Shown here in pieces: positions 1 through 64,000 of a stretch of 64,000 nucleotides of DNA. This DNA comes from Klebsormidium nitens (lineage: Eukaryota > Plantae > Klebsormidiophyceae). The translations under genes and the position numbers were made by a program. The DNA lies in the NCBI GenBank assembly GCA_000708835.1, contig DF237008.1, positions 196,235-260,234 on the forward strand, written 5' to 3'. Below the pieces are notes generated by a model. The model worked only from the letters and a program-made list of their open reading frames with translations. It ran no database searches and was not told where the DNA came from. Position 1 is the first letter of the stretch; each line of letters starts with the position of its first letter.

Positions 1-1326
1 TCGGGTTTCCTTAATTCCCCAGTACCACTCACGAAGTAACAAAGCACGTGCTGATCGGTAGCCGCCACTGGGCTTGACTTTGAGCAACGAGAGGGCGCAG
101 TCTAACGAATTTCTGCCCAAATATGAATCTTCTATAGGAGGAGCGTACTGCTAGCTAGCTGTGGTCAATGAGGACAGCATCTCAGACGGAATACAATGTA
201 GCTTTGTAGGCTTCGGTTTACTTAAATCTATCTTGTTGCTTTCAGGGTCCCAGTTAATTCGGTGGCCAGCTTGTTGGATGGGGGGATGGGCACTCAACTC
301 TGTTGCCCAACGCTTGAAGTCTTTGTTGGATGAAGCCTCTTTCCTTGCTGTCTGTCGTCTTCGTTCGGCTATTTCTGCTTGACCTCTTTTAGGTTCAGCG
401 AGAGCCAAGCAAGTACTCTATCCACCCACCACAGAGATTGCGTGCTTCCAAATGCTAGAGCTGCATAATGCGCTATTTAGGCGGCACTGTAACACGCGGA
501 TTGCAGCAATGGCGCGCAGTCTTCTCATGACGAGCGCGCCGTGGCAGGACGTTCTCAAAGAGCTTGAGAGGCACTTTATTTCACATCGTGTTCTCTCTGG
601 GTCCATCGTGTTGCACGTTTTGATCATCGAGAACACGCTGTCTCGATCAAAGCTATGAGACATCACGGCTGGGGGTCAAATTCAGGACGTTTGTCACATA
701 GCTCCTTCTGAAGCCAACGGGAAGCGGTAATTCACTGAAAATTCCTTTCAGAACGACCCAAGGAGCCTCCACCAGACTTTCGAGAAGTTACAGACAATCT
801 GATAGCTGGACAATAAAGCAGCCGCCCAATATTTCACACGCAAATTAGCAGTTAGCCGGCCAGGATTTGTTCAACAAGAGTCACCGGTTCGCTTTGCCGA
901 ACATCCCTGAGCGACAAATGGACCAACGACCTTAATTTCATACAACTTGGGCAGCTTGCTTAATCATCCGTGCTATGTGCTCTCCTCGCGTCACAACCTT
1001 TAAAACTTTAGGTCTGGTGGACGCCAGACTGAGGACTTCAAGGTAATTGTAGAGTGAGAATCTCCAATTGGCTCGTCTGCGTCATAAAGCTCCATAAGGA
1101 CTACTAATAGGGCGGCAGTGATGATCCCTGGAAGTGACCTTAAGCCAGTCACTTGAGGGAGACAAGTCACACACTCGAGCCTCCTTCTAGTCGTAGAGTC
1201 CACTTAGTGTGGGAGTCGAGTTTGTGAGTCTGTCTATTCTTTAGGTATGGGGGGCATGACACATTGGGTTACAATGTGGCCTCTCGAAGCCCTGCAGTCA
1301 CTACAAGAAAGCCTTTGTCGGAGCCA

Positions 1327-1495
1327 GGTCCGAATCAGGTCCGAACTGACGTGCGGTTCGGATCCGGTTCGGAGTACAGGTTCAGATCTGTTTCGGACAC
1401 GTTTCGGACTGTGCCAGACATGTGGCGCTGTTGTTTCGGACCTGTTTCAACTAGATTCGGACATCGACGTTCGAACTTGATTCGGACCAAGTACG
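1327..1495. repeat. Low-complexity array of TTCGGA/TCCGAA-type motifs, possibly a non-autonomous TE remnant
   Basis: Irregularly spaced TTCGGA-like motifs recur many times in ~170 bp (gttcggatcc, gttcggag, tttcggac x3, attcggac x2). No termini or target-site duplication identified. Confidence 0.5.
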
Positions 1496-4400
1496 GTCGC
1501 TTCGCGGCAGGAATTTGAGAACGAATTTTGTAAACCGGTTTCTAGCTTGAGGCCATCGAATACGCAACGCTCCGCTGAGAACGACGCTCGCGCCTCGCGA
1601 AGGCTGTGAGGAAATCCAATCTGGGTTGCAATTCATGGGGGTGAAGATAAGACTCCTAATCCGAAGCCAACAACGGCTAAGCCCACAATCGCTCTTAGCT
1701 AAAAACAATGTAAGTCCTATCAGATTGACATGCAGCACTGCTACGTCAGAATTACATCTGCTGCCAGATGAAGAAGGTCAGTCTCGATTATTATGCAAAA
1801 GCGAATCACATCCACCCGGGTCTTCTTCGAAACCCCCTTCGTGTTGCCTAAAACATCAACGCGCATCGCTGCGCAGCAAACTGATGATACTTTCAACTCT
1901 ACTTAAGTTGGGCTTAGACAGTCATTAGGTACTATCAGCTCTTCGTACCCGTTGGCAAGCATTTGAGATCTCTCTTTCTTCCTGCTTAGCTGCCACGCTA
2001 AGAGACTCCAGAGAGCCTGTTATCAAAGCTCCCCCAGTCGTCTCCTCTCTACAATCCCGACTCGGGTCTTGTTCAATGAGCCCACTTGCGCTGATTCAAG
2101 ATCTTTAGAGATCTTCATCTGAGGAGAGCTTCATGTTTGAGAAATCGTTAACTGACCAAGTCTTTCGTCCGCACCTGATTTCGCTGCTTCTCTGAACGTT
2201 CGCAGAGAGAATCCCACGCGGCATCTTGGCCTAAGAAAGATATGATTCGCGGGTTCTCTAGGTCTTAGCCAAAGAAGGAATTGTTCATGTCCCAGGACTT
2301 TGCGCTTTTCGTTCTCACTCCAGGACCTGGGAGTTAGAGTCTGGGGGTTTTCGGATTGGACAATGTGGTCGTAAGTCCTTCAAACTGAAACAAAAGCAAT
2401 GAAATGGCCACATGCTCAGGCGTCCGAACTGTGCTTCTTTGATGCCGCGTATCTCTTCTTTCGCTTTTTTCCCGCCTAGCTGTGCTGTTGGCCGTTGGAG
2501 TTCTGGTCTGGGCCAATGATCAATCTTACGCCTCGCATCAATAATAGGGAAGCGCGTGCTTCCCCCACGCGCCTCGAATTCAATACCCTTCACGAATATA
2601 TGAAATTTTCTGGAGGCCGGCTTTTTTTATTAATGAATTGGCAATGAAGGATTTTGCTTTGAGCCCACTGTTTGGCCCAAATGTCGTCAGCTTTTCTATG
2701 GCTGAAGCCAAATCTTCGTAGAAAAACCAAAGCTTGGGTCATTATTACAGGCGAGGCACTCAACTTGTGCGGGCAGAACAAAAACTTCATGGAAAGATTG
2801 TGTACGTAGCGCTTTCATTGCCGAGCTTATAAACCCATATAGCCAGCTTGTGAGCCGCCTTGACACTTGAAAGCGAACCGCTTAAGGGCAAAGGACTCTT
2901 GACATGTCTTGGAGTACAAAAATGCTCGATCCGACACGAGTAACCAGATCATCCTCGTTCCCCTTCTGCATTCTTCCGTATTGAGGTGCAGTCTCGACCT
3001 TACCACGTCGAAAAAATCCATCCTAAGGATACGTCGAATCTAATTGGTCTAAGGCTTTTCCACATGAAGGTAGTGGCAATGATGCTTGTTTGCTGAGGCA
3101 TCTTCTCAGACCAGCTTGAACTGCTCACGTTGATGCCTGACTAGAGGATATTCTACTGAACCACTTCAATCTCGCACGCCACGCAATCGACGTTCGAGTC
3201 ATCTTGTGAGTGGGTGCCGTTTCCTTCCCGTCTCCGAGAGACTTGGCAGTGTCTCGGACTGCTCTGAGCTCTCGTTGCTTACTGCCGCCTCTTTCTAATA
3301 AATCTTCATTCATTTACTACTCCGCATCGATGTCCCCAGTCGCCAGTACGAGCGCCTCTGTCTCTAACATTACGGATGATCATCAGCTTCTCATCGGTGC
3401 AAACGTATCTTTGTCTGGTGCCAACCCTATTTAGATGAGTTTGATTGACCTCGTTTGTTGCCTCGCCCACGATATGTGCAAATCACACCAGCTCTGATTG
3501 ATTTGATCTGATACTGGCTCTGACGACGAGGAACTGGGGTTTACTCCCAAAAGCCGAATTGTCCTTTCCGGTGCACAACCATCGCCGTTTACTGCTGTAA
3601 AGAGATAACACTTGGTCTTCAAAGCAGCCACAATTTCTTTGGAACCTGCTGCACATCGTTTGGATGCCCGCGACTGCCTTTCGCCGTGGCAAAAAGCGAG
3701 CTCTGTAGAGGAAATTCACTTCGATACATTCGTGGGCCTCCAATTGACTGCTGGGCTTTTGAACGCGGAGGGTCCGGGTTTGACACCTGAGCTCCCAGTC
3801 TAGCATCTGCAGTGAATCCTGGCTGACATTCTTCCTACTCTAGAGGGAATCTTACTGAGTGATAACACGCAATCTCCTCCCTGGGCTTGGCTAGAACTCC
3901 CATATGGCTTAGAGTAAAAGATTGGCCAGATCTATTATGAACACCAGCGGAGTCCTTGAACGCTTTGCCTAAATCGTGGTGCCTGCAATAGCCATCTAAG
4001 AGCTTCGTCTCTGACCCTCAGTCAGTGCAGTCGTCGTCCGACCTGCATCCTTGCTCCACAGTGTCGTGCACGGCCGCCACAAGGCCCTCCCTTCTGCTAA
4101 AGCTTCCCACCCCGATCCGCTCGCAGAAGTGCCGTCTCTACTTCTCGAGCTCAGCCCGCTTGATTCGCCAAAACCGATCTCCTCTGCTTGGGCTATCCCT
4201 CGAGCATCGAGCGCCGAGCCGGAGCCGCTAGCATCAGTGGTGAAGGACACATGGCGGCTCCTCATTGGCCACATGGGTCCTGGAAACGGCGTCCAGATGG
4301 GCCGAGAAACGAAAGGCGGAAAGAACCGTGACATCACTAATTAGAGCACCCATCACAGCGGAAAGAGGGAGCACGCTTTTAGGTGGGCCGATTGGATGTC

Positions 4401-6791
4401 ATCGCAATCTATTGAGCTGATTCATGGATTGCACGGCGAGGATCTCACCTGCCGTTTGACGGGTGCCTGAATCAAGTACAACAATAGAGTATGGGCAAAA
4501 AGGGAACTGTCTTGTATCGGCATGTCACGATGGTTTTACAGCTTTCCTCGATGCCCATCTCAGGTGCGTGGCAGTTTGAATGTGGCGCTCTGACTCTCCG
4601 ATTTGTCCCTTGGTCAATACCCACACTGTTTGCATCCGTGTTCCAATTGGAGGCACATGGTGGCCCAGCATATCCCGTCCAAAATTCAACTCCAACTTCA
4701 ACCAGATCAAACTCGTGCTGGATTACATGTAACGAAACCGACATTCCTTGGATTTTCAAAAGCCATAGGATTATACTCTGGGTTTTATCTCATGGGCTCG
4801 GACCCATGTCGTTGTCTTAGAAGTACATGCTCTCCGATTCTGAGGCGTTGGACCACATCACGCGTTCTTTCGGCAGAATCTTTTCACCCTTCCGAGATCT
4901 TTATCACTTGGTTATCCACTATCAATCTCTGTCATGTCTGCTCGATAAAATACAAGTCACTCTAGTAAGCTGTTGAGCCCGTTGAACTGCCTCTGCTTCT
5001 GTATGTTTATGAGGCCGTGAAGATATCAGGCAGTGGGCACGTGGCAAGGTCGCCCAGGAGGGAAGCCCTGATCAGTTGAAGCCATAAACTTATCATTGCC
5101 GTCCGCATCTTCTTTTTTCTCTGTCCTTGTAACTAGCACTCAGGTTCGAGCTTTAACCAGAGAGGCAACGTGTTTCCCATGACAAACGCCTTTTCTAATC
5201 AGTCAGTAAAGCTCGCAGGGGACGTTTTGTGTTGCTGTCTTATTTACAAAGCAATCTATTGGTCGTGGCCTGGTAAAACCACATATTAGACTTGGACCTA
5301 TGCAAGATAAGAGCCCTCGAGTACGCGAAGTTCCGAAAAGTGAGAGACAAAATCGCATTGGCGATGAAACCCGGAGGCTGGCGGTCAACATTCGTACCCT
5401 TCTCGATCTCACTTGCTCTGAAGCCAAAGTGGTCTGACACTCATTCGCTATGAAGAGAAAGAGCTTCTGGGGCTTCCAACTTAGAGTGCACCTCCCGAGT
5501 CGTTCGTAGCAAATGACTATCGAATGTCGCCTAGGAGTGTGTCTCCTTGGAGGAAGTGATCCCGGGGCCGTGCGGTTTGCTGCTGACGAAATAAAGATTT
5601 CTTCGAGTCACATCAAGTTGAACTCTCCTGATGCCCCAGAGCGCTCCCGACTCCTTCCGCTTGCATCCGAAATCGTCCGCGGTTCGTTTAAGTGGGTGTC
5701 CAGAATGCAGACGTGAGTGGAAGCTTTTGGTTTGACCAAGTCGTCCTATTCGACAAGGAAAAGTTGGAACAAAAGTAGGGGCTGTCGCCCAAACGCAGAG
5801 GCTGTGAGGGCACTGGATGGGGCTCACTAGAAGGGAAGATCCCAAATGTGGCCTTAGGACTCTCTTCTGATGCCTTTTCTGGTTGCTCGTTAAATTCCGC
5901 GTTCACGGCTGACTTTCTGGTCAAGTAGCAGTGAACAATGCTCTGCTGAGTGCAAGATACATCCAATACTACTAGCCTTCTCTAAAATACAAGCCATTAG
6001 GCGCGGCGGCTGGGATCTCATAGCTGCCGCCATGAATGGTCGAACGAGTAGAGCTATTTTCTCAAGCAGTTGCCGCAGCAATTGCTCGTCTCGGTACCAG
6101 AAGTTGCTGACTTACCCAATGATAGGGTTCCGGGCGCTTTCAGGGCGCTCCTCTCCGGTCCTGCGTAGGCCATAATACAGACTACCGTTGCTGCGAAAGT
6201 TCGGTGACTCACAATCAAACTCTGGTATCTTACTCCGTCATAAGACGCTGTGTGCACCTTATCTATGCTCCGAGATGAAACCTGAGAGGTTACGCTCCCT
6301 CTCTGTGTCCGCGGGGATCTCGACGAGCAGACAGATGTTGAGAAGTGTCCATGATTCTGACAGCAACTTCCCTTGTGCAATTTTGTAGTCGCAAGTCGTT
6401 GCCCAGACCTGACTTCCTCTTCTCAAGCCATTCGACTTCTTTCAGACTTTTTTGTGACCCGCCCAGGAAGCGAGGCATCAATTTGGGCGTGAAAGGAACA
6501 GCTGCCCAAAAATCTACCTCAAACAGTTGCTGAGGCCTGCCCGCTCGTGCTCTTGCTTTCCATCTGCCTCTGACGCTTTGCTTGTTCTATCCAGCTTGTA
6601 TTCGACCTTTTTTTTAGTGGCAGGGGGAAATGAAACAGAGATACTCTAGAAACCCTCATGCTGCCAGTTTCGGAGTCGGAAAGTCAGTACTGTTCCTGCT
6701 TTGTCCTTCAGATGCTGACGAACAAGGATTCGTACCGGTAGGTGATCCAGAGGATGACGTATAACACGTCAGCGTGATTGACGTTCTTCTT

Positions 6792-6933
6792 GACCATCTG
6801 AGCAGTCACCACCTGCTCCAATGATAAAATCCATCAGATCACACTCATGGCCGACGTGGTCTTGACGTCTGCTAGACCATCTGAGCAGTCACAGCTTGCT
6901 CCAGTGACAGAGTTATTCAGATTACACTCATGG
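6792..6933. repeat. Diverged tandem duplication, period 83 bp
   Basis: GACCATCTGAGCAGTCAC at 6792 and 6875, each followed by ...GCTCCA.TGA.A.A...TCAGAT.ACACTCATGG. Confidence 0.85.
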
Positions 6934-8170
6934 GACGGTGGTGGATCGTCAATCAAAAGCGGGGGACAGCCGCTCTAAGATTCAATATGTTATCCTCGCG
7001 TGATCTGACAATCAAGGCGCGCAGGAATTTGAATTCAAATGTAGAGGTCCCAGCGCATTCCAAAGGACAATGACGTACAAGTGCTTGGGCTCGACTCTCC
7101 GCCCTGCCCATTCATGTGTTGCGATAGATGACGCCACGTTTGTCCCCGATTCCTGACAAAGGGTGGGCCGGAGATGATCACTGCGAAATTTTTTGAAGTG
7201 CTGACAAGCTGCAGATCAACAAAATCTTGATGGACATAGGCCGCGCCCCCAGTCTTGACCCCACGGGTTATCTGCCCGTGCTACAGCTGCTATCCGCAAT
7301 CGTCCTGTCTCTGGGGTCAAAGCGCCTTGAATTCCAAAGCCTCGGCGACGCTTTGTGAATGCCGCTTACAAGTCTTGCGCACGATCAGGCACGTTACCAT
7401 TCCATGCTGGACTGTTCCGTTCTCGAGAAGTTTTCTTGAAGTACTTGCTCAACGCTTCCTTTGAAGAACCTTAGAAACCCCAGTTCTCACGTCCAGACTC
7501 GCCCGCCAGCGATCGCAAAGTAAGGCGACGGGAAAGGGCAATCTCCTTGAAGCGGCGACAATGTAACATCTATTCTCGTGCACAGAAGACAGGCGAGCAT
7601 TCAGGACCGGGTAGATGGACGACCGAGTGTCAATTGATTATATACTTCCTCCGCAGCTTGACTGCTTCCTCCAAACTTTGATCATCATCGAGTCTTTTAT
7701 CTCGTGTCACAGCCTTTAATACTTCTGATCTTGACTCTAGTCCAGACAATCATAATTCCACTTCCGTTTCATTCCCTACCATTGCATCGCTTTCAAGTTG
7801 GGCCCTCTATTGCTCAAGGAGCGCAACGTCGCTCAGTCAAATTTTGCTCAGCCTAATCTCAAAGTGGTGTAAAGAATTCTCGAGATCTTTCACAGCGTCT
7901 CTCTCTCCAGGTCCGTTTGTGGCCATGACGACGGCACGTCTGCGGTGTTATATCAAAGCACCTGCAGAGGTTATTTTCCGCTTTGACGTTCTGATGCTGC
8001 ACGAGACGTGTCCTTGAAACAATGCAACGGACTCGATTGGCACTAGTTTGGGCACAGCTTAGCCGTTTGGATCTATGAAAAGAGAACTCCTTCCCAGGAG
8101 GCTGCCGGCCTTCCGACCGTAACTATAGCACAGTACAAGGGACATAGCATAGTGGGTGACTCATTTCGTG

Positions 8171-8218
8171 TTGTCGATAAGTTGAGGTTGAAGCTTGTCG
8201 ATAAGTTGAGGTTGAAGC
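8171..8218. repeat. 24-bp tandem repeat x2
   Basis: TTGTCGATAAGTTGAGGTTGAAGC occurs twice in tandem. Confidence 0.9.
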
Positions 8219-8410
8219 TCCTGTTCTTGCAAGTCTTGTCCTACCAATTTTTGACTGCCCCGTGAGCACCGTTTCGCCGCCAGTGATTTCTGCCCGAACG
8301 GGGCGCCGGCCCGAAGACGAGACGTTCCGCCAGACTTGCTGCGACTTGATTGAGTTCTGTTCTGGTCTCGCCGGTTTCTTTAAAGGGAAAGTAAGCCTGG
8401 CGACCAATCG

Positions 8411-8484
8411 TGTCACAAATCAAGGCAGGAAGTTTGTCACAAATCAAGGCAGGAAGTTTGTCACAAATCAAGGCAGGAAGTTTG
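8411..8484. repeat. 24-bp perfect tandem repeat x3
   Basis: TGTCACAAATCAAGGCAGGAAGTT at 8411, 8435 and 8459. Confidence 0.95.
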
Positions 8485-8767
8485 CAGCGAGATTTCGAGG
8501 TGCGGCTTGCTCTAAGTGGATTGTCGTCCGATGTCTCAATCGTAGTAGCTGGAGTCCCTCAAACAATCTTGCTTCTCGGCAGTATTCTTGACATATTGCG
8601 GCATTACAACCTAGCTACTCAACGAAGTAATTCGCGTTTTCCAACGAGACTTTTCTAATGCAGAAAGGAGAGATCTCAGGGGCCTTCCTGTTTTTACTCG
8701 TACTGCGCCACGTGTCCTGCAGGTGACGCACGCAGCGGGCGCGTTCAAATATTTGACGGCAGACGAG

Positions 8768-9080
8768 ATGGCGGCGGCCAACGCCGCCCTCATTGTCGGA
8801 ATCTTCAGTTGCCTTGCCCTTCCTGCCGCAGGTGAGAAGTTTAAGGTTTCGCGTCGATTCAAGTTGCTAGCGTCCTCAATGTTCCATCTGCGGTCCCATT
8901 ACAAGAATGTACATTTCAGCTCCAGCTAGCATCTGTTCTTCAAGCACACAGTACAGCGTTGAATTAGTTGGCAATTTCTCATTGCTGAAGAAAATCGCAG
9001 GTGGGCTGTCACTCCTCTCGATCGGCGCGAAAGCTGACGACGTTCTACCGGTCGAGAGTTGTCGTCTAGCTGGCATATAG
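8768..9080 (+). CDS. Possible tiny two-exon hydrophobic/signal-peptide ORF (47 aa), or the start of a decayed gene
   Basis: Exon 8768-8831 (MAAANAALIVGIFSCLALPAA, donor G|GTGAGA) joins in phase to 9001-9080 (cgcag|GTGGGCTG..., GGLSLLSIGAKADDVLPVESCRLAGI*). No homologue recognised. Confidence 0.25.
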
Positions 9081-10754
9081 TCTTGCCTCTTCATGAACGG
9101 CTGCACTTGAGCCGCACGCCGACTACTACGTCGCTGAGTGCAGCCTTTGAAAACCAGTCGGACATGAGTCTTTGGCAGAAACGAAGCAGCGCTTTCAGCG
9201 TTTGCAGTGCCTCGGAAGGATGCGTTTCCTGAGCGCGTAGACACGTTCGTCGTAGATACCTTCACTGCGTCAGCATCAGGAAAGGCACTGCGCTCGGATT
9301 TAAGGCGACCGTCGGACGTATCAACGTACACTCCCTGAGAAGCAACTGTTTCCTGGAACCAGTCCGGCAAACAATTCTATTCGTTCTGTGTGCTGATTGA
9401 AGTTTGTGCCATGATTCGTTCGAAGGTTCCGGTCAAAGTCGCAGTGGCACTTACGGCAATCTGGGTCCATCAGAACTGATCGGCCAAAGATTGGACATGG
9501 ACCAGCCGACTCGGAGGGGTCTATATTTATGAAGGACTGGAACGATATCAAAATGCTCAGTGTTTGCGGCTTGTGCTTGCAGGGTGCATGCATGAAGTCC
9601 TCCCAGTCGGAGGGGACAAGTGACGTACTGGTTAAATTTGTTTCTTAGAGGGATCAACTATCTCTCCTATCCTTCCACCGTTCAGCGGTCGGGCTAAGTT
9701 GACGAAGCAGGAGTCCAATGATGGTAAAGTAACGGACGGGTCCTACCACCTCGCCTCAATTTGCCTCTGGCCATCGGCTGCAATAATGAAAAGCTCGGGA
9801 GATCGCTACATTGACAGGCAAGGACGACAAATGGTCGCATGTGTGTAGCTTTGAAGGGCTCTCGCGAACTTCCGATTAATATCATTAGCAGAACGTTTGT
9901 ACGGCTCTTCATCATGCCAAAATCCGCTGGAACACAATTGGACTCTTTGATTCTCGAGTCATTCCGACCATGGATTATATAACTCATGCCCCATGCATGT
10001 CGATCAATTGCCAATTAAGACACGCTGCCCGCGCCGCAGGCTACACTGATACAAACATGCACGTATACGTTTATGCACTGCGTTGGGCATCCGACATGGT
10101 ACGGCCGCGGCGCGGATGCATCAAATTAGTACCGTACCCGATGGGGTAGATCTATATAAAATTAAAAATGCCCGTTCATGATATATATATCAAGTGGGCA
10201 TGTTCAAAAGGAACATGCATGTGTAGCCTTACAATATCGTTCATGATCCGAGTCACATCTCCCTATTGTACAAAAGTGTATGTCTTGCATGTCGATTCAC
10301 AGCGGCGGCAGCCCGCCAGGCTCGATCGCGCTCAAACTCGTGTGTGATCCACACACATGCAGGGCCACACTATATACTCAGCTAACCGCTCCTCAACAAC
10401 ATGTGACGGTTACATTAGGCACCCATCTAGTCGGAGCCTTGCATCATTGCATTGTGCACCTTGTCTCGAGTCTCGCCGCGCGGCAGGTGCCCCATCCCCA
10501 CTCAAAACAATTCTAGGGGCCAGCTTAATCAATGCTCATGATCGAGTAAGAGAGCTTCTTGGCACTCTTTGCTTAGAACAAGCGGTTGCACAAAGCTGTG
10601 CCGCGAATTCGTATCCCGTCTCTGCCGTATGCTTTTACATTATTCACATCAAAAATACGTTCCACCAGCGGCCACCAGCGCAGCTTTCGCGCCAGAAGCT
10701 GACAGCTCCTATGTGTCTTGACTTTCAACGACTCCCGCGGTTCCGAATCTACAT

Positions 10755-13700
10755 CTAGTATGTAAGCGAGGGCTCGAAAGAAGAGCCCATGTCAGTCGAC
10801 CCAGCCTCAACTGGCCGCATCAAGAAGAGGCCTAGCAGCTCTGAAGCAAAACCGGCAATGACGGGGATAAGCTTAACGTTTTGTACGAACTGGTTACCGC
10901 CGCTCCTCTTGATGGAGAGAAGCTTCTCATTCAGAATGCACAACCGGTCGAGGCCCTGCTGGAACTTGGGGTTCTCGACGTCCAACACGGCGGGGAAGAT
11001 GCGGGCGGTGGTCCTGTTAGTCTGCAGAAGAGAAGAACGACCAAACTGTCAGGTCCTATTAGTCTTTGCAAAACGGGAAATTGAAACACCAATGGAGAAG
11101 AAGACTCGATCCACGTCAATTGTCGAATTGAAACCGTGTGTGCAGTCTGGCTGTCCTTAACCCAATCTGCAGGAAGTGAATACTCTGTTTCCTTCACAAG
11201 ACAAGTCCAGACTGGGATGCCCCTGTCTCAAGCACTAAGCTTTGACCTCATACTTGGCTGGGCATAGCTCCTCAATGATGCAGAAGGGAGGCAGACCCCA
11301 AGCCTCTTTAACCCAACTCTGCTTGTAGCAACTAGGAGCTTCCGACATATGCTTCCGTGCACCCCAGGCTGAACAGCCGACATGCAGAAGATAAGCGTAC
11401 GGTTATGAAGCTTCCGCTTACCTCAATGATTACGTGCATGTCGAAGTCCCTAGTGTTAAGCCCAATTGACTCGTAGAAGCCAGTCCTCTGGGTATCGTTC
11501 AGGTACATGGTGACATACACCTGTGCGCGAGCGGGTCTGATGTCAGCCTTGTCTAAAGACTATGTAAAAGAGCGGACCCTTAAGCTGTACTCTTAAATAA
11601 AAGAAATGGCTCCTGCTTGCTACCAGATCTGCCGCCCCTTCCACCATTCCCAGCTCTGCAATTGGCGCTTCTCGGGCTTCTTCTTCCACTCGAGACCTTC
11701 TTCTGCTCTCGGTCAACTTTGCATGCATTAGTGCGTCAGTGAAAAACTCCTCTGCACTAGCGGACCGTTATACTGCAGGCTACTACACTACGGGCCATTT
11801 GTCTGGGGGCCACTCGCAAGCAAGTACTGAGCACTTGCAGTGAATGCTCAGAGTGAACGTGCATTCCCTATCCTGGAATCTGTTTCAGAGCACAGATCAG
11901 AGTCCCGCAAACAATTTGGACGCTAACAGTATGGGATTCGCAAATATTGTGGGCAACAGAAGGATGGTTGCGACATGACTGGACTCACCTTCAATATGCA
12001 ACAAAAGAGAAGCAGCGAATCAAAAGCACCAATCAAAAGCTGCCGTTCAAATCATCTAAGAGCAAGCCCAACCCGCCAAACTCCCAGCATAAACAGCTAC
12101 AATAGACCGAATGAAGCAGGCAGCGTCGAGGGACTCACAGAGAGGCAGAAGAAGCGTGACCAGAGCTTGGCCTTCCAGTCGTTGAGGAACTGCGGGGTGG
12201 ACTTGAGCAGCGCGGAGAAGAAGTCGCCGTGGCGGTTCTCGTCCTGGCACCAGTTCTCAAACTTCTTGAAGATGGGGTACAGCTGTTTGTCGGGGTTCTC
12301 CTTGAGGTGGCGGTAGATGGTGATGTAGCGCCAGTAGCCAATCTTCTCGGACAGGTACGTGGCGTAGAAGATGAACTTGGGCTTGAAGAAGGTGTACTTG
12401 CGCGTCTTGGTCAGGAACCCGAGGTCGAGCGCGAGGTTGAAGTCGGAGAGGGCCTTGTTCAGGAAGCTGCGGGAAGAGGGGGGCATGCAGGCTCAGGGGC
12501 GGGAATCTGGTATTCAAAGTCAATTGTCCAGACTCTATTCGGATTGAAAGAGGGGCCAGGAGTGTCTGTATTCCCCCTCATGAGGCCTCTCATCGGGGAG
12601 TTGCAGGGGTGCGCAAACCACTGAAGGAGCTTTCGTAGACAGAAAAACCAGCATTCTACATGAAAATCATCCCAGCAGAAGTACAAGCGTCGAGGTTGCA
12701 ACTTTTATTATTATGATTATGGCGCAACCAAACCTCGCAAACTTTGACCAAGAAAAGGCCTTGTGACAACAAAGGGAGGAGAGTCGGTGGAAAACCCTAG
12801 CGAAACAATATGACTTGCGATCAAGCGGAGAACTCTGGGTGGCCCTGCCTGAAATTGCAATTCCTTTGTAACAGAGACGAGGAAGATTCGCAACAGCGGC
12901 CAAGTCCTCGGCAATTGAAGAAGCTTGCACAGATGCCAACTCATAGATGGGGATACTGGAAAGCAAGTTCAAAGTACCACTTTGATGCAATCCCTCCTAT
13001 GCCTCTGATGCAAGCCCCCAGGTGGCAGGTTTCCAAGACCAAAACCCTAGCCCCTGACCAATCGGTTACGGCTCCTGTAAAGGCAAGCCTGACCTCGCCA
13101 CGCCATCTCTAGCACCCAGTCCAAGCATTAGGCTCGAAAGCTGCCCCCATTTCTTTCTGGTTCTTGGGCAAGAACCAACCAGATATTGGCCTCTGCAGCT
13201 CTGCCTGTACCAACTTTACCGACCAACTTGATTGGACTGATCTGCTTACGGCCACATTACAACCTCGATGGTGGGTGCGCCCTAAGAAGTACCTCCCCTC
13301 TAACCCCCTTGCAAACAGAGTGGTGACCAGATTGAGCAGGTGTCCCAATCTAGTTGCACCAAACTGTTGCAGGCTTTCCTCGCAGGTTTTCACTCCTCTG
13401 TGTGGCGTTAACCACCACAGTGAAATCTCACAGCACACATGCACTAGAACTGAGCATGTCTTCATGCCAGATATCCCGAATTTAAGCAATCTCAGAACTT
13501 TCATTTCAGAATATGAGCTCGCCGACAAGGATACCGCCGCAGCATCACCAAAAACAGGATCTTTCAAACACAAAAGAACGTGATCAATCGTACCGATGCA
13601 CGCAGGAACATATGGACTTCAGGAATACCGTGCAGAAGAGAAGCAGGGCTTTGAATGTAACCGAACAATTGGCAAGGGAGGACAACTTACCCAGCATGTC

Positions 13701-14863
13701 GTGCCTCATCCCGAGACATGAGGGTGAAGATCTCAGCAATCACAGGGTTTGTCTTCTGCAAGACCAAGAGGTTGAGGAAAACGGTCAGGATCATGGCCTG
13801 TAATGCTGATCGCTAATGAGAGCTTCATGGAATTCCCACAGTTGGCCATCCTCAGCAAGACCGCAGACCAAACATGATGTCATTGGGGTGCCGGAAAGGT
13901 GCCTTCAAAGCAACAACTACATCTCAACCCAAAAAGGTCCTTAGAGCTGGTGCAACCAAACAGTTATCCATCCTGAAACAAGAAACATTACGATCAGAAA
14001 CTTGCAATTGGGATCTAAAAGTTCTGTGCTTCCAGCATTCATCCTGGGCCAAAGATTTGCAACTTGTACCTTCGGGGTTGACAGGCAGTCGATGATAGAA
14101 ACCGCATCTGAGAAAGGCCTAGGGCTGATAATGACTGACTAGACTGCCCCTTCAGACGGACAGATGACTATATTCAAGGAGGCAGATACTTTGCTCATAG
14201 TAATGTGGCCTGACTGAAGGCAGCCTTATGTCTTCAAATGCTGTTTCAATAATAAACAGGCACCTTTAATACTGATGCAGGACCAAAACTATCTCGTGCA
14301 CACACGAAAGAAGCAAAACCCACCTTGAGCCTGCGGCCCAGCTCCTTGTACAGGAGGAACCCTGAGAACTCTGCCGTGCAACTCCGCTCGAGGAACTCCA
14401 CAAAAATCTTCCTCGTCGGCCCCTCCAGCTTATCCGCTGCCGCCTTGAACTCTGAGCTGCGCACAAAGTGCGTCTGGTTGTAGTCTGCCGCAAACTCCTG
14501 GAGCAGCGACACAAACTCCTCATCATTGAGGTTGGGATTGATCTCCTTGTTGAACAGCTGCTCCATCTCATCAAAGTCCGTGGTGTAGAACCGAGGGGTC
14601 AACAGGGACTCATCAATTTCGCCCTTGGCGCCCTTCCTAGGCTTGGGGGCCTCTGCTGCTGCGGCAGCCATCATCATGACCCCATTCCGCTTGGAGGCTG
14701 CGACCCCGAAGGACGCCGGCGCAGCAAAGCTGCTTGCTGAGCTCTTCAGAGCGAGTGCCCTGGAGCAACAAGGGGCGCTCCGCCCAGTCTGAGAAGCGCT
14801 GCGCTCGACCACCTGGAAGGAGGCCAGCGACCCCGCGCGCAGGGCAACGGTTGAGGAAGCCAT
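10755..14863 (-). CDS. CHL27: Mg-protoporphyrin IX monomethyl ester oxidative cyclase (CHL27/CRD1/AcsF), 432 aa, with plastid transit peptide
   Basis: Five exons: 14863-14324, 13755-13691, 12466-12139, 11520-11422, 11021-10755. All introns are GT-AG and phases match (1299 nt). Motifs: [87 protein letters not shown]. The N-terminus is Ser/Ala-rich. Confidence 0.98.
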
Positions 14864-15893
14864 GGCAACGTCTTCTGCAGCTAAACCGACAGCTACACGG
14901 ATCGTCTCTCCTAACCAATGGCAATGGCGTCTATCGCCTCAAGCAAAACGCCAAGTCCTTGTGAACGAATCTCCTTCTGCCGCCACACTTTGCTGCAACA
15001 AGAAGGGCTCCTGCAAATTAAGCAGGGCGAATGTGCATCTTTCTTCTCATTGCTTCCTCAGACTTTGGGTACCGGGTATGTACCAGAAAGGAACCGCACA
15101 GGCATTCTGGTCATCGCGTCGAAGATACTCCTGCGTGAGAAGCGCCACGTAGCTTCGACGGATATCCTTGCCGGCCAGACACAAAGATAGAATCTGTTGC
15201 TGGCGCCTGATTGGCTGCCATGCTCCGAAAGTGTCCTGAGATTGGATAAGAAGATTCGAGGAAGATTTGGAAGCTCTGACGTCGACCTCGGTGGCTTGCG
15301 AACTACGCTGGCCGTCGATGCATGCGCCAGCGCGCGTGCACGCAAAACAATGCGTGTCCTTGGAAATAACTTAAACAATGGACACGAGGCGCTTGGATTC
15401 TGTACATATTATCTGCGCTCATGCCAGCTCATGCCAGATGCCAAAGGCCTGCAGAAGTATCCTCAATATCTTCACACTGAGCCACTATGATGCAGCTTTC
15501 AAAGCTTCTTTGCAAGTGACTGTGGTGAGAGGTGCCTCTCAGCCACATAGAGTGCATCTAGAGCTCTGTTCCGCAAATTGCCGACACGGGGCCTTCAAGT
15601 TTGAAAAGCAAGAATCTGCACCTTGAAGACTTTTTTACATACGTGAGGTCCTTCGCTGAAGGACTGGTCAATCTGCTCGCTGGCACCAGCTCCTGCCAAC
15701 TCAAGTGCGGGCCGCTTCTGCTGCCTGGTCATGTTGTCAACTAGAAACTCTAACAGCTTGCGCAAGCTCTCTGGCAGGCCATAGTGTGAGTTATAAGCCT
15801 CCAGATTTGGAGCAGAAGTAGACTCAATAAGCGTCATTTTCAACTGGCCAGTCACCAGATTGCAGCAACTCTACTTGAACCACAACAGGCCAC
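14864..15893. promoter_or_regulatory. Divergent promoter / 5' leader region shared by CHL27 and EFHB
   Basis: Lies between the CHL27 ATG (14863, -) and the EFHB ATG (15894, +). Contains a G-box-like CCACGT (~15144), GATAAG (~15246) and two GTAC (15069, 15080). Function of these motifs is inferred only. Confidence 0.55.
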
Positions 15894-18800
15894 ATGGCGG
15901 CCAGTCTGCGAACGGGCACCTGGGATACAACGCCCCACATCCGTGCGGTAAGAGCTCTGAAGTTCAGCTGCCGAACTGCAACTGGAAACAGGGATGCAAG
16001 GATCCAACACCTCATGGGCCGCTGTCGGGCAACTGTATGAGCAGCTTTCTGTAGCTGACATGCATATCAAACATTTGCTGTGTTTGCCTCTGGTTAATGA
16101 TAATAGGAGCTAGCTACACGAAATGCACGAGTGCCTCGATACAATCACAGTCAACAATTACACAGCTGCCAGGTCCTTGTCGTGAAGTTCCCCGAATGTC
16201 TCCAGTCTGTGGTTCAGAAGCAGCATTGAGCGGATGCAGACTGCACAGCTCACCACTGAGCGCCTGCCAATGATTGTCTTGTCTCGCGACAGAAAGTCAG
16301 CTAACAACCGGCAGTGATATGCTACGAGTCCACTTTATCACCACCCAACGGCTGTATGACTTGGTTTACTCGTCCAACCTGCAGGCGGGGCGGCATTCTT
16401 CCAAGCCAGAAGGTGCTGCAGTCTGCCTGCAGCCAGACGAGAACGCCGGCGAGCGTCCGGAAACCCCGCCAGAAATCAAAAAGTGAGGTGACATGGCCCT
16501 TGTTGGAACTCTGCAAGCTGACTGTCTCTCAGACACAGGGGCAGCTTGACTGCTTTTCGTCCCCGTTATGTCCGTTCATGACTTGCTGCCACTCAGATGA
16601 CCTTCGCAGATCAAAGGAAAACATGTATGGCTTGCTCATAACTTGCACTGCTCCTCATGCAATGCTTGTGATATCGCATGATACAAGATTTGCAGTTTTG
16701 CTCACACGAGGCAGGCTTGCTTTTCTGCTCCGACCTCGACAGCAGCTTGATCAGAGCCCTGAGCAAACCGTTATTTGTGTAGTCCGCTGACGCTTCCTTT
16801 CCTGGGATGCAGGTACCGCAAGTCCACGCGGTACGAACCGGGCAAGGTCGTAAAGCACTATGGGCTGGCGGATGATAAAGTCCCACTCAGGGAGAACCAG
16901 GCCTTTGGAATGAAGAAGGAGAAGACGGCGGATGACAATGTGAGAGCGACCGTTTTCTTGCACTGGTTGTTCGTTTCGGAGCTTTTACTACGTTTCGATC
17001 TGAGTACGGACGACAATTGCACCGGTAGGGCGCGTTTGAGGATGACGGAAAGTATGAAGGACGAATTGTAATAAAGAGTTAAGCAATCGACTAATGAGAC
17101 TTCAAAGTTGATTTATTTGGTACCATGGGCGGCTGTTTCTTCATTTTGCACAGGTCTTGAGCGCAGGCGAATTAAAAATTTGGACGCTGGCGAGTTGAGC
17201 GAGCTTGCACCGTTTTCGAACACTCTGGAATCTCCTCAGATCGAGTTCTCAAATAGACGTTGGCTGCCTTGCACGGAGTTGATCGCCAGACCTTGGATTT
17301 GATACACCGCCTTACAGACACCCTGCCACCTGTGAAGCTGACATTCCCTTCACCTGCAAGGGTCGTGTTCCTCTCAAAAAGCAGCATACAGGCTTTCTTT
17401 CCAAAACTTCGATCTTGCCACAGGTCGCATCGGTGATAAGAGCGACGCCTGAGTCGGCGATGCTCAAGTGGCACCAGGAACGGAAAGAGGACATATACGC
17501 CAGCACCAAGCGGGAGCCCCTTGGAAAGCCTATGAGCAGGGGATATGTTATCCCCGACGAACTTGGCACCACGAAGGCGTTTGGCAGCTTCATTGATGCG
17601 AGTAAGTGCTTCGCTGCGGAGAGAAACAACATTGTCGCTGAGGGGCTTTTTGCGAGGAGCTGACTCGTTGATTGGGAATTTTCAAACCTGGAGAATCTGA
17701 AAAGCCGTTTTGAGTCTCAAAAGATGTCAAGAGACGTCCTTGACGGTGGCTAATATACGCATGCGCATAGCGTATTGAACAACAAAGCGCGAATGCGCCA
17801 CGGTGCATTGGGAGAAAGCCTAAGCCTTGAGACAGTGCGTCGTTCTGTTCGTAGGATATGATCTCGCATGGGCGCTGTTCTTAAACTGCTGGACGAAGTT
17901 GGGTTCTGACAACTTGGCTTTTATCCGCTCGGAGTCTGCTTATGGACGCTCGAAATCTGCTCTTAACGGCTCAATAACCGATGGTGAATGCTCGGAAACT
18001 GCTCGTAAACGCTCGGAAACTGCTATAGTATACTGCGGACACCTATCAAAGCAGGTGTATTGGGGGCACCAATTTACGGACCGCACTGATTTGCTTCAAG
18101 GGCTCGTTGACAAGTGACAAGTGGGTCGCCCCTTTTGAGTATCATCTGACGGCGAAGTATCCCCGCCACCACTCGGGAAGCAAGAACGTCATCTCCACAG
18201 ATTTGAACCTCCTCGAACGAAGTACACTCCATCACGATGTTACGAAAACCCTCCGATTTAATATCCTCATCCGTTTATATAGGTTTGATCAATTGTGGAC
18301 CCCTGTTGAAAATCCTTTTTTAGGCGCTGCAACACTACATCCGCGCGCTCTCATCAGCTCCCTGAAACCATCGCTGTCGCCTTTATCGCTTGTCAAACCC
18401 TGTTTCACCATCTTTTTTAAGCGTTACAACACTGGGCCGGCGTCTCTAACCAAATTCCTAAACCCCTCTGTTCCGCAGATTACCCGCAGCCGGCACCCCG
18501 AGACCAAGGATGTCATCTCCACAGACTCGGACCACGTTTAACGAAGCACAATCTTTCACGAAGAACCTCGTCTCCACTAACCTCATCCAATTACTCACTC
18601 ATGGAACCCTGTTTCACTGTCGTTTTTAGCGCTACACCATTCGACCCGTTTCTATCCAACTTGAATTACCCCCTTATCCCGCAGAGTACCGCAGCCGGCA
18701 CCCCGAGACCAAGGACGTCATCTTCAATGCCCGGGAGGGCTTGGACGAGAACGAGCAGACTCACAATGCTTACGTCAAGACGCACGGGGATTACGGCCCG

Positions 18801-21800
18801 GGGGAGCAACGGCGCAGAAACTACGACTGGGACAATACACCGGTGAAGGACCCGGCGAACCACAAGTTCGGAGTGACGGACACGGAGGGTCGCCACTGCG
18901 GGGGGGTCGCGGCGCTGCTAAACCATGGGGAGGACGACAGGTGGGGCGACCAATGATTGCCGAAGACGCTTGATGCGTATTGATGCCGGAGCTAGGTTCA
19001 GATTCAGGTGGTTTCAGCAACTCGGTCAAGGACGAGTTCTTAAATACCTCTCATCGGTCCTCGTCTCGACGATGTCTTGGCTCGTAGATTCATGTCCTCG
19101 GACGCTTTGCGTTACACTCTGCATTCGATCGTTCGAGTTCCCTGCCAGGTGATTAGTCCTTAAAGTACGGGGAGCACTGTTCATTTCAGAAGTTTTGCCT
19201 TTGGTTATGATCAAAGGATGGGGAGGTTCACATTCGAACGACACGGGCGCTTTGCCGCAGATTGACGGCCAAGATCGTGGACAAGAAGGTGGAGGATTTC
19301 AAGGCCATCGATGCGGACGAGCTCGGGCGTCCAAAGAGCTTGTGGTGAGGGCCGTAAACTTTTCAACGAAAACTTCTCGCCGTGACCTTGCAGTTTTGAG
19401 TGCGAGGTCCTTTTTCTGGTTGTGTCAGTGCTAGTTTTCCGGTTGAGATGGGTCACTCGCGCTTTACAAGGACTCGCGCTTTCAACGTACACCTTCAAGC
19501 GCGCAGGGCATTTGTTTCAGAGGAACCTTATAGCGTATTGCACACGGTATATGCAAGAGCTGTATACATCGCGAGGCCCGAAGGATTTGTCTCGGTTGAA
19601 CAATCGGTGTGAGAGCATCTGAGGAATGCTATCCGGTCGCCGCATAAATCCTCTCGCACGTCTTTATTGCACCTTTGCAGCTGCCAAGTTGTACTTAGGT
19701 AACCAAGCCTCCTTACCTTAACTTTTGCAGTCTGGGGATGGAGCGGAACGAAGATCACGTGTTTGGAATGCCCACAAGAAGGAAGGAGGAGTGGGACGCG
19801 GCACAGCTCATTCGAGGAGGATACTCGGAAGTAACTTTCTGAACTGCAGATCGCGAACGCTTTTGACAAGACTTCAAGCGAAGGGAATCATAGCAGGAAC
19901 TTCGCATTTCGCGGGGCCTCTGTCATATGTCACCCTTAACAAAGATGAAGGGCCGATCGTGGGCGAATCAAAGAGAGACGTCTTATGTGATTCTGTTTTT
20001 GACCCCTTTTGAAGACACCCCGGTTGATGAGTCGTATCAACGCGGCCGCACTTTAATGAGAGTGCGCAACAGAATCTGCTTACTAATAAGATGACCTCTT
20101 CGCGCTCCAGGGGTTTCCAGTTGAGAGGCTAATTTTCGAACGGCACTGACTATAAGTCCTGGTCCAGCGAGATCAATCAAGCATACGATTGCCTGCTATA
20201 GCGAGCCTACTTAAGATCGGTTACCAAACCTCCTTGCTGCTTTTTGCGAACAAATACTTTCGGACGTCCAATTGTTTACTAAAGGAAACGTCCTGAAACC
20301 GGAACAGTGGCTGACGCCGTTTCTCGGACGCTTTTTAGATAGTCGCAACTTGACTTTGTGTAAGAACGATCAACCGGCAACGCTCTGGTTCGGATCACCG
20401 CTGTGAAGTTGGCGGTTCACAAGAATCGAAAAGCCGCCTGATGCGTACGTTTTCGGACACTTTTTCCAGGAGCAGCAGCAGCCGGACGCGGACCTGGGGC
20501 GGTCCGTCCGCAGGAACTACACGAACGGCGGCGACAGTGAGTGTCGTCGCGCTGCGGACTGGGTCAAAGGTCTTTCCGTTGGGAAGCGGAAGCACAATGA
20601 GACGGAACGGCCGCGGAACGGCTGTAGTCGTCGAAACGCTTCTGACGGCCATCGCATCTTTGCACTGATCGGTCTCGATTTTCCAAAGGCATAGGAAGTG
20701 TTTCGAAGCTGATGCTGCCAGCGGATAGGCTCAAAGTAAATTCACGTAGGGATGGCGAGTCCCTGCGTCGATTACTTATAATCTCGGTGCTGAGAGGAAG
20801 TTCCTGCCTCATACCAGAAAGTGATTGTCAAGTTTTAACGGATCAACCCTGGCTGCGATTTGTCTGTGACCTTTAGTTCTTGTGCGCTAGTGACCGCAAC
20901 TCCGCCTCTCTGTGTACAGCCCACGACCGGATCTTCGGAGTACCGACCATCAGGAGAGACGTCGTGCGGCATGGCAAGATTCGGTCTGTGGCTGACAACC
21001 AGGTAAGTCGCGCTTGCACCAGTTTGTACCTTCCGAACAGAGTGTTTCGAAAGTCGTCGCCGTCGGTCGAAAATCGGAATCCCAAGTTACGCGTCGATTG
21101 GAAGAACATGACTGACGCATGTCAATCTTCCGGCCCGGGCTCTTTGGATTGAGCAGAACGATTGAAAGAGATGAAGGTATACTGTGAAGATTATTTTTTG
21201 GTCCGAAAGAAGAGAGGTCGAGAAGCGTAAGCCAGCAGCTTTTGGTCATTCCTGTGGTTTCTGTGGTGGACCTTATAGTCTGAAAGCCGACAGACAGGTT
21301 AAGATCGGACTCACTCTAAAGAGGAGAGGAGAATGAGCACGGGCGCTTTCGCATCTATTCCTGAGATTTGAGAAGTTGGCACTGAGCTGCCACTCTCTGC
21401 ACATTCTGCCGACGTCTTCATTCTTCAAACGGTACGGCCGCGGCAAACGAACGGGGCGCGGCACGGCTGCCGAATCCATCATCGAAAGGAAGATTGAGCA
21501 TCTGAGTTTGAGCTGACGTCATCTTCCTTTCTATCTGCTGACGCCCCAATTTATGCGCAGGCGAGCTTCGGCGACGAGCGCGACGCGGCCCGGCTGCTAA
21601 GCCTCGTCCAAGAACAGTTCTTATAGGCATTTCATGTCGAGCTGGCGTCGTCTTTCTCTCTTTTCTGCTGACGTACTCTTCTACGCACGCGCGCACAAAC
21701 AACGAGCGCAATGCGGCTGCTGCAGCCTGTCTTTACTGCGTTCCTATAAAGTCGAGCTGACGTCATCTTCGCTTTCCCTGCTGACGTCACCGTTTACGCG

Positions 21801-23036
21801 CGCAGAACTACGGCGACGAGCGCGATGCGGCCCGGCTGCTGAAGCCTCTACCAACAGACTTCATTGCGTTGCTTATAGAGTCGAGCTGACGTCATCTTTG
21901 CTTTCCCTGCTGACGTCACCTTTTACGCGCGCAGAACTACGGCGATGATCCCGACGCGGCCCGTCTGCTGAAACCTCTCCCGACAGCACCGTAGTGCGTT
22001 GCTTCTGGCCTGAAGCTGACATCATCACACTCTCTTTTGCTGACGCACAATCTGCGCGCGCGCAGAAGTATGGCGACGAGCCGGACGCGGCCCGGCTGCT
22101 GAAGCCTCTCCCGAAAGCACCGTACTGCATTGCTTCTGGCCTGGAGCTGACATCATCATTCTCTCTTTTGCTGACGCACAATCTGCGCGCGCGCAGAACT
22201 ATGGCGACGAGCCCGACGCGGCCCGGCTGCTGAAGCCTCTCCCGGGCGCCGACCGGGGCGTGACCGAGGAGGACTACCTGCAGGCCATGAGCCGGCCGGA
22301 GGTACGTACCGCGTTACCTTCTTCAATCTAGGTCTGACAGCCTCTGAGAGGTAATCAAACGCTGACTCGCAGCCGACTCCTCGAAGCGCTTTGATTCCGA
22401 CGAAAATCAGAGCACGTGATCGAAGGAATGCGTCGAGAATGTAGAAGTGAAGAAGAACTGTTTTTCTCTGTATCTCCTAAAGCCCTGTTAGCCCCGCAAG
22501 AAGAGGAACCGCTTGGATTCGGTGTGTTTAGTGGCAAAGGACGGGAAACTGAGGTGCGCCTGATATGGAGGGTGGCTTTCAAGCGCGACGACCAACACGT
22601 TGCAACTCCTGGAAATCATTCTGAGCACCAAACATCCTGGTGAAGACACTTGGGTTATGGCTTGAGGGAACCGAAGTTTGCGTGGCAGCCACATAGCCGC
22701 TCGTCCTTGCGAATCTTCGCCAAAGCGTCAGAAAAAACGAAACATGATAGGAGAACGAACAAACTGTATGACTGCGCCACACTGTCACATCCGTCTCTTC
22801 CCTCCATCTTTGCCACTGTGACGTAACTTTTCAAGGCTGTGGAACGGACGCCCTTGGGCTGTGTTTTCCGGCAGATGTACGCGTTCATGAACCGGGCGGG
22901 CATCGACCTGGAAGACGGGACGTTCGAGGCCGTTTTCGACCGGGCCATGCAGTTAGAGGACTACAGGAACGCGCCAGAAGGGGGCGAGGACCGATGCTCG
23001 CTCGAAGCCTTCCGAAGGGTCCTTCACGCGACGTGA
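15894..23036 (+). CDS. EFHB: EFHB / CFAP21 (FAP21) ciliary microtubule inner protein homologue, ~437 aa
   Basis: Eleven exons: 15894-15947, 16385-16482, 16813-16939, 17424-17601, 18685-18940, 19261-19344, 19731-19830, 20470-20536, 20920-21002, 22197-22301, 22875-23036 (1314 nt, phases match). Blocks that match remembered EFHB sequence: PHIRAAGR, RPETPPEIKKYRK, KEDIYASTKREPLGK, HNAYVKTHGDYGPGEQRRRNY, KIVDKKVEDFK, IFGVPTIRRD, NYGDEPDAARLLKP, GVTEEDY, CSLEAFRRVL. Confidence 0.9.
18150..18725 (+). repeat. Intronic tandem copies (3 units) of the acceptor and 5' end of EFHB exon 5
   Basis: CGCAGCCGGCACCCCGAGACCAAGGA.GTCATCT occurs at ~18485 and in the real exon (~18690), with a more diverged copy at ~18155-18195. 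The flanking intronic block CCCTGTTTCAC...TTTTT.AGCG.TACA is also repeated (~18300, ~18399, ~18608). Confidence 0.85.
21384..22244 (+). repeat. Seven-unit tandem array (~115-131 bp) of branch point + acceptor + first ~48 nt of EFHB exon 10
   Basis: Units start at 21384, 21510, 21639, 21754, 21883, 22013 and 22144 (GAGCTGAC..., GCTGAC..., GCGCAG|AACTA.GGCGA.GA...GACGCGGCCCGGCTGCTGAAGCCTCT). Only the last unit continues as the true exon. Confidence 0.95.
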
Positions 23037-24172
23037 CTCTGATGAGCTGACTAAGTTTTCCTTTATTCTCACGCTTTGCTCTTGGGCACTTTTGACAGTA
23101 TTTATTGAGCTTTACTTCCGATCCCAGCCGTTGTGCGGACTGGTGTAAGTCTTCTACCACAGGGCTATGAAGCCTTCGAATGGGCGTCCTGTAAGGCTCT
23201 TGATATTCAAGTGAGTCGCTGAGAAACTCTGCAAGGGTAATGCGACTATGCAATTGAGATATAGCACATTTGATGGTTTGTGTGCCAATGCTGCTACTCA
23301 AAGTTTCATGCCCACAGTACTGAGGCTCGTACATGTAAGCACGTCATGCGTGATAGCTCAGATCTCAAGTCACGTTGCGAGCTAATTGACGCGTCCAGAT
23401 GTCCGTTTACTTTTGATCATGAGCTAGGAATGATGCTGGCGACTTGAACTCCAAAGTCGCAAGACCAAAAGTTAGCACGTGTAACGAATCTTTGTGACAT
23501 AGCCCACATCTTACCATTGAATCATATGTGAGCGCGTCATGCAAAGAAGCCACGGGGATCGATACAGTATACATGTACACTAGCTTCCAGCTCTCAAGTC
23601 GCACTGGCACGCGTTGTGTTCTTGGGATGGTTCGCATAGATGAGTCTCGCTTTATTGCATTGTGATTTGTTTAAGCTATAGCAAAGTCACTTTGAGTCTC
23701 ACAATCTGACAAACAATGTCCCTTGTATGCTGAGTATGCAAGCTAGAGAAGATCAGTGCTCCGTGTTTCGTGTCACATATGAACATGCGACGTGTATAAA
23801 CATATGGAGACTACACACTTGAACGGGCATATACCTTAGGACACGTATAAGCATCATAACAGCTACTGCGAAGCTGCCTCGCTTCCAGACAACCACTCAT
23901 ACCTTTATCGAGAAAGTATTCAGAATTGCAAGTGCCTGCTGAGAAATACTTGCAATGAAGAATCTTCTCATTAAAGACTATCTGCTCATTCGAGTCCTCA
24001 AGGCACCTCTTTTGCGATCTTAAACCTTTCAGTATAAAGGAGACTGAATTCTCATAGCTCTCGTGCTACTCCTATGTACACACCCCGACCCTGACCCGAG
24101 ACATTATTACCGACTGTACAATCGATGCCACGTGTCATCTCGTCAATGGTCGTCTCGAAGACGCTCGTGCGT

Positions 24173-26128
24173 CTATCCGGCCCCCGGGTCTAGCGGCCCC
24201 TCCTTCACCGGGATCTCCTTTACGTCACGGGGCTCTCCCTACAGAGAAAGAATTTGAGTTGTCTTCTGGGCGTTTTCTGCTCGCTTGTCGCTCTTTCGCT
24301 TCATCGAGTTCACGCAGAGTGGTTGTTCTGAACGGAAATACCGCCTTCAAGAATAGAAAGGCTTCTCGGAAGAACTTTCATGTCTGATTGTCAACGAGTT
24401 CAGACGGTCAATCTCCCGACGCTCCGTTCGCTCGAGGGAGGTTCCACCATTTTGTGCCAATCGGTCGTTAACGCTACCTGCGAGACATCCTATCTGAGGA
24501 TGATTCGGGGATGAAAAATCAAAACAGGACGCAACACCCGTTCGCACAGTTTACACCAACTCTCGGAAGTTCTATTTCGATACGATTTGACAGCTGCCTC
24601 ATTCACCGCGGAGCCTAACCCGAGCCAAAAATACAACGCCTGAAAGCAGAGCCTCACACTCGAGAATGCAACGAAGTCACTCAGTCAACGACGCATCTTT
24701 CGAAGGATGACCCACCTAGTCATGCCCATCAGCGCCCGCATTACGTTACCCCGTTCAGGTTCCGTGAGTGTTCCGCTATCAAGAAAACGGAGTTCCAAAA
24801 AGCGAACAAAGCGCCGCTGTTATTAGTCCCAAATCGAAGCTGCTCACCCTCCTTTCCCCTGGGGCCGAGCCCTCCTCTCCCGACACCGTGGTGACGTCAC
24901 CACGGGCGTCGTCGCCCATGTCATCTCCCGCGGCGCCAGCGTCTCCCGAGCCGGTATATCCGCCGGCATATGCGGCCCCGTAACCGGCCTGGTAACCCGT
25001 CTGGTAACCGGACTGGTAACCGGACTGGTAGTCCGCCTGGCCGGAGCCCATCTGTGCGAACGCGCCGGGGTTGCCTCCCCCGGTGGTTTGGCCGTAACCC
25101 TGCTGGCTGGGGTCAGCGTAACCTGAGACAGAGAAATGGAACGGAAAGAAGGTTTGCAAGCAAATCGTGCAGAAAGTCTTCGGTACGAGATCTTTGATAC
25201 GAGCTTGAATCATGTGTAGAGAATGATGAACCGAAAATCCCGAGTGCATTCTCACTGAGGCAGATTTGGAGTTGACTCGGGGTAACTCCGGAGTCGCTCA
25301 GCAGTCTGTATCAACTTCAACGAAGGTCTGCCTGCTTAAAACTTTCCGAGAGATCTTCTCGAGCGACATGCTCGAAGCGGAAAGAACTGGATTTTCCGAT
25401 ATGATTTCAAAAGAGCTGCGAGTTCTCTGTCATGCAGACTTAAATTGTTGAATTTGTCACTGATGTAGATGAAGCAGAGAATTCGCATGCAGAAGCTGCT
25501 CAAGCGTAGAGTAGATAATTGGTGAAAAAGAGCTGAGAAGACGACAGAGGGAGAACTTTCAAATCGTAGTAGACAATCTCGAACAGAGCTCGCACTGAAG
25601 GGGAATACCGCCAATGATGTGGATAATCGATCCAACGTTTTTCAAAGCTTCTGCATGTGCGTTTTCAAGACTGCTCGAGGGAGCTCTCGCTGACAGCCTT
25701 GCAGATTGTTATGCATGCTCCAATCTTTTTCTCATTCCTTCAGAACCCTTCTTCGTAGATACGATGAAAATCTGGAACAAAAGGTGAATGCTCCTCCGTC
25801 AGAAGCATTCATTTTATGAACTGATAACAAGCAGGAACTCAAATACACTCGACCATTGTCTGTATCCAGCAATGGATCAGTGGCCGTCCAGTGAAAGTGT
25901 TCCAATATAAAACTTCCGCAAGGTCTAAGCGAAATTCTAAAACTCCAAGCTCGGTGCAAGGGCTTATGCGAGAGAGTCACATCAGATATTGGCACACAAG
26001 ACTGAATTTCCTGGTGCATGAGCAGGAAAATTTCCATCTGCTCGGATCCTCTCACCTGCTTGTTGCTGCTGGCCGCCTTGGCCGGCCGTGCCGCCGAAAT
26101 CGAACGTCCTGTCGGTCTGCTGGCTCAT
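24173..26128 (-). CDS. Small Gly/Gln/Tyr-rich hydrophilic low-complexity protein, 137 aa (hydrophilin/LEA-like composition)
   Basis: Three exons: 26128-26056, 25122-24848, 24238-24173 (414 nt). Introns are GT-AG and phases 1 and 0 match. Product MSQQTDRTFDFGGTAGQGGQQQQAGYADPSQQGYGQ...YQSGYQSGYQTGYQAGY...GEPRDVKEIPVKEGPLDPGAG*. Confidence 0.75.
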
Positions 26129-28031
26129 GTTGCCGCTCTAGTTCCTCCGCGCGTTTCAATTTCAAGGGGGAGGCAGCTTGAGACCAGGAACGCTGACGGG
26201 ACTAGACTCGTGCGCTTGGATGCTGAGATGCAGGGGCGCCTCGAAGGAGAAGAGCTTTCTCAAGGCGACTTACGGGATTGCACTTAAGAGATACTCGATT
26301 TGAGAAACGACGGTATGGCAAGCTGGTTCAGCTTCATGCCCCGGGGTCTCCTGACTCTGTTTTGGTCGGTCAGAGTCTGCTTGCTTGGGATCCGGTCGGG
26401 CCGGTAACATGTGATCCAACATTCTGCTGAAGCGGGCGTCTACGCAACGTCATCAACCGGCCAATCTTAACAGGGCCCAGTGCTCGGGGCACGTACTTGA
26501 TGCCAACTTTTCGGCGACGAGATACCTGAAAGCCGTGCTTCGATGTCGCTACGTGACGTGAGGCGTACGAAACCTGGGACGCCCACTTTGAGAAGCTTGC
26601 ACAGTGACTCAGACTGGGCTTCCCACGAGCACGCCTTCGGTCGCGAACGTCAGATCCTTCGAGCGACCTTACTGCTCGTGCTGCACCTGCAGATTCGCCG
26701 CGACACGACTGGCGTCAAGCTCGTCGGCGACTGAACCGCCGACCCACCTGAAAGAAGGGAACGCATGCAGCGCCAGATTGGCCAGCAAACGACACGCTTG
26801 GGAGATTGCTGCCTGCCTGCGAAAGTGCGCTCGAGCGGCGGGTGCTCGCGCCATGCAGCCGGCCGGCCCCGCATGCTCCAGTCCTGATCGTCCGATGGCA
26901 GACGCAGCGCGAAGTATGACGATCTTAACCGTTGATTGAGCAACTCGATTCCCGCGAGCGGTGCTGACGGAGCATGCTGACTTGCATGTGCGGTCATGCA
27001 CGGAATGGGCTTGGGCTTTTGTACCGCCGGAGATGCTCCGTTCTATTTTACGGGATCAATCCCGAATCGTTTCGACATTTCCCAAGTGGTCAGGAATGAC
27101 TGGCAACCATGAAAAGAGTGCAATCTTTCGTGATGTCAGAACCCAGATCTCTCCAAGGAGCGTAGTCCGATATACATGAACCAGAGGCAGCTTTGCGGGT
27201 TGGAAAGTATCCCATTTTGGCCGCCCTAGCAGAAAGATACACATAGGTGTTGCACTGCTACGTCGCAGAGTTTGGCGACGCCCCGCCCTTCGCTTTACGG
27301 TTGGCTGAAAGTTCTAAGAAGCAATCAATTGTCATTTGTGTTCCTCAACTCAGCTGGTCGGACAGCAGAATTCCAGACTTGCAGACACGAGCGAAGATAT
27401 ATGAGCTCAGAACGTCGGGAAACTTATACCATAAGTGATGAGCTTCTCTATTAGGTGCATGGCGCCACTGGCAGCAATCTCTTGAATGCGAGCCGCGTTT
27501 GTAAAACCAAAGTCGTCAGCTTCCGAGTCCGCTCAATTGTGTTGCGCCTCACAAGGTACAGAGTTGCTTTGCTTTCAGCTTATGCTTGATCTCGTCTTTT
27601 GGTAGTGTGTCACAATCGATACTGAAATGCTTGCTGAGGGCTGCTTTCTTGTTGGTGAATGTCGAACCTCAAAACTTCGCGGTCACCCTGTATCGGCATC
27701 CAAAGTTGCCTTCTATTGACTTTTGATCCAATCAAGCTCGGAACTTACCTTTCTTTCACATTCTAAGGTTTGTTTCTAAAACCAGCGTCCAGGACGAAAA
27801 TTCCCTTTAATCTTCGCGCCGCCCCAAGGCTGACACTGAGCATGGTGTTCGATTCACCTCCGTGATTCCGTGAGGAGCTTATACTCCAGCAAATCGGGAG
27901 ACGCACACGGAGACATTCAATATCCTCATGGCAACGATTTTCTGCAGGTGATCATCAATCCGTCTCTAAACCGCCCCTTCCAATTCGGTTCGAAGTTAGA
28001 AGCGCAGTCCCCGGGCGCCTTGTGCTGCCAA

Positions 28032-29678
28032 ATGTCCGCCATGGGAACGCCGCCCCAGCAGAGCACCAACCGACCGGTAGCGGAACTCAACGAAGGTCCC
28101 AGTTGCGACCAACCGGGCAGATTTACGGACGAGAAACTGCCCGGGGAAGCTTCCCCCGGTCGCGCCCAACCGGGGGCAAGCCGGGACGACCAGAGGAGGC
28201 AAGAAGAGATTTTGCACATGGTGAGAGTAGCGTATTATGGAACCGACGTATTATCGATCCCTCACATGCGATGAAACAGAGGCCCGAAGAGGAAAAAGCG
28301 GGGGGGCTCGCGCGCGCTCGGGGGGCCGGCAGCCCCCTTGGTTTAAGAGGTCACAAAATCGGACTTCAAAGGTTGGGATTCTTTCTTATGTTGTACGAGC
28401 TCCCTTAAGAAGACTTGGTAAGATCCTAGTCTTCGACGACTGCCATCTGCCGTCATTTGGCGCGTTTTTGGGAAGAGATCAAGACATCTTCTACAGTTCC
28501 GGCAGAGTTTATGATCTCCCCCACGTTATGACGTTAGATCCCCCCTGAACTCGGTTCCATGTGATTTGTCTTGTCAAAGTGGTTGATTTTGCGTCGAAGC
28601 AGAGGAGAGGATTCACGTATGTTTAATCTGTTCTTCGTTCTTTCGTTCGACGGCCTTGCGACCCCGTTCCATTGTTTCGTTCCACTGCAGCAAGCACGGA
28701 AGTTCCAGTTCTTCCAGTGCTCGCACTGCTGCCTGGCGGTTCTCACTGCCACACTAGCGGCTGACATTTGAGCATTTGAAACGCGGGTGAACGTAAGCCG
28801 CGGCTGCTAACCCGCTCTTTGCAGTGCCCGTCTTTCAAGTCAGTGAATCTCGCCTTATCTTAACCGGGTCGATTTCGGATTAAGTAAACCCAGTGGTCGG
28901 GTCCGAAGCCAAGTCGGATCCTATCACGTACCTCTCAAAGCGCGTGTTTCTCAGCCGTTTCTTTGCTCCCAACCACTGGGGTTAACATGTAACCGGTATT
29001 CGGATAGGTGCGGTCGTGACACTGGCGGTTCCTGAACTCGCAGCCTTTTTCTCACAATTTGGACCAGGACCCTCAAGCTAGGATTCCTCCAATCGACGAA
29101 GGAAATTCGGATTCTACTGTTGGATAGGAGAACGCTCGGCTGCTCCTGCGCGTGTACGAGCGTCCCTGCACAGTCGGGTTTTGATTGGCGCATCTTCCAA
29201 ATCGAAACCTCTGTTCCCGGTCAGGAAAAGTGAGCTAGATGGTCAGGTTATCGCTCAAAGCTATCCACTTCTGCCCTGCGGTTGTTTAGTCAATCAGAAA
29301 CGCGCTCCTCAGATGCGGCCAACTCACTGTGGGCTTGACAGGGGAAGCATTGGCCGGAGTCGGACGGACCGTACTTCTGAGGTGTGCTCTTCATTCCTCG
29401 TTCCAAGACGTCAAATTCAAGGCGATTTCATGCAGGCTCGTGCCCCTTGTCCATTGTCCCTCTCTTTTTTTCTTGATTCCAATCTACAAGTGGCCAATCA
29501 ACCTTTTTTTTTTTTTTTTTTTACTCGTTCACAACGTACGTGTGTGGCGCCGCTGAATGAAATCTCCCAGCGCATGCTTTTCAATCTGCAGGCTGGAAGT
29601 GCGGGGAAAGCGCGCGCGGCCGCGGCGGCCGGCGAGCGGCCGTTGGGCGACACGGTGGCAGCGGTGCCCGGCCTTTAG
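28032..29678 (+). CDS. Putative small two-exon orphan protein (~91 aa)
   Basis: Exon 28032-28220 (second ATG in gccATGG context, donor ATG|GTGAGA) joins in phase 0 to 29592-29678 (ctgcag|GCTGGA...TAG). Both exons are GC-rich islands. An additional middle exon cannot be excluded. Confidence 0.4.
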
Positions 29679-31456
29679 GAGGCCGCCAAGGCGCCCCGAG
29701 AGCCGCCGGTCCACATCGTTCACTTGCACAATGTTCCGGACTAAGGAACAGCCAGCTGATTATGCGGACCGCTTGGATAGAATGTTTTGTGAAATTGGTC
29801 GACCTGAGAGAATCTTGCCAGGTTACGGATGTCAGATCTGATTGGACGCAGCACGTACGTAGAAGGCACGCGAACCGGAAGACAAGCTGAGGGGAGCCGG
29901 GGTAGAAATCTAGAATTGCACATCCAACGTGAGCCTGTATGGGCCAAACGATTGTGAAGCTTGTAGGGCAGCTGCCAGTCTCCGCGCCCACTGTTCAAAT
30001 TGATCCTGGATTTGAAACGACAGAATGCAGGAGTCAATAATAGCCTGACATGCACGAGACGATCAGATAATCCCCGCACCAGCATGTATGCTATGAAAAT
30101 GCTCCCAAGATGCAAGCCCGTCAAAAGAAAAGACGGTCACCGTTGTATAAAACGAGACCCTCAGGTTGTTTCATGGGAGATTGTGTTGTTTGGCACTCTT
30201 TGAAGGGCATGAGCTTCGAAAGTCGTGCGCAGTACTGTCAACCGCTGATGGCTGACTGCCATTGATTCGAGTAAGGTGCATCATTTCGAAAGCGATGCGA
30301 CTCGTGCGACTTCAAGTTGAGAGCAATAAGACTATGAGGTCACACGGGCAGAATCATGACATGGTCGATCCGAGGGGCGATCCAAGACATGGTATAGCTC
30401 TCGTGGGGAGCAGAGAGGCCCCATGGAGGAGCCTGGGCGCGTCTAAGCTGCTCAGTCGCGAAATCGAATGTATCGAGAAGGTCATGCGTGATGCACAATA
30501 TTGCTCCATGGATCTAGCTAGCTTTGATGAGATCATGCCTGGTACATGCATGTGACAACAGTCGAACTATATGATGGTTTTTGATGTCATGCATATGATC
30601 GAACGAACATGTGCATGACCCCATGTATCGATAGCTAGCTGCGTATGGCGCGGACGAATGCAAGAGCTGTCACAGTCGATCGGCCTTATAGCGGTGCATT
30701 CCGACAAATGACATGCCGCAGCCGTCCGCGATGCATGACTGCATGTGTGCGGTTTGATATATCTGTCACCGACACTTTTCGAAAGCCATGCTTATAGTAG
30801 ACGACCAAATGCGGACCGACCAGATATAGAGTTGAGTACAAAAAGCTAATCCCCGATTTGAGCCATCAACATGACCGTGGGACTCAGCTAGTTCTTCTCG
30901 AGACACAACAGCTACCTTAACATAGTCTTCGGCTTTCCTTAAGTGACGAGTGCCCAGTGCGGCAAGTTGCGGCTCGCTCAGCTAGTCAGTAAGGTCTGGT
31001 CAAGGCTTCGCCTAAGCCCTCTGGAAGTCTGCTTCAATTGTCAAAATTTTCTAAGACTGCATCCGCCATTACATTGACGTTGTTTAAAGTGAGACGCAAA
31101 ATTGCACAAGCTGCTCCTGCCCACTTTTACGGACAGTACCTTCGAGCGCTCATGACAACCTCAAGTATCGCAGCGATCAAGAACATGCTGGGGATGTTAG
31201 TCCGCTCTCAAGGCGCGCCCAATCTCTGTGCTCGTCTTTTAAATCCTTCACCGAGTTGCGCACGACCTCCGGCACGTTCATGGTGGTTCCATTTGGTGCA
31301 CAAGAATCCCGTCACCGAAGGCGATCCACCTTTGACTCGAGTCTGCTATTCGAGCAATCCTCTCTTGTCGCCACCATGTGCTGGACGGTAGTGGCACCTT
31401 CGCACTTCGTGCTGTGTCGTAAAGGGCGACAAAGGGCGATTACAGAACCACAGCCG

Positions 31457-33515
31457 TCACCGGTAATGACCCCACTCGGGCCCCGTGGCCGCAAATTGCG
31501 GCGAGCTGTGATGGTGCACGATATGCCAAACGCCGCCATGTTTTTCAAAACAGTTGGTTGCGATCAGGGGTTCCTCCGCCTGGTTCACGAACTCCTTGAG
31601 CGTGACCCAAGCCATTCGACCGTCGACCCGACACCGCACGTCCCGCAGGTCGAAATCGTACCGTTGGCCCCAGCCAAACACCACGCGCCAGCTGGCGATG
31701 ACGGCGTCGTACCTGGAAAAAGCAAAAGGGAACCCGTGAGGGAAAACGGCTTTTATTCAGAAACATGGGACACGCAGGACAATGGGTTCCGCCTAAAGAG
31801 AAAGTAGAATCGTCTGCGTCTTTTGAGGTTCTGCTTTTGGTTGCTCCTGAACGTCGTATGCTCAGTCAACCAAAGAGCCTTGAGACAACAGAGAAGGAAG
31901 AAAGCGGGCGGACTAGCTTGGCGCCAGCTGCAGATTCGTCGATGATTGTTCTGCGTAAGTTGTTTGACATGGACTTGGTCCGGAAGCTGGAAGAATATGG
32001 AAAAGCTGAATGCTGATGAACTTGGGGTTGAATGCAGCCAACAGGTCGAGTGTATGTGTGTTCCAGAAGTTGCGATCTGGAAACACTTCCACTTCTCTTT
32101 GGTGAGAACGCCCGAATCCAGACATCGCTCAACGATTAGAAAGAGATAATCGGGTGCTCTAAGAATGCTGCTTGAATTGGGACTTCAATTGAAAAAAAAC
32201 GCTGTTTCAGTTTCAACAAAGCTGCAGACACTGGCAGCGAACTTGAGAATCAGCACAAGCCAACCTCACAAGTATCTTCAGGTTCGACTTTGACCTCTGA
32301 GAAGGCAACAAGTTCGGAATCAACAGGAGATGAAGGAGCCATTGGGGTCTCAGGCAGGCCGGTAGAAAGAGGGCACTTGTCCGGCCGGCAATCGGGTGCG
32401 TCGGCAGTCCATACCCTGTTAGCAGCACTCCCCCTGGATGTATGCACTTGACGTAGTCCGCGTTTAGCCACAGGCCCGCCATCGCGAACAGCGACTTGCT
32501 CGAAAACACACTGTAGAACCTCTGGTTCGCCTCGGTCACAGCTTTCGTCGCGGAGTAGTGCACTTTCCAGCCACTTGGCGGCTGCAGCCTGTCTTGCTCA
32601 GTCGTGAAGTCCTGAACGAGCGGAACGAATCAGGACACCGAGTCAAGCCGGCTTCATAGACTCAGTTACACGACGCCGTGCAGAATATACGGCAAAGAGA
32701 ACGACTTGGTGACTTCGTTATGGGTTGCAGCACGACTGAGCTCAACTTGTGCGGCTGACATAAAGATGGCAGAAGCAGGGCATAGAAGCAACTACAGCGT
32801 TAACATATCAAGGTGGTGTCCTCTCTTTGTCGTCCTGATGAGCAGGAAATGTGTCGAGGAAGATTTGAGGGGGGAGAGTCAGTAACCTAGAGGGAACTTT
32901 TACAAGCCAGGCGAGAAAGTCCAACAACTATTAACTAAGAAGACTGTGAGAAAATATGTTGCCGGGAGATGAGTTGATCGCACAGGCTGTCAAAGAAGCA
33001 ATCTGCTGAAGGTGCCCAGAATCAAGGGGCGCAAGTGGAGACGGTACTGCATACATCAAGCAGCTATCTCGCAGGGCTCATTTGAGCGGTTCCGATGAGC
33101 CGCCAACTTCTAAGGCCAGTGCTTGCCAAGATGAATCTGTAGACTTTGAAAAGTTTCTCGTGCTCACCACATGGAACAAATGCTTCCACACCCTGTCGTC
33201 GTTCGCCAGCACCCGCATCGTTGCTGATGTCATGCTGACCGAGCACAGGCTTTGGTGGTCAAGATATGACAGCAGATACGACAACACCTCTGGCACTAAT
33301 TGCTCAATGAGACAGCCTTTTGTGTCTATTGGGGGCTGCACAGCAAAGGCTGGTGACATTGCTCGCCTTTTCCGTTTTCCCTTGGGTCCTCCAGTCACTT
33401 TGAAGATGTTTCGGCGTGCAATGAATGTGAAGACAGCCGTGCCCAGAAGACAAGTGATACAGGTTGTCGAAATTGGGTATGTGTTGTCCGCTGCACTTGC
33501 TCTGGCGTCCTCCAT
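31457..33515 (-). CDS. SKIP8: F-box + SnoaL-like (NTF2-fold) protein, SKIP8 homologue, 266 aa
   Basis: Three exons: 33515-33168, 32611-32415, 31712-31457 (801 nt). F-box: EQLVPEVLSYLLSYLDHQSLCSVSMT...DDRVWK. Then DFTTEQD...GWK.HY, LWLNADYVKCIHPGG, MAWVT, TNCFEKHGGVWHIVHHHSS, as in plant SKIP8. Confidence 0.93.
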
Positions 33516-35026
33516 GCTACCTCCAAGCAGGTACTCTTCTGGAGCTCAGTGTTCCCCACAAACAAGATGTTATGCTCCAACGCCAACAACTAAAATGAAC
33601 TGCCATGAGCTCAACTTCATCTGCCCGACGAGGTTTGAACGCCTGTAACTTGTATTAGAGGAAATGCAGCCTGCAAGCTAGTGCTGCAGCCTGCTGTAGG
33701 CCTTGGCCCTGTAGCCAGTAGGTAGGCTGTTGCGCCGCCCCCATTGCAATATGCCAACTAGGTACCTAGGTAGTCCAGGAGCTAGATAGAGAAGTTGAAC
33801 AGCACTGGCAGAGCGTCCAATAACATGTTGAAATCTGAATGCTTTGCGCCGTACGATAGACCGGCAACTCATCGGGCCGCGTCAAGACTCAAGCTGCTAA
33901 TAGTAAAGGGCTGATAGTCAATGGACCGTTGATTGACTATCAATCATTGTTGATACCAATGTTTACCGTCCGATGCATTCCATTTTGTCGCTTCGGACCA
34001 ATCGGTTTAGGGACTGTACGGAGTAGAGCATACAGTGACTGAAGAGGATTGGGTACGCTAGGCGAGGCAATTCGAAAGTCGAGACTCTAGAGCGGCCTCG
34101 GAGAGCCCCTGCTGGATAACAATTCCTCTCAAGGTCAAAGAGCGCCCGACCGGCGACCAGACAGTGCAATGCCGCACTGACCGCTCCCACCGGCGCCCGC
34201 ACAATCCGGCCTAGTTGGCGAACAAGCTCGTGATTGGTTGGCCAGATCCCGCAGTCCCAGCCTCTGCGAGTCAATCGGGGGCCGGATGCAGAACGAGGAG
34301 TCCTGCAGTCCGCAGGCCCAAATGTTTCAGGAAGAGGACGTCGTGTTCTTTTGAATTGACCATCGTATCTTCCACCGTGCACGGCAGTGTCGGTTCCTCT
34401 GTACATCTAGCGGTGCCTACCGGTCGACCTGGAATCTGCGGGTACCAGGCCCACGGCAGCCTACCAGTCTCTAATTGAAGCTCGGGAGGATTCTTACCGA
34501 GGTGGTCCAATTTGACATTTGGGAGCGACAACAGGTGACACTCGACCGGCTTCAGATTTCCGGTCGGTGCCCGTTGCACGGTACACACCGGTAGTAGTTA
34601 CCGGCGTTGATGCTCCGCCGAATCCTCAGGCTTGTACTACCAACTGGCCGCCTTCGACCGGACAGGGAAACGTTCGACCGCGTCCAATGAAAACATCACC
34701 GCCTGCTTCTCTTTTCGATGGTTCGCACGTGGCATTCATGAAACGAAGGCACGGTCCCCCTTCTCGTCGATCAAAAGCGCACCGTTTCAAACTCGATCTT
34801 CTCGCTTGTGGCCATCCTCGAACTGGTACGTGCGAAACGTGATCCTTAACACCAATGCAGATTCCAGCAGATCCCAAGGACCTTCCGGTTGGCCGTACCG
34901 GTGGTGTACGGGTGCAGCAGAGTCCAGGGACCAGAGTCCAGACCGGCCCTGCTGCGGCAGCCGGCTCTGTGGACAGGGAACTAGGTTACCACTCGACCGC
35001 ACTTTTCAGTGTCATGAATACCATCA

Positions 35027-35151
35027 TCCGTACAGATGGCAGTACCGTACCTGGTCCTAAGGTACCGGTAGGTGCTCACTCGTGCACAGAACGGTACAAT
35101 TCTGCCAACCACGGTACCTCCGTACCTGGGTACCTACCGACCGGACTGTAC
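35027..35151. promoter_or_regulatory. Dense GTAC / CCGTAC motif cluster
   Basis: GTAC at ~35029, 35042, 35047, 35062, 35094, 35114, 35122, 35130 and 35148, lying between the 5' ends of SKIP8 and the PHD-GNAT gene. A regulatory role is not established. Confidence 0.35.
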
Positions 35152-36622
35152 CGAATGTTATCTGCTCGCTAGTGAACAGAATGGTGGTCCAGGTCATGCA
35201 AGCAGCAAATTTACTTGAGCCTGAGGCTGTACCTGGGCTGTGTGCCAGCTCGCGGAGAGCAGTGTTGCATGGCGTTCCGCCTTTGGCAGAGTCTTCCTTC
35301 CCGAGAATCCAGGCTTGCTCCCTCGTGCTTGTGAACGTTTGGTTCTCCGCAAATCAGGTTTGACCTGAAGGTTTCGCTGGCGAAGGAGTTGCCTTATGAT
35401 TCATATGCATCCTGTTACGGTTTCCTGTGGGATTCGAGCTTCTGGAAACAGCGTTTCGTAAGTGCTGGCAGGCTACCAGTGTATTTGCCGGACAGCGCCT
35501 TGAGGTGTGGGCCACGTACGGCAGCGAGAAGCAGGCTCCTTGGGCACTTCATCCAGTAAGTACAATATTCCATCTTGTGAAGCCAGCTTGAAAGAGCTTT
35601 CTCAACGGAGCTCGGCTGCTGCTGTCTAAGCTATATCCTCTGGGGGTTGCCCAGAACAGTTTCAAAGGTGTTGGGCCCCAGAAGGCGAATAAGTCAATAT
35701 GCAACTTGTCTGCTGAGGACAAAGTATTTGGCTGACAGAACCCTGAGATTCTTTGAAGGGAATGACACTCTTCGATGAGCTCTCAAAACATGCGAATGTA
35801 CGAATGTACTTGTGAGTCTACGTTTACGTGCTTCAGAAGTGTTGTTGCTTTGGTCTAGCCCAGTGTCCAGGTCTGTTGAGCGATGATTGTTGTGCGCATG
35901 TTCCTTAGAGCCTCTGGTTGCAACTTGTATTTCTAAGAGCTGGCTGTGCATTCAAAGCTCTAAGTCTATCTCCTTCTTAAAGAGGTGCATCTGCCAGCTT
36001 GATTGACCACTGAGCTAGCTAGTCATATGCACCTTGGGGTCAAAAGAGGCTGCATCGCTTTGCTGCAAGGCTGGTACCACACACACCATAGTTGCTATCA
36101 GGTTGATGTGAAAGCAGGATTTCACCCTTATCTTTCTGTGTCTGTCTCACGGGCTGTATCCTTGAAGCAAGTACTTGCATTTAAGTGGAACAATTTAGGT
36201 TCCTAACATGAAAGACACCTCATGGTCTTCTCGGAATCTTTAGAAACTTGGTCCAACCTGAGAGCTCCTGGAGGAAGTTGCAATGAAGTAGGCTTACTCA
36301 GCCATCAGGTCAGCTGTGCTGCTGAACCATCTTTTAACCAATCTAGTGTTGGAAGTTGCTTAAGAGCCCGTCGTCCTTCCGAGGGTCTGAGGGACGAGTA
36401 TTTGCTTGGGAAGCTTCATCGCCAACCAATTGTTGGATGAGCACTTTGTGTCTTACAAATTGCAGCGTTCTGCTTCATTTTCTGGTGGTCGAGTGCTTCA
36501 GTGTCAATTTACCACCTGATCCTCACTTGTATTCCCCGACCAAGCTGTCTCTATCTGTGTTTGCTGACTGAGTGATGCGGAACTGCAGGAAAACGCCAGA
36601 ACCTTGTTCATGTCGCTGTTCC

Positions 36623-39600
36623 ATGGACACAGCGGGGCTGGTGGATGCATCAGCAGCAGTCGCAAATGAAGATCAGGCTCATGCCCTCAAAGAGCTCGGA
36701 GCGGGTGTAAGGTTTGGAGCTGAAGCAGACCCTGGTCTTCCAGAAAATATCAGTTCATTCTCGTTGGACGGGTTTTCCGAAGACTCTTCGACGGTTGGTA
36801 GCCTGTCTTTACCCTCTTCAACGTTAGGAATTTTTGATCGAAGCAACGCCGGGAAGGTGTCTGTGGGGGACAGAGGCCAAGCGGTGGTCGACAGCGATTG
36901 CTGGCAGTTTGCGCAGAGCTTGGCAGCGGCCAATGGATGGCTGCCACATGGTTCGCATACAGTGGTAGAAGTGGTGCAGGCTGCCGTCAGCGCAGAGAGC
37001 GAGAGCAAGAAAGCTGGGGTTGGCGTGAAGCATGACAAAGCTGAAATGAGTGTCAGGATGGAGCAAGAGCAAGCAGACCAGATGTCGAGCAGGGCCCCTC
37101 GTAGCTGGGGTGTCGGGGCTAGTGCGGGGGGTGGCTTGGAGTCTTTGGAGGGGTCTGTTTCTGCGAGCAAGCAGGAGTTGCTTGAGCAAGCACCTGAGGG
37201 TGCCATCCCCTCTGACTGGATTGAGCAGCTCAGAGACAGCAAGTTCGATGATACGCCCAACGGCCATGGGCCTTCAGCGCTTCAGAACGCCCACGACGGG
37301 AAGCTCCCCACCAGGCGTCCGGAGCTGAGCATCAACGTGAGCGGCCTGTCCGAAATGGACGCGGAGAGGGCCCTGGAGGACGGGAGCCAGGCATCGCCCC
37401 ACGGGACCCCTAGCGAGGTGGTCAAGACGCGGGTTCGGCTGGTTAAGAAGGAGGTTAGCGAGCCATCAGCTGCGGCAGCCCCCCTGCTCGATGGCACCAA
37501 GCGCAAGAAGAAGCGTGTGGAGTGGCCGGCACCCGATGTGGCGGGAAAGAAGCGGCGCCTGTCGGATGGGGGTGGTTCAGGAGGTTCCGAGGAGGGTCTG
37601 GGGGCGAGCAAGAAGGTGGTGAGCCTGGACCGCTACAAGGCCTTCACGAAAGCCCCGAACATGCTCATGGCGAAGCTGGTGGACGAGAAGGCCCTGCTGG
37701 AGGGGACGTACGTGCAGTACCGCGGCAAGCAGGACGAGGTGCTCAAGGAGGGGCATGCATTCAAGAACGGGATCCTGTGCCGGTGAGGTTCCGGTTGTGG
37801 CCTACAGCAGACTGCTGGTGTGTCCTCAGTTACTGGTGGTTGGTAATTAGGGAGGGCTTGGCACTGATATTGGAAAAGAGCATTCTGCTTTATCTTTTGC
37901 CTCTGGCACCTGCAGCAGGGCTGTGGAGGTTGATATGTTGACTAGCTGCAACAAAAAGTGGTAGAAGAAGTCTCGGTTGAGTTAGCATGCACCAATATGC
38001 AGAGCAATGAAGGCTGACAAACATTGAAGCCAAGCTATCCTGATTATACTTCTAGGTGCTTGCCTGTTGCTCGTCAACCGCGCTGCCGGTTACAGAACTG
38101 CATTTAGCTTTCTCTGAAGCCATGATAGTGGTTGGTTTTCCCCATCATGATGCTTGTCTGAGCACTCTCTCGCGGCCTGTACGTTACGGCCCGCAAACCA
38201 ACTCTTTGGCATGCAAATCAACCCGCAAACATTCATCTGGTCCCGAGCTTTGTCAGTGAATTTGTCTCTGTGTCGATGCAAATTGCGTTGGAACTGGAAA
38301 GTGACGCTTTGCCGCAACAGCGGCCCCAGGCCGCGCTAGGTTGATAGCTTATGGTTGCCGCTTGCGACCTGCAAAATTGGCCATTAGACTGCCCCATCTA
38401 GCAACTTATGCGCGAACCTTTCCGTCCCCTCAACCTGCAGATGCTGCAATGTGCTCAAGTCCCTGAGCGAGTTTGAGCGCCACGCGGGCAGCAGCATCCA
38501 TCGCCCGAGCGACCGCCTCTTTCTTGAAAATGGCATGAGCCTCAAGGAGCTGCTGAACAGCAGCAAGGCGCCCGCAGTAGAATCGGGTCATGCTGTGTCA
38601 AAGGCCCTTGCCTCGCCTGAGTCGCAGCTTCCAGAGGGCTACGAAGACGGGAATGATGACCTGTGCAGAGTTTGCGGGGACGGGGGCGAGCTTATTTGTT
38701 GCGACGCGTGTCCTGCCACCTTCCACCTCAGCTGCATGAGCTTGGAGGTGCGTTCCTCGTCTGGCTGTCCTAGTTGACAAACTCTGTCCAGCGCACCTGG
38801 TGCAATTGAGGACAAATCACGAGGTTAAAGTTATTCAAGTGCTAAGTTCAAAGCCCAACAGAAGGTGTTCGGTTATGGATCTTATCACCTCAGCTTGTCT
38901 TTTCTCGCAAGCCAGGCTGAAGATATAACCCGTTCACATATGCGAGGTGCGCTTGTATCAGCGGGACAGTTCGCAACGATAGAGGCATGTGACTTTGATG
39001 TTGCGGAGCAGTCATAGAGAGCTTTTTCTCACTTGGTCATTTGTAGGTCTTCATATCTGGTCCAGTCGACACTGTCTGGAGCTTGTACTCTACAAACAAA
39101 GTCGATTATTCTGATGGTGTCAATCTTGCGCTTGCAGGACCTTCCAGACGGCAACTGGTACTGCCCCTCGTGCCGCTGCAGCCACTGTGGTGCGAGCGAC
39201 TTCACCCCAGACGGCTTTGACAGCCGCACCGTCCTGCTGTGTGACCAGTGCGAGAGAGAGTGTGAGTACGCTGTCACAGACACGCCCTTTGGTCAGGTCG
39301 ATTGTGTAAGGTGCTATGAAGATCCTTCACTCCTGGTCTGCAGAGGATTTCAGCCAGGAACTGGCAAGCAAGGATGTCCTTTTCTGGCAGCATTTGAATA
39401 CTCACTTTGAAACAGGGGCTACCTTTGTTGCTTATTCATCTCGTATTCACGTCCTCCACCTCTTGGTGAATGAGGGCTTGCATCGGCTCCTGACTACGAC
39501 TGTCAAATGAGCCAAATCATGTGTCTGGTCTCGTAGGCAGGTTCTTTAAGGTTCATCTTGAAAAGTAGGTGCAAAAGAAAAGTGCTCAAGGTAGACACCA

Positions 39601-42600
39601 ATCCTTGCAGTCCACGTCGACTGCCTCCACAAGATGGGACATCCCCAACTGGATTCCCCCCCAGAGGGCGACTGGTTCTGCAGTAGCAGCTGCGAAGCAA
39701 TCGCCGTCATGCTGAAAGCCATTCTGGGACGGAATATGCCGCTGGGGGGGGGTTACGCGTGGACAATCCTCAAGGATGATGGGGAGGGGGTTGCCAACCA
39801 GGGTTTATTGGGGGGGGAGGAAAAAGGGCTGAGCGAGACGGAGAGGGCCAAGAAGGGGGGGGGCAAGAAGGACGACGAGAAGCGCCAGCTGGCGTTGAAA
39901 AGCAAGGGCAAGGCAGCGGAGCTTGAGAAGGGGTACAGGTGAGGTGCCGGGAGCCTTCGGACGCGTTCTGTTGAGAGTTCTCGTAACTTGTGGTCGAAGC
40001 TAGGAGACTTTCGCTTGATTGCTTGGACGGAGTCGACTTTCTCGAGTGTTAAGGAGTAGCGTGTTGTATGCTGCAGCATGCAAAGGGTGCTTTGGTGCTT
40101 ACTTTTGTGTGGTCAAGGTCGCGTCCGGTTGACAGGCAACAAACGGTTTTCAGTGGAGGCACAACCTGCCGCATCATTGCTTCACATATTTGTGATGCTC
40201 TGAATGTGTTTGCTCACTTTCTCCTTCATCCTTGCATTTGCTCTCTTGACAAAGTCAGCCCTTGAGGTGGTCTGGAAAAAGCTAAGTTTCAGTAACCTTA
40301 CAATCTCTTGTCTCCGTGTCCTTCCGTATGCAGGATTGGAGCCAAGCGCGAGAAGCTCCAGGCTCCGACCGACCCGTCTCCGAGACCACCCTCCGCCAAC
40401 CAGTTCCTTCCTCACCAGCCCCAGAGCCTGAGCAACGGCGTCAAGAAGTTGAGCACTCGACCTTCCGGGATAAATTCCGAGATCAGCGGCCAGGATGGCG
40501 CTATCGGGCCGGAGGGGCAGCCCAAGAGGGGCCGGGGGCGACCCCCCCGAAAGGCTAACGGGTTCGACCATGGTGCGGCAATTGGTCTTGAGAGGGGCCC
40601 GAGTGCGGATATAATTGCGGGAGGAACCGGGTTAACCAGCCCCGTGTCAGAGCTAACCACTCCCGGGTCGACTCTGACCACCCCAGGTTCCACGCTAACC
40701 ACCCCCGGGGCAGAACTGCCCACCCCAGGTGGGGGGGACCGGATGGCGGTGCTTTCGAACGGGGAGCCTGTGTCGCTGACTAGGAATGGGAAGCGGCGTG
40801 GTCGGCCTCCGAGTGCCTCCGGGGGGTCCCCCCAGAGCCCAAGCCGGGCGAGAAGCCGCATCCGGAAGCGGAAGTCGAAGCATCCCAACCAGTGGACCAG
40901 CGGGCGCCACTCAGACCAGCACACCCAGCCGAGCAGCGGTGTGAATGCCCACCCAGGCGTGACTGTGCATCCGCATGAGAATGGGCACTCCATGGAGGAC
41001 AAGCATCCTGGCACGGAGGGGCATTCGAAGATGGAAAGACACGTGGGTGTGAATGGGCACTCTGGTGAGAGGAAAGGCTATTTGCCGGCGGAGACGTTTC
41101 TGCAGGGTGCACCGCTGGTGCCGTTCAGCAAGCTCACGCAGCTGCCCGGGCCGCCAGGTGGCGCGTTGCCGGAGCACAAGCCGAGCACAGACCCCTCTCT
41201 GCTGGCGGGGATAACCATCAAGCTGCGCGGGGATAGCCCCGATGGAGCCCACCGGCCAAACGGGATCCTGCTCGACATCAAGCCGGCCGCAGAACCGGGT
41301 CTCGGGCATGGGGCGACAGAGCCCGGTGCAGGAGCCGTTTTCAGAACGAGCATCAAGCTGGAGGGCCCTCCAGGAGCGGCGCTCGGGTGTGTGGATGGGC
41401 ACTCAGGGGGCCATGTTGTCTTCTGCTCTTCCATAGGGGCGGACGGAGTTGAGCGGGGAGCTTACTGTGGCGAGCCGTGCGGCGGGTGTGTCGGTGAGGG
41501 CGAGAGATGTGTCGGTGCGCTGAAGGGGGGACTTGCGCGGTGCGCGAAGCCAGGAGGAGAGCCCGTGACGGCAGTCGATATGGAAACGACAGGGGGAAAT
41601 TGCGCTGGAAAAGATGAGAAGCAGTTCAAGGACGAGGCTGCAGCGGGTGGTGCATTGTTCGAGGCAAAGGAAGAAGCAAACGGGTCGGAGAACGAGGGCG
41701 GGCTCTTACTGGAGGCAGGAGGCGTGGAAGAGATGCGAGGAGAAGGGGCTGTTGCTGCGGAAGCTGACGCTGTTATGGGGAGGCAGGAAGGGAGCGAGAC
41801 GGAGGTGGGACAAGGAACTGAGGGGTCTGCTGTCGGGAGAAAGGACGGCGAGCCTTGCGAGGCCGTGCCAATGGCGGAAGACGGCCCAGCCTCAGCATCT
41901 GATTTGGCCGCAGTTGCGCGCAAGGTCGAAGCAGAAGAGAGCGCTCTTCCTGTTGTCGCCGCAGAATCCCTCCTCGAACCTAAGGAAGAGGAGGTTGATA
42001 CAGTCCGTGTCAAGCAAGAAGACAGCATGGGGGAGGGGGAAGAGAGGAGTCTTTCTGCTGAGGGCGTTTCTGCTGAGGGCGTGCCTGCGACCGCCCCCGA
42101 AGAGACGGACCCCGTGAAAGTGCTCTCGCGGTCGGTGTCGGAGATCCGACGGCTGCGGAGCGTGCACGAGATCCCGGAGGTGCACGAGGACGAGGGCGAG
42201 TTCCAGGACATGTTCGAACTTCTGGGCCTTGTCAACGAGGCCCAGGATCTGGAAGCACAGGACCCCGCTGCCGAGGACGCGCCGCCGGCGGCCGAACAAG
42301 GCCCTGAGGTGAAGCTCGAGGCAGCGAGGCAGGAGCAGCAGGTGGAACCGTCGCAGGGGGGCAATGGGCAGGCAGCCCTGCCCCCCCACATGCGCGCGGA
42401 AGCTCCCCCCGGGGAAACAGGAGGGACGTTTAGCCTGGGGATGCGGAGGACACCCACGTGGGCCCAGGACCTGACGCTTCTGGACGGGACATACGCGCCG
42501 GGGGGGGAGAACGGCAGCGCGCTGGCCCCCCCGTCGGAGGAGCACCGGGCGCAGGGGGGTGCGGCGATGCCTGGCTCGCTGAATCGGGCCCACCCCCTGC

Positions 42601-45197
42601 AGAGCCTGGTTCTAGCGAAGGGCGGGGCGAGGGCGGCCGGCGGCTTGGCGGCGGGGATGAGGTCAGCGGGCGTCAGCAACGGTGTAAATAGGCAGGGGTC
42701 GATGCGCACGGCGGCGGCGAGGCGGAAGAAGCTGGGGGAGGCGCTGGCGGTGATGCAGGAGTGCTTCCATCCGATCCAGGATAACCGCACCAAGGAGGAC
42801 CTGATCCCGCAGATGATGTACAGTAAAAGGTAGGCCGCTGATGGGTCGAGAAATTGTGCTTTCTGTCCCTTGATTAACATGCGTCGTTCGAATGTTGCCC
42901 AGCCTGTCCGTGCGGAGCCGTATCAATCAGAAGCACAATTCTTTGCTTTTTTGGGACCCAGAAAGAAATTCTTATAGTGGAATGGTGGAGGTACTTTCTG
43001 TTGCTGACTAAGAATGAGGAGCATCTCTGCATTCAGTGTCAAGTCACAGGCCCTGCTTCTATTGCTGGGCACTCGAAGGACTCTGCTCACTCAAAACAAG
43101 CCCTTTCTGCTCCTGCTCCCCAAGCTTCCACCAACTAAATCTGACGCACCTTGTGCGCCTACCTTGAGCGTAAATATGCTTTACTATCTTTTGCACCAGT
43201 TCAACATCCTTCATACAGGTCGTGCACGTTCTTGATGTGTCTCCCGTCCCTCTCGATTCCAACTTCGTAAGATCAATCCGTCCTTTTCACGCAGGACTGC
43301 GTACCACGACTTTGGCGGGTTCTATACGCTCATCGTCGAGAAGAGCGACGAGGTGATCAGCGCCGCTGCCATCCGCATCTTCGGCACCAAGGTCGCGGAG
43401 CTGCCACTTGTCGCCACCAAATTCAGCTACCGCAGACAAGGCATGTGCCGGCTGCTGCTGACGACCCTCGAACAGGTGGGCACACAGAACGTCCCTTGCT
43501 GGACGGCTTTGCTTCGACCTTGCATACTCCCCAGATGCAGGGTGGCTCGGGCTGCTTAGCGTTCCTTCTGGCGAGGACTGTCTCATAAGCTGCCGAGTGC
43601 GGGTAGCAAAACAGCAGAATCACACGCGGGTTACTTGCGGAAGGCAAAGAGTCAGCCTCTTCACATAGTGGAAGTTTTACTCTTCGCCTGGGAGACCATG
43701 TGAAGGGTTTAAGGGTTTAGAACACGCCAATCATAACAAGGCAAAGCAACTGGACGATTTCAGAAGATGCTACTTCTCTCTCGTACACAGATCCTGTTCC
43801 GGCTGGGCGTAGAGAAGCTGGTGCTGCCCGCCGTCCCCGACGTGCACGCCACGTGGAAGGGCGCGTTCGGCTTCCAAGACTGCTCCTCCGAGTCCCGCAA
43901 GGCGCTCTCCGAGCTAGAAATCATGGTCTTTCCCGGAACGTGCCTGCTCCAGAAGTCGGTCGCCGACGCAGTCTCCAACCACAAGCAGACGGCAATTTCC
44001 GCGCTCGTCGGCGCGACGCTACAGAGCGTCGTGCACGATTCCGGGGGCGCGGAGAAGCCGAACGACGGCGTCGCGTTACCGTACTCGACGCGGTGGGAGC
44101 TGTCGGAGTGGGAGGACCTCGCGCGGGCGGCGCAGCCCCCCCGGAATGAGGAGGAAGGCGCGCCGGGGGCCGAGGCGAAGCCGGCGGTGCCGACGCTGAA
44201 AAGGAAGCGGTCGGGCATCAGTTCGCCGGTCGCTGGGTCGTCAAAGGGCTTCCGGGGATTGCTGACGCGGGACGAAAGAGAGGTCGGACAGCAGCGGTTT
44301 GTGAGCCCGGGAGGAGCAGCCCCCGGCGTGTATGATAGCAAGGAGGTGAGTGGCAGTTGGTACGCTTGGATCTTTATCCGTATCAGACAAACAAAAAGCG
44401 GTCCTGCTAGGTGGATTTTGAAAGGGCGCTCGACATGGGCGCTCGACATCTGTCTGAGGAATGAAGCTGGGTTTAGAAGGCGAGCTGCTGCATGGTCAAC
44501 CAGGCCTCTCAAAAGGGCACAAGGGCTTTGAATTGTCCTTGGCAACTCGATGGTCATCTGCGGGGCAACACGGATGTGCAGCACACTTTGCAAGTTCTTC
44601 TGTGCAGTCTCCGCCTTTCGTAGGGGAAGTCGAACCAAGGGTTACCAGCACACTCAATTGACCCCTCTTTGGCAGGCGGGAGTCGCCGTCAGTCGCCCGT
44701 TGCCAGCCAGCCAGGCCGTGCTGGGCTCGACGAGTCAGGCCCACCTTCCCCCCGGGCACGAGCGGAACCTCAGCGGAGGCCAGCGGGACTTTGCCGGCTG
44801 GGAGGGCGTCGGGGGAGACATCCCGTCCGATCTCGGAATGGACGGCGAGGATTTCGACCACCTCTTAGCCAACGCCGAGAAGTGGTGGGCGCCCGAGGGG
44901 GGGCAGAAACACACCAGCAAGGCGTCCCCCCACGTGCAGCGCCGCGCGCTGACCAGCCCGAAGCCGTCCCCCTTGAAACGGACGAAGAGCGCGAGCCCCT
45001 TCCCGGGGGGTGCGCAGCCCGCTCCTGGGGCGGGAGGGGTGCCGAGCGGCACGACGTCCGCACGCAGCAGCTCCAGTCCTCGGGGGAAGAAACCGGGGCG
45101 GAAGCCAAAGACCCCAGAAGGTGGACCCGAGCAGTCGCTTCCGCCGTCGCCGTCCGATCGGGGGCTGGCAGCCAGGGATCCCCTGGCTGGCGGATGA
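36623..45197 (+). CDS. Tify/TDBD-PHD-PHD-GNAT histone acetyltransferase (IDM1/ROS4-type family), ~1890 aa
   Basis: Exons 36623-37782, 38441-38747, 39138-39261, 39611-39938, 40334-42829, 43295-43475, 43791-44345, 44676-45197 (5673 nt, phases match). Tify-like: [24 protein letters not shown]1: [28 protein letters not shown]...[13 protein letters not shown]2: CSHCG...[14 protein letters not shown]...GDWFCS. GNAT: [14 protein letters not shown]...FGGFYT...[22 protein letters not shown]...RRQGMCR...[10 protein letters not shown]...TWKGAFGF. The start codon is uncertain (36572-36623). Confidence 0.92.
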
Positions 45198-46490
45198 AGC
45201 TGCAGAAGGGGTCCAACGGCTGGGCCGTCGTCGCCAAGACGGGCGTCGCCGAAGGGGATCCCCCGGCGCTGTCGCTTGGGCCGAGCTCCCCGCAGCGGGG
45301 GGCGAAGAAGCGGCAGTACCTCCCCCCCCCGGAGCCGGGCTTCCCGGGCCCGGAGGCGGAGGGCAGCTCGCACGGGGGCCGCGCGTTCCCGAGCCCGAAG
45401 AAGCGGCTCGCGAGCGGGAACGGGGACTACCCCCCCGGCGTAACGAAGGAGACGGTGCGGAAGGAGGGGCCGCGGACGGGGCCCGAGTGGCTCGAGGCGT
45501 TACTGGCGGTCAAGTTCTTCCAGGGGTGTAAGAACCACAATGGCGAGGCGGGGAAGAGCCTCCCCCGGGAGAAGGAGTGCAACCTGTTCTGCACGGACTG
45601 CGCGGGCGGCGCACTGTGCATGACGTGCGTGGAGGGGCACAAGGAGCACCGCATGGTGCAGGTGAGGGGCGTCCCCCTGTGTTTTGTTGTCTTAGGCTGG
45701 TGTTGACTTCTGTTCGTGCTTTTTAGTCTTAGGCTTGTATGACTTTCGTTCGTGCTTAACATTCCTCTGGCATCCTTCCCAGTCCGACCTTAAACAGTTG
45801 GAAACGTCCCCGACTCTGCGGCTTGCAATCCTTCTTGCCGGACCTTAGGTTCATCAAACTCTTCTGCTTTGTCGGTAGCCTTGTTCCATTCGTTTCCGGC
45901 GTCTGGAAGCATGCTGTTGCTGTCATGAGTTATGCGCCAGTCGCTTGGCCGGCTTTTGGGCGCGAAGGTTTCCATTGACGTGCTTGCAATCTACTGATTA
46001 TCATTTCCCTTCTGTTTGCAGATCCGACGGTCCTCGTACAACGACTGCGTGCGCATCACCGACATCCAACGGCTGTTGGACTTCTGGCAGGTCCAGGTGT
46101 ACACCATCAACGGCGCCAAGATCGTGTTCCTCAATGAGCGCCCGCACTCCAATCCTAACCGCGGCAAGACCGCCGCGAAGAGCAACGTCACCGCGTGCGA
46201 GATCTGCTGCCGCATCCTCGTCGACAACGTGCGCTTCTGCTCAGTCGGCTGCAAGGTGGGTTGCTCAGCAGCCTTCACTTTCGGAATCAATCTCGTCACA
46301 GCAGAGTTTATGAGCTCAACCGAAGATCTGTCAATGCGCATCAGTTGTTGCGGATATCGTCTTTCCAAAAGGCGACTGCTACTTAGGATTTTGTATTCAG
46401 GTTGCCGGGACTAAGTTGCCGGAGGAGGGCTTTCCGAATTCTTATGCATGCGCCGGCCAACAGATCTCGTTTCTGGACTGCTGTGCTTAA
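45194..46490 (+). CDS. PLATZ zinc-dependent DNA-binding domain protein (263 aa if independent; possibly the C-terminus of the upstream gene)
   Basis: Exons 45194-45661, 46022-46255 and probably 46401-46490. Motifs: PEWLEALL...FFQGCKNH...ECNLFCTDC...LCMTC...H...VQIRRSSYNDCVRITDIQ...VQVYTINGAKIVFLNERP...CEICCRIL...RFCSVGCKV. The last exon is less certain. Confidence 0.9.
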
Positions 46491-47824
46491 GCTGCCCAAG
46501 GGAAAGCGGGTTTTCAGACTCTCTGACCATTGCTTCTCGTGGCCCTTGCAGCTGACCTGCATTAAGCGGGGTGCTGCTGAGGATGCCGCATTGACCTTGC
46601 AACCTTTACTGAAATGATAGGGGCTGAGGGATATCAGGTGGAAGGTCAAAATAGCTTAACAATAACCGTGTCGGCTTTGGCACGCTTGTAGAGTAAAGGC
46701 AAGAGAAGACGTGTAACTTCGGAAGTTGCCCAGAGTGTGTTTGAGGACCATCTGCTGGCAGGTGCTGTTGAAGTTGATCAGGGGGGAAAGGCAAGGTAAT
46801 GGGCGCGTGCGATCGCTTTGCAACTTTGGCATGGGGAGATGTGACGAAAGGTTGTTACTGAAATATGGTCAAGATATCTTAAAGCATGGTGCGCACACTT
46901 ATTTCCACGGCCGGAGCATGGAACGCCTGTGAATGCTTTTGAAATTAGTTGCCCCTGTATTATGATGCCATTCACCTGCAAAGCACACGGGCAACTCTCA
47001 TCCACCGAAAGGCTCTGAGCGCACTGGATTCGCATTCTTACGCGGCTTTAACAAGCATGTACGTAACGCAAAGTCGTCATGTGATCTTACAAACTGTTGC
47101 ATGGAAGTATTTGAATCATAAGTGACCATTGGTATTTCTATTGCAGAATCCTCTAGCATGTGAGCCTGGTGGACTCACGCACGACATGCAGATTCTACGT
47201 ATGGATCTTGTTCGTATGCTGCTGGCCCGGCATCTTGTGTTGAAAGTGTTGCGGCTTACACATGTGTGGCGTTGAGCTGATCTCATGGCCCCGGGTAGGT
47301 GATAAGTCATCTCATGTATGCACACATATTTGATAACCAGCTGAGTTCATTTCAAAGAGGCTCGTGAGTCACTGAGGAGATTATTGCCATACAATGATCC
47401 TTAAACGAAATCCGGCATGTGCGTGACGCATGTCAACCTCAATCTTGTCAACATTGGTAATCAAACTGCTTTGCACAAAACAAGCTTGCTTATCCGGCCA
47501 TGCAATGTACGTTGACTGTTGGTTTTTATTGTAGTCAACTTGTCAACTGTAGCCTGCTTGGGCACAACCGTAGCAGTAATCAGCACGAGAGCTTAATTGT
47601 GCTCAATCATCCACCAGACCTTTGCAGCGAAGACCTGGCCTTTACAGCTTGACTGCCCCCTCACAACCTTCTCGAGAAGATCTTGCTATTCCTCTATTTG
47701 CCATGAAAGCCTCAAATGAAGTTTTCCAAGTCAAGTTCAGGTCTCTTTGAGAACCAAACTTAACTTGAGAATTGCTTGCTCGCATGCAAGCTCGCCTGCC
47801 CAGAAAGCTACAGAGTTGTACATC

Positions 47825-48064
47825 CTAGACCGTTTTATCTCCTTTCTTAGCTTCCAGATTCTCGTTAGCTTCGCCCTTTTTGTGCCTCTTCCAGAATCTT
47901 AATCTTCTCAAAAGAGCCTTTTTCTTCTCCTTGAAGTAGTTCACAGCCTCCTCATATTCCAGTGCTTCCTGTACTTTTCTCAAGGCAAGCTGTTTGGCGT
48001 ACCTGTCGTAGTCGGTGCGCTCGGGCAATGCAACAGTCTCTTTCATTCTCTCTTGGGCATCCAT
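47825..48064 (-). CDS. Small highly charged helical orphan protein, 79 aa
   Basis: Single-exon ORF rich in K/E/R. It is preceded by a plausible 5'-UTR intron (donor GTATG at 48265, acceptor CAG at 48081-48079) with an in-frame stop just upstream of the ATG. It faces away from the MJ1316 gene across a GC-rich region carrying AAACCCT motifs. Confidence 0.5.
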   Translation of the reverse strand: MDAQERMKETVALPERTDYDRYAKQLALRKVQEALEYEEAVNYFKEKKKALLRRLRFWKRHKKGEANENLEAKKGDKTV

Positions 48065-49527
48065 GATTCAGCTGAGGGCTGCACATGACAAATCAGTCGC
48101 TCCGGAGAAGGACAGTTTACATCGCCTTACCGGCCTCGCAACCGCTTCGGAGTGGAACAGAGATCAGAACAGCTCTATTAAACGGAGATTTTCGTCAATT
48201 GATTGTGGATTGGCTTGCAGCAAGTCAACTTCGTGATCTTAGCTGGTTGCAACCATAGTCCATACGTCAGATACTCGATCGCGGGCGGCCACGATCGCGA
48301 GTGATCCGCCGCGGCCGCGCCGCTACCCAATTGCAAATTCTCCGCGCGCGCCGATTTGCAGCCTAAGGAATGCAGGCCGTCCGTCAGATTTGAGGACGAC
48401 CGTCAGATGTCCTTGAATCGTAAAGGCACCGGACTGCTGTCCGGCGGAAACCCTTAAACCCGGCGACTGTCGCGGCCGCCTAAACCCCGCACCGAGGTTT
48501 GGCGTCTACGAATTCAAACCCTTGCAGATATGCTGACGAGGCACTTAGCTGAGCCTCAGCAAGCTGTGAACAAAACCCCCGTTTCAACTACTTCACTTCC
48601 AGTTGAAGTGAACTGAACGCTAACAACAGCGCCTCTTGGCGCTGCTGAGAGGAAGCGTTTTCTTTCTTCCCACCCACCTCCCTTACCAACGTAACACTTC
48701 GTCACTTACCTCCGCTGACAACTCTCCACTGAAGAAATAGAACCCTCTGCCGCCGAAGACGGCGCTTCAATGGAACCGCTTATTACTTGGTCTCCTGCCT
48801 TTCTCCAAGGCCGAAAAGCGCCCCTGTCCAGCGCCATCCCAACTACTGCGACTACAAGCTATCCTGAGTTGCAAGCAGAAAATGATGGCTTGTTCAAGCA
48901 CGGCACCCAGACCGAAAGATCTTGAACAACTAATCAACGGCCCCGATGAATTAGTTGAAGCTTCATCGCGACCCTTCATCACCAAACAGACCGACGGTCT
49001 CGATTAAATAAATGTCCGACGCTGACGTCACGGTTCGCTCACCTCAATTTCAATCAGCTTATACGCACCGACAGCGTATAAGCGCCCCTATGCCGCAACC
49101 CGAGAAGTGCGGCCTCATGGGAGCGAATCCTGACCGTCTTTGCCCCAAACCGCCCATCTATCTGACGTTGGACATTTCACACAGAACACAAAAACAGTTC
49201 CTCATACTCATTCCCTTGGGAATAGGTTCGTAACCGGTGACGCAACTCCAAGGGGATCACTCCGAGCTCATACGATCGGTTGCTCTGGGCATGCCAAATT
49301 GCACGGCATCGTCTCCGGTCTCGTAAAGCACGTCACGTATCTCTTTGCTGATTCGCATTGTGACGTTAAGATTTGCAATCGCTAGTGAGCATTAAGCCAG
49401 AGTATGTAAGTTCACCCTCGGGTCCAACAAGCGAGACCCAAATTGACTTCCTTCTGTTTGTGCAGGCATTTTTGTTGCTCAACAAGTCTTTCAGAGGAAG
49501 CCCCTCCAGCATTCTCTAGCGCGCGCC

Positions 49528-52500
49528 ATGGCGTCTTCCGCCCTCAGCAGCATAGAGGATTCAGCAGAACAAACAGCTCAGAGGAACCCTGATCCAAAAA
49601 CCGCACGGCAGATTCGTGCAACACGAAAGTCCCTCACGACAGCCTCCAAGAATGTGAAACCAATCTCGACAGCCCCGCTTCTCCACGCCAAAGAACACGA
49701 CGAGGCCGGTGAGAATGCGCCTAGCACAAGTAGGAGTTCCCGAATTTCAGGGGTCCGGTTGAAGACGTCCAAGCAGGTTTACGACCTGGTTCGCACTAAC
49801 CCCAGCTACGATGGGAAGAGGTGTCACATTGTGTACCACGACAGAGTGGCTGACAGATACATGCGGACGGCGTTGGCGGACTGGACCCCTGCGAGCGCGC
49901 AGGGAGACGTGCCATGGCACCGCGTGTGGTGAGTGCTTATGCTTGGGGGAGGACAGCTTATGTATACAATGCCATAAGATTTGGGAATCATTAATGATCG
50001 TCTGGGGAAGTTCTACTAAGCTGGAGGGAAAATGGACCACGTGGGCTGGCTTTCTTTTGATTAGCTGAGCTTAGGACTGGACTCCTCAATGAAACGTAGG
50101 TCCTTGAGCTGATTTGCCATTGAGAGAGCTTGAAAGGCTACCTGGTTGCGAGAAACGGCTCTCCACTTTGAGTACAAGAGACTGCGATCAGACAAGATAT
50201 CGTGCGATGGCAATAGCAGTGCATTTTCCTAGGGCCCAGGGTCATCCAGAGATGTTCTTTTCAGCGTTACTTTCTTACTTGCGGCGCCATCGAAAGTAAA
50301 TTCGACCCTCAAGCAGACCGAGAATGATGCTGAGAGCGAAGTCGAGCAAGGTGAAAGATTACGACGTCTTGCCCTTAGAAAGTCAAGACACCTCTCTTTC
50401 TCTCTTCCCTCTCAGCGCCTTCAATGTGCTGTCAGTTGTCCACCTGCAAATAAGCCCTTTCCAGACTCGCTGTAATTCAGCATATATTGGACTCTCTTCT
50501 TTTTTCCAATGATGGGTTTGTGTACGGAATATCAGTGACATTAATGTGGTCTGTCTCTTTGGTGGCACTAACGGCGTGCTGCACCATTCTGCCCTCAGGA
50601 GCGACTAACTGACCAGCCCATCCTAGTTTCTGCTCTATGAAACTTTTAGATAAGAGAACTTACTTTCTGGCACTCGCGCCTCTGCGAACTGCGGTGGAAA
50701 AGCCAGCCTTACTGCTTCGGGCGGCACTACTCACAGGTGCAAACATGCCGAGAGACACGTTAGTGCACACGGGGCGAGCTTTGCAAGCTGACCAGCAGAT
50801 GTGCCGCACTATTCTTGCAGGAATCTGTCTGAGCCAAGGGCTCATCGAGCAGAGTTTCCAAACTCGAACCATACGGCGGACTCAAAAACATACGGACAGC
50901 AGACTCAAAGCTTTTGGACAGCAGCTTGCAAAACCGAGCTCCTTCAATTTCATGATATCCCAGGTTCTTCACATACAACGGGACCGTTTTCTGGGACCGT
51001 GAGCGCCGCTTCTTCGACCACTGCCTCCTGCGCCGCCTTGCTTCCGGTGATGCCGCCCCGTCCTACGAGAACGTGACACGCGGCGCCCAGCAACTGGCCG
51101 AAACGCTTCCTCGCGACTTCCGATTGGCAACTTTGAACCTCCTTGCAGGTCAGAGACGCTCATATTTTATGCTAAGCATCTGACAGCAACTCCACCTTCT
51201 GCGATTTTCGAAAGCATTGTTCAATGAGAGCTCCTCAGTATTTCTGGTAGTTTTGGCTCTCCCAATAGTCCTACCTTCGCGTTTCAAAGGTGTGGTGAAA
51301 GTGCCTCGTTTGTTGGACGTGCTTCGTCCAATCACGCATACAGCTGATACGTTAAGGGCGGATAAAAAAAGGAGAGAGGTCTAGCCACCATTTACCCCGC
51401 CCCGGAAGAGCACGCTAGGCCTGTGCAGCACTTGCCTAGTCATTGCTCAATGCGTTCGTTTCTCTTCCGATTCCTTGTTCCTTCAATGATTGTCTTTTCT
51501 ATCGTCGCAGGTGCCAACTTCCGCAAAGACGTGGACCCAAACCCACCCGTATCAGACGTCTCCAACGTGCTGCGAAGTTTGGACGCTGACGTCATCATGC
51601 TCCAGGGGTGCACGAAAGAGACGCTTGAGTTTCTCGAGGAGCAGAACTGCGTTTGTGAGGGTTATGAGGTTAGTCACACGAATTTTCTCGGTAAAGATTT
51701 GCAGTGTGAAGGCACGCTTTAGCTGAACGTTTGATCTAAACATCTTTGCTGAATGGACGCGTGCTGCTTGCTAAAAGATCCAGGCATTCTTTAGTTGAGT
51801 CGTACTTTAGCAGATACTTGAGCTGGTTTAACTTGAAGTTGCGTAGGCTTCGTTAGTTCAACCATTGGAAAAGCTTCGGAGCTTGAAGTGGAAGTGCTTC
51901 TTTAAACAACAGAAGGCTGAGAAACTACGATTACGCATTCAAGGGCTCGAAACTGGCAGATTGAGGTAAAGTCCGCGTTGGGGTTGATGTCCTCCTTCTG
52001 ATTGAGCTTTATTAAGCACTTCGTGCCAGACTCCATACGGATCACGATATTCAAACCTACGACTCGGTCCCGTCTCCACCGAATTGAGACGTCGCAAGGG
52101 TCAAGGGAAGAAGCCAAAACGTTTTGGATTGAATCGCTAAGCCTGAGACTCCAATGAACGTACTTTGCTACGTGTCTTGCAGATGGTCTACTCAGACTTG
52201 GAGCCTTCCGGCCAGATCACGCTCGCGCGCGCCCACCACAAGCGAGCATCCCAGCACAGCCTTTCGGCGTCGAATAAGAGAGCGCTCAGAGTCTGCCATA
52301 AAACGGCGAACGGTGTCGACTTCGAAACGTGGAACGTAGACTTTCGAGCGTCGACAGGGGAGAGAGACAGCATTTCTGAACGTGCGGGGAGGCGGTTGAG
52401 TAAAGACGGAACGGCGCCGAGCGGAACGCATAAGACCGGAACGGAGCTGATGAGCCAGCTCGAGCAGTGGACGTACATCTCGGAAACTTATGCGGCCATC

Positions 52501-53409
52501 GTAGCGGGCAAGTTGATCCAGCCTTCCCGGATCCTCTTTCTGACAATCTGGTGTTTCCTCTTCCAATCTCGACGTCGAAAGCTCAGATCCCCGTGCCTGA
52601 ATGTTGCTCACAGTTTCGCAGCATGATGCACAACAGTGTGATTGGGCTTCAACTCAAACCGCTATCAGCTTATACGGCTTGTTTCGGTCGCCAGAAAGGC
52701 GTCGACAGTGTGTCATCTGTGGCACAGCAGAAGCAGAAAGCGACATGGCCTTCCTCGGATTCTGAAGCCAACAAAGCGACGTTCAAAACACTCTTCCGCC
52801 CACATTTCGCTTGCCCCGCGGCCGTCACAGGCGAACTTGGTTTTGGTCGTGGCGCATTTTCAGAAGAAAGCTCACAAACATCTTAAGGAAGTAATTTGAA
52901 TTACCGTCAATCTGCAAGCAAGAAGAAAAACCTCGGTCCTGAAGGAAATACCTGACGGTCGACTGGCGGAACGAAAGCACTCCATCAATCAAGCCATACA
53001 GCGAGTCCGCTCTGTCTTGATCGCAGGTGACTTCGGATTCTGTGGCCGGAAAGATGACGACGTCGGGCCTTTCAGCCAGAGTGCGGATCGCGATTGGTGC
53101 GACGCGTGGCTCTCGGGTCGGCACCCGGGGGAACCCCCCGTGGACGAAAAGAACAGTTCACAAGCAGCGGAAGGGCAATCGGGGGATACTTCCCGAGCAG
53201 TTGACTCTCGGTGGGCGGTTGGAGGGAAAACGTTAAGCCGCCCAGATCGTATCTATACCCGGTCCTCACAGTTTGTGATCAAAAGCGCAAGGACTTTCAG
53301 GGTTAGCGGGTCGGACTTGTTTCAGCACTTCGAGGTCGTGGTAGACGTACACGTGGACCCGTCGAGAGCCGTCGATGACTGGGAAAGGCTGGAAACGCCT
53401 GGGCGGTGA
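49528..53409 (+). CDS. MJ1316-type RNA cyclic-end recognition domain fused to a degenerate exonuclease-endonuclease-phosphatase (EEP) domain, 483 aa
   Basis: Exons 49528-49928, 50964-51148, 51511-51668, 52183-52507 (GC donor), 53027-53409 (1452 nt). MJ1316-like: LKTSKQVYDLVRTNP...IVYHDRV...GDVPWHRVWFFTYNGTVFWDRERR. EEP-like: FRLATLNLL, LDADVIMLQGC, SGQITLAR, IVAGDFG, RPDRIY, FQHF. Confidence 0.85.
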
Positions 53410-54032
53410 AGCTTGGAAACAGTCCTACTTTGAGTTGGCTGCGCATATGAAGCCGCCAGCAGTGTTCATTGTCATCTCGTCAAGAAGAGAGCCTGGCAAA
53501 CGTGATGGGTATTAAACGTGGCGACGTTGCTTCCACTGAATGTTCGTCCACCGCCCAATGATAAAGTTATGCTTGATGGCGTCTGAGTATGCGCTGGCCC
53601 GAAGTAGGCAAAGTCTCATGCAAATAAGAGGGGACTTGCAGCTTGTCGCAACTAGTAACTTGTAGTCACGATCAGACGTGTCATCGACAACAAGCGTGCG
53701 CTTCGATACTCGCCACACACCAAAACTCGGATATGTTTGTAATTTAGAATGAGACATGAGGCAGTGTCATTGATCTTGATACTCCTTAGGTGTCCACATT
53801 TACGATTTTCGCAAGCCCTTCTTGAAAAGCGCCGCATGGTCTCTTATCAGGTCATGCCTCAGTGCCTCTGCATTACGCCGTCATACCCACCGGCGCAACA
53901 CATTTTTGAGCAGCATCTTCACATCCAGTTCGTTTGCAAGCTCAGTCGACATCCGTGACTCTGCATTGAGATAATTACTACGTGCTATTCCTACGATCAC
54001 GTGGTATCCTGTTAGAGGATAGCGATCGTCAT

Positions 54033-54917
54033 TCACTTCGGGCCTTGATCCCATTCGTCCGTAATGGTTCGACTGCAGCACAAACGCATCAGCGCCTGAA
54101 AGGTCGTCCACTCCGTTCCGCTTCCGTCGCGCAGAGCGCTGGCGGCTTGGAAGCTGCTCTCGCACGTCGCGGGCCCCGGATCATCATATTTATCAGTCCT
54201 GCGAAAGCCAGAGTCGTGGCGGGATCGGACGGGCTTCCGGTCTAGCAAGATCTGGATCTTTCCGTCCGCCTTGCGCATGAGCTTCCAGGAGAAGTGAACG
54301 TTTCCCTGCTCGTGCAGTGGCAACCTCCGAGACTCGAACCAGTCCTCAGGCACCCCGTCGTTGCCACTCGGAATCTGCTGTAGTGCAGAGTTCAGATCGC
54401 CTTCCGCTTCCGTTGCATGCATTCCGTTCATGTCTGCCTTGCAGACGTTTCTTACAGTTTGTTTCCACGCAGGCTGGCAGCCCGCAGGCTGGCAGCCGTA
54501 GTCAGAGACTGCGCACTCTGTTGAACAAAACAAGAGGCCTCTACCCGCCACATACACGTCCATCAGCATGACGTAAGCCGAGAGCTCCATATTCAAGGGC
54601 GTTTCACTCTTGCAGGTGCAGCTTCGCGCCTCAGCATTTAGTAACCCCGAGCGCTTCTCCGCCAGCTTTGTGAAGAGCTGCTTGTAAGTGGCGCGCGCGC
54701 CGCGCGCGCAGACCGCGGCCGCGTAGCGCGCGGCCACGAGCTCCCTGGCAGGGGAAGTCTTGAGAGAGGGACTGTCTTCCTCGCACCACGTCTTCCAGAG
54801 CAAGCTGTCACCCACCAGCTCGTTGAGCGCTTTTGACTGCACGGCCAGCTTGCAGGCGTGCTCTGGCGCCAAGAAGCCCAGCAGGTGATCGAACGTGGGG
54901 GCATCAAGATACTCCAT
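54033..54917 (-). CDS. Intronless F-box-like protein, 294 aa
   Basis: Uninterrupted ORF. The N-terminal F-box-like pattern is LDAPTFDHLLGFLAPEHACKLAVQSKALNELVGDSLLWKTWC. A paralogue lies immediately upstream on the opposite strand. Confidence 0.8.
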   Translation of the reverse strand: MEYLDAPTFDHLLGFLAPEHACKLAVQSKALNELVGDSLLWKTWCEEDSPSLKTSPARELVAARYAAAVCARGARATYKQLFTKLAEKRSGLLNAEARSCTCKSETPLNMELSAYVMLMDVYVAGRGLLFCSTECAVSDYGCQPAGCQPAWKQTVRNVCKADMNGMHATEAEGDLNSALQQIPSGNDGVPEDWFESRRLPLHEQGNVHFSWKLMRKADGKIQILLDRKPVRSRHDSGFRRTDKYDDPGPATCESSFQAASALRDGSGTEWTTFQALMRLCCSRTITDEWDQGPK

Positions 54918-55465
54918 CTTCCCGCCTCACAAATGAGTCGCTGCTTCGAGTTCCCGAGTCCTTCTGCTCCTGGGCCGTGTTGCTAAGATACTAGTAGGAG
55001 CACTGGTGCTAGCAAAAGGTTGCAGGGCTTCTCCTTCGTCAAGTCTGCGGCCTGGAAGGTTCTGGTAACTGAACTTTGAAAGTGCTCGAGACGTCTTATC
55101 CGGCGCAGAAAACTGATCGATAGTGTCGACGGGCAGCGTCAACCGGTATCAGGTTTGACCCCAAACTGTCGGCGCATTCTGAAGAGCGCGCTGGTTGCAA
55201 ACCGTCAAACAGGCGAGGTCACGTACCACTACCGTCACCGCCCCGTCGTACGCGAGCCCAAACCCCGCGGTCCAGCACTGCGCGGCCGTGCGGCCGCCGG
55301 TCCGGGCGCCACATCCGACATCCGGACCGGCGCGGTCGACGTCGGAAGCCTTCAGAGCCTTGGTCTAAGAAGCTGCTGAGGAGGCGAAGGGGCGCTCGAA
55401 CGCATTGGGGCGCCCTTGACTTCCTGTGCATCTTCACGGCTCAGCTGTGCGCTTTGAAAGTCTCT

Positions 55466-56300
55466 GCGGAGACGTTAGATGCGCATGTTTTTGACCTGAT
55501 AATTTGAGCAACCGGCTCACAGAAGCTGAAGCCTGCAATCTGGCTGTCCTCTCAACGACTCTAAGAGCGTTAACGGTGGAACAAAGCAATGTCTGGAAAA
55601 CATGGTGTAAACGCGACTGTCTTTTTCTGACGGCATCGCCGGCAAGGGAGCTCGTGCGCGCGCACTATAGGGCGCGCTCAGAAGATGGGCGTACAATTGG
55701 CTACAAGGAGCTGGGTCTCAAGCTAGAAACGAAGATTATACATTCTTCAAACAGGACCGATCTTACGGCGCGAGAAGGAGCGGCGGAGAAGCAGGGTCTG
55801 GACCTGTTGACATTAGAATTTGTCATGCTGATGGACATCCACGTGGAAGGCAAAGGCGTGGTGTTTTCTTCAGCTGACGGCAAAGATTTGAACCCTCCGT
55901 CCCAAGTTTTCAAGATCACGACGAGGAATTCGAAAAGGACACGGATGTATGCCGGGCAGTAGTGCCAGCGGAGTGCGAGCCTGAGGAGAAAAATCCTGGG
56001 ATCGTGCCTCCCTGACGTGTGAAGAAGAATCGAGTAAGCGAGGTCTGTCCTTCAATCTTGCAGAAGCAGGCCCGGACTTGCCGCGCCCTAGACAAAAAGC
56101 TCAACCAATACGGCATGATCTTCTCCTGAAAGCGCAGCGCAAGCAAGATGGGAAAATAAAGGTTCTGCTGGATTGGGAGGCTGCGGGGTGGGCCAAGGTT
56201 GGTACTTTTACTGAACCGAGCAGTTCTGGACTGTACTACTTCTACCAATTCAGGACTATGGGGGATCTCAACATACCCGAGCAGATTCCGAGATTCGGGG
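55466..56300 (+). pseudogene. Disrupted paralogue of the neighbouring F-box-like gene
   Basis: Aligned blocks: ETLDAHVFDLI / NRLTEAEACNLAV...WKTWC...SPARELV, YKEL.LKL, VMLMDIHVEGKGVVFSS, FS*K/AQRKQDGKIKVLLD versus FSWKLMRKADGKIQILLD. There is no ATG at the homologous start (GCG at 55466), a frameshift at ~55503, a stop at 55960-62, and a TGA at the Trp position followed by a further frameshift near 56130. Confidence 0.8.
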
Positions 56301-57462
56301 CTCACATGTCAGCAACATGGATTCTTCCCAAACAGATCAGCTCTTTTGGTGTCGAAGGTAGAAGCACTTTGAGCCGAACATCTTCCCGCGGTTCTGGTTG
56401 TGCTATGGCGGTGTGTATATTAGCGCGGAATCCAGTGGAATTAACGTACCAAACCTCGGAAGACTTTTTGCATGTAGTTGAGCACAATGTTGGGCCGGAT
56501 GGATTTGATAAAAGGCTATCGAAACTGATCAGTACGTCAGTCTGGAGCTTTAATAGCGCATCTTTACAATGCATACGCAGACGTGCCCAACAACAGCAGG
56601 TCTGGTTTAAAAGCTCCATACATTCTATCAGACTTCTAGTCATATTAGCTAGTATTACTATCATGCAATTAGATTCTTCGCCAGGCTTCATCATGATGTT
56701 GCAACTTCACGATCGGGCGAACCATCTTGAGACCCTTCGAACTCCGCTTGTTATTATTAAGACTGTTAACAGTCTTAAGTCGGTGCCACCTCCATATGTA
56801 AAGTGATCACGCTTATCACATGCATGCATGCTCCTATATACCGTGTTTGGAGTTGCAAATTCGGAAGTAGACAGCTATCACGCGACTCGGCCATATACTT
56901 GCATTTGCCATTGCCATTCCTACAAATCATATTCGTTTGAAAGCGGCCGGGCCCTCGGCGGGGCATGTGTGCATGCATGCACATGCATAGTGCAACGCGA
57001 TCGCGTCACATAGCACAGGAGCTAGCTGCACATGAGCTAGAATCGTTTCAATCTACACAACTTCGTCGGATTGCTCCAATCATTCAATAGCTTGTGTAAT
57101 TTTGTGCGGTTCATTCACATAATTGGGCAACATCGCTGCAACTGCATGGTATATGGCGACGTCTAGTTTGCAGTTCCAGGCCAGCAGTCAAACCAGCCGA
57201 CAAGTATGCATCGACCGGAATGGAAGCCACGCGTTCCATGATGCAACGCGCGTGCCCGTCCCAATTAACCCGTGTCAAGTGCAGAGAAGTTGTTGCCGCC
57301 AAAATCGAGTGCAGCCATTGTAACCGCTCCAGACCCTTGAATGCTTACTGGATTTCGTTAATAGAAGAACTTGCGCCTCGTAAAAGATCCAAATCGGAGG
57401 CCCTACTACCAGGCTGGGCAAGCCTCCATACAGACTGTCACCTCACGTCCTGGAAGAGTGAA

Positions 57463-60400
57463 CTAAATGTATTTGATGAGCCCCCGGCCCTCTACGCTAA
57501 CTTTCTCCGCTCGCATGCTACCAGTCTTCTTGCGCAACTTCTGCAGCGTCTTGTCCATCTGCAAGGGCAAGCAACAGGATCAGAGGAGAAACTCGTGAAC
57601 GTGACTGGCATAGCGCGCCCCCATGCACCAGAAGGCTTTTCACATACGTTCAGATTGAGGACGCAGCTTGAGTTCTGAATTGAGTGGATAGGGAGAAAGG
57701 TGAGAGTCAAGACAGCGGCTTGCCCAGGCGCGAGCAACCTCACCTCCTCTATCAGGTCAAACCTTTTAAAGAGTCCATCGAACAAGTTGCAAAGAACGCC
57801 TGAAATGCGCCGTTAGGCCGGCAGCAGGAAACAGCCTGGGCCGGCTAAAGTGCACGTAAAGATACCATAAGCAGGGATTGAGCCGCCAAAACCCATCATG
57901 CAAACGATCAGAATACAAGAGAATCGAATGCGGAGTCGTACGAAAGCGTCAGATCAAATGCAAAAGCGTCGCAAAATCCCGTCACGCGTCAGAAAATGTT
58001 CAGAGGACCACCAGAAGATATCCGGAAGCTTCTTGTCACTGCCAATCCTCACCAAGAAACGTCCAAAGGCGTAAAATACACTCGAAACGGTCAAAGAGCA
58101 TCCCAGATGTCTCTGGAATTGTCAGATCAATGTCAATCAACGATCAATCAACAATCAACATACGAAGGCGTGTTATGCACCCAGAAGCGTGCAAAAGCAT
58201 CTGCGAGCGGCCTCACCCGGCGGGCCTTCTCCGAGGCCTGGCCGCCCTTGGCGAGCGCGCGCGCCTCCTCTGCCGTCACTTTCGACTGCGACCGCCGCTT
58301 GTAATCCATCGCGGCCGGCTGCGGGATCGTCGCGTGCAGCCGCAGGTCGCCCGGCTTCAGCAGCGCGCCCGCGTCGAAGTGGTCCTCGCCCGCGTCATCG
58401 TCCCCGGACTGCGCCCGCCGCACGACGCTGCGGAGAGTTCAAGGCGACGGATCAATGGTCTATAAGACGAGGTAAGAATTGGGATGCAATCGGACGGCTG
58501 AGGGGCGAGCTTCGCAGCATGTAGTGCGCCCGCGTCAAAGTGGTCCTCGCCCGCGTCGTCGTCCCCTGACTGCATGCGCCGCACGGCTCTGCAAAGACGA
58601 ATCCAAATTTTCCATAACAGGAGGCTGCAGGGATAGTGAGCTGACCATCCTGGAACAAAAGGAGGGTTAGTGCGGGAATTGGGAAACGGGGGCGGAGCAC
58701 ACAAGTATCTGGGTTTAGGATTTTGAGTTTAGCTGGGAGCTCACTATTCAGGACTGGGGCTTCCTGATTCTGAATCCGAGTGCTAATCTGCGGAGCGTCC
58801 AAAGCGACAGGTCAACGGTTCACATGACAACGTGAGAACTGTGAATAAAATCGAACGGCGACGGGCAAGCATCGCAGCACATAGCGCGCCCCCATTAAAG
58901 CCTTGCGAGCGTCCTCGCGCCTGAGTGCCACGCTGCGGTGACGGGATCAACGACCCACACGACGGAGTGAAGCTCGAGAGCTACTTCCAATACGAATATC
59001 AAGATGGCCTTAATACGCATAGTTCTATTGAGTGTGCGTGGTGACTGTTGTGCTATCTGCACTAACGAGAGAGCATTGTAGGTGCACGGCACACGTCTTG
59101 CTTGCTGTGCAAAGGCAGCTCCAGCGACATTTTCAAACAGGTGCGCTTTGCTAAAGTCGCGTTGCTCGGAGCTCTGGTCGCAGAAACTTACGCTTTCTGT
59201 TTAGGCGCCGGCCGGTGCTCCTCCTGTCGGTGCCGCAACTCCTCGTAGTTTGTACTCTTCTTGAAGATAGGCCGCGACTGTAAAGACGGAGTAAGCGTAG
59301 TCAGCGAGGAATCCGCTCCGAGCCAAAAAGACGTTCTTGCTTACGCCCACCTGCTCTACCAAGGGGCAGAGATTGGCTTAAGCGGCATGGAAAAAGAAGA
59401 TGCCAGCCACTTAGCGGGTAATGTGACTTCGAAGACGGGAATGCTCTCTGTACTCCCTGCCGGTCTGCTGCTTGACAAGAGCAGCGTCACGAAAGAAATA
59501 TCCATAGAGCGTACCGACTAGAGTCAGAATCTTAGCCTTAGCGAATTGTGCGACTCGTGAAAGTGCTGATGAGGTGAGCTTCTCGTGCTTGTTGCCTTTT
59601 TACTGCTAGTGGGCTCTTTGATGCTGAAGATGCTTACGGTTTCGACACAAAAGGTCGTTCACGAGAACGCGCTGTTGCCTGTTTCCGTTCATACAAGAAC
59701 TCTTTGCGCTCCACCCAACCACTTTGTAGAGCAAAGAGCTTGGCTGTCACGCAACCTCAAAAATCGCACAGCAAACTTTCTTAGAGGAAAGTTCGACAGA
59801 AACGAGAGAGGAACTTAAGACCCGACCTGCAGCTGACGTAATGCTGACGTCAGCGGGACTCACCCACTTATCGACGAGGTCCCTGGCGACTGCCCGGTTG
59901 TCGGCGGTCTCGTCCGGCAAGCGCGAAAGAAACATGACAACCCGGCCGAGATAGCTGTCCTTCAGCCAGTCTCGGACGTCCGGCTCGCTTGTGTCAATCG
60001 GCATCTGCAGACAGACAAGCGTGGAATCAGTCTCGCACAAAAATTTGATGAACGGTTATAAAACAACCACTGTTTCCTCTCAAACGGAGTGACACAGATG
60101 GTTTTTGTAGTCGAGGAATTGCTCCCTCTGCATGCTGTCCTTCAGCCAGTCTCAGACGTCCCGCTGTGTCGGGCCATCCTCAAATGTTAGTAGCTGCCTC
60201 AAGGTAGTCCTTTTATTGCGTTGATTGAAGGTTCGAATGAGACGCTTTTGGTGGTCTCAAGGGCTTAAACTCGCCCCATGCGCTATTTCAGCCACTTTCG
60301 CTTTTGCCATTAGGCATCTGCAAATGGTAGCGTTTTACAAAGAAGAACCCGCTTTGTGCACGAAGGTAAGCGTCCTTAAGGAACCAGCTTCAAGCTCGAC

Positions 60401-63400
60401 CGCTTCCGACTAAAATGCAAACCTCGACTAAAGAATGGAGCACCAACGGTTCAGCATCGCAATCCCCGCCGCTCTCTCAGTGTTTCCAAAGAAAAGCAAC
60501 ATGCGAACGTCCAACTCACTCCGGACAAGACCCGCAGGATGGCCGTCCGAATGGCGATGTTGGGCAGCGAGCGGTCCGGCAGGGGTTCCAGCCACTGCTT
60601 GAGCGCGATCAACACGCCCTGCTGCAACAGCTTCATCTGCAGCTTCTTACTGCACGCCAAGAAGACGAGGATCAGCAATAGTGGCGAGAGCAGCGCGTCT
60701 GACGTCCAAAGTGTACGATAATCAGGAAATCGGAAGAACAGACTGATTGTTACTTGTTATCTGTTACTTGTCTGGTTGCCGATTATCTCGTCGACGGACT
60801 GCCCAATGCACAGAAATGCATTTCCTGTCCGTTGGAGAAGGAAAAGGGAAATGAACAATAAGTTTATTGGATATACATAATATTGGAAAATCATACGGGA
60901 AGTCTAGCGTCCGGATAAGGTGCAGTGCATGTGCAAAAGTGGGTTGATCGCGAGAATCATTACTGAGCGCCGCCATTTGCTGAGCATCTACAGAGCTGTA
61001 ATTAGAACGAAACGATTTCCAAACACTTCAAAACGGGGGAGCCAACCCCCAAAAGCCTTAAAACATTGGGCGAACTTGAGTGAAGTCTTCAAAAGCGGTT
61101 CAAAGGGTCGGGAAACCGCCCGCTCACTTGCTGAGCATCGGCACCACGTTGGGCAACATCCAAAAGGTATGTTCAGGAAAGTCTTTAGACTGAAAGAAGA
61201 CTTCACTTATAGGAGGCTCTGTGTAATACATGGAGTGTCCGTGCGTTGTCTGCTCACTTGCTAAGGGTTGCCACCACGTTCGGCAGCATCTGCAGCTTCT
61301 TAAGCGCTGGCCTGCCCGCCCGGTTGCTTTCCGCGTCACTCTCCGCTGCCTCAGCCATTAGCGCGATGAACTCCTCGCACTCGATCTGAAGCTCCATGTC
61401 CGACTTCTCAGCTGCAAGTACGAGCCCCCATGTGAGCCAAGTTTTAAGTTGGAAACTGGAAAATTCGCTCTGGAAAGTGTAGACAGTTTGAGTATCCATT
61501 GCCAAAGCGATCGCTCTAAACGATGGTTTATACTCACTTTCGATATTCAGTCCTTGGAAAGACAAATTGTGGAAGAGAAACCCATTCAGTGCGCACCAGC
61601 AAAGCTCGCAAAAGGCCATACGTTCCTCCTTACACCCAAAACGCTCCTGCATAAGTGCATCCATTCCAATCCATGTCGGAAAAGCCCGACCTTTGAAAAA
61701 GCCCCTGGGGCAAGAAGGCTCTTCGAAACCTTCTGACACTGCAATGCAGCGACGAACAACCAGTCTCTCTGTAAAGTCAATCTTAAGTGATACGGATCAA
61801 TTGACATTTCCAAGCTGTGAGGAGTGAAGCGCAGCGAATAGATTCGTGACCAAGCTGCTTCCTTACTCTTTCTGCCCTTTTTGCCCTTCCCGAAGAGCGC
61901 ATCCACACCCCCATCGTCCTCCTCTGCTTCCTCCGCCTGCGGCGCTCTGCCTGGGTCGCCTCCATACTCGTCTTCGCTGTCGTACGCCTTTCTGACTCCG
62001 TCGTCGTCAATAAACGCATCGTCCGCAGCGTTGCGGACCCCGTCCGAGTCATCCTGGAAAGAATGTCGGAACATGGACTTTGGAGTCTTCTGCGTATTGT
62101 CACTTAAGCCCAACTCCGCAGCAGCCGTATATGAAGCGGCTGCCAAGGCAGTGTATGAGCATAGAAGAGACATATGGGGCAGAACGGGCAAGGACTGCCA
62201 AATCAAGCAACCTGGATCTTTTAATCTAGGCAACATCTGGCTGTCAACACGGACCCTGCCCAAACCCGCAAACGATCATCCGGATTACGACCAAGAGCCG
62301 CTTAGTATTGTGGCCCACCGAGCCTCTGAAATCGCACACACTTTAACTTTCTTGGTCTCTCTGCGAGCTCACCTCCGAGCCCCCTTCTTTCTCCAGAAAA
62401 TCGAAGAGCTCCTCCTCCCCTTCTCCATTTGCCTTCGCACGTCCCGTCTTTTTCTCCCTTGGCTGCTTGCGCTTACGAGACTCCTTGTCGCCCTCGCCAC
62501 TCTTACGCCGCTTCTTAGGCTCCCTGTCACCTGAAAGGTGTGCAACTGATATACTACCAAGAATTTTGGAAGTTGTCGTTTTACCTGCTGACTCACCGCG
62601 GACAAAATCAATGGAAGATTGTCATTGGCAGGAAGTCAGCAGACATCTCTTTTGAATAGACTGCTAGAATGTCCTGAGGAAAGGAATCAGAGGTTGGATC
62701 TAGAGTAGACGCCGATGCAACGAGGGGTTTGAGGTCACTTCTGTCAAGTCTTGGCGTCCAAACCTCCCCTCCAATGCTTTAAAAGATGCACTTTGAACTT
62801 AGGGTTTCTTGACAGAAAGCACTAATCATCTTTCATCTTTCAACCTTTGTATGGGTGCAAATCAGGAACCAATCCTCACCTCCCTCCTTGCTCTGCTTTT
62901 TCTGCTTTCTTTCAGCTGGTTCGCCTGCCGCCTGTTGATCTTCTACAAGCCCTTCATCCTCATCGTCAATTGCGGCCCCTCGATCAGCACCGGATGGCCC
63001 TTCTTCATCTGCCTCTGCTTCCATCCCCCCAGCCCTACCAGCCGCTCCTACATGCTCCTCTTCTTCTGCATTGCCAGCCCCATTCTCCTGACCACCACCA
63101 TTCTGAGCGGCAGCTTGAGGGGTTTCCTCGAACTCCTCCTCCTCTTCTTCGTCGCTCTCAATGATGGTCCGCCTTCGGTTCCTGAGAAGTGGCACGATGC
63201 ACCAGGTCAAAGGCGTCCCAATTGCGGCGAGGTGCCTTCAATCGCACGAGGTAGTGACTTGCGCCAGCCCGCAGATGTATTTCAACGCCGCATGATACTT
63301 GTGAGCAGCAGCAATAGTTTGCCACCCTCTTCCTACAGACTTGATAACAATCTCAAAATGGAGGACGAATAGATGACCAAATCTGACCTAAGCTCAGCCC

Positions 63401-63519
63401 TTTCAGCCACCCGACGCATCTGCACCCCGCATAGAAAGAGAGAAGACTGATCCTTTGCAGAAACCAATGACACAGGAGGCTTACTTGGGCACGCTCGGCG
63501 AGGCATTGTCATCCGACAT
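57463..63519 (-). CDS. IWS1: Transcription elongation factor IWS1/SPN1 (TFIIS N-terminal domain), 499 aa
   Basis: Ten exons: 63519-63485, 63181-62880, 62530-62373, 62053-61867, 61411-61258, 60649-60520, 60004-59864, 59277-59192, 58427-58217, 57558-57463 (1500 nt, phases match). Motifs: DDAFIDDDG, PQAEEAEE, GRPALKKLQML, LKQWLEPLPDRSLPNIAIRTAIL, LGRVVMFLS, ARDLVDKWSRPIF, KVSVEGRGLIKYI*. Confidence 0.96.
58528..58600 (-). repeat. Intronic copy of the acceptor and 5' end of IWS1 exon 9
   Basis: ctttgcag|AGCCGTGCGGCGCATGCAGTCAGGGGACGACGACGCGGGCGAGGACCACTTTGACGCGGGCGCA lies 161 nt upstream of the near-identical true exon start at 58427. Confidence 0.92.
60134..60178 (-). repeat. Intronic copy of the 5' part of IWS1 exon 7
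   Basis: GGACGTCTGAGACTGGCTGAAGGACAGC matches exon GGACGTCCGAGACTGGCTGAAGGACAGC at 27/28 nt. Confidence 0.85.
61122..61160 (-). repeat. Intronic copy of the 3' end and donor of IWS1 exon 5
   Basis: ATGTTGCCCAACGTGGTGCCGATGCTCAGCAA|GTGAGC versus the true ATGCTGCCGAACGTGGTGGCAACCCTTAGCAA|GTGAGC, ~130 nt apart. Confidence 0.85.
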
Positions 63520-64000
63520 CCTCAGTTGAGTGGTGTAAGTGAAATGCGAATGCGAATGAAAGCGGGCCCCCGTCCGAGAACACCCTTAGTGCTGGGCGGG
63601 TGCTGAACTTCTGACAGTGATAATACACGCTCCCTGCTACAGGCAAACAGCGGAGAAGACGTGCGCCCCAAACAAAGCAAAGGCTGGCAGGAGACCGAGC
63701 TCTCCGAGTCCTGTTGCAGAATGCAGCTGGATCATACACAGTGCCAGCAGTTTGACTCAAGTTTGAAGAATGCAAGATTTCGGAGGTCGATGTCTACTAA
63801 GGGGATTTGTCACCTTTTTCTGCCCAATATGCAAATAGATATCAAAACGTTCCGACTATCTCGAAACCTTGGACAGTATTCAAAGTGCAAACAAGCTGTG
63901 TGTCGCAAGGGCTTATACTAGTCAGAACCTCGTATTGATAAGCAAAAACCCACTGAATATGTCGGTGAATTGACCTCAATCACCTGGCTGCTGCAGCTGA

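What the first reader, a model, noticed from the sequence alone, without database searches (positions are those of the whole stretch)
44676..46490. PHD-GNAT acetyltransferase stop overlaps the PLATZ start (ATGA): fusion, frameshift or dicistron
Seen: the TGA at 45195-97 overlaps the ATG at 45194-96 inside one continuous GC-rich exon, leaving no room for a terminator or promoter. The PLATZ frame is open back to 44669. Alternative AGs at 44691-92 and 44709-10 (CCAG x3) would join the GNAT exon in frame to PLATZ, and one extra G in the G5 run at 45160-64 would also fuse them. Established: IDM1-type proteins and PLATZ factors are normally separate. Inference: either a chromatin reader/writer carrying its own PLATZ DNA-binding domain, a splice-switchable fusion, or stop-start reinitiation. 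A homopolymer sequencing error is a real possibility.
Basis: partly seen in the sequence, partly recalled or inferred. Interest (0 to 1): 0.75.

Follow-up and report, generated by a model that had tools for sequence, protein, structure and literature searches.

The report
One-base assembly gap splits acetyltransferase-PLATZ gene
The overlapping stop and start codons come from one G missing from the genome assembly; the alga's own transcripts and two related genomes show a single 2161-residue protein that joins an IDM1-type histone acetyltransferase to a PLATZ DNA-binding domain, a combination I could not find described elsewhere.

Summary
TGA 45195-97 overlaps ATG 45194-96, the coding frame switches there, and a G5 run lies at 45160-64.

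The overlap is not biological. Spliced RNA contigs from four runs in four studies all carry one extra G in that run. With that G, exon 8 (44676-45661) is 987 nt and stop-free. The ten-exon gene then reads as one ORF of 2161 codons. Two RNA contigs cover every exon from 41600 to about 46894.

Two diverged genomic contigs from relatives (L001, L002; dS 0.15-0.9) have all ten exons in the same order. In both, exon 8 is in one frame, with an extra base exactly where the window lacks one.

The locus is therefore one gene: TDBD, PHD, AT-hooks, IDM1_C (GNAT), linker, then a complete PLATZ domain. Dicistron, reinitiation and alternative-acceptor readings are refuted.

The fusion is conserved in this algal group. 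It was absent from the PLATZ proteins I could list (top 150 of 670 representatives, plus 10 long ones) and from the paper library.

The parts
36575..37782 (+). Exon 1, with the inferred start ATG at 36575. N-terminal region with no Pfam family; its end begins the TDBD region.
   Evidence: ORF; GT donor read; collinear tblastn matches in L001 and L002; no Pfam hit. Splice sites and start codon are inferred and were not checked against RNA here.
38441..38747 (+). Exon 2: TDBD (Tify-domain-binding domain) plus the first PHD finger.
   Evidence: Pfam PF16135 E 4e-10 and PF00628 E 3.7e-6. 96% and 90% aa identity in L001 and L002.
39138..39261 (+). Exon 3: first half of a second PHD-like Cys/His finger, split by an intron.
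   Evidence: Cys pattern read from sequence; conserved in L001 and L002. No Pfam hit for the half alone.
39611..39938 (+). Exon 4: second half of the PHD-like finger plus a linker.
   Evidence: Phase fits T|TC = Phe across the e3/e4 joint (inference from sequence).
40334..42829 (+). Exon 5: 832-codon low-complexity linker with two AT-hooks (core GRP) and the first residues of the IDM1_C domain.
   Evidence: ORF. RNA contigs cover 41600-42827 and join to exon 6. AT-hook motifs at aa 720 and 810 of the model. 78% identity to P0159.
43295..43475 (+). Exon 6: IDM1_C / GNAT core, including the RRQGMC acetyl-CoA motif.
   Evidence: Pfam PF23209 E 1.4e-24 and PF00583 E 4e-4. Joints confirmed by 4 of 4 RNA contigs.
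43791..44345 (+). Exon 7: end of IDM1_C plus an acidic/basic tail.
   Evidence: Pfam PF23209 E 5.5e-13; joints.
44676..45661 (+). Exon 8: conserved linker, an AT-hook-like PGRKPK, and the N-terminal zinc region of PLATZ. 986 nt as assembled, 987 nt in RNA and in L001.
45160..45164 (+). G5 run that is G6 in transcripts: the one-base gap in the assembly that creates the false frameshift.
   Evidence: table 4: G put in behind 45159 in X1, X4, X7 and X13. L001 has C and L002 has G in the missing column.
45194..45197 (+). Apparent ATGA stop/start overlap. In the real frame it is an internal Met codon (…GWRMKLQ…), and the TGA is out of frame.
46022..46255 (+). Exon 9: PLATZ domain (PF04640) with the C-x2-C…C-x3-C zinc site.
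   Evidence: Pfam E 1e-26; alignment with PLATZ proteins; joints.
46552..46617 (+). Exon 10: last 21 codons and stop TGA at 46615-17. The 3' UTR runs to about 46874-46894.
   Evidence: Joint and contig ends.

Best explanation
This is one nuclear gene of ten exons (36575-46617, + strand). Its mRNA encodes a single protein of about 2161 residues. The protein has an IDM1-type chromatin module (TDBD, PHD fingers, IDM1_C GNAT acetyltransferase), long disordered linkers with AT-hooks, and a complete PLATZ zinc-dependent DNA-binding domain at the C-terminus.

The stop/start overlap at 45194-97 is an artefact. The assembly has G5 at 45160-64 where the real sequence has G6. With the sixth G, the GNAT frame runs straight into the PLATZ frame.

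Inferred mechanism, not tested: the PLATZ domain and AT-hooks tether the PHD-GNAT acetyltransferase to A/T-rich DNA. That would replace the methyl-DNA-binding route that brings Arabidopsis IDM1 to its targets. The PHD fingers would read the histone tail and the GNAT domain would acetylate nearby histones.
For: - RNA evidence (shown): four spliced RNA contigs from four studies all carry the extra G and have no other difference from the window over about 5 kb, introns included. Contigs X13-7 (7079 nt) and X7-12 (4691 nt) run through exons 5 to 10 without a break.
- Reading frame (shown): with the G, exon 8 is 987 nt with no stops, and the whole model is 6486 nt with a single terminal stop. As assembled, it stops at codon 1907.
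- Relatives (shown): L001 and L002 have all ten exons in the same order, and both halves of exon 8 lie in one frame. L001 exon 8 is exactly 987 nt.
- Missing base (shown): the DNA alignment has a gap only in the window, inside the G run.
- Junction peptide (shown): SDRG[AV][24 protein letters not shown] is conserved in all three.
- Selection (shown): dN/dS is 0.05-0.37 on both sides of the junction, at dS 0.15-0.9.
- Composition (shown): third-position GC stays in one frame through exon 8 in the relatives but jumps frame in the window.
- Domains (shown): Pfam finds TDBD, PHD, IDM1_C and PLATZ. All PLATZ Cys/His ligands align with standalone PLATZ proteins.
Against: - G5 in the DNA is therefore excluded by inference, not by observation.
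- One RNA contig (X4) has a private one-base loss in another G run (45297-302). This shows such contigs can carry homopolymer errors.
- Contigs cannot show transcript starts, so a separate PLATZ-only transcript is not excluded.
- Exons 1-4 and the start codon are inferred from sequence and homology only.
- No biochemical evidence exists for the proposed targeting mechanism.
Confidence: 0.9

Rival explanations
1. The sequenced isolate really carries a one-base deletion (G5). It would make a truncated 1906-residue IDM1-like protein without PLATZ, and the PLATZ part would be lost or made by reinitiation at the ATGA.
For: The assembly reads G5. The Met codon at 45194 is conserved in the relatives.
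Against: RNA contigs from four studies match the assembly at every other base, including retained introns, so they come from the same strain, yet all show G6. Both halves are under purifying selection in one frame in the relatives.
Confidence: 0.05
2. Programmed transcriptional slippage or RNA editing adds a G in the G5 run, so the DNA encodes two ORFs and the RNA fuses them.
For: Only the DNA/RNA difference at a homopolymer, seen in 4 of 4 runs.
Against: The relatives encode the extra base in DNA. In L001 it is a C that interrupts the run (CGGGGCGCC), so no slippage is needed or possible there. No mixture of forms was reported. A G5 run is short for slippage (own knowledge).
Confidence: 0.02
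3. Besides the fused mRNA, an internal promoter in exon 8 gives a short PLATZ-only isoform of about 255 residues starting at the conserved Met at 45194. This could coexist with the fusion.
For: Met at 45194 is invariant in the three taxa. Standalone PLATZ proteins start 10-50 residues before the PxWL motif.
Against: Contig depth is the same over the GNAT and PLATZ parts, for example X1 192.9 against 191.6; this is weak evidence because depth is a per-contig mean. The 100 residues before PxWL are conserved, as is the sequence upstream of the Met. No protein of 86-273 residues matching this stretch was found in the database.
Confidence: 0.1
4. A true dicistron with termination-reinitiation at ATGA, or alternative acceptors at 44691/44709 switching the frame.
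For: The overlap and the in-frame alternative AGs exist in the assembled sequence.
Against: In the mRNA the TGA is out of frame. Only the 44675|44676 acceptor is seen in 4 of 4 runs, and it is conserved in L001. The PLATZ frame upstream of 45160 lacks the high third-position GC of coding sequence.
Confidence: 0.01

Closest known systems
IDM1/ROS4-type PHD-GNAT histone acetyltransferases of plants (Pfam IDM1_C PF23209, TDBD PF16135)
   Same: Same order of TDBD, PHD finger(s) and C-terminal IDM1_C GNAT domain, with the RRQGMC acetyl-CoA motif. Arabidopsis IDM1 is a histone acetyltransferase in the anti-silencing / active DNA demethylation pathway and works with methyl-DNA-binding proteins (PMC5462541; enzymatic details from my own knowledge of Qian et al. 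2012).
   Different: No MBD domain was detected. The protein is about twice as long, carries AT-hooks, and has roughly 590 further residues after the GNAT domain (about 460 of linker, then a complete PLATZ domain). Activity is untested.
PLATZ transcription factors (PF04640)
   Same: Both zinc regions are complete and align residue for residue with standalone PLATZ proteins. The 78-residue core is 47-62% identical to land-plant and algal PLATZ representatives. PLATZ proteins are zinc-dependent A/T-rich DNA binders (PMC11768212 and PMC9262033 abstracts).
   Different: Known PLATZ proteins are short: 148 of the top 150 representatives have 450 residues or fewer. Here the domain starts at about residue 2003 of a chromatin enzyme.
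Other long PLATZ fusions in databases (linker histone H1 + PLATZ in Chenopodium quinoa; UBX + PLATZ in Closterium; AIR9 + PLATZ in Musa)
   Same: PLATZ attached to another module. The H1 case is also a chromatin protein.
   Different: None contains PHD, TDBD or IDM1_C. Some may be merged gene models; this was not checked.

Membership tests
IDM1-type PHD-GNAT acetyltransferase | C-terminal IDM1_C (GNAT-fold) domain | tested here: met
   PF23209 E 1.4e-24 (profile 28-84) in exon 6 and E 5.5e-13 (profile 86-140) in exon 7, both above the cutoff of 33 bits.
IDM1-type PHD-GNAT acetyltransferase | TDBD plus PHD finger upstream of the GNAT domain | tested here: met
   PF16135 at 40 bits (cutoff 23.6) and PF00628 at 27.3 bits (cutoff 24) in exon 2. 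The second PHD-like finger is split by an intron and was not scored.
IDM1-type PHD-GNAT acetyltransferase | Methyl-CpG-binding domain, as in Arabidopsis IDM1 itself | tested here: not met
   No MBD hit in any exon scanned. Many IDM1-like paralogues also lack it (own knowledge), so this bears on orthology to IDM1 proper, not on family membership.
IDM1-type PHD-GNAT acetyltransferase | Histone H3 acetyltransferase activity | not testable with these tools
   Only the acetyl-CoA motif RRQGMC is seen.
PLATZ | Match to PF04640 above the gathering score | tested here: met
   93.7 bits against a cutoff of 25, covering profile positions 1-78 of 79.
PLATZ | Both zinc-binding Cys/His regions intact (N-terminal C-x2-H…C-x2-C…C-x2-C…H-x2-H, and C-terminal C-x2-C…C-x3-C) | tested here: met
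   All ligand columns are occupied in the alignment with six PLATZ proteins. The pattern definition comes from my own knowledge of Nagano et al. 2001.
PLATZ | Zinc-dependent binding to A/T-rich DNA | not testable with these tools
   Inferred from family membership only.
Eukaryotic dicistron / termination-reinitiation | Two ORFs on one mRNA, with the stop of the first next to the start of the second | tested here: not met
   The mRNA contigs carry G6, giving one ORF. The TGA at 45195 is out of frame.

The most novel reading that the evidence does not exclude
A streptophyte-type green algal lineage has kept, under purifying selection, a histone acetyltransferase of the IDM1 family that is hard-wired to a PLATZ DNA-binding domain and AT-hooks. 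Read as a 'Rosetta stone' fusion, this predicts that free PLATZ factors and IDM1-like acetyltransferases work together in land plants, with PLATZ recruiting acetylation or anti-silencing activity to A/T-rich DNA. No such link has been described.
Probability: 0.15. Interest if true: 0.6.

Novelty: new variant of a known kind. Interest (0 to 1): 0.4.

Why it matters
There are two practical points.

- **Assembly correction.** The reference has a one-base homopolymer error that cuts a 2161-residue gene into a truncated acetyltransferase and an orphan PLATZ ORF. Gene models and transcription-factor counts for this genome should be corrected.
- **A new domain architecture.** The corrected protein combines TDBD, PHD, GNAT and PLATZ. 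I could not find this combination among the PLATZ proteins I could list or in the paper library, yet it is conserved across at least three diverged lineages.

The fusion gives a testable idea of how an IDM1-type enzyme can be aimed at DNA without a methyl-binding domain. It also hints at a functional link between two plant-specific families that are studied separately.

Tried and rejected
- **Short intron inside exon 8.** I looked for one that could restore the frame. The only candidate read by eye, GT 45121 to AG 45205 (85 nt), gives the wrong phase, and the RNA contigs show no joint there.
- **Word search with the 156-residue PLATZ N-part.** No hit in the 86-273 residue range, not even a self model.
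- **HMMER search of 1.84 billion representatives with the 78-residue PLATZ exon.** 670 hits. The top 150 are all short except two unrelated fusions. The remaining 520 could not be inspected, and the window's own protein is not among the hits.
- **Word search for long PLATZ proteins using P0126 as a carrier.** Ten hits, none with PHD or IDM1_C. Candidates could be at most 1692 residues, and the words came from a Chenopodium PLATZ, so a 2161-residue alga-like fusion could be missed.
- **Metagenome scans.** A profile of exon 8 and a degenerate DNA pattern for the junction peptide both found nothing.
- **Paper searches.** PLATZ+IDM1 and IDM1+Klebsormidium returned 0 papers; PLATZ+GNAT+PHD+algae returned nothing relevant. 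Klebsormidium was only my guess at the organism, which was not identified here.
- The joined spliced protein was not sent to any search or folding tool. Exons were searched one at a time by reference.
Full report
**1. The observation**

In the window as assembled, ATG 45194-96 and TGA 45195-97 overlap.
- The ORF in the frame of the preceding GNAT exons (44550..45197) ends at that TGA.
- The ORF holding the PLATZ zinc region (44669..45706) is open far upstream of the ATG.
- A G5 run lies at 45160-64.

Pfam confirms the two families:
- IDM1_C (PF23209) scores E 1.4e-24 in 43296-43475 and E 5.5e-13 in 43794-44345.
- PLATZ (PF04640) scores E 1e-26 in 46022-46255.

Third-position GC, which is very high in coding sequence here, is in frame 0 from 44676 to about 45000. 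It is ambiguous up to about 45190 and is then in the PLATZ frame. So the description is accurate, and both frames really are coding on their own sides of about 45160-45190.

**2. What the transcripts show**

I laid the contigs of four public runs from four different studies, under two organism labels, on 41600-47400. The contigs skip five GT..AG introns (42830-43294, 43476-43790, 44346-44675, 45662-46021, 46256-46551), so they come from RNA.

- All four contigs carry one extra G 'put in behind 45159', that is G6 instead of G5.
- No other base differs in any of them. That includes low-depth unspliced contigs lying on three introns, so the RNA comes from the same strain as the assembly.
- Contig X13-7 (7079 nt) and X7-12 (4691 nt) run without a break from exon 5 through the GNAT exons, exon 8 and both PLATZ exons to about 46874-46894.
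- Only the 44345|44676 joint is seen.
- X4 alone lacks one G in a different run (45297-302). This is a reminder that such contigs can have homopolymer noise, but the 45160 difference is unanimous.

With the extra G, exon 8 is 987 nt with no stop, and the junction reads …[27 protein letters not shown]…. The ATG at 45194 is then an internal Met codon and the TGA is out of frame.

**3. The whole gene**

- Exons 5-10 are fixed by the RNA joints.
- Exons 1-4 were placed from ORFs, GT/AG sites and phase and from collinear matches in relatives.

The ten exons are 36575-37782, 38441-38747, 39138-39261, 39611-39938, 40334-42829, 43295-43475, 43791-44345, 44676-45661, 46022-46255 and 46552-46617. With the extra G they give 6486 nt and one terminal stop, which is 2161 codons. 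As assembled, the frame stops at codon 1907.

Domains along the protein:
- TDBD (PF16135) and a PHD finger in exon 2.
- A second PHD-like finger split between exons 3 and 4. It was not scored because the halves must be searched apart.
- Two classical AT-hooks in exon 5 and an AT-hook-like PGRKPK in exon 8.
- IDM1_C/GNAT in exons 5-7.
- PLATZ from about residue 2003 to the end.

In an alignment with six PLATZ proteins, the end of exon 8 and exon 9 together supply every Cys/His ligand of both zinc regions.

**4. Relatives**

A word search with the exon-5 ORF found two proteins:
- P0159: 78% identical, on a 20.8-kb Logan contig of SRR23617307.
- P0160: 57% identical, on a 117.7-kb contig of JGI metagenome 3300060284.

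I fetched their contigs as L001 and L002.
- tblastn places all ten exons in the same order in both. The two halves of exon 8, which lie in different frames in the window, are in one frame in each.
- L001 exon 8 is exactly 987 nt and stop-free, with the same acceptor and donor. L002 exon 8 is 1062 nt and stop-free.
- The DNA alignment shows CGGGG-GCTGG in the window, CGGGGCGCCGG in L001 and CGGGGGGTAGG in L002. The window alone lacks a base, inside the G run.
- The peptide across the junction is nearly invariant.
- Synonymous divergence is 0.15-0.44 to L001 and 0.4-0.9 to L002, so these are separate lineages. dN/dS is 0.05-0.37 on both sides of the junction.
- Third-position GC stays in one frame through exon 8 in both relatives, while in the window it jumps from position 3 to position 2 after about nucleotide 485.
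- Flanking genes are shared too: an F-box gene upstream and an MJ1316-domain gene downstream.

**5. Interpretation**

The simplest account is a one-base homopolymer deletion in the assembly. The gene is a single, conserved fusion.

I could not lay genomic reads, because the single calls for finding and laying runs were used. A real G5 in the DNA is therefore excluded only by inference:
- The RNA is of the same strain and reads G6.
- The relatives carry the extra base in DNA, and in L001 it is a C that breaks the run.

I give about 0.05 to a real deletion in the sequenced isolate and 0.02 to RNA-level insertion. About 0.1 goes to an additional PLATZ-only transcript from an internal start, which would coexist with the fusion. 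Dicistron and alternative-acceptor readings are refuted.

**6. How it probably works (inference)**

Arabidopsis IDM1/ROS4 is a PHD-GNAT histone acetyltransferase of the anti-silencing pathway. It acts with methyl-DNA-binding proteins (PMC5462541; my own knowledge of Qian et al. 2012).

PLATZ proteins are zinc-dependent binders of A/T-rich DNA (PMC11768212 and PMC9262033 abstracts). AT-hooks bind the minor groove of A/T-rich DNA (own knowledge).

The algal protein has no detectable MBD but has three AT-hook-type motifs and a PLATZ domain. I therefore propose that it is tethered directly to A/T-rich DNA, that its PHD fingers read the histone tail, and that it acetylates nearby nucleosomes. None of this was tested.

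**7. Comparison and novelty**

- Of 670 PLATZ representatives in 1.84 billion proteins, the top 150 are short. The two exceptions are AIR9+PLATZ in Musa and linker histone H1+PLATZ in Chenopodium.
- A search aimed at long PLATZ proteins gave ten, none with PHD, TDBD or IDM1_C.
- No paper in the library holds both PLATZ and IDM1.
- Two metagenome scans found no further copies.

These searches have known gaps. 520 representatives were not seen, there are length limits, and the window's own protein is missing from the libraries. The architecture is best called not found elsewhere so far, rather than unique. It is a new combination of two known families, conserved in one algal group.

**8. Limits and steps left out**

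- The organism was not identified.
A further note reports a protein with four PLATZ domains elsewhere in this genome (s1-351074; unchecked). If true, large PLATZ-bearing proteins would be recurrent in this alga.

Noticed in passing
window 45297-45302: RNA contig of run X4 alone lacks one G of this G6 run; the other three runs agree with the window. Probably homopolymer noise in that contig.
   Followed up: no
window 44317-44703, 45689-46046, 46226-46579: Low-depth unspliced contigs (depth 4-9 against 60-190 for the spliced form) lie on three introns. This suggests a little pre-mRNA or intron retention.
   Followed up: no
window 45661|46022 (PLATZ Q|IRR): The intron splitting the PLATZ domain sits exactly where two land-plant PLATZ models (P0030, P0025) carry odd inserts. 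This suggests an ancient shared intron position and retained-intron gene models in those records.
   Followed up: no
window 44776-44910 (exon 8): A block of about 45 residues ([12 protein letters not shown]…DIPS…GM[DE][22 protein letters not shown]) is almost invariant in the three taxa but matches no Pfam family. It may be an unrecognised interaction motif.
   Followed up: partly
database proteins P0126, P0151, P0153: Linker histone H1 (PF00538) plus PLATZ in one chain in Chenopodium quinoa (two loci) and in a Logan assembly; Spinacia P0152 (73% identical) shows PLATZ only. This is another chromatin-PLATZ fusion. Closterium has UBX+PLATZ (P0157) and Musa has AIR9+PLATZ (P0105, P0154, P0156).
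   Followed up: no
window 33078-33515 (-) and 49528-53409; L002 1698-2255 (-); L001 14455-14928: Gene order around the locus is conserved in the relatives: an F-box gene upstream and an MJ1316-domain gene downstream.
   Followed up: partly
window 39730-39860: Exon 4 also holds several G6-G8 runs. Other homopolymer errors of the kind found at 45160 could sit in such runs; this part was not covered by the RNA contigs I laid.
   Followed up: no
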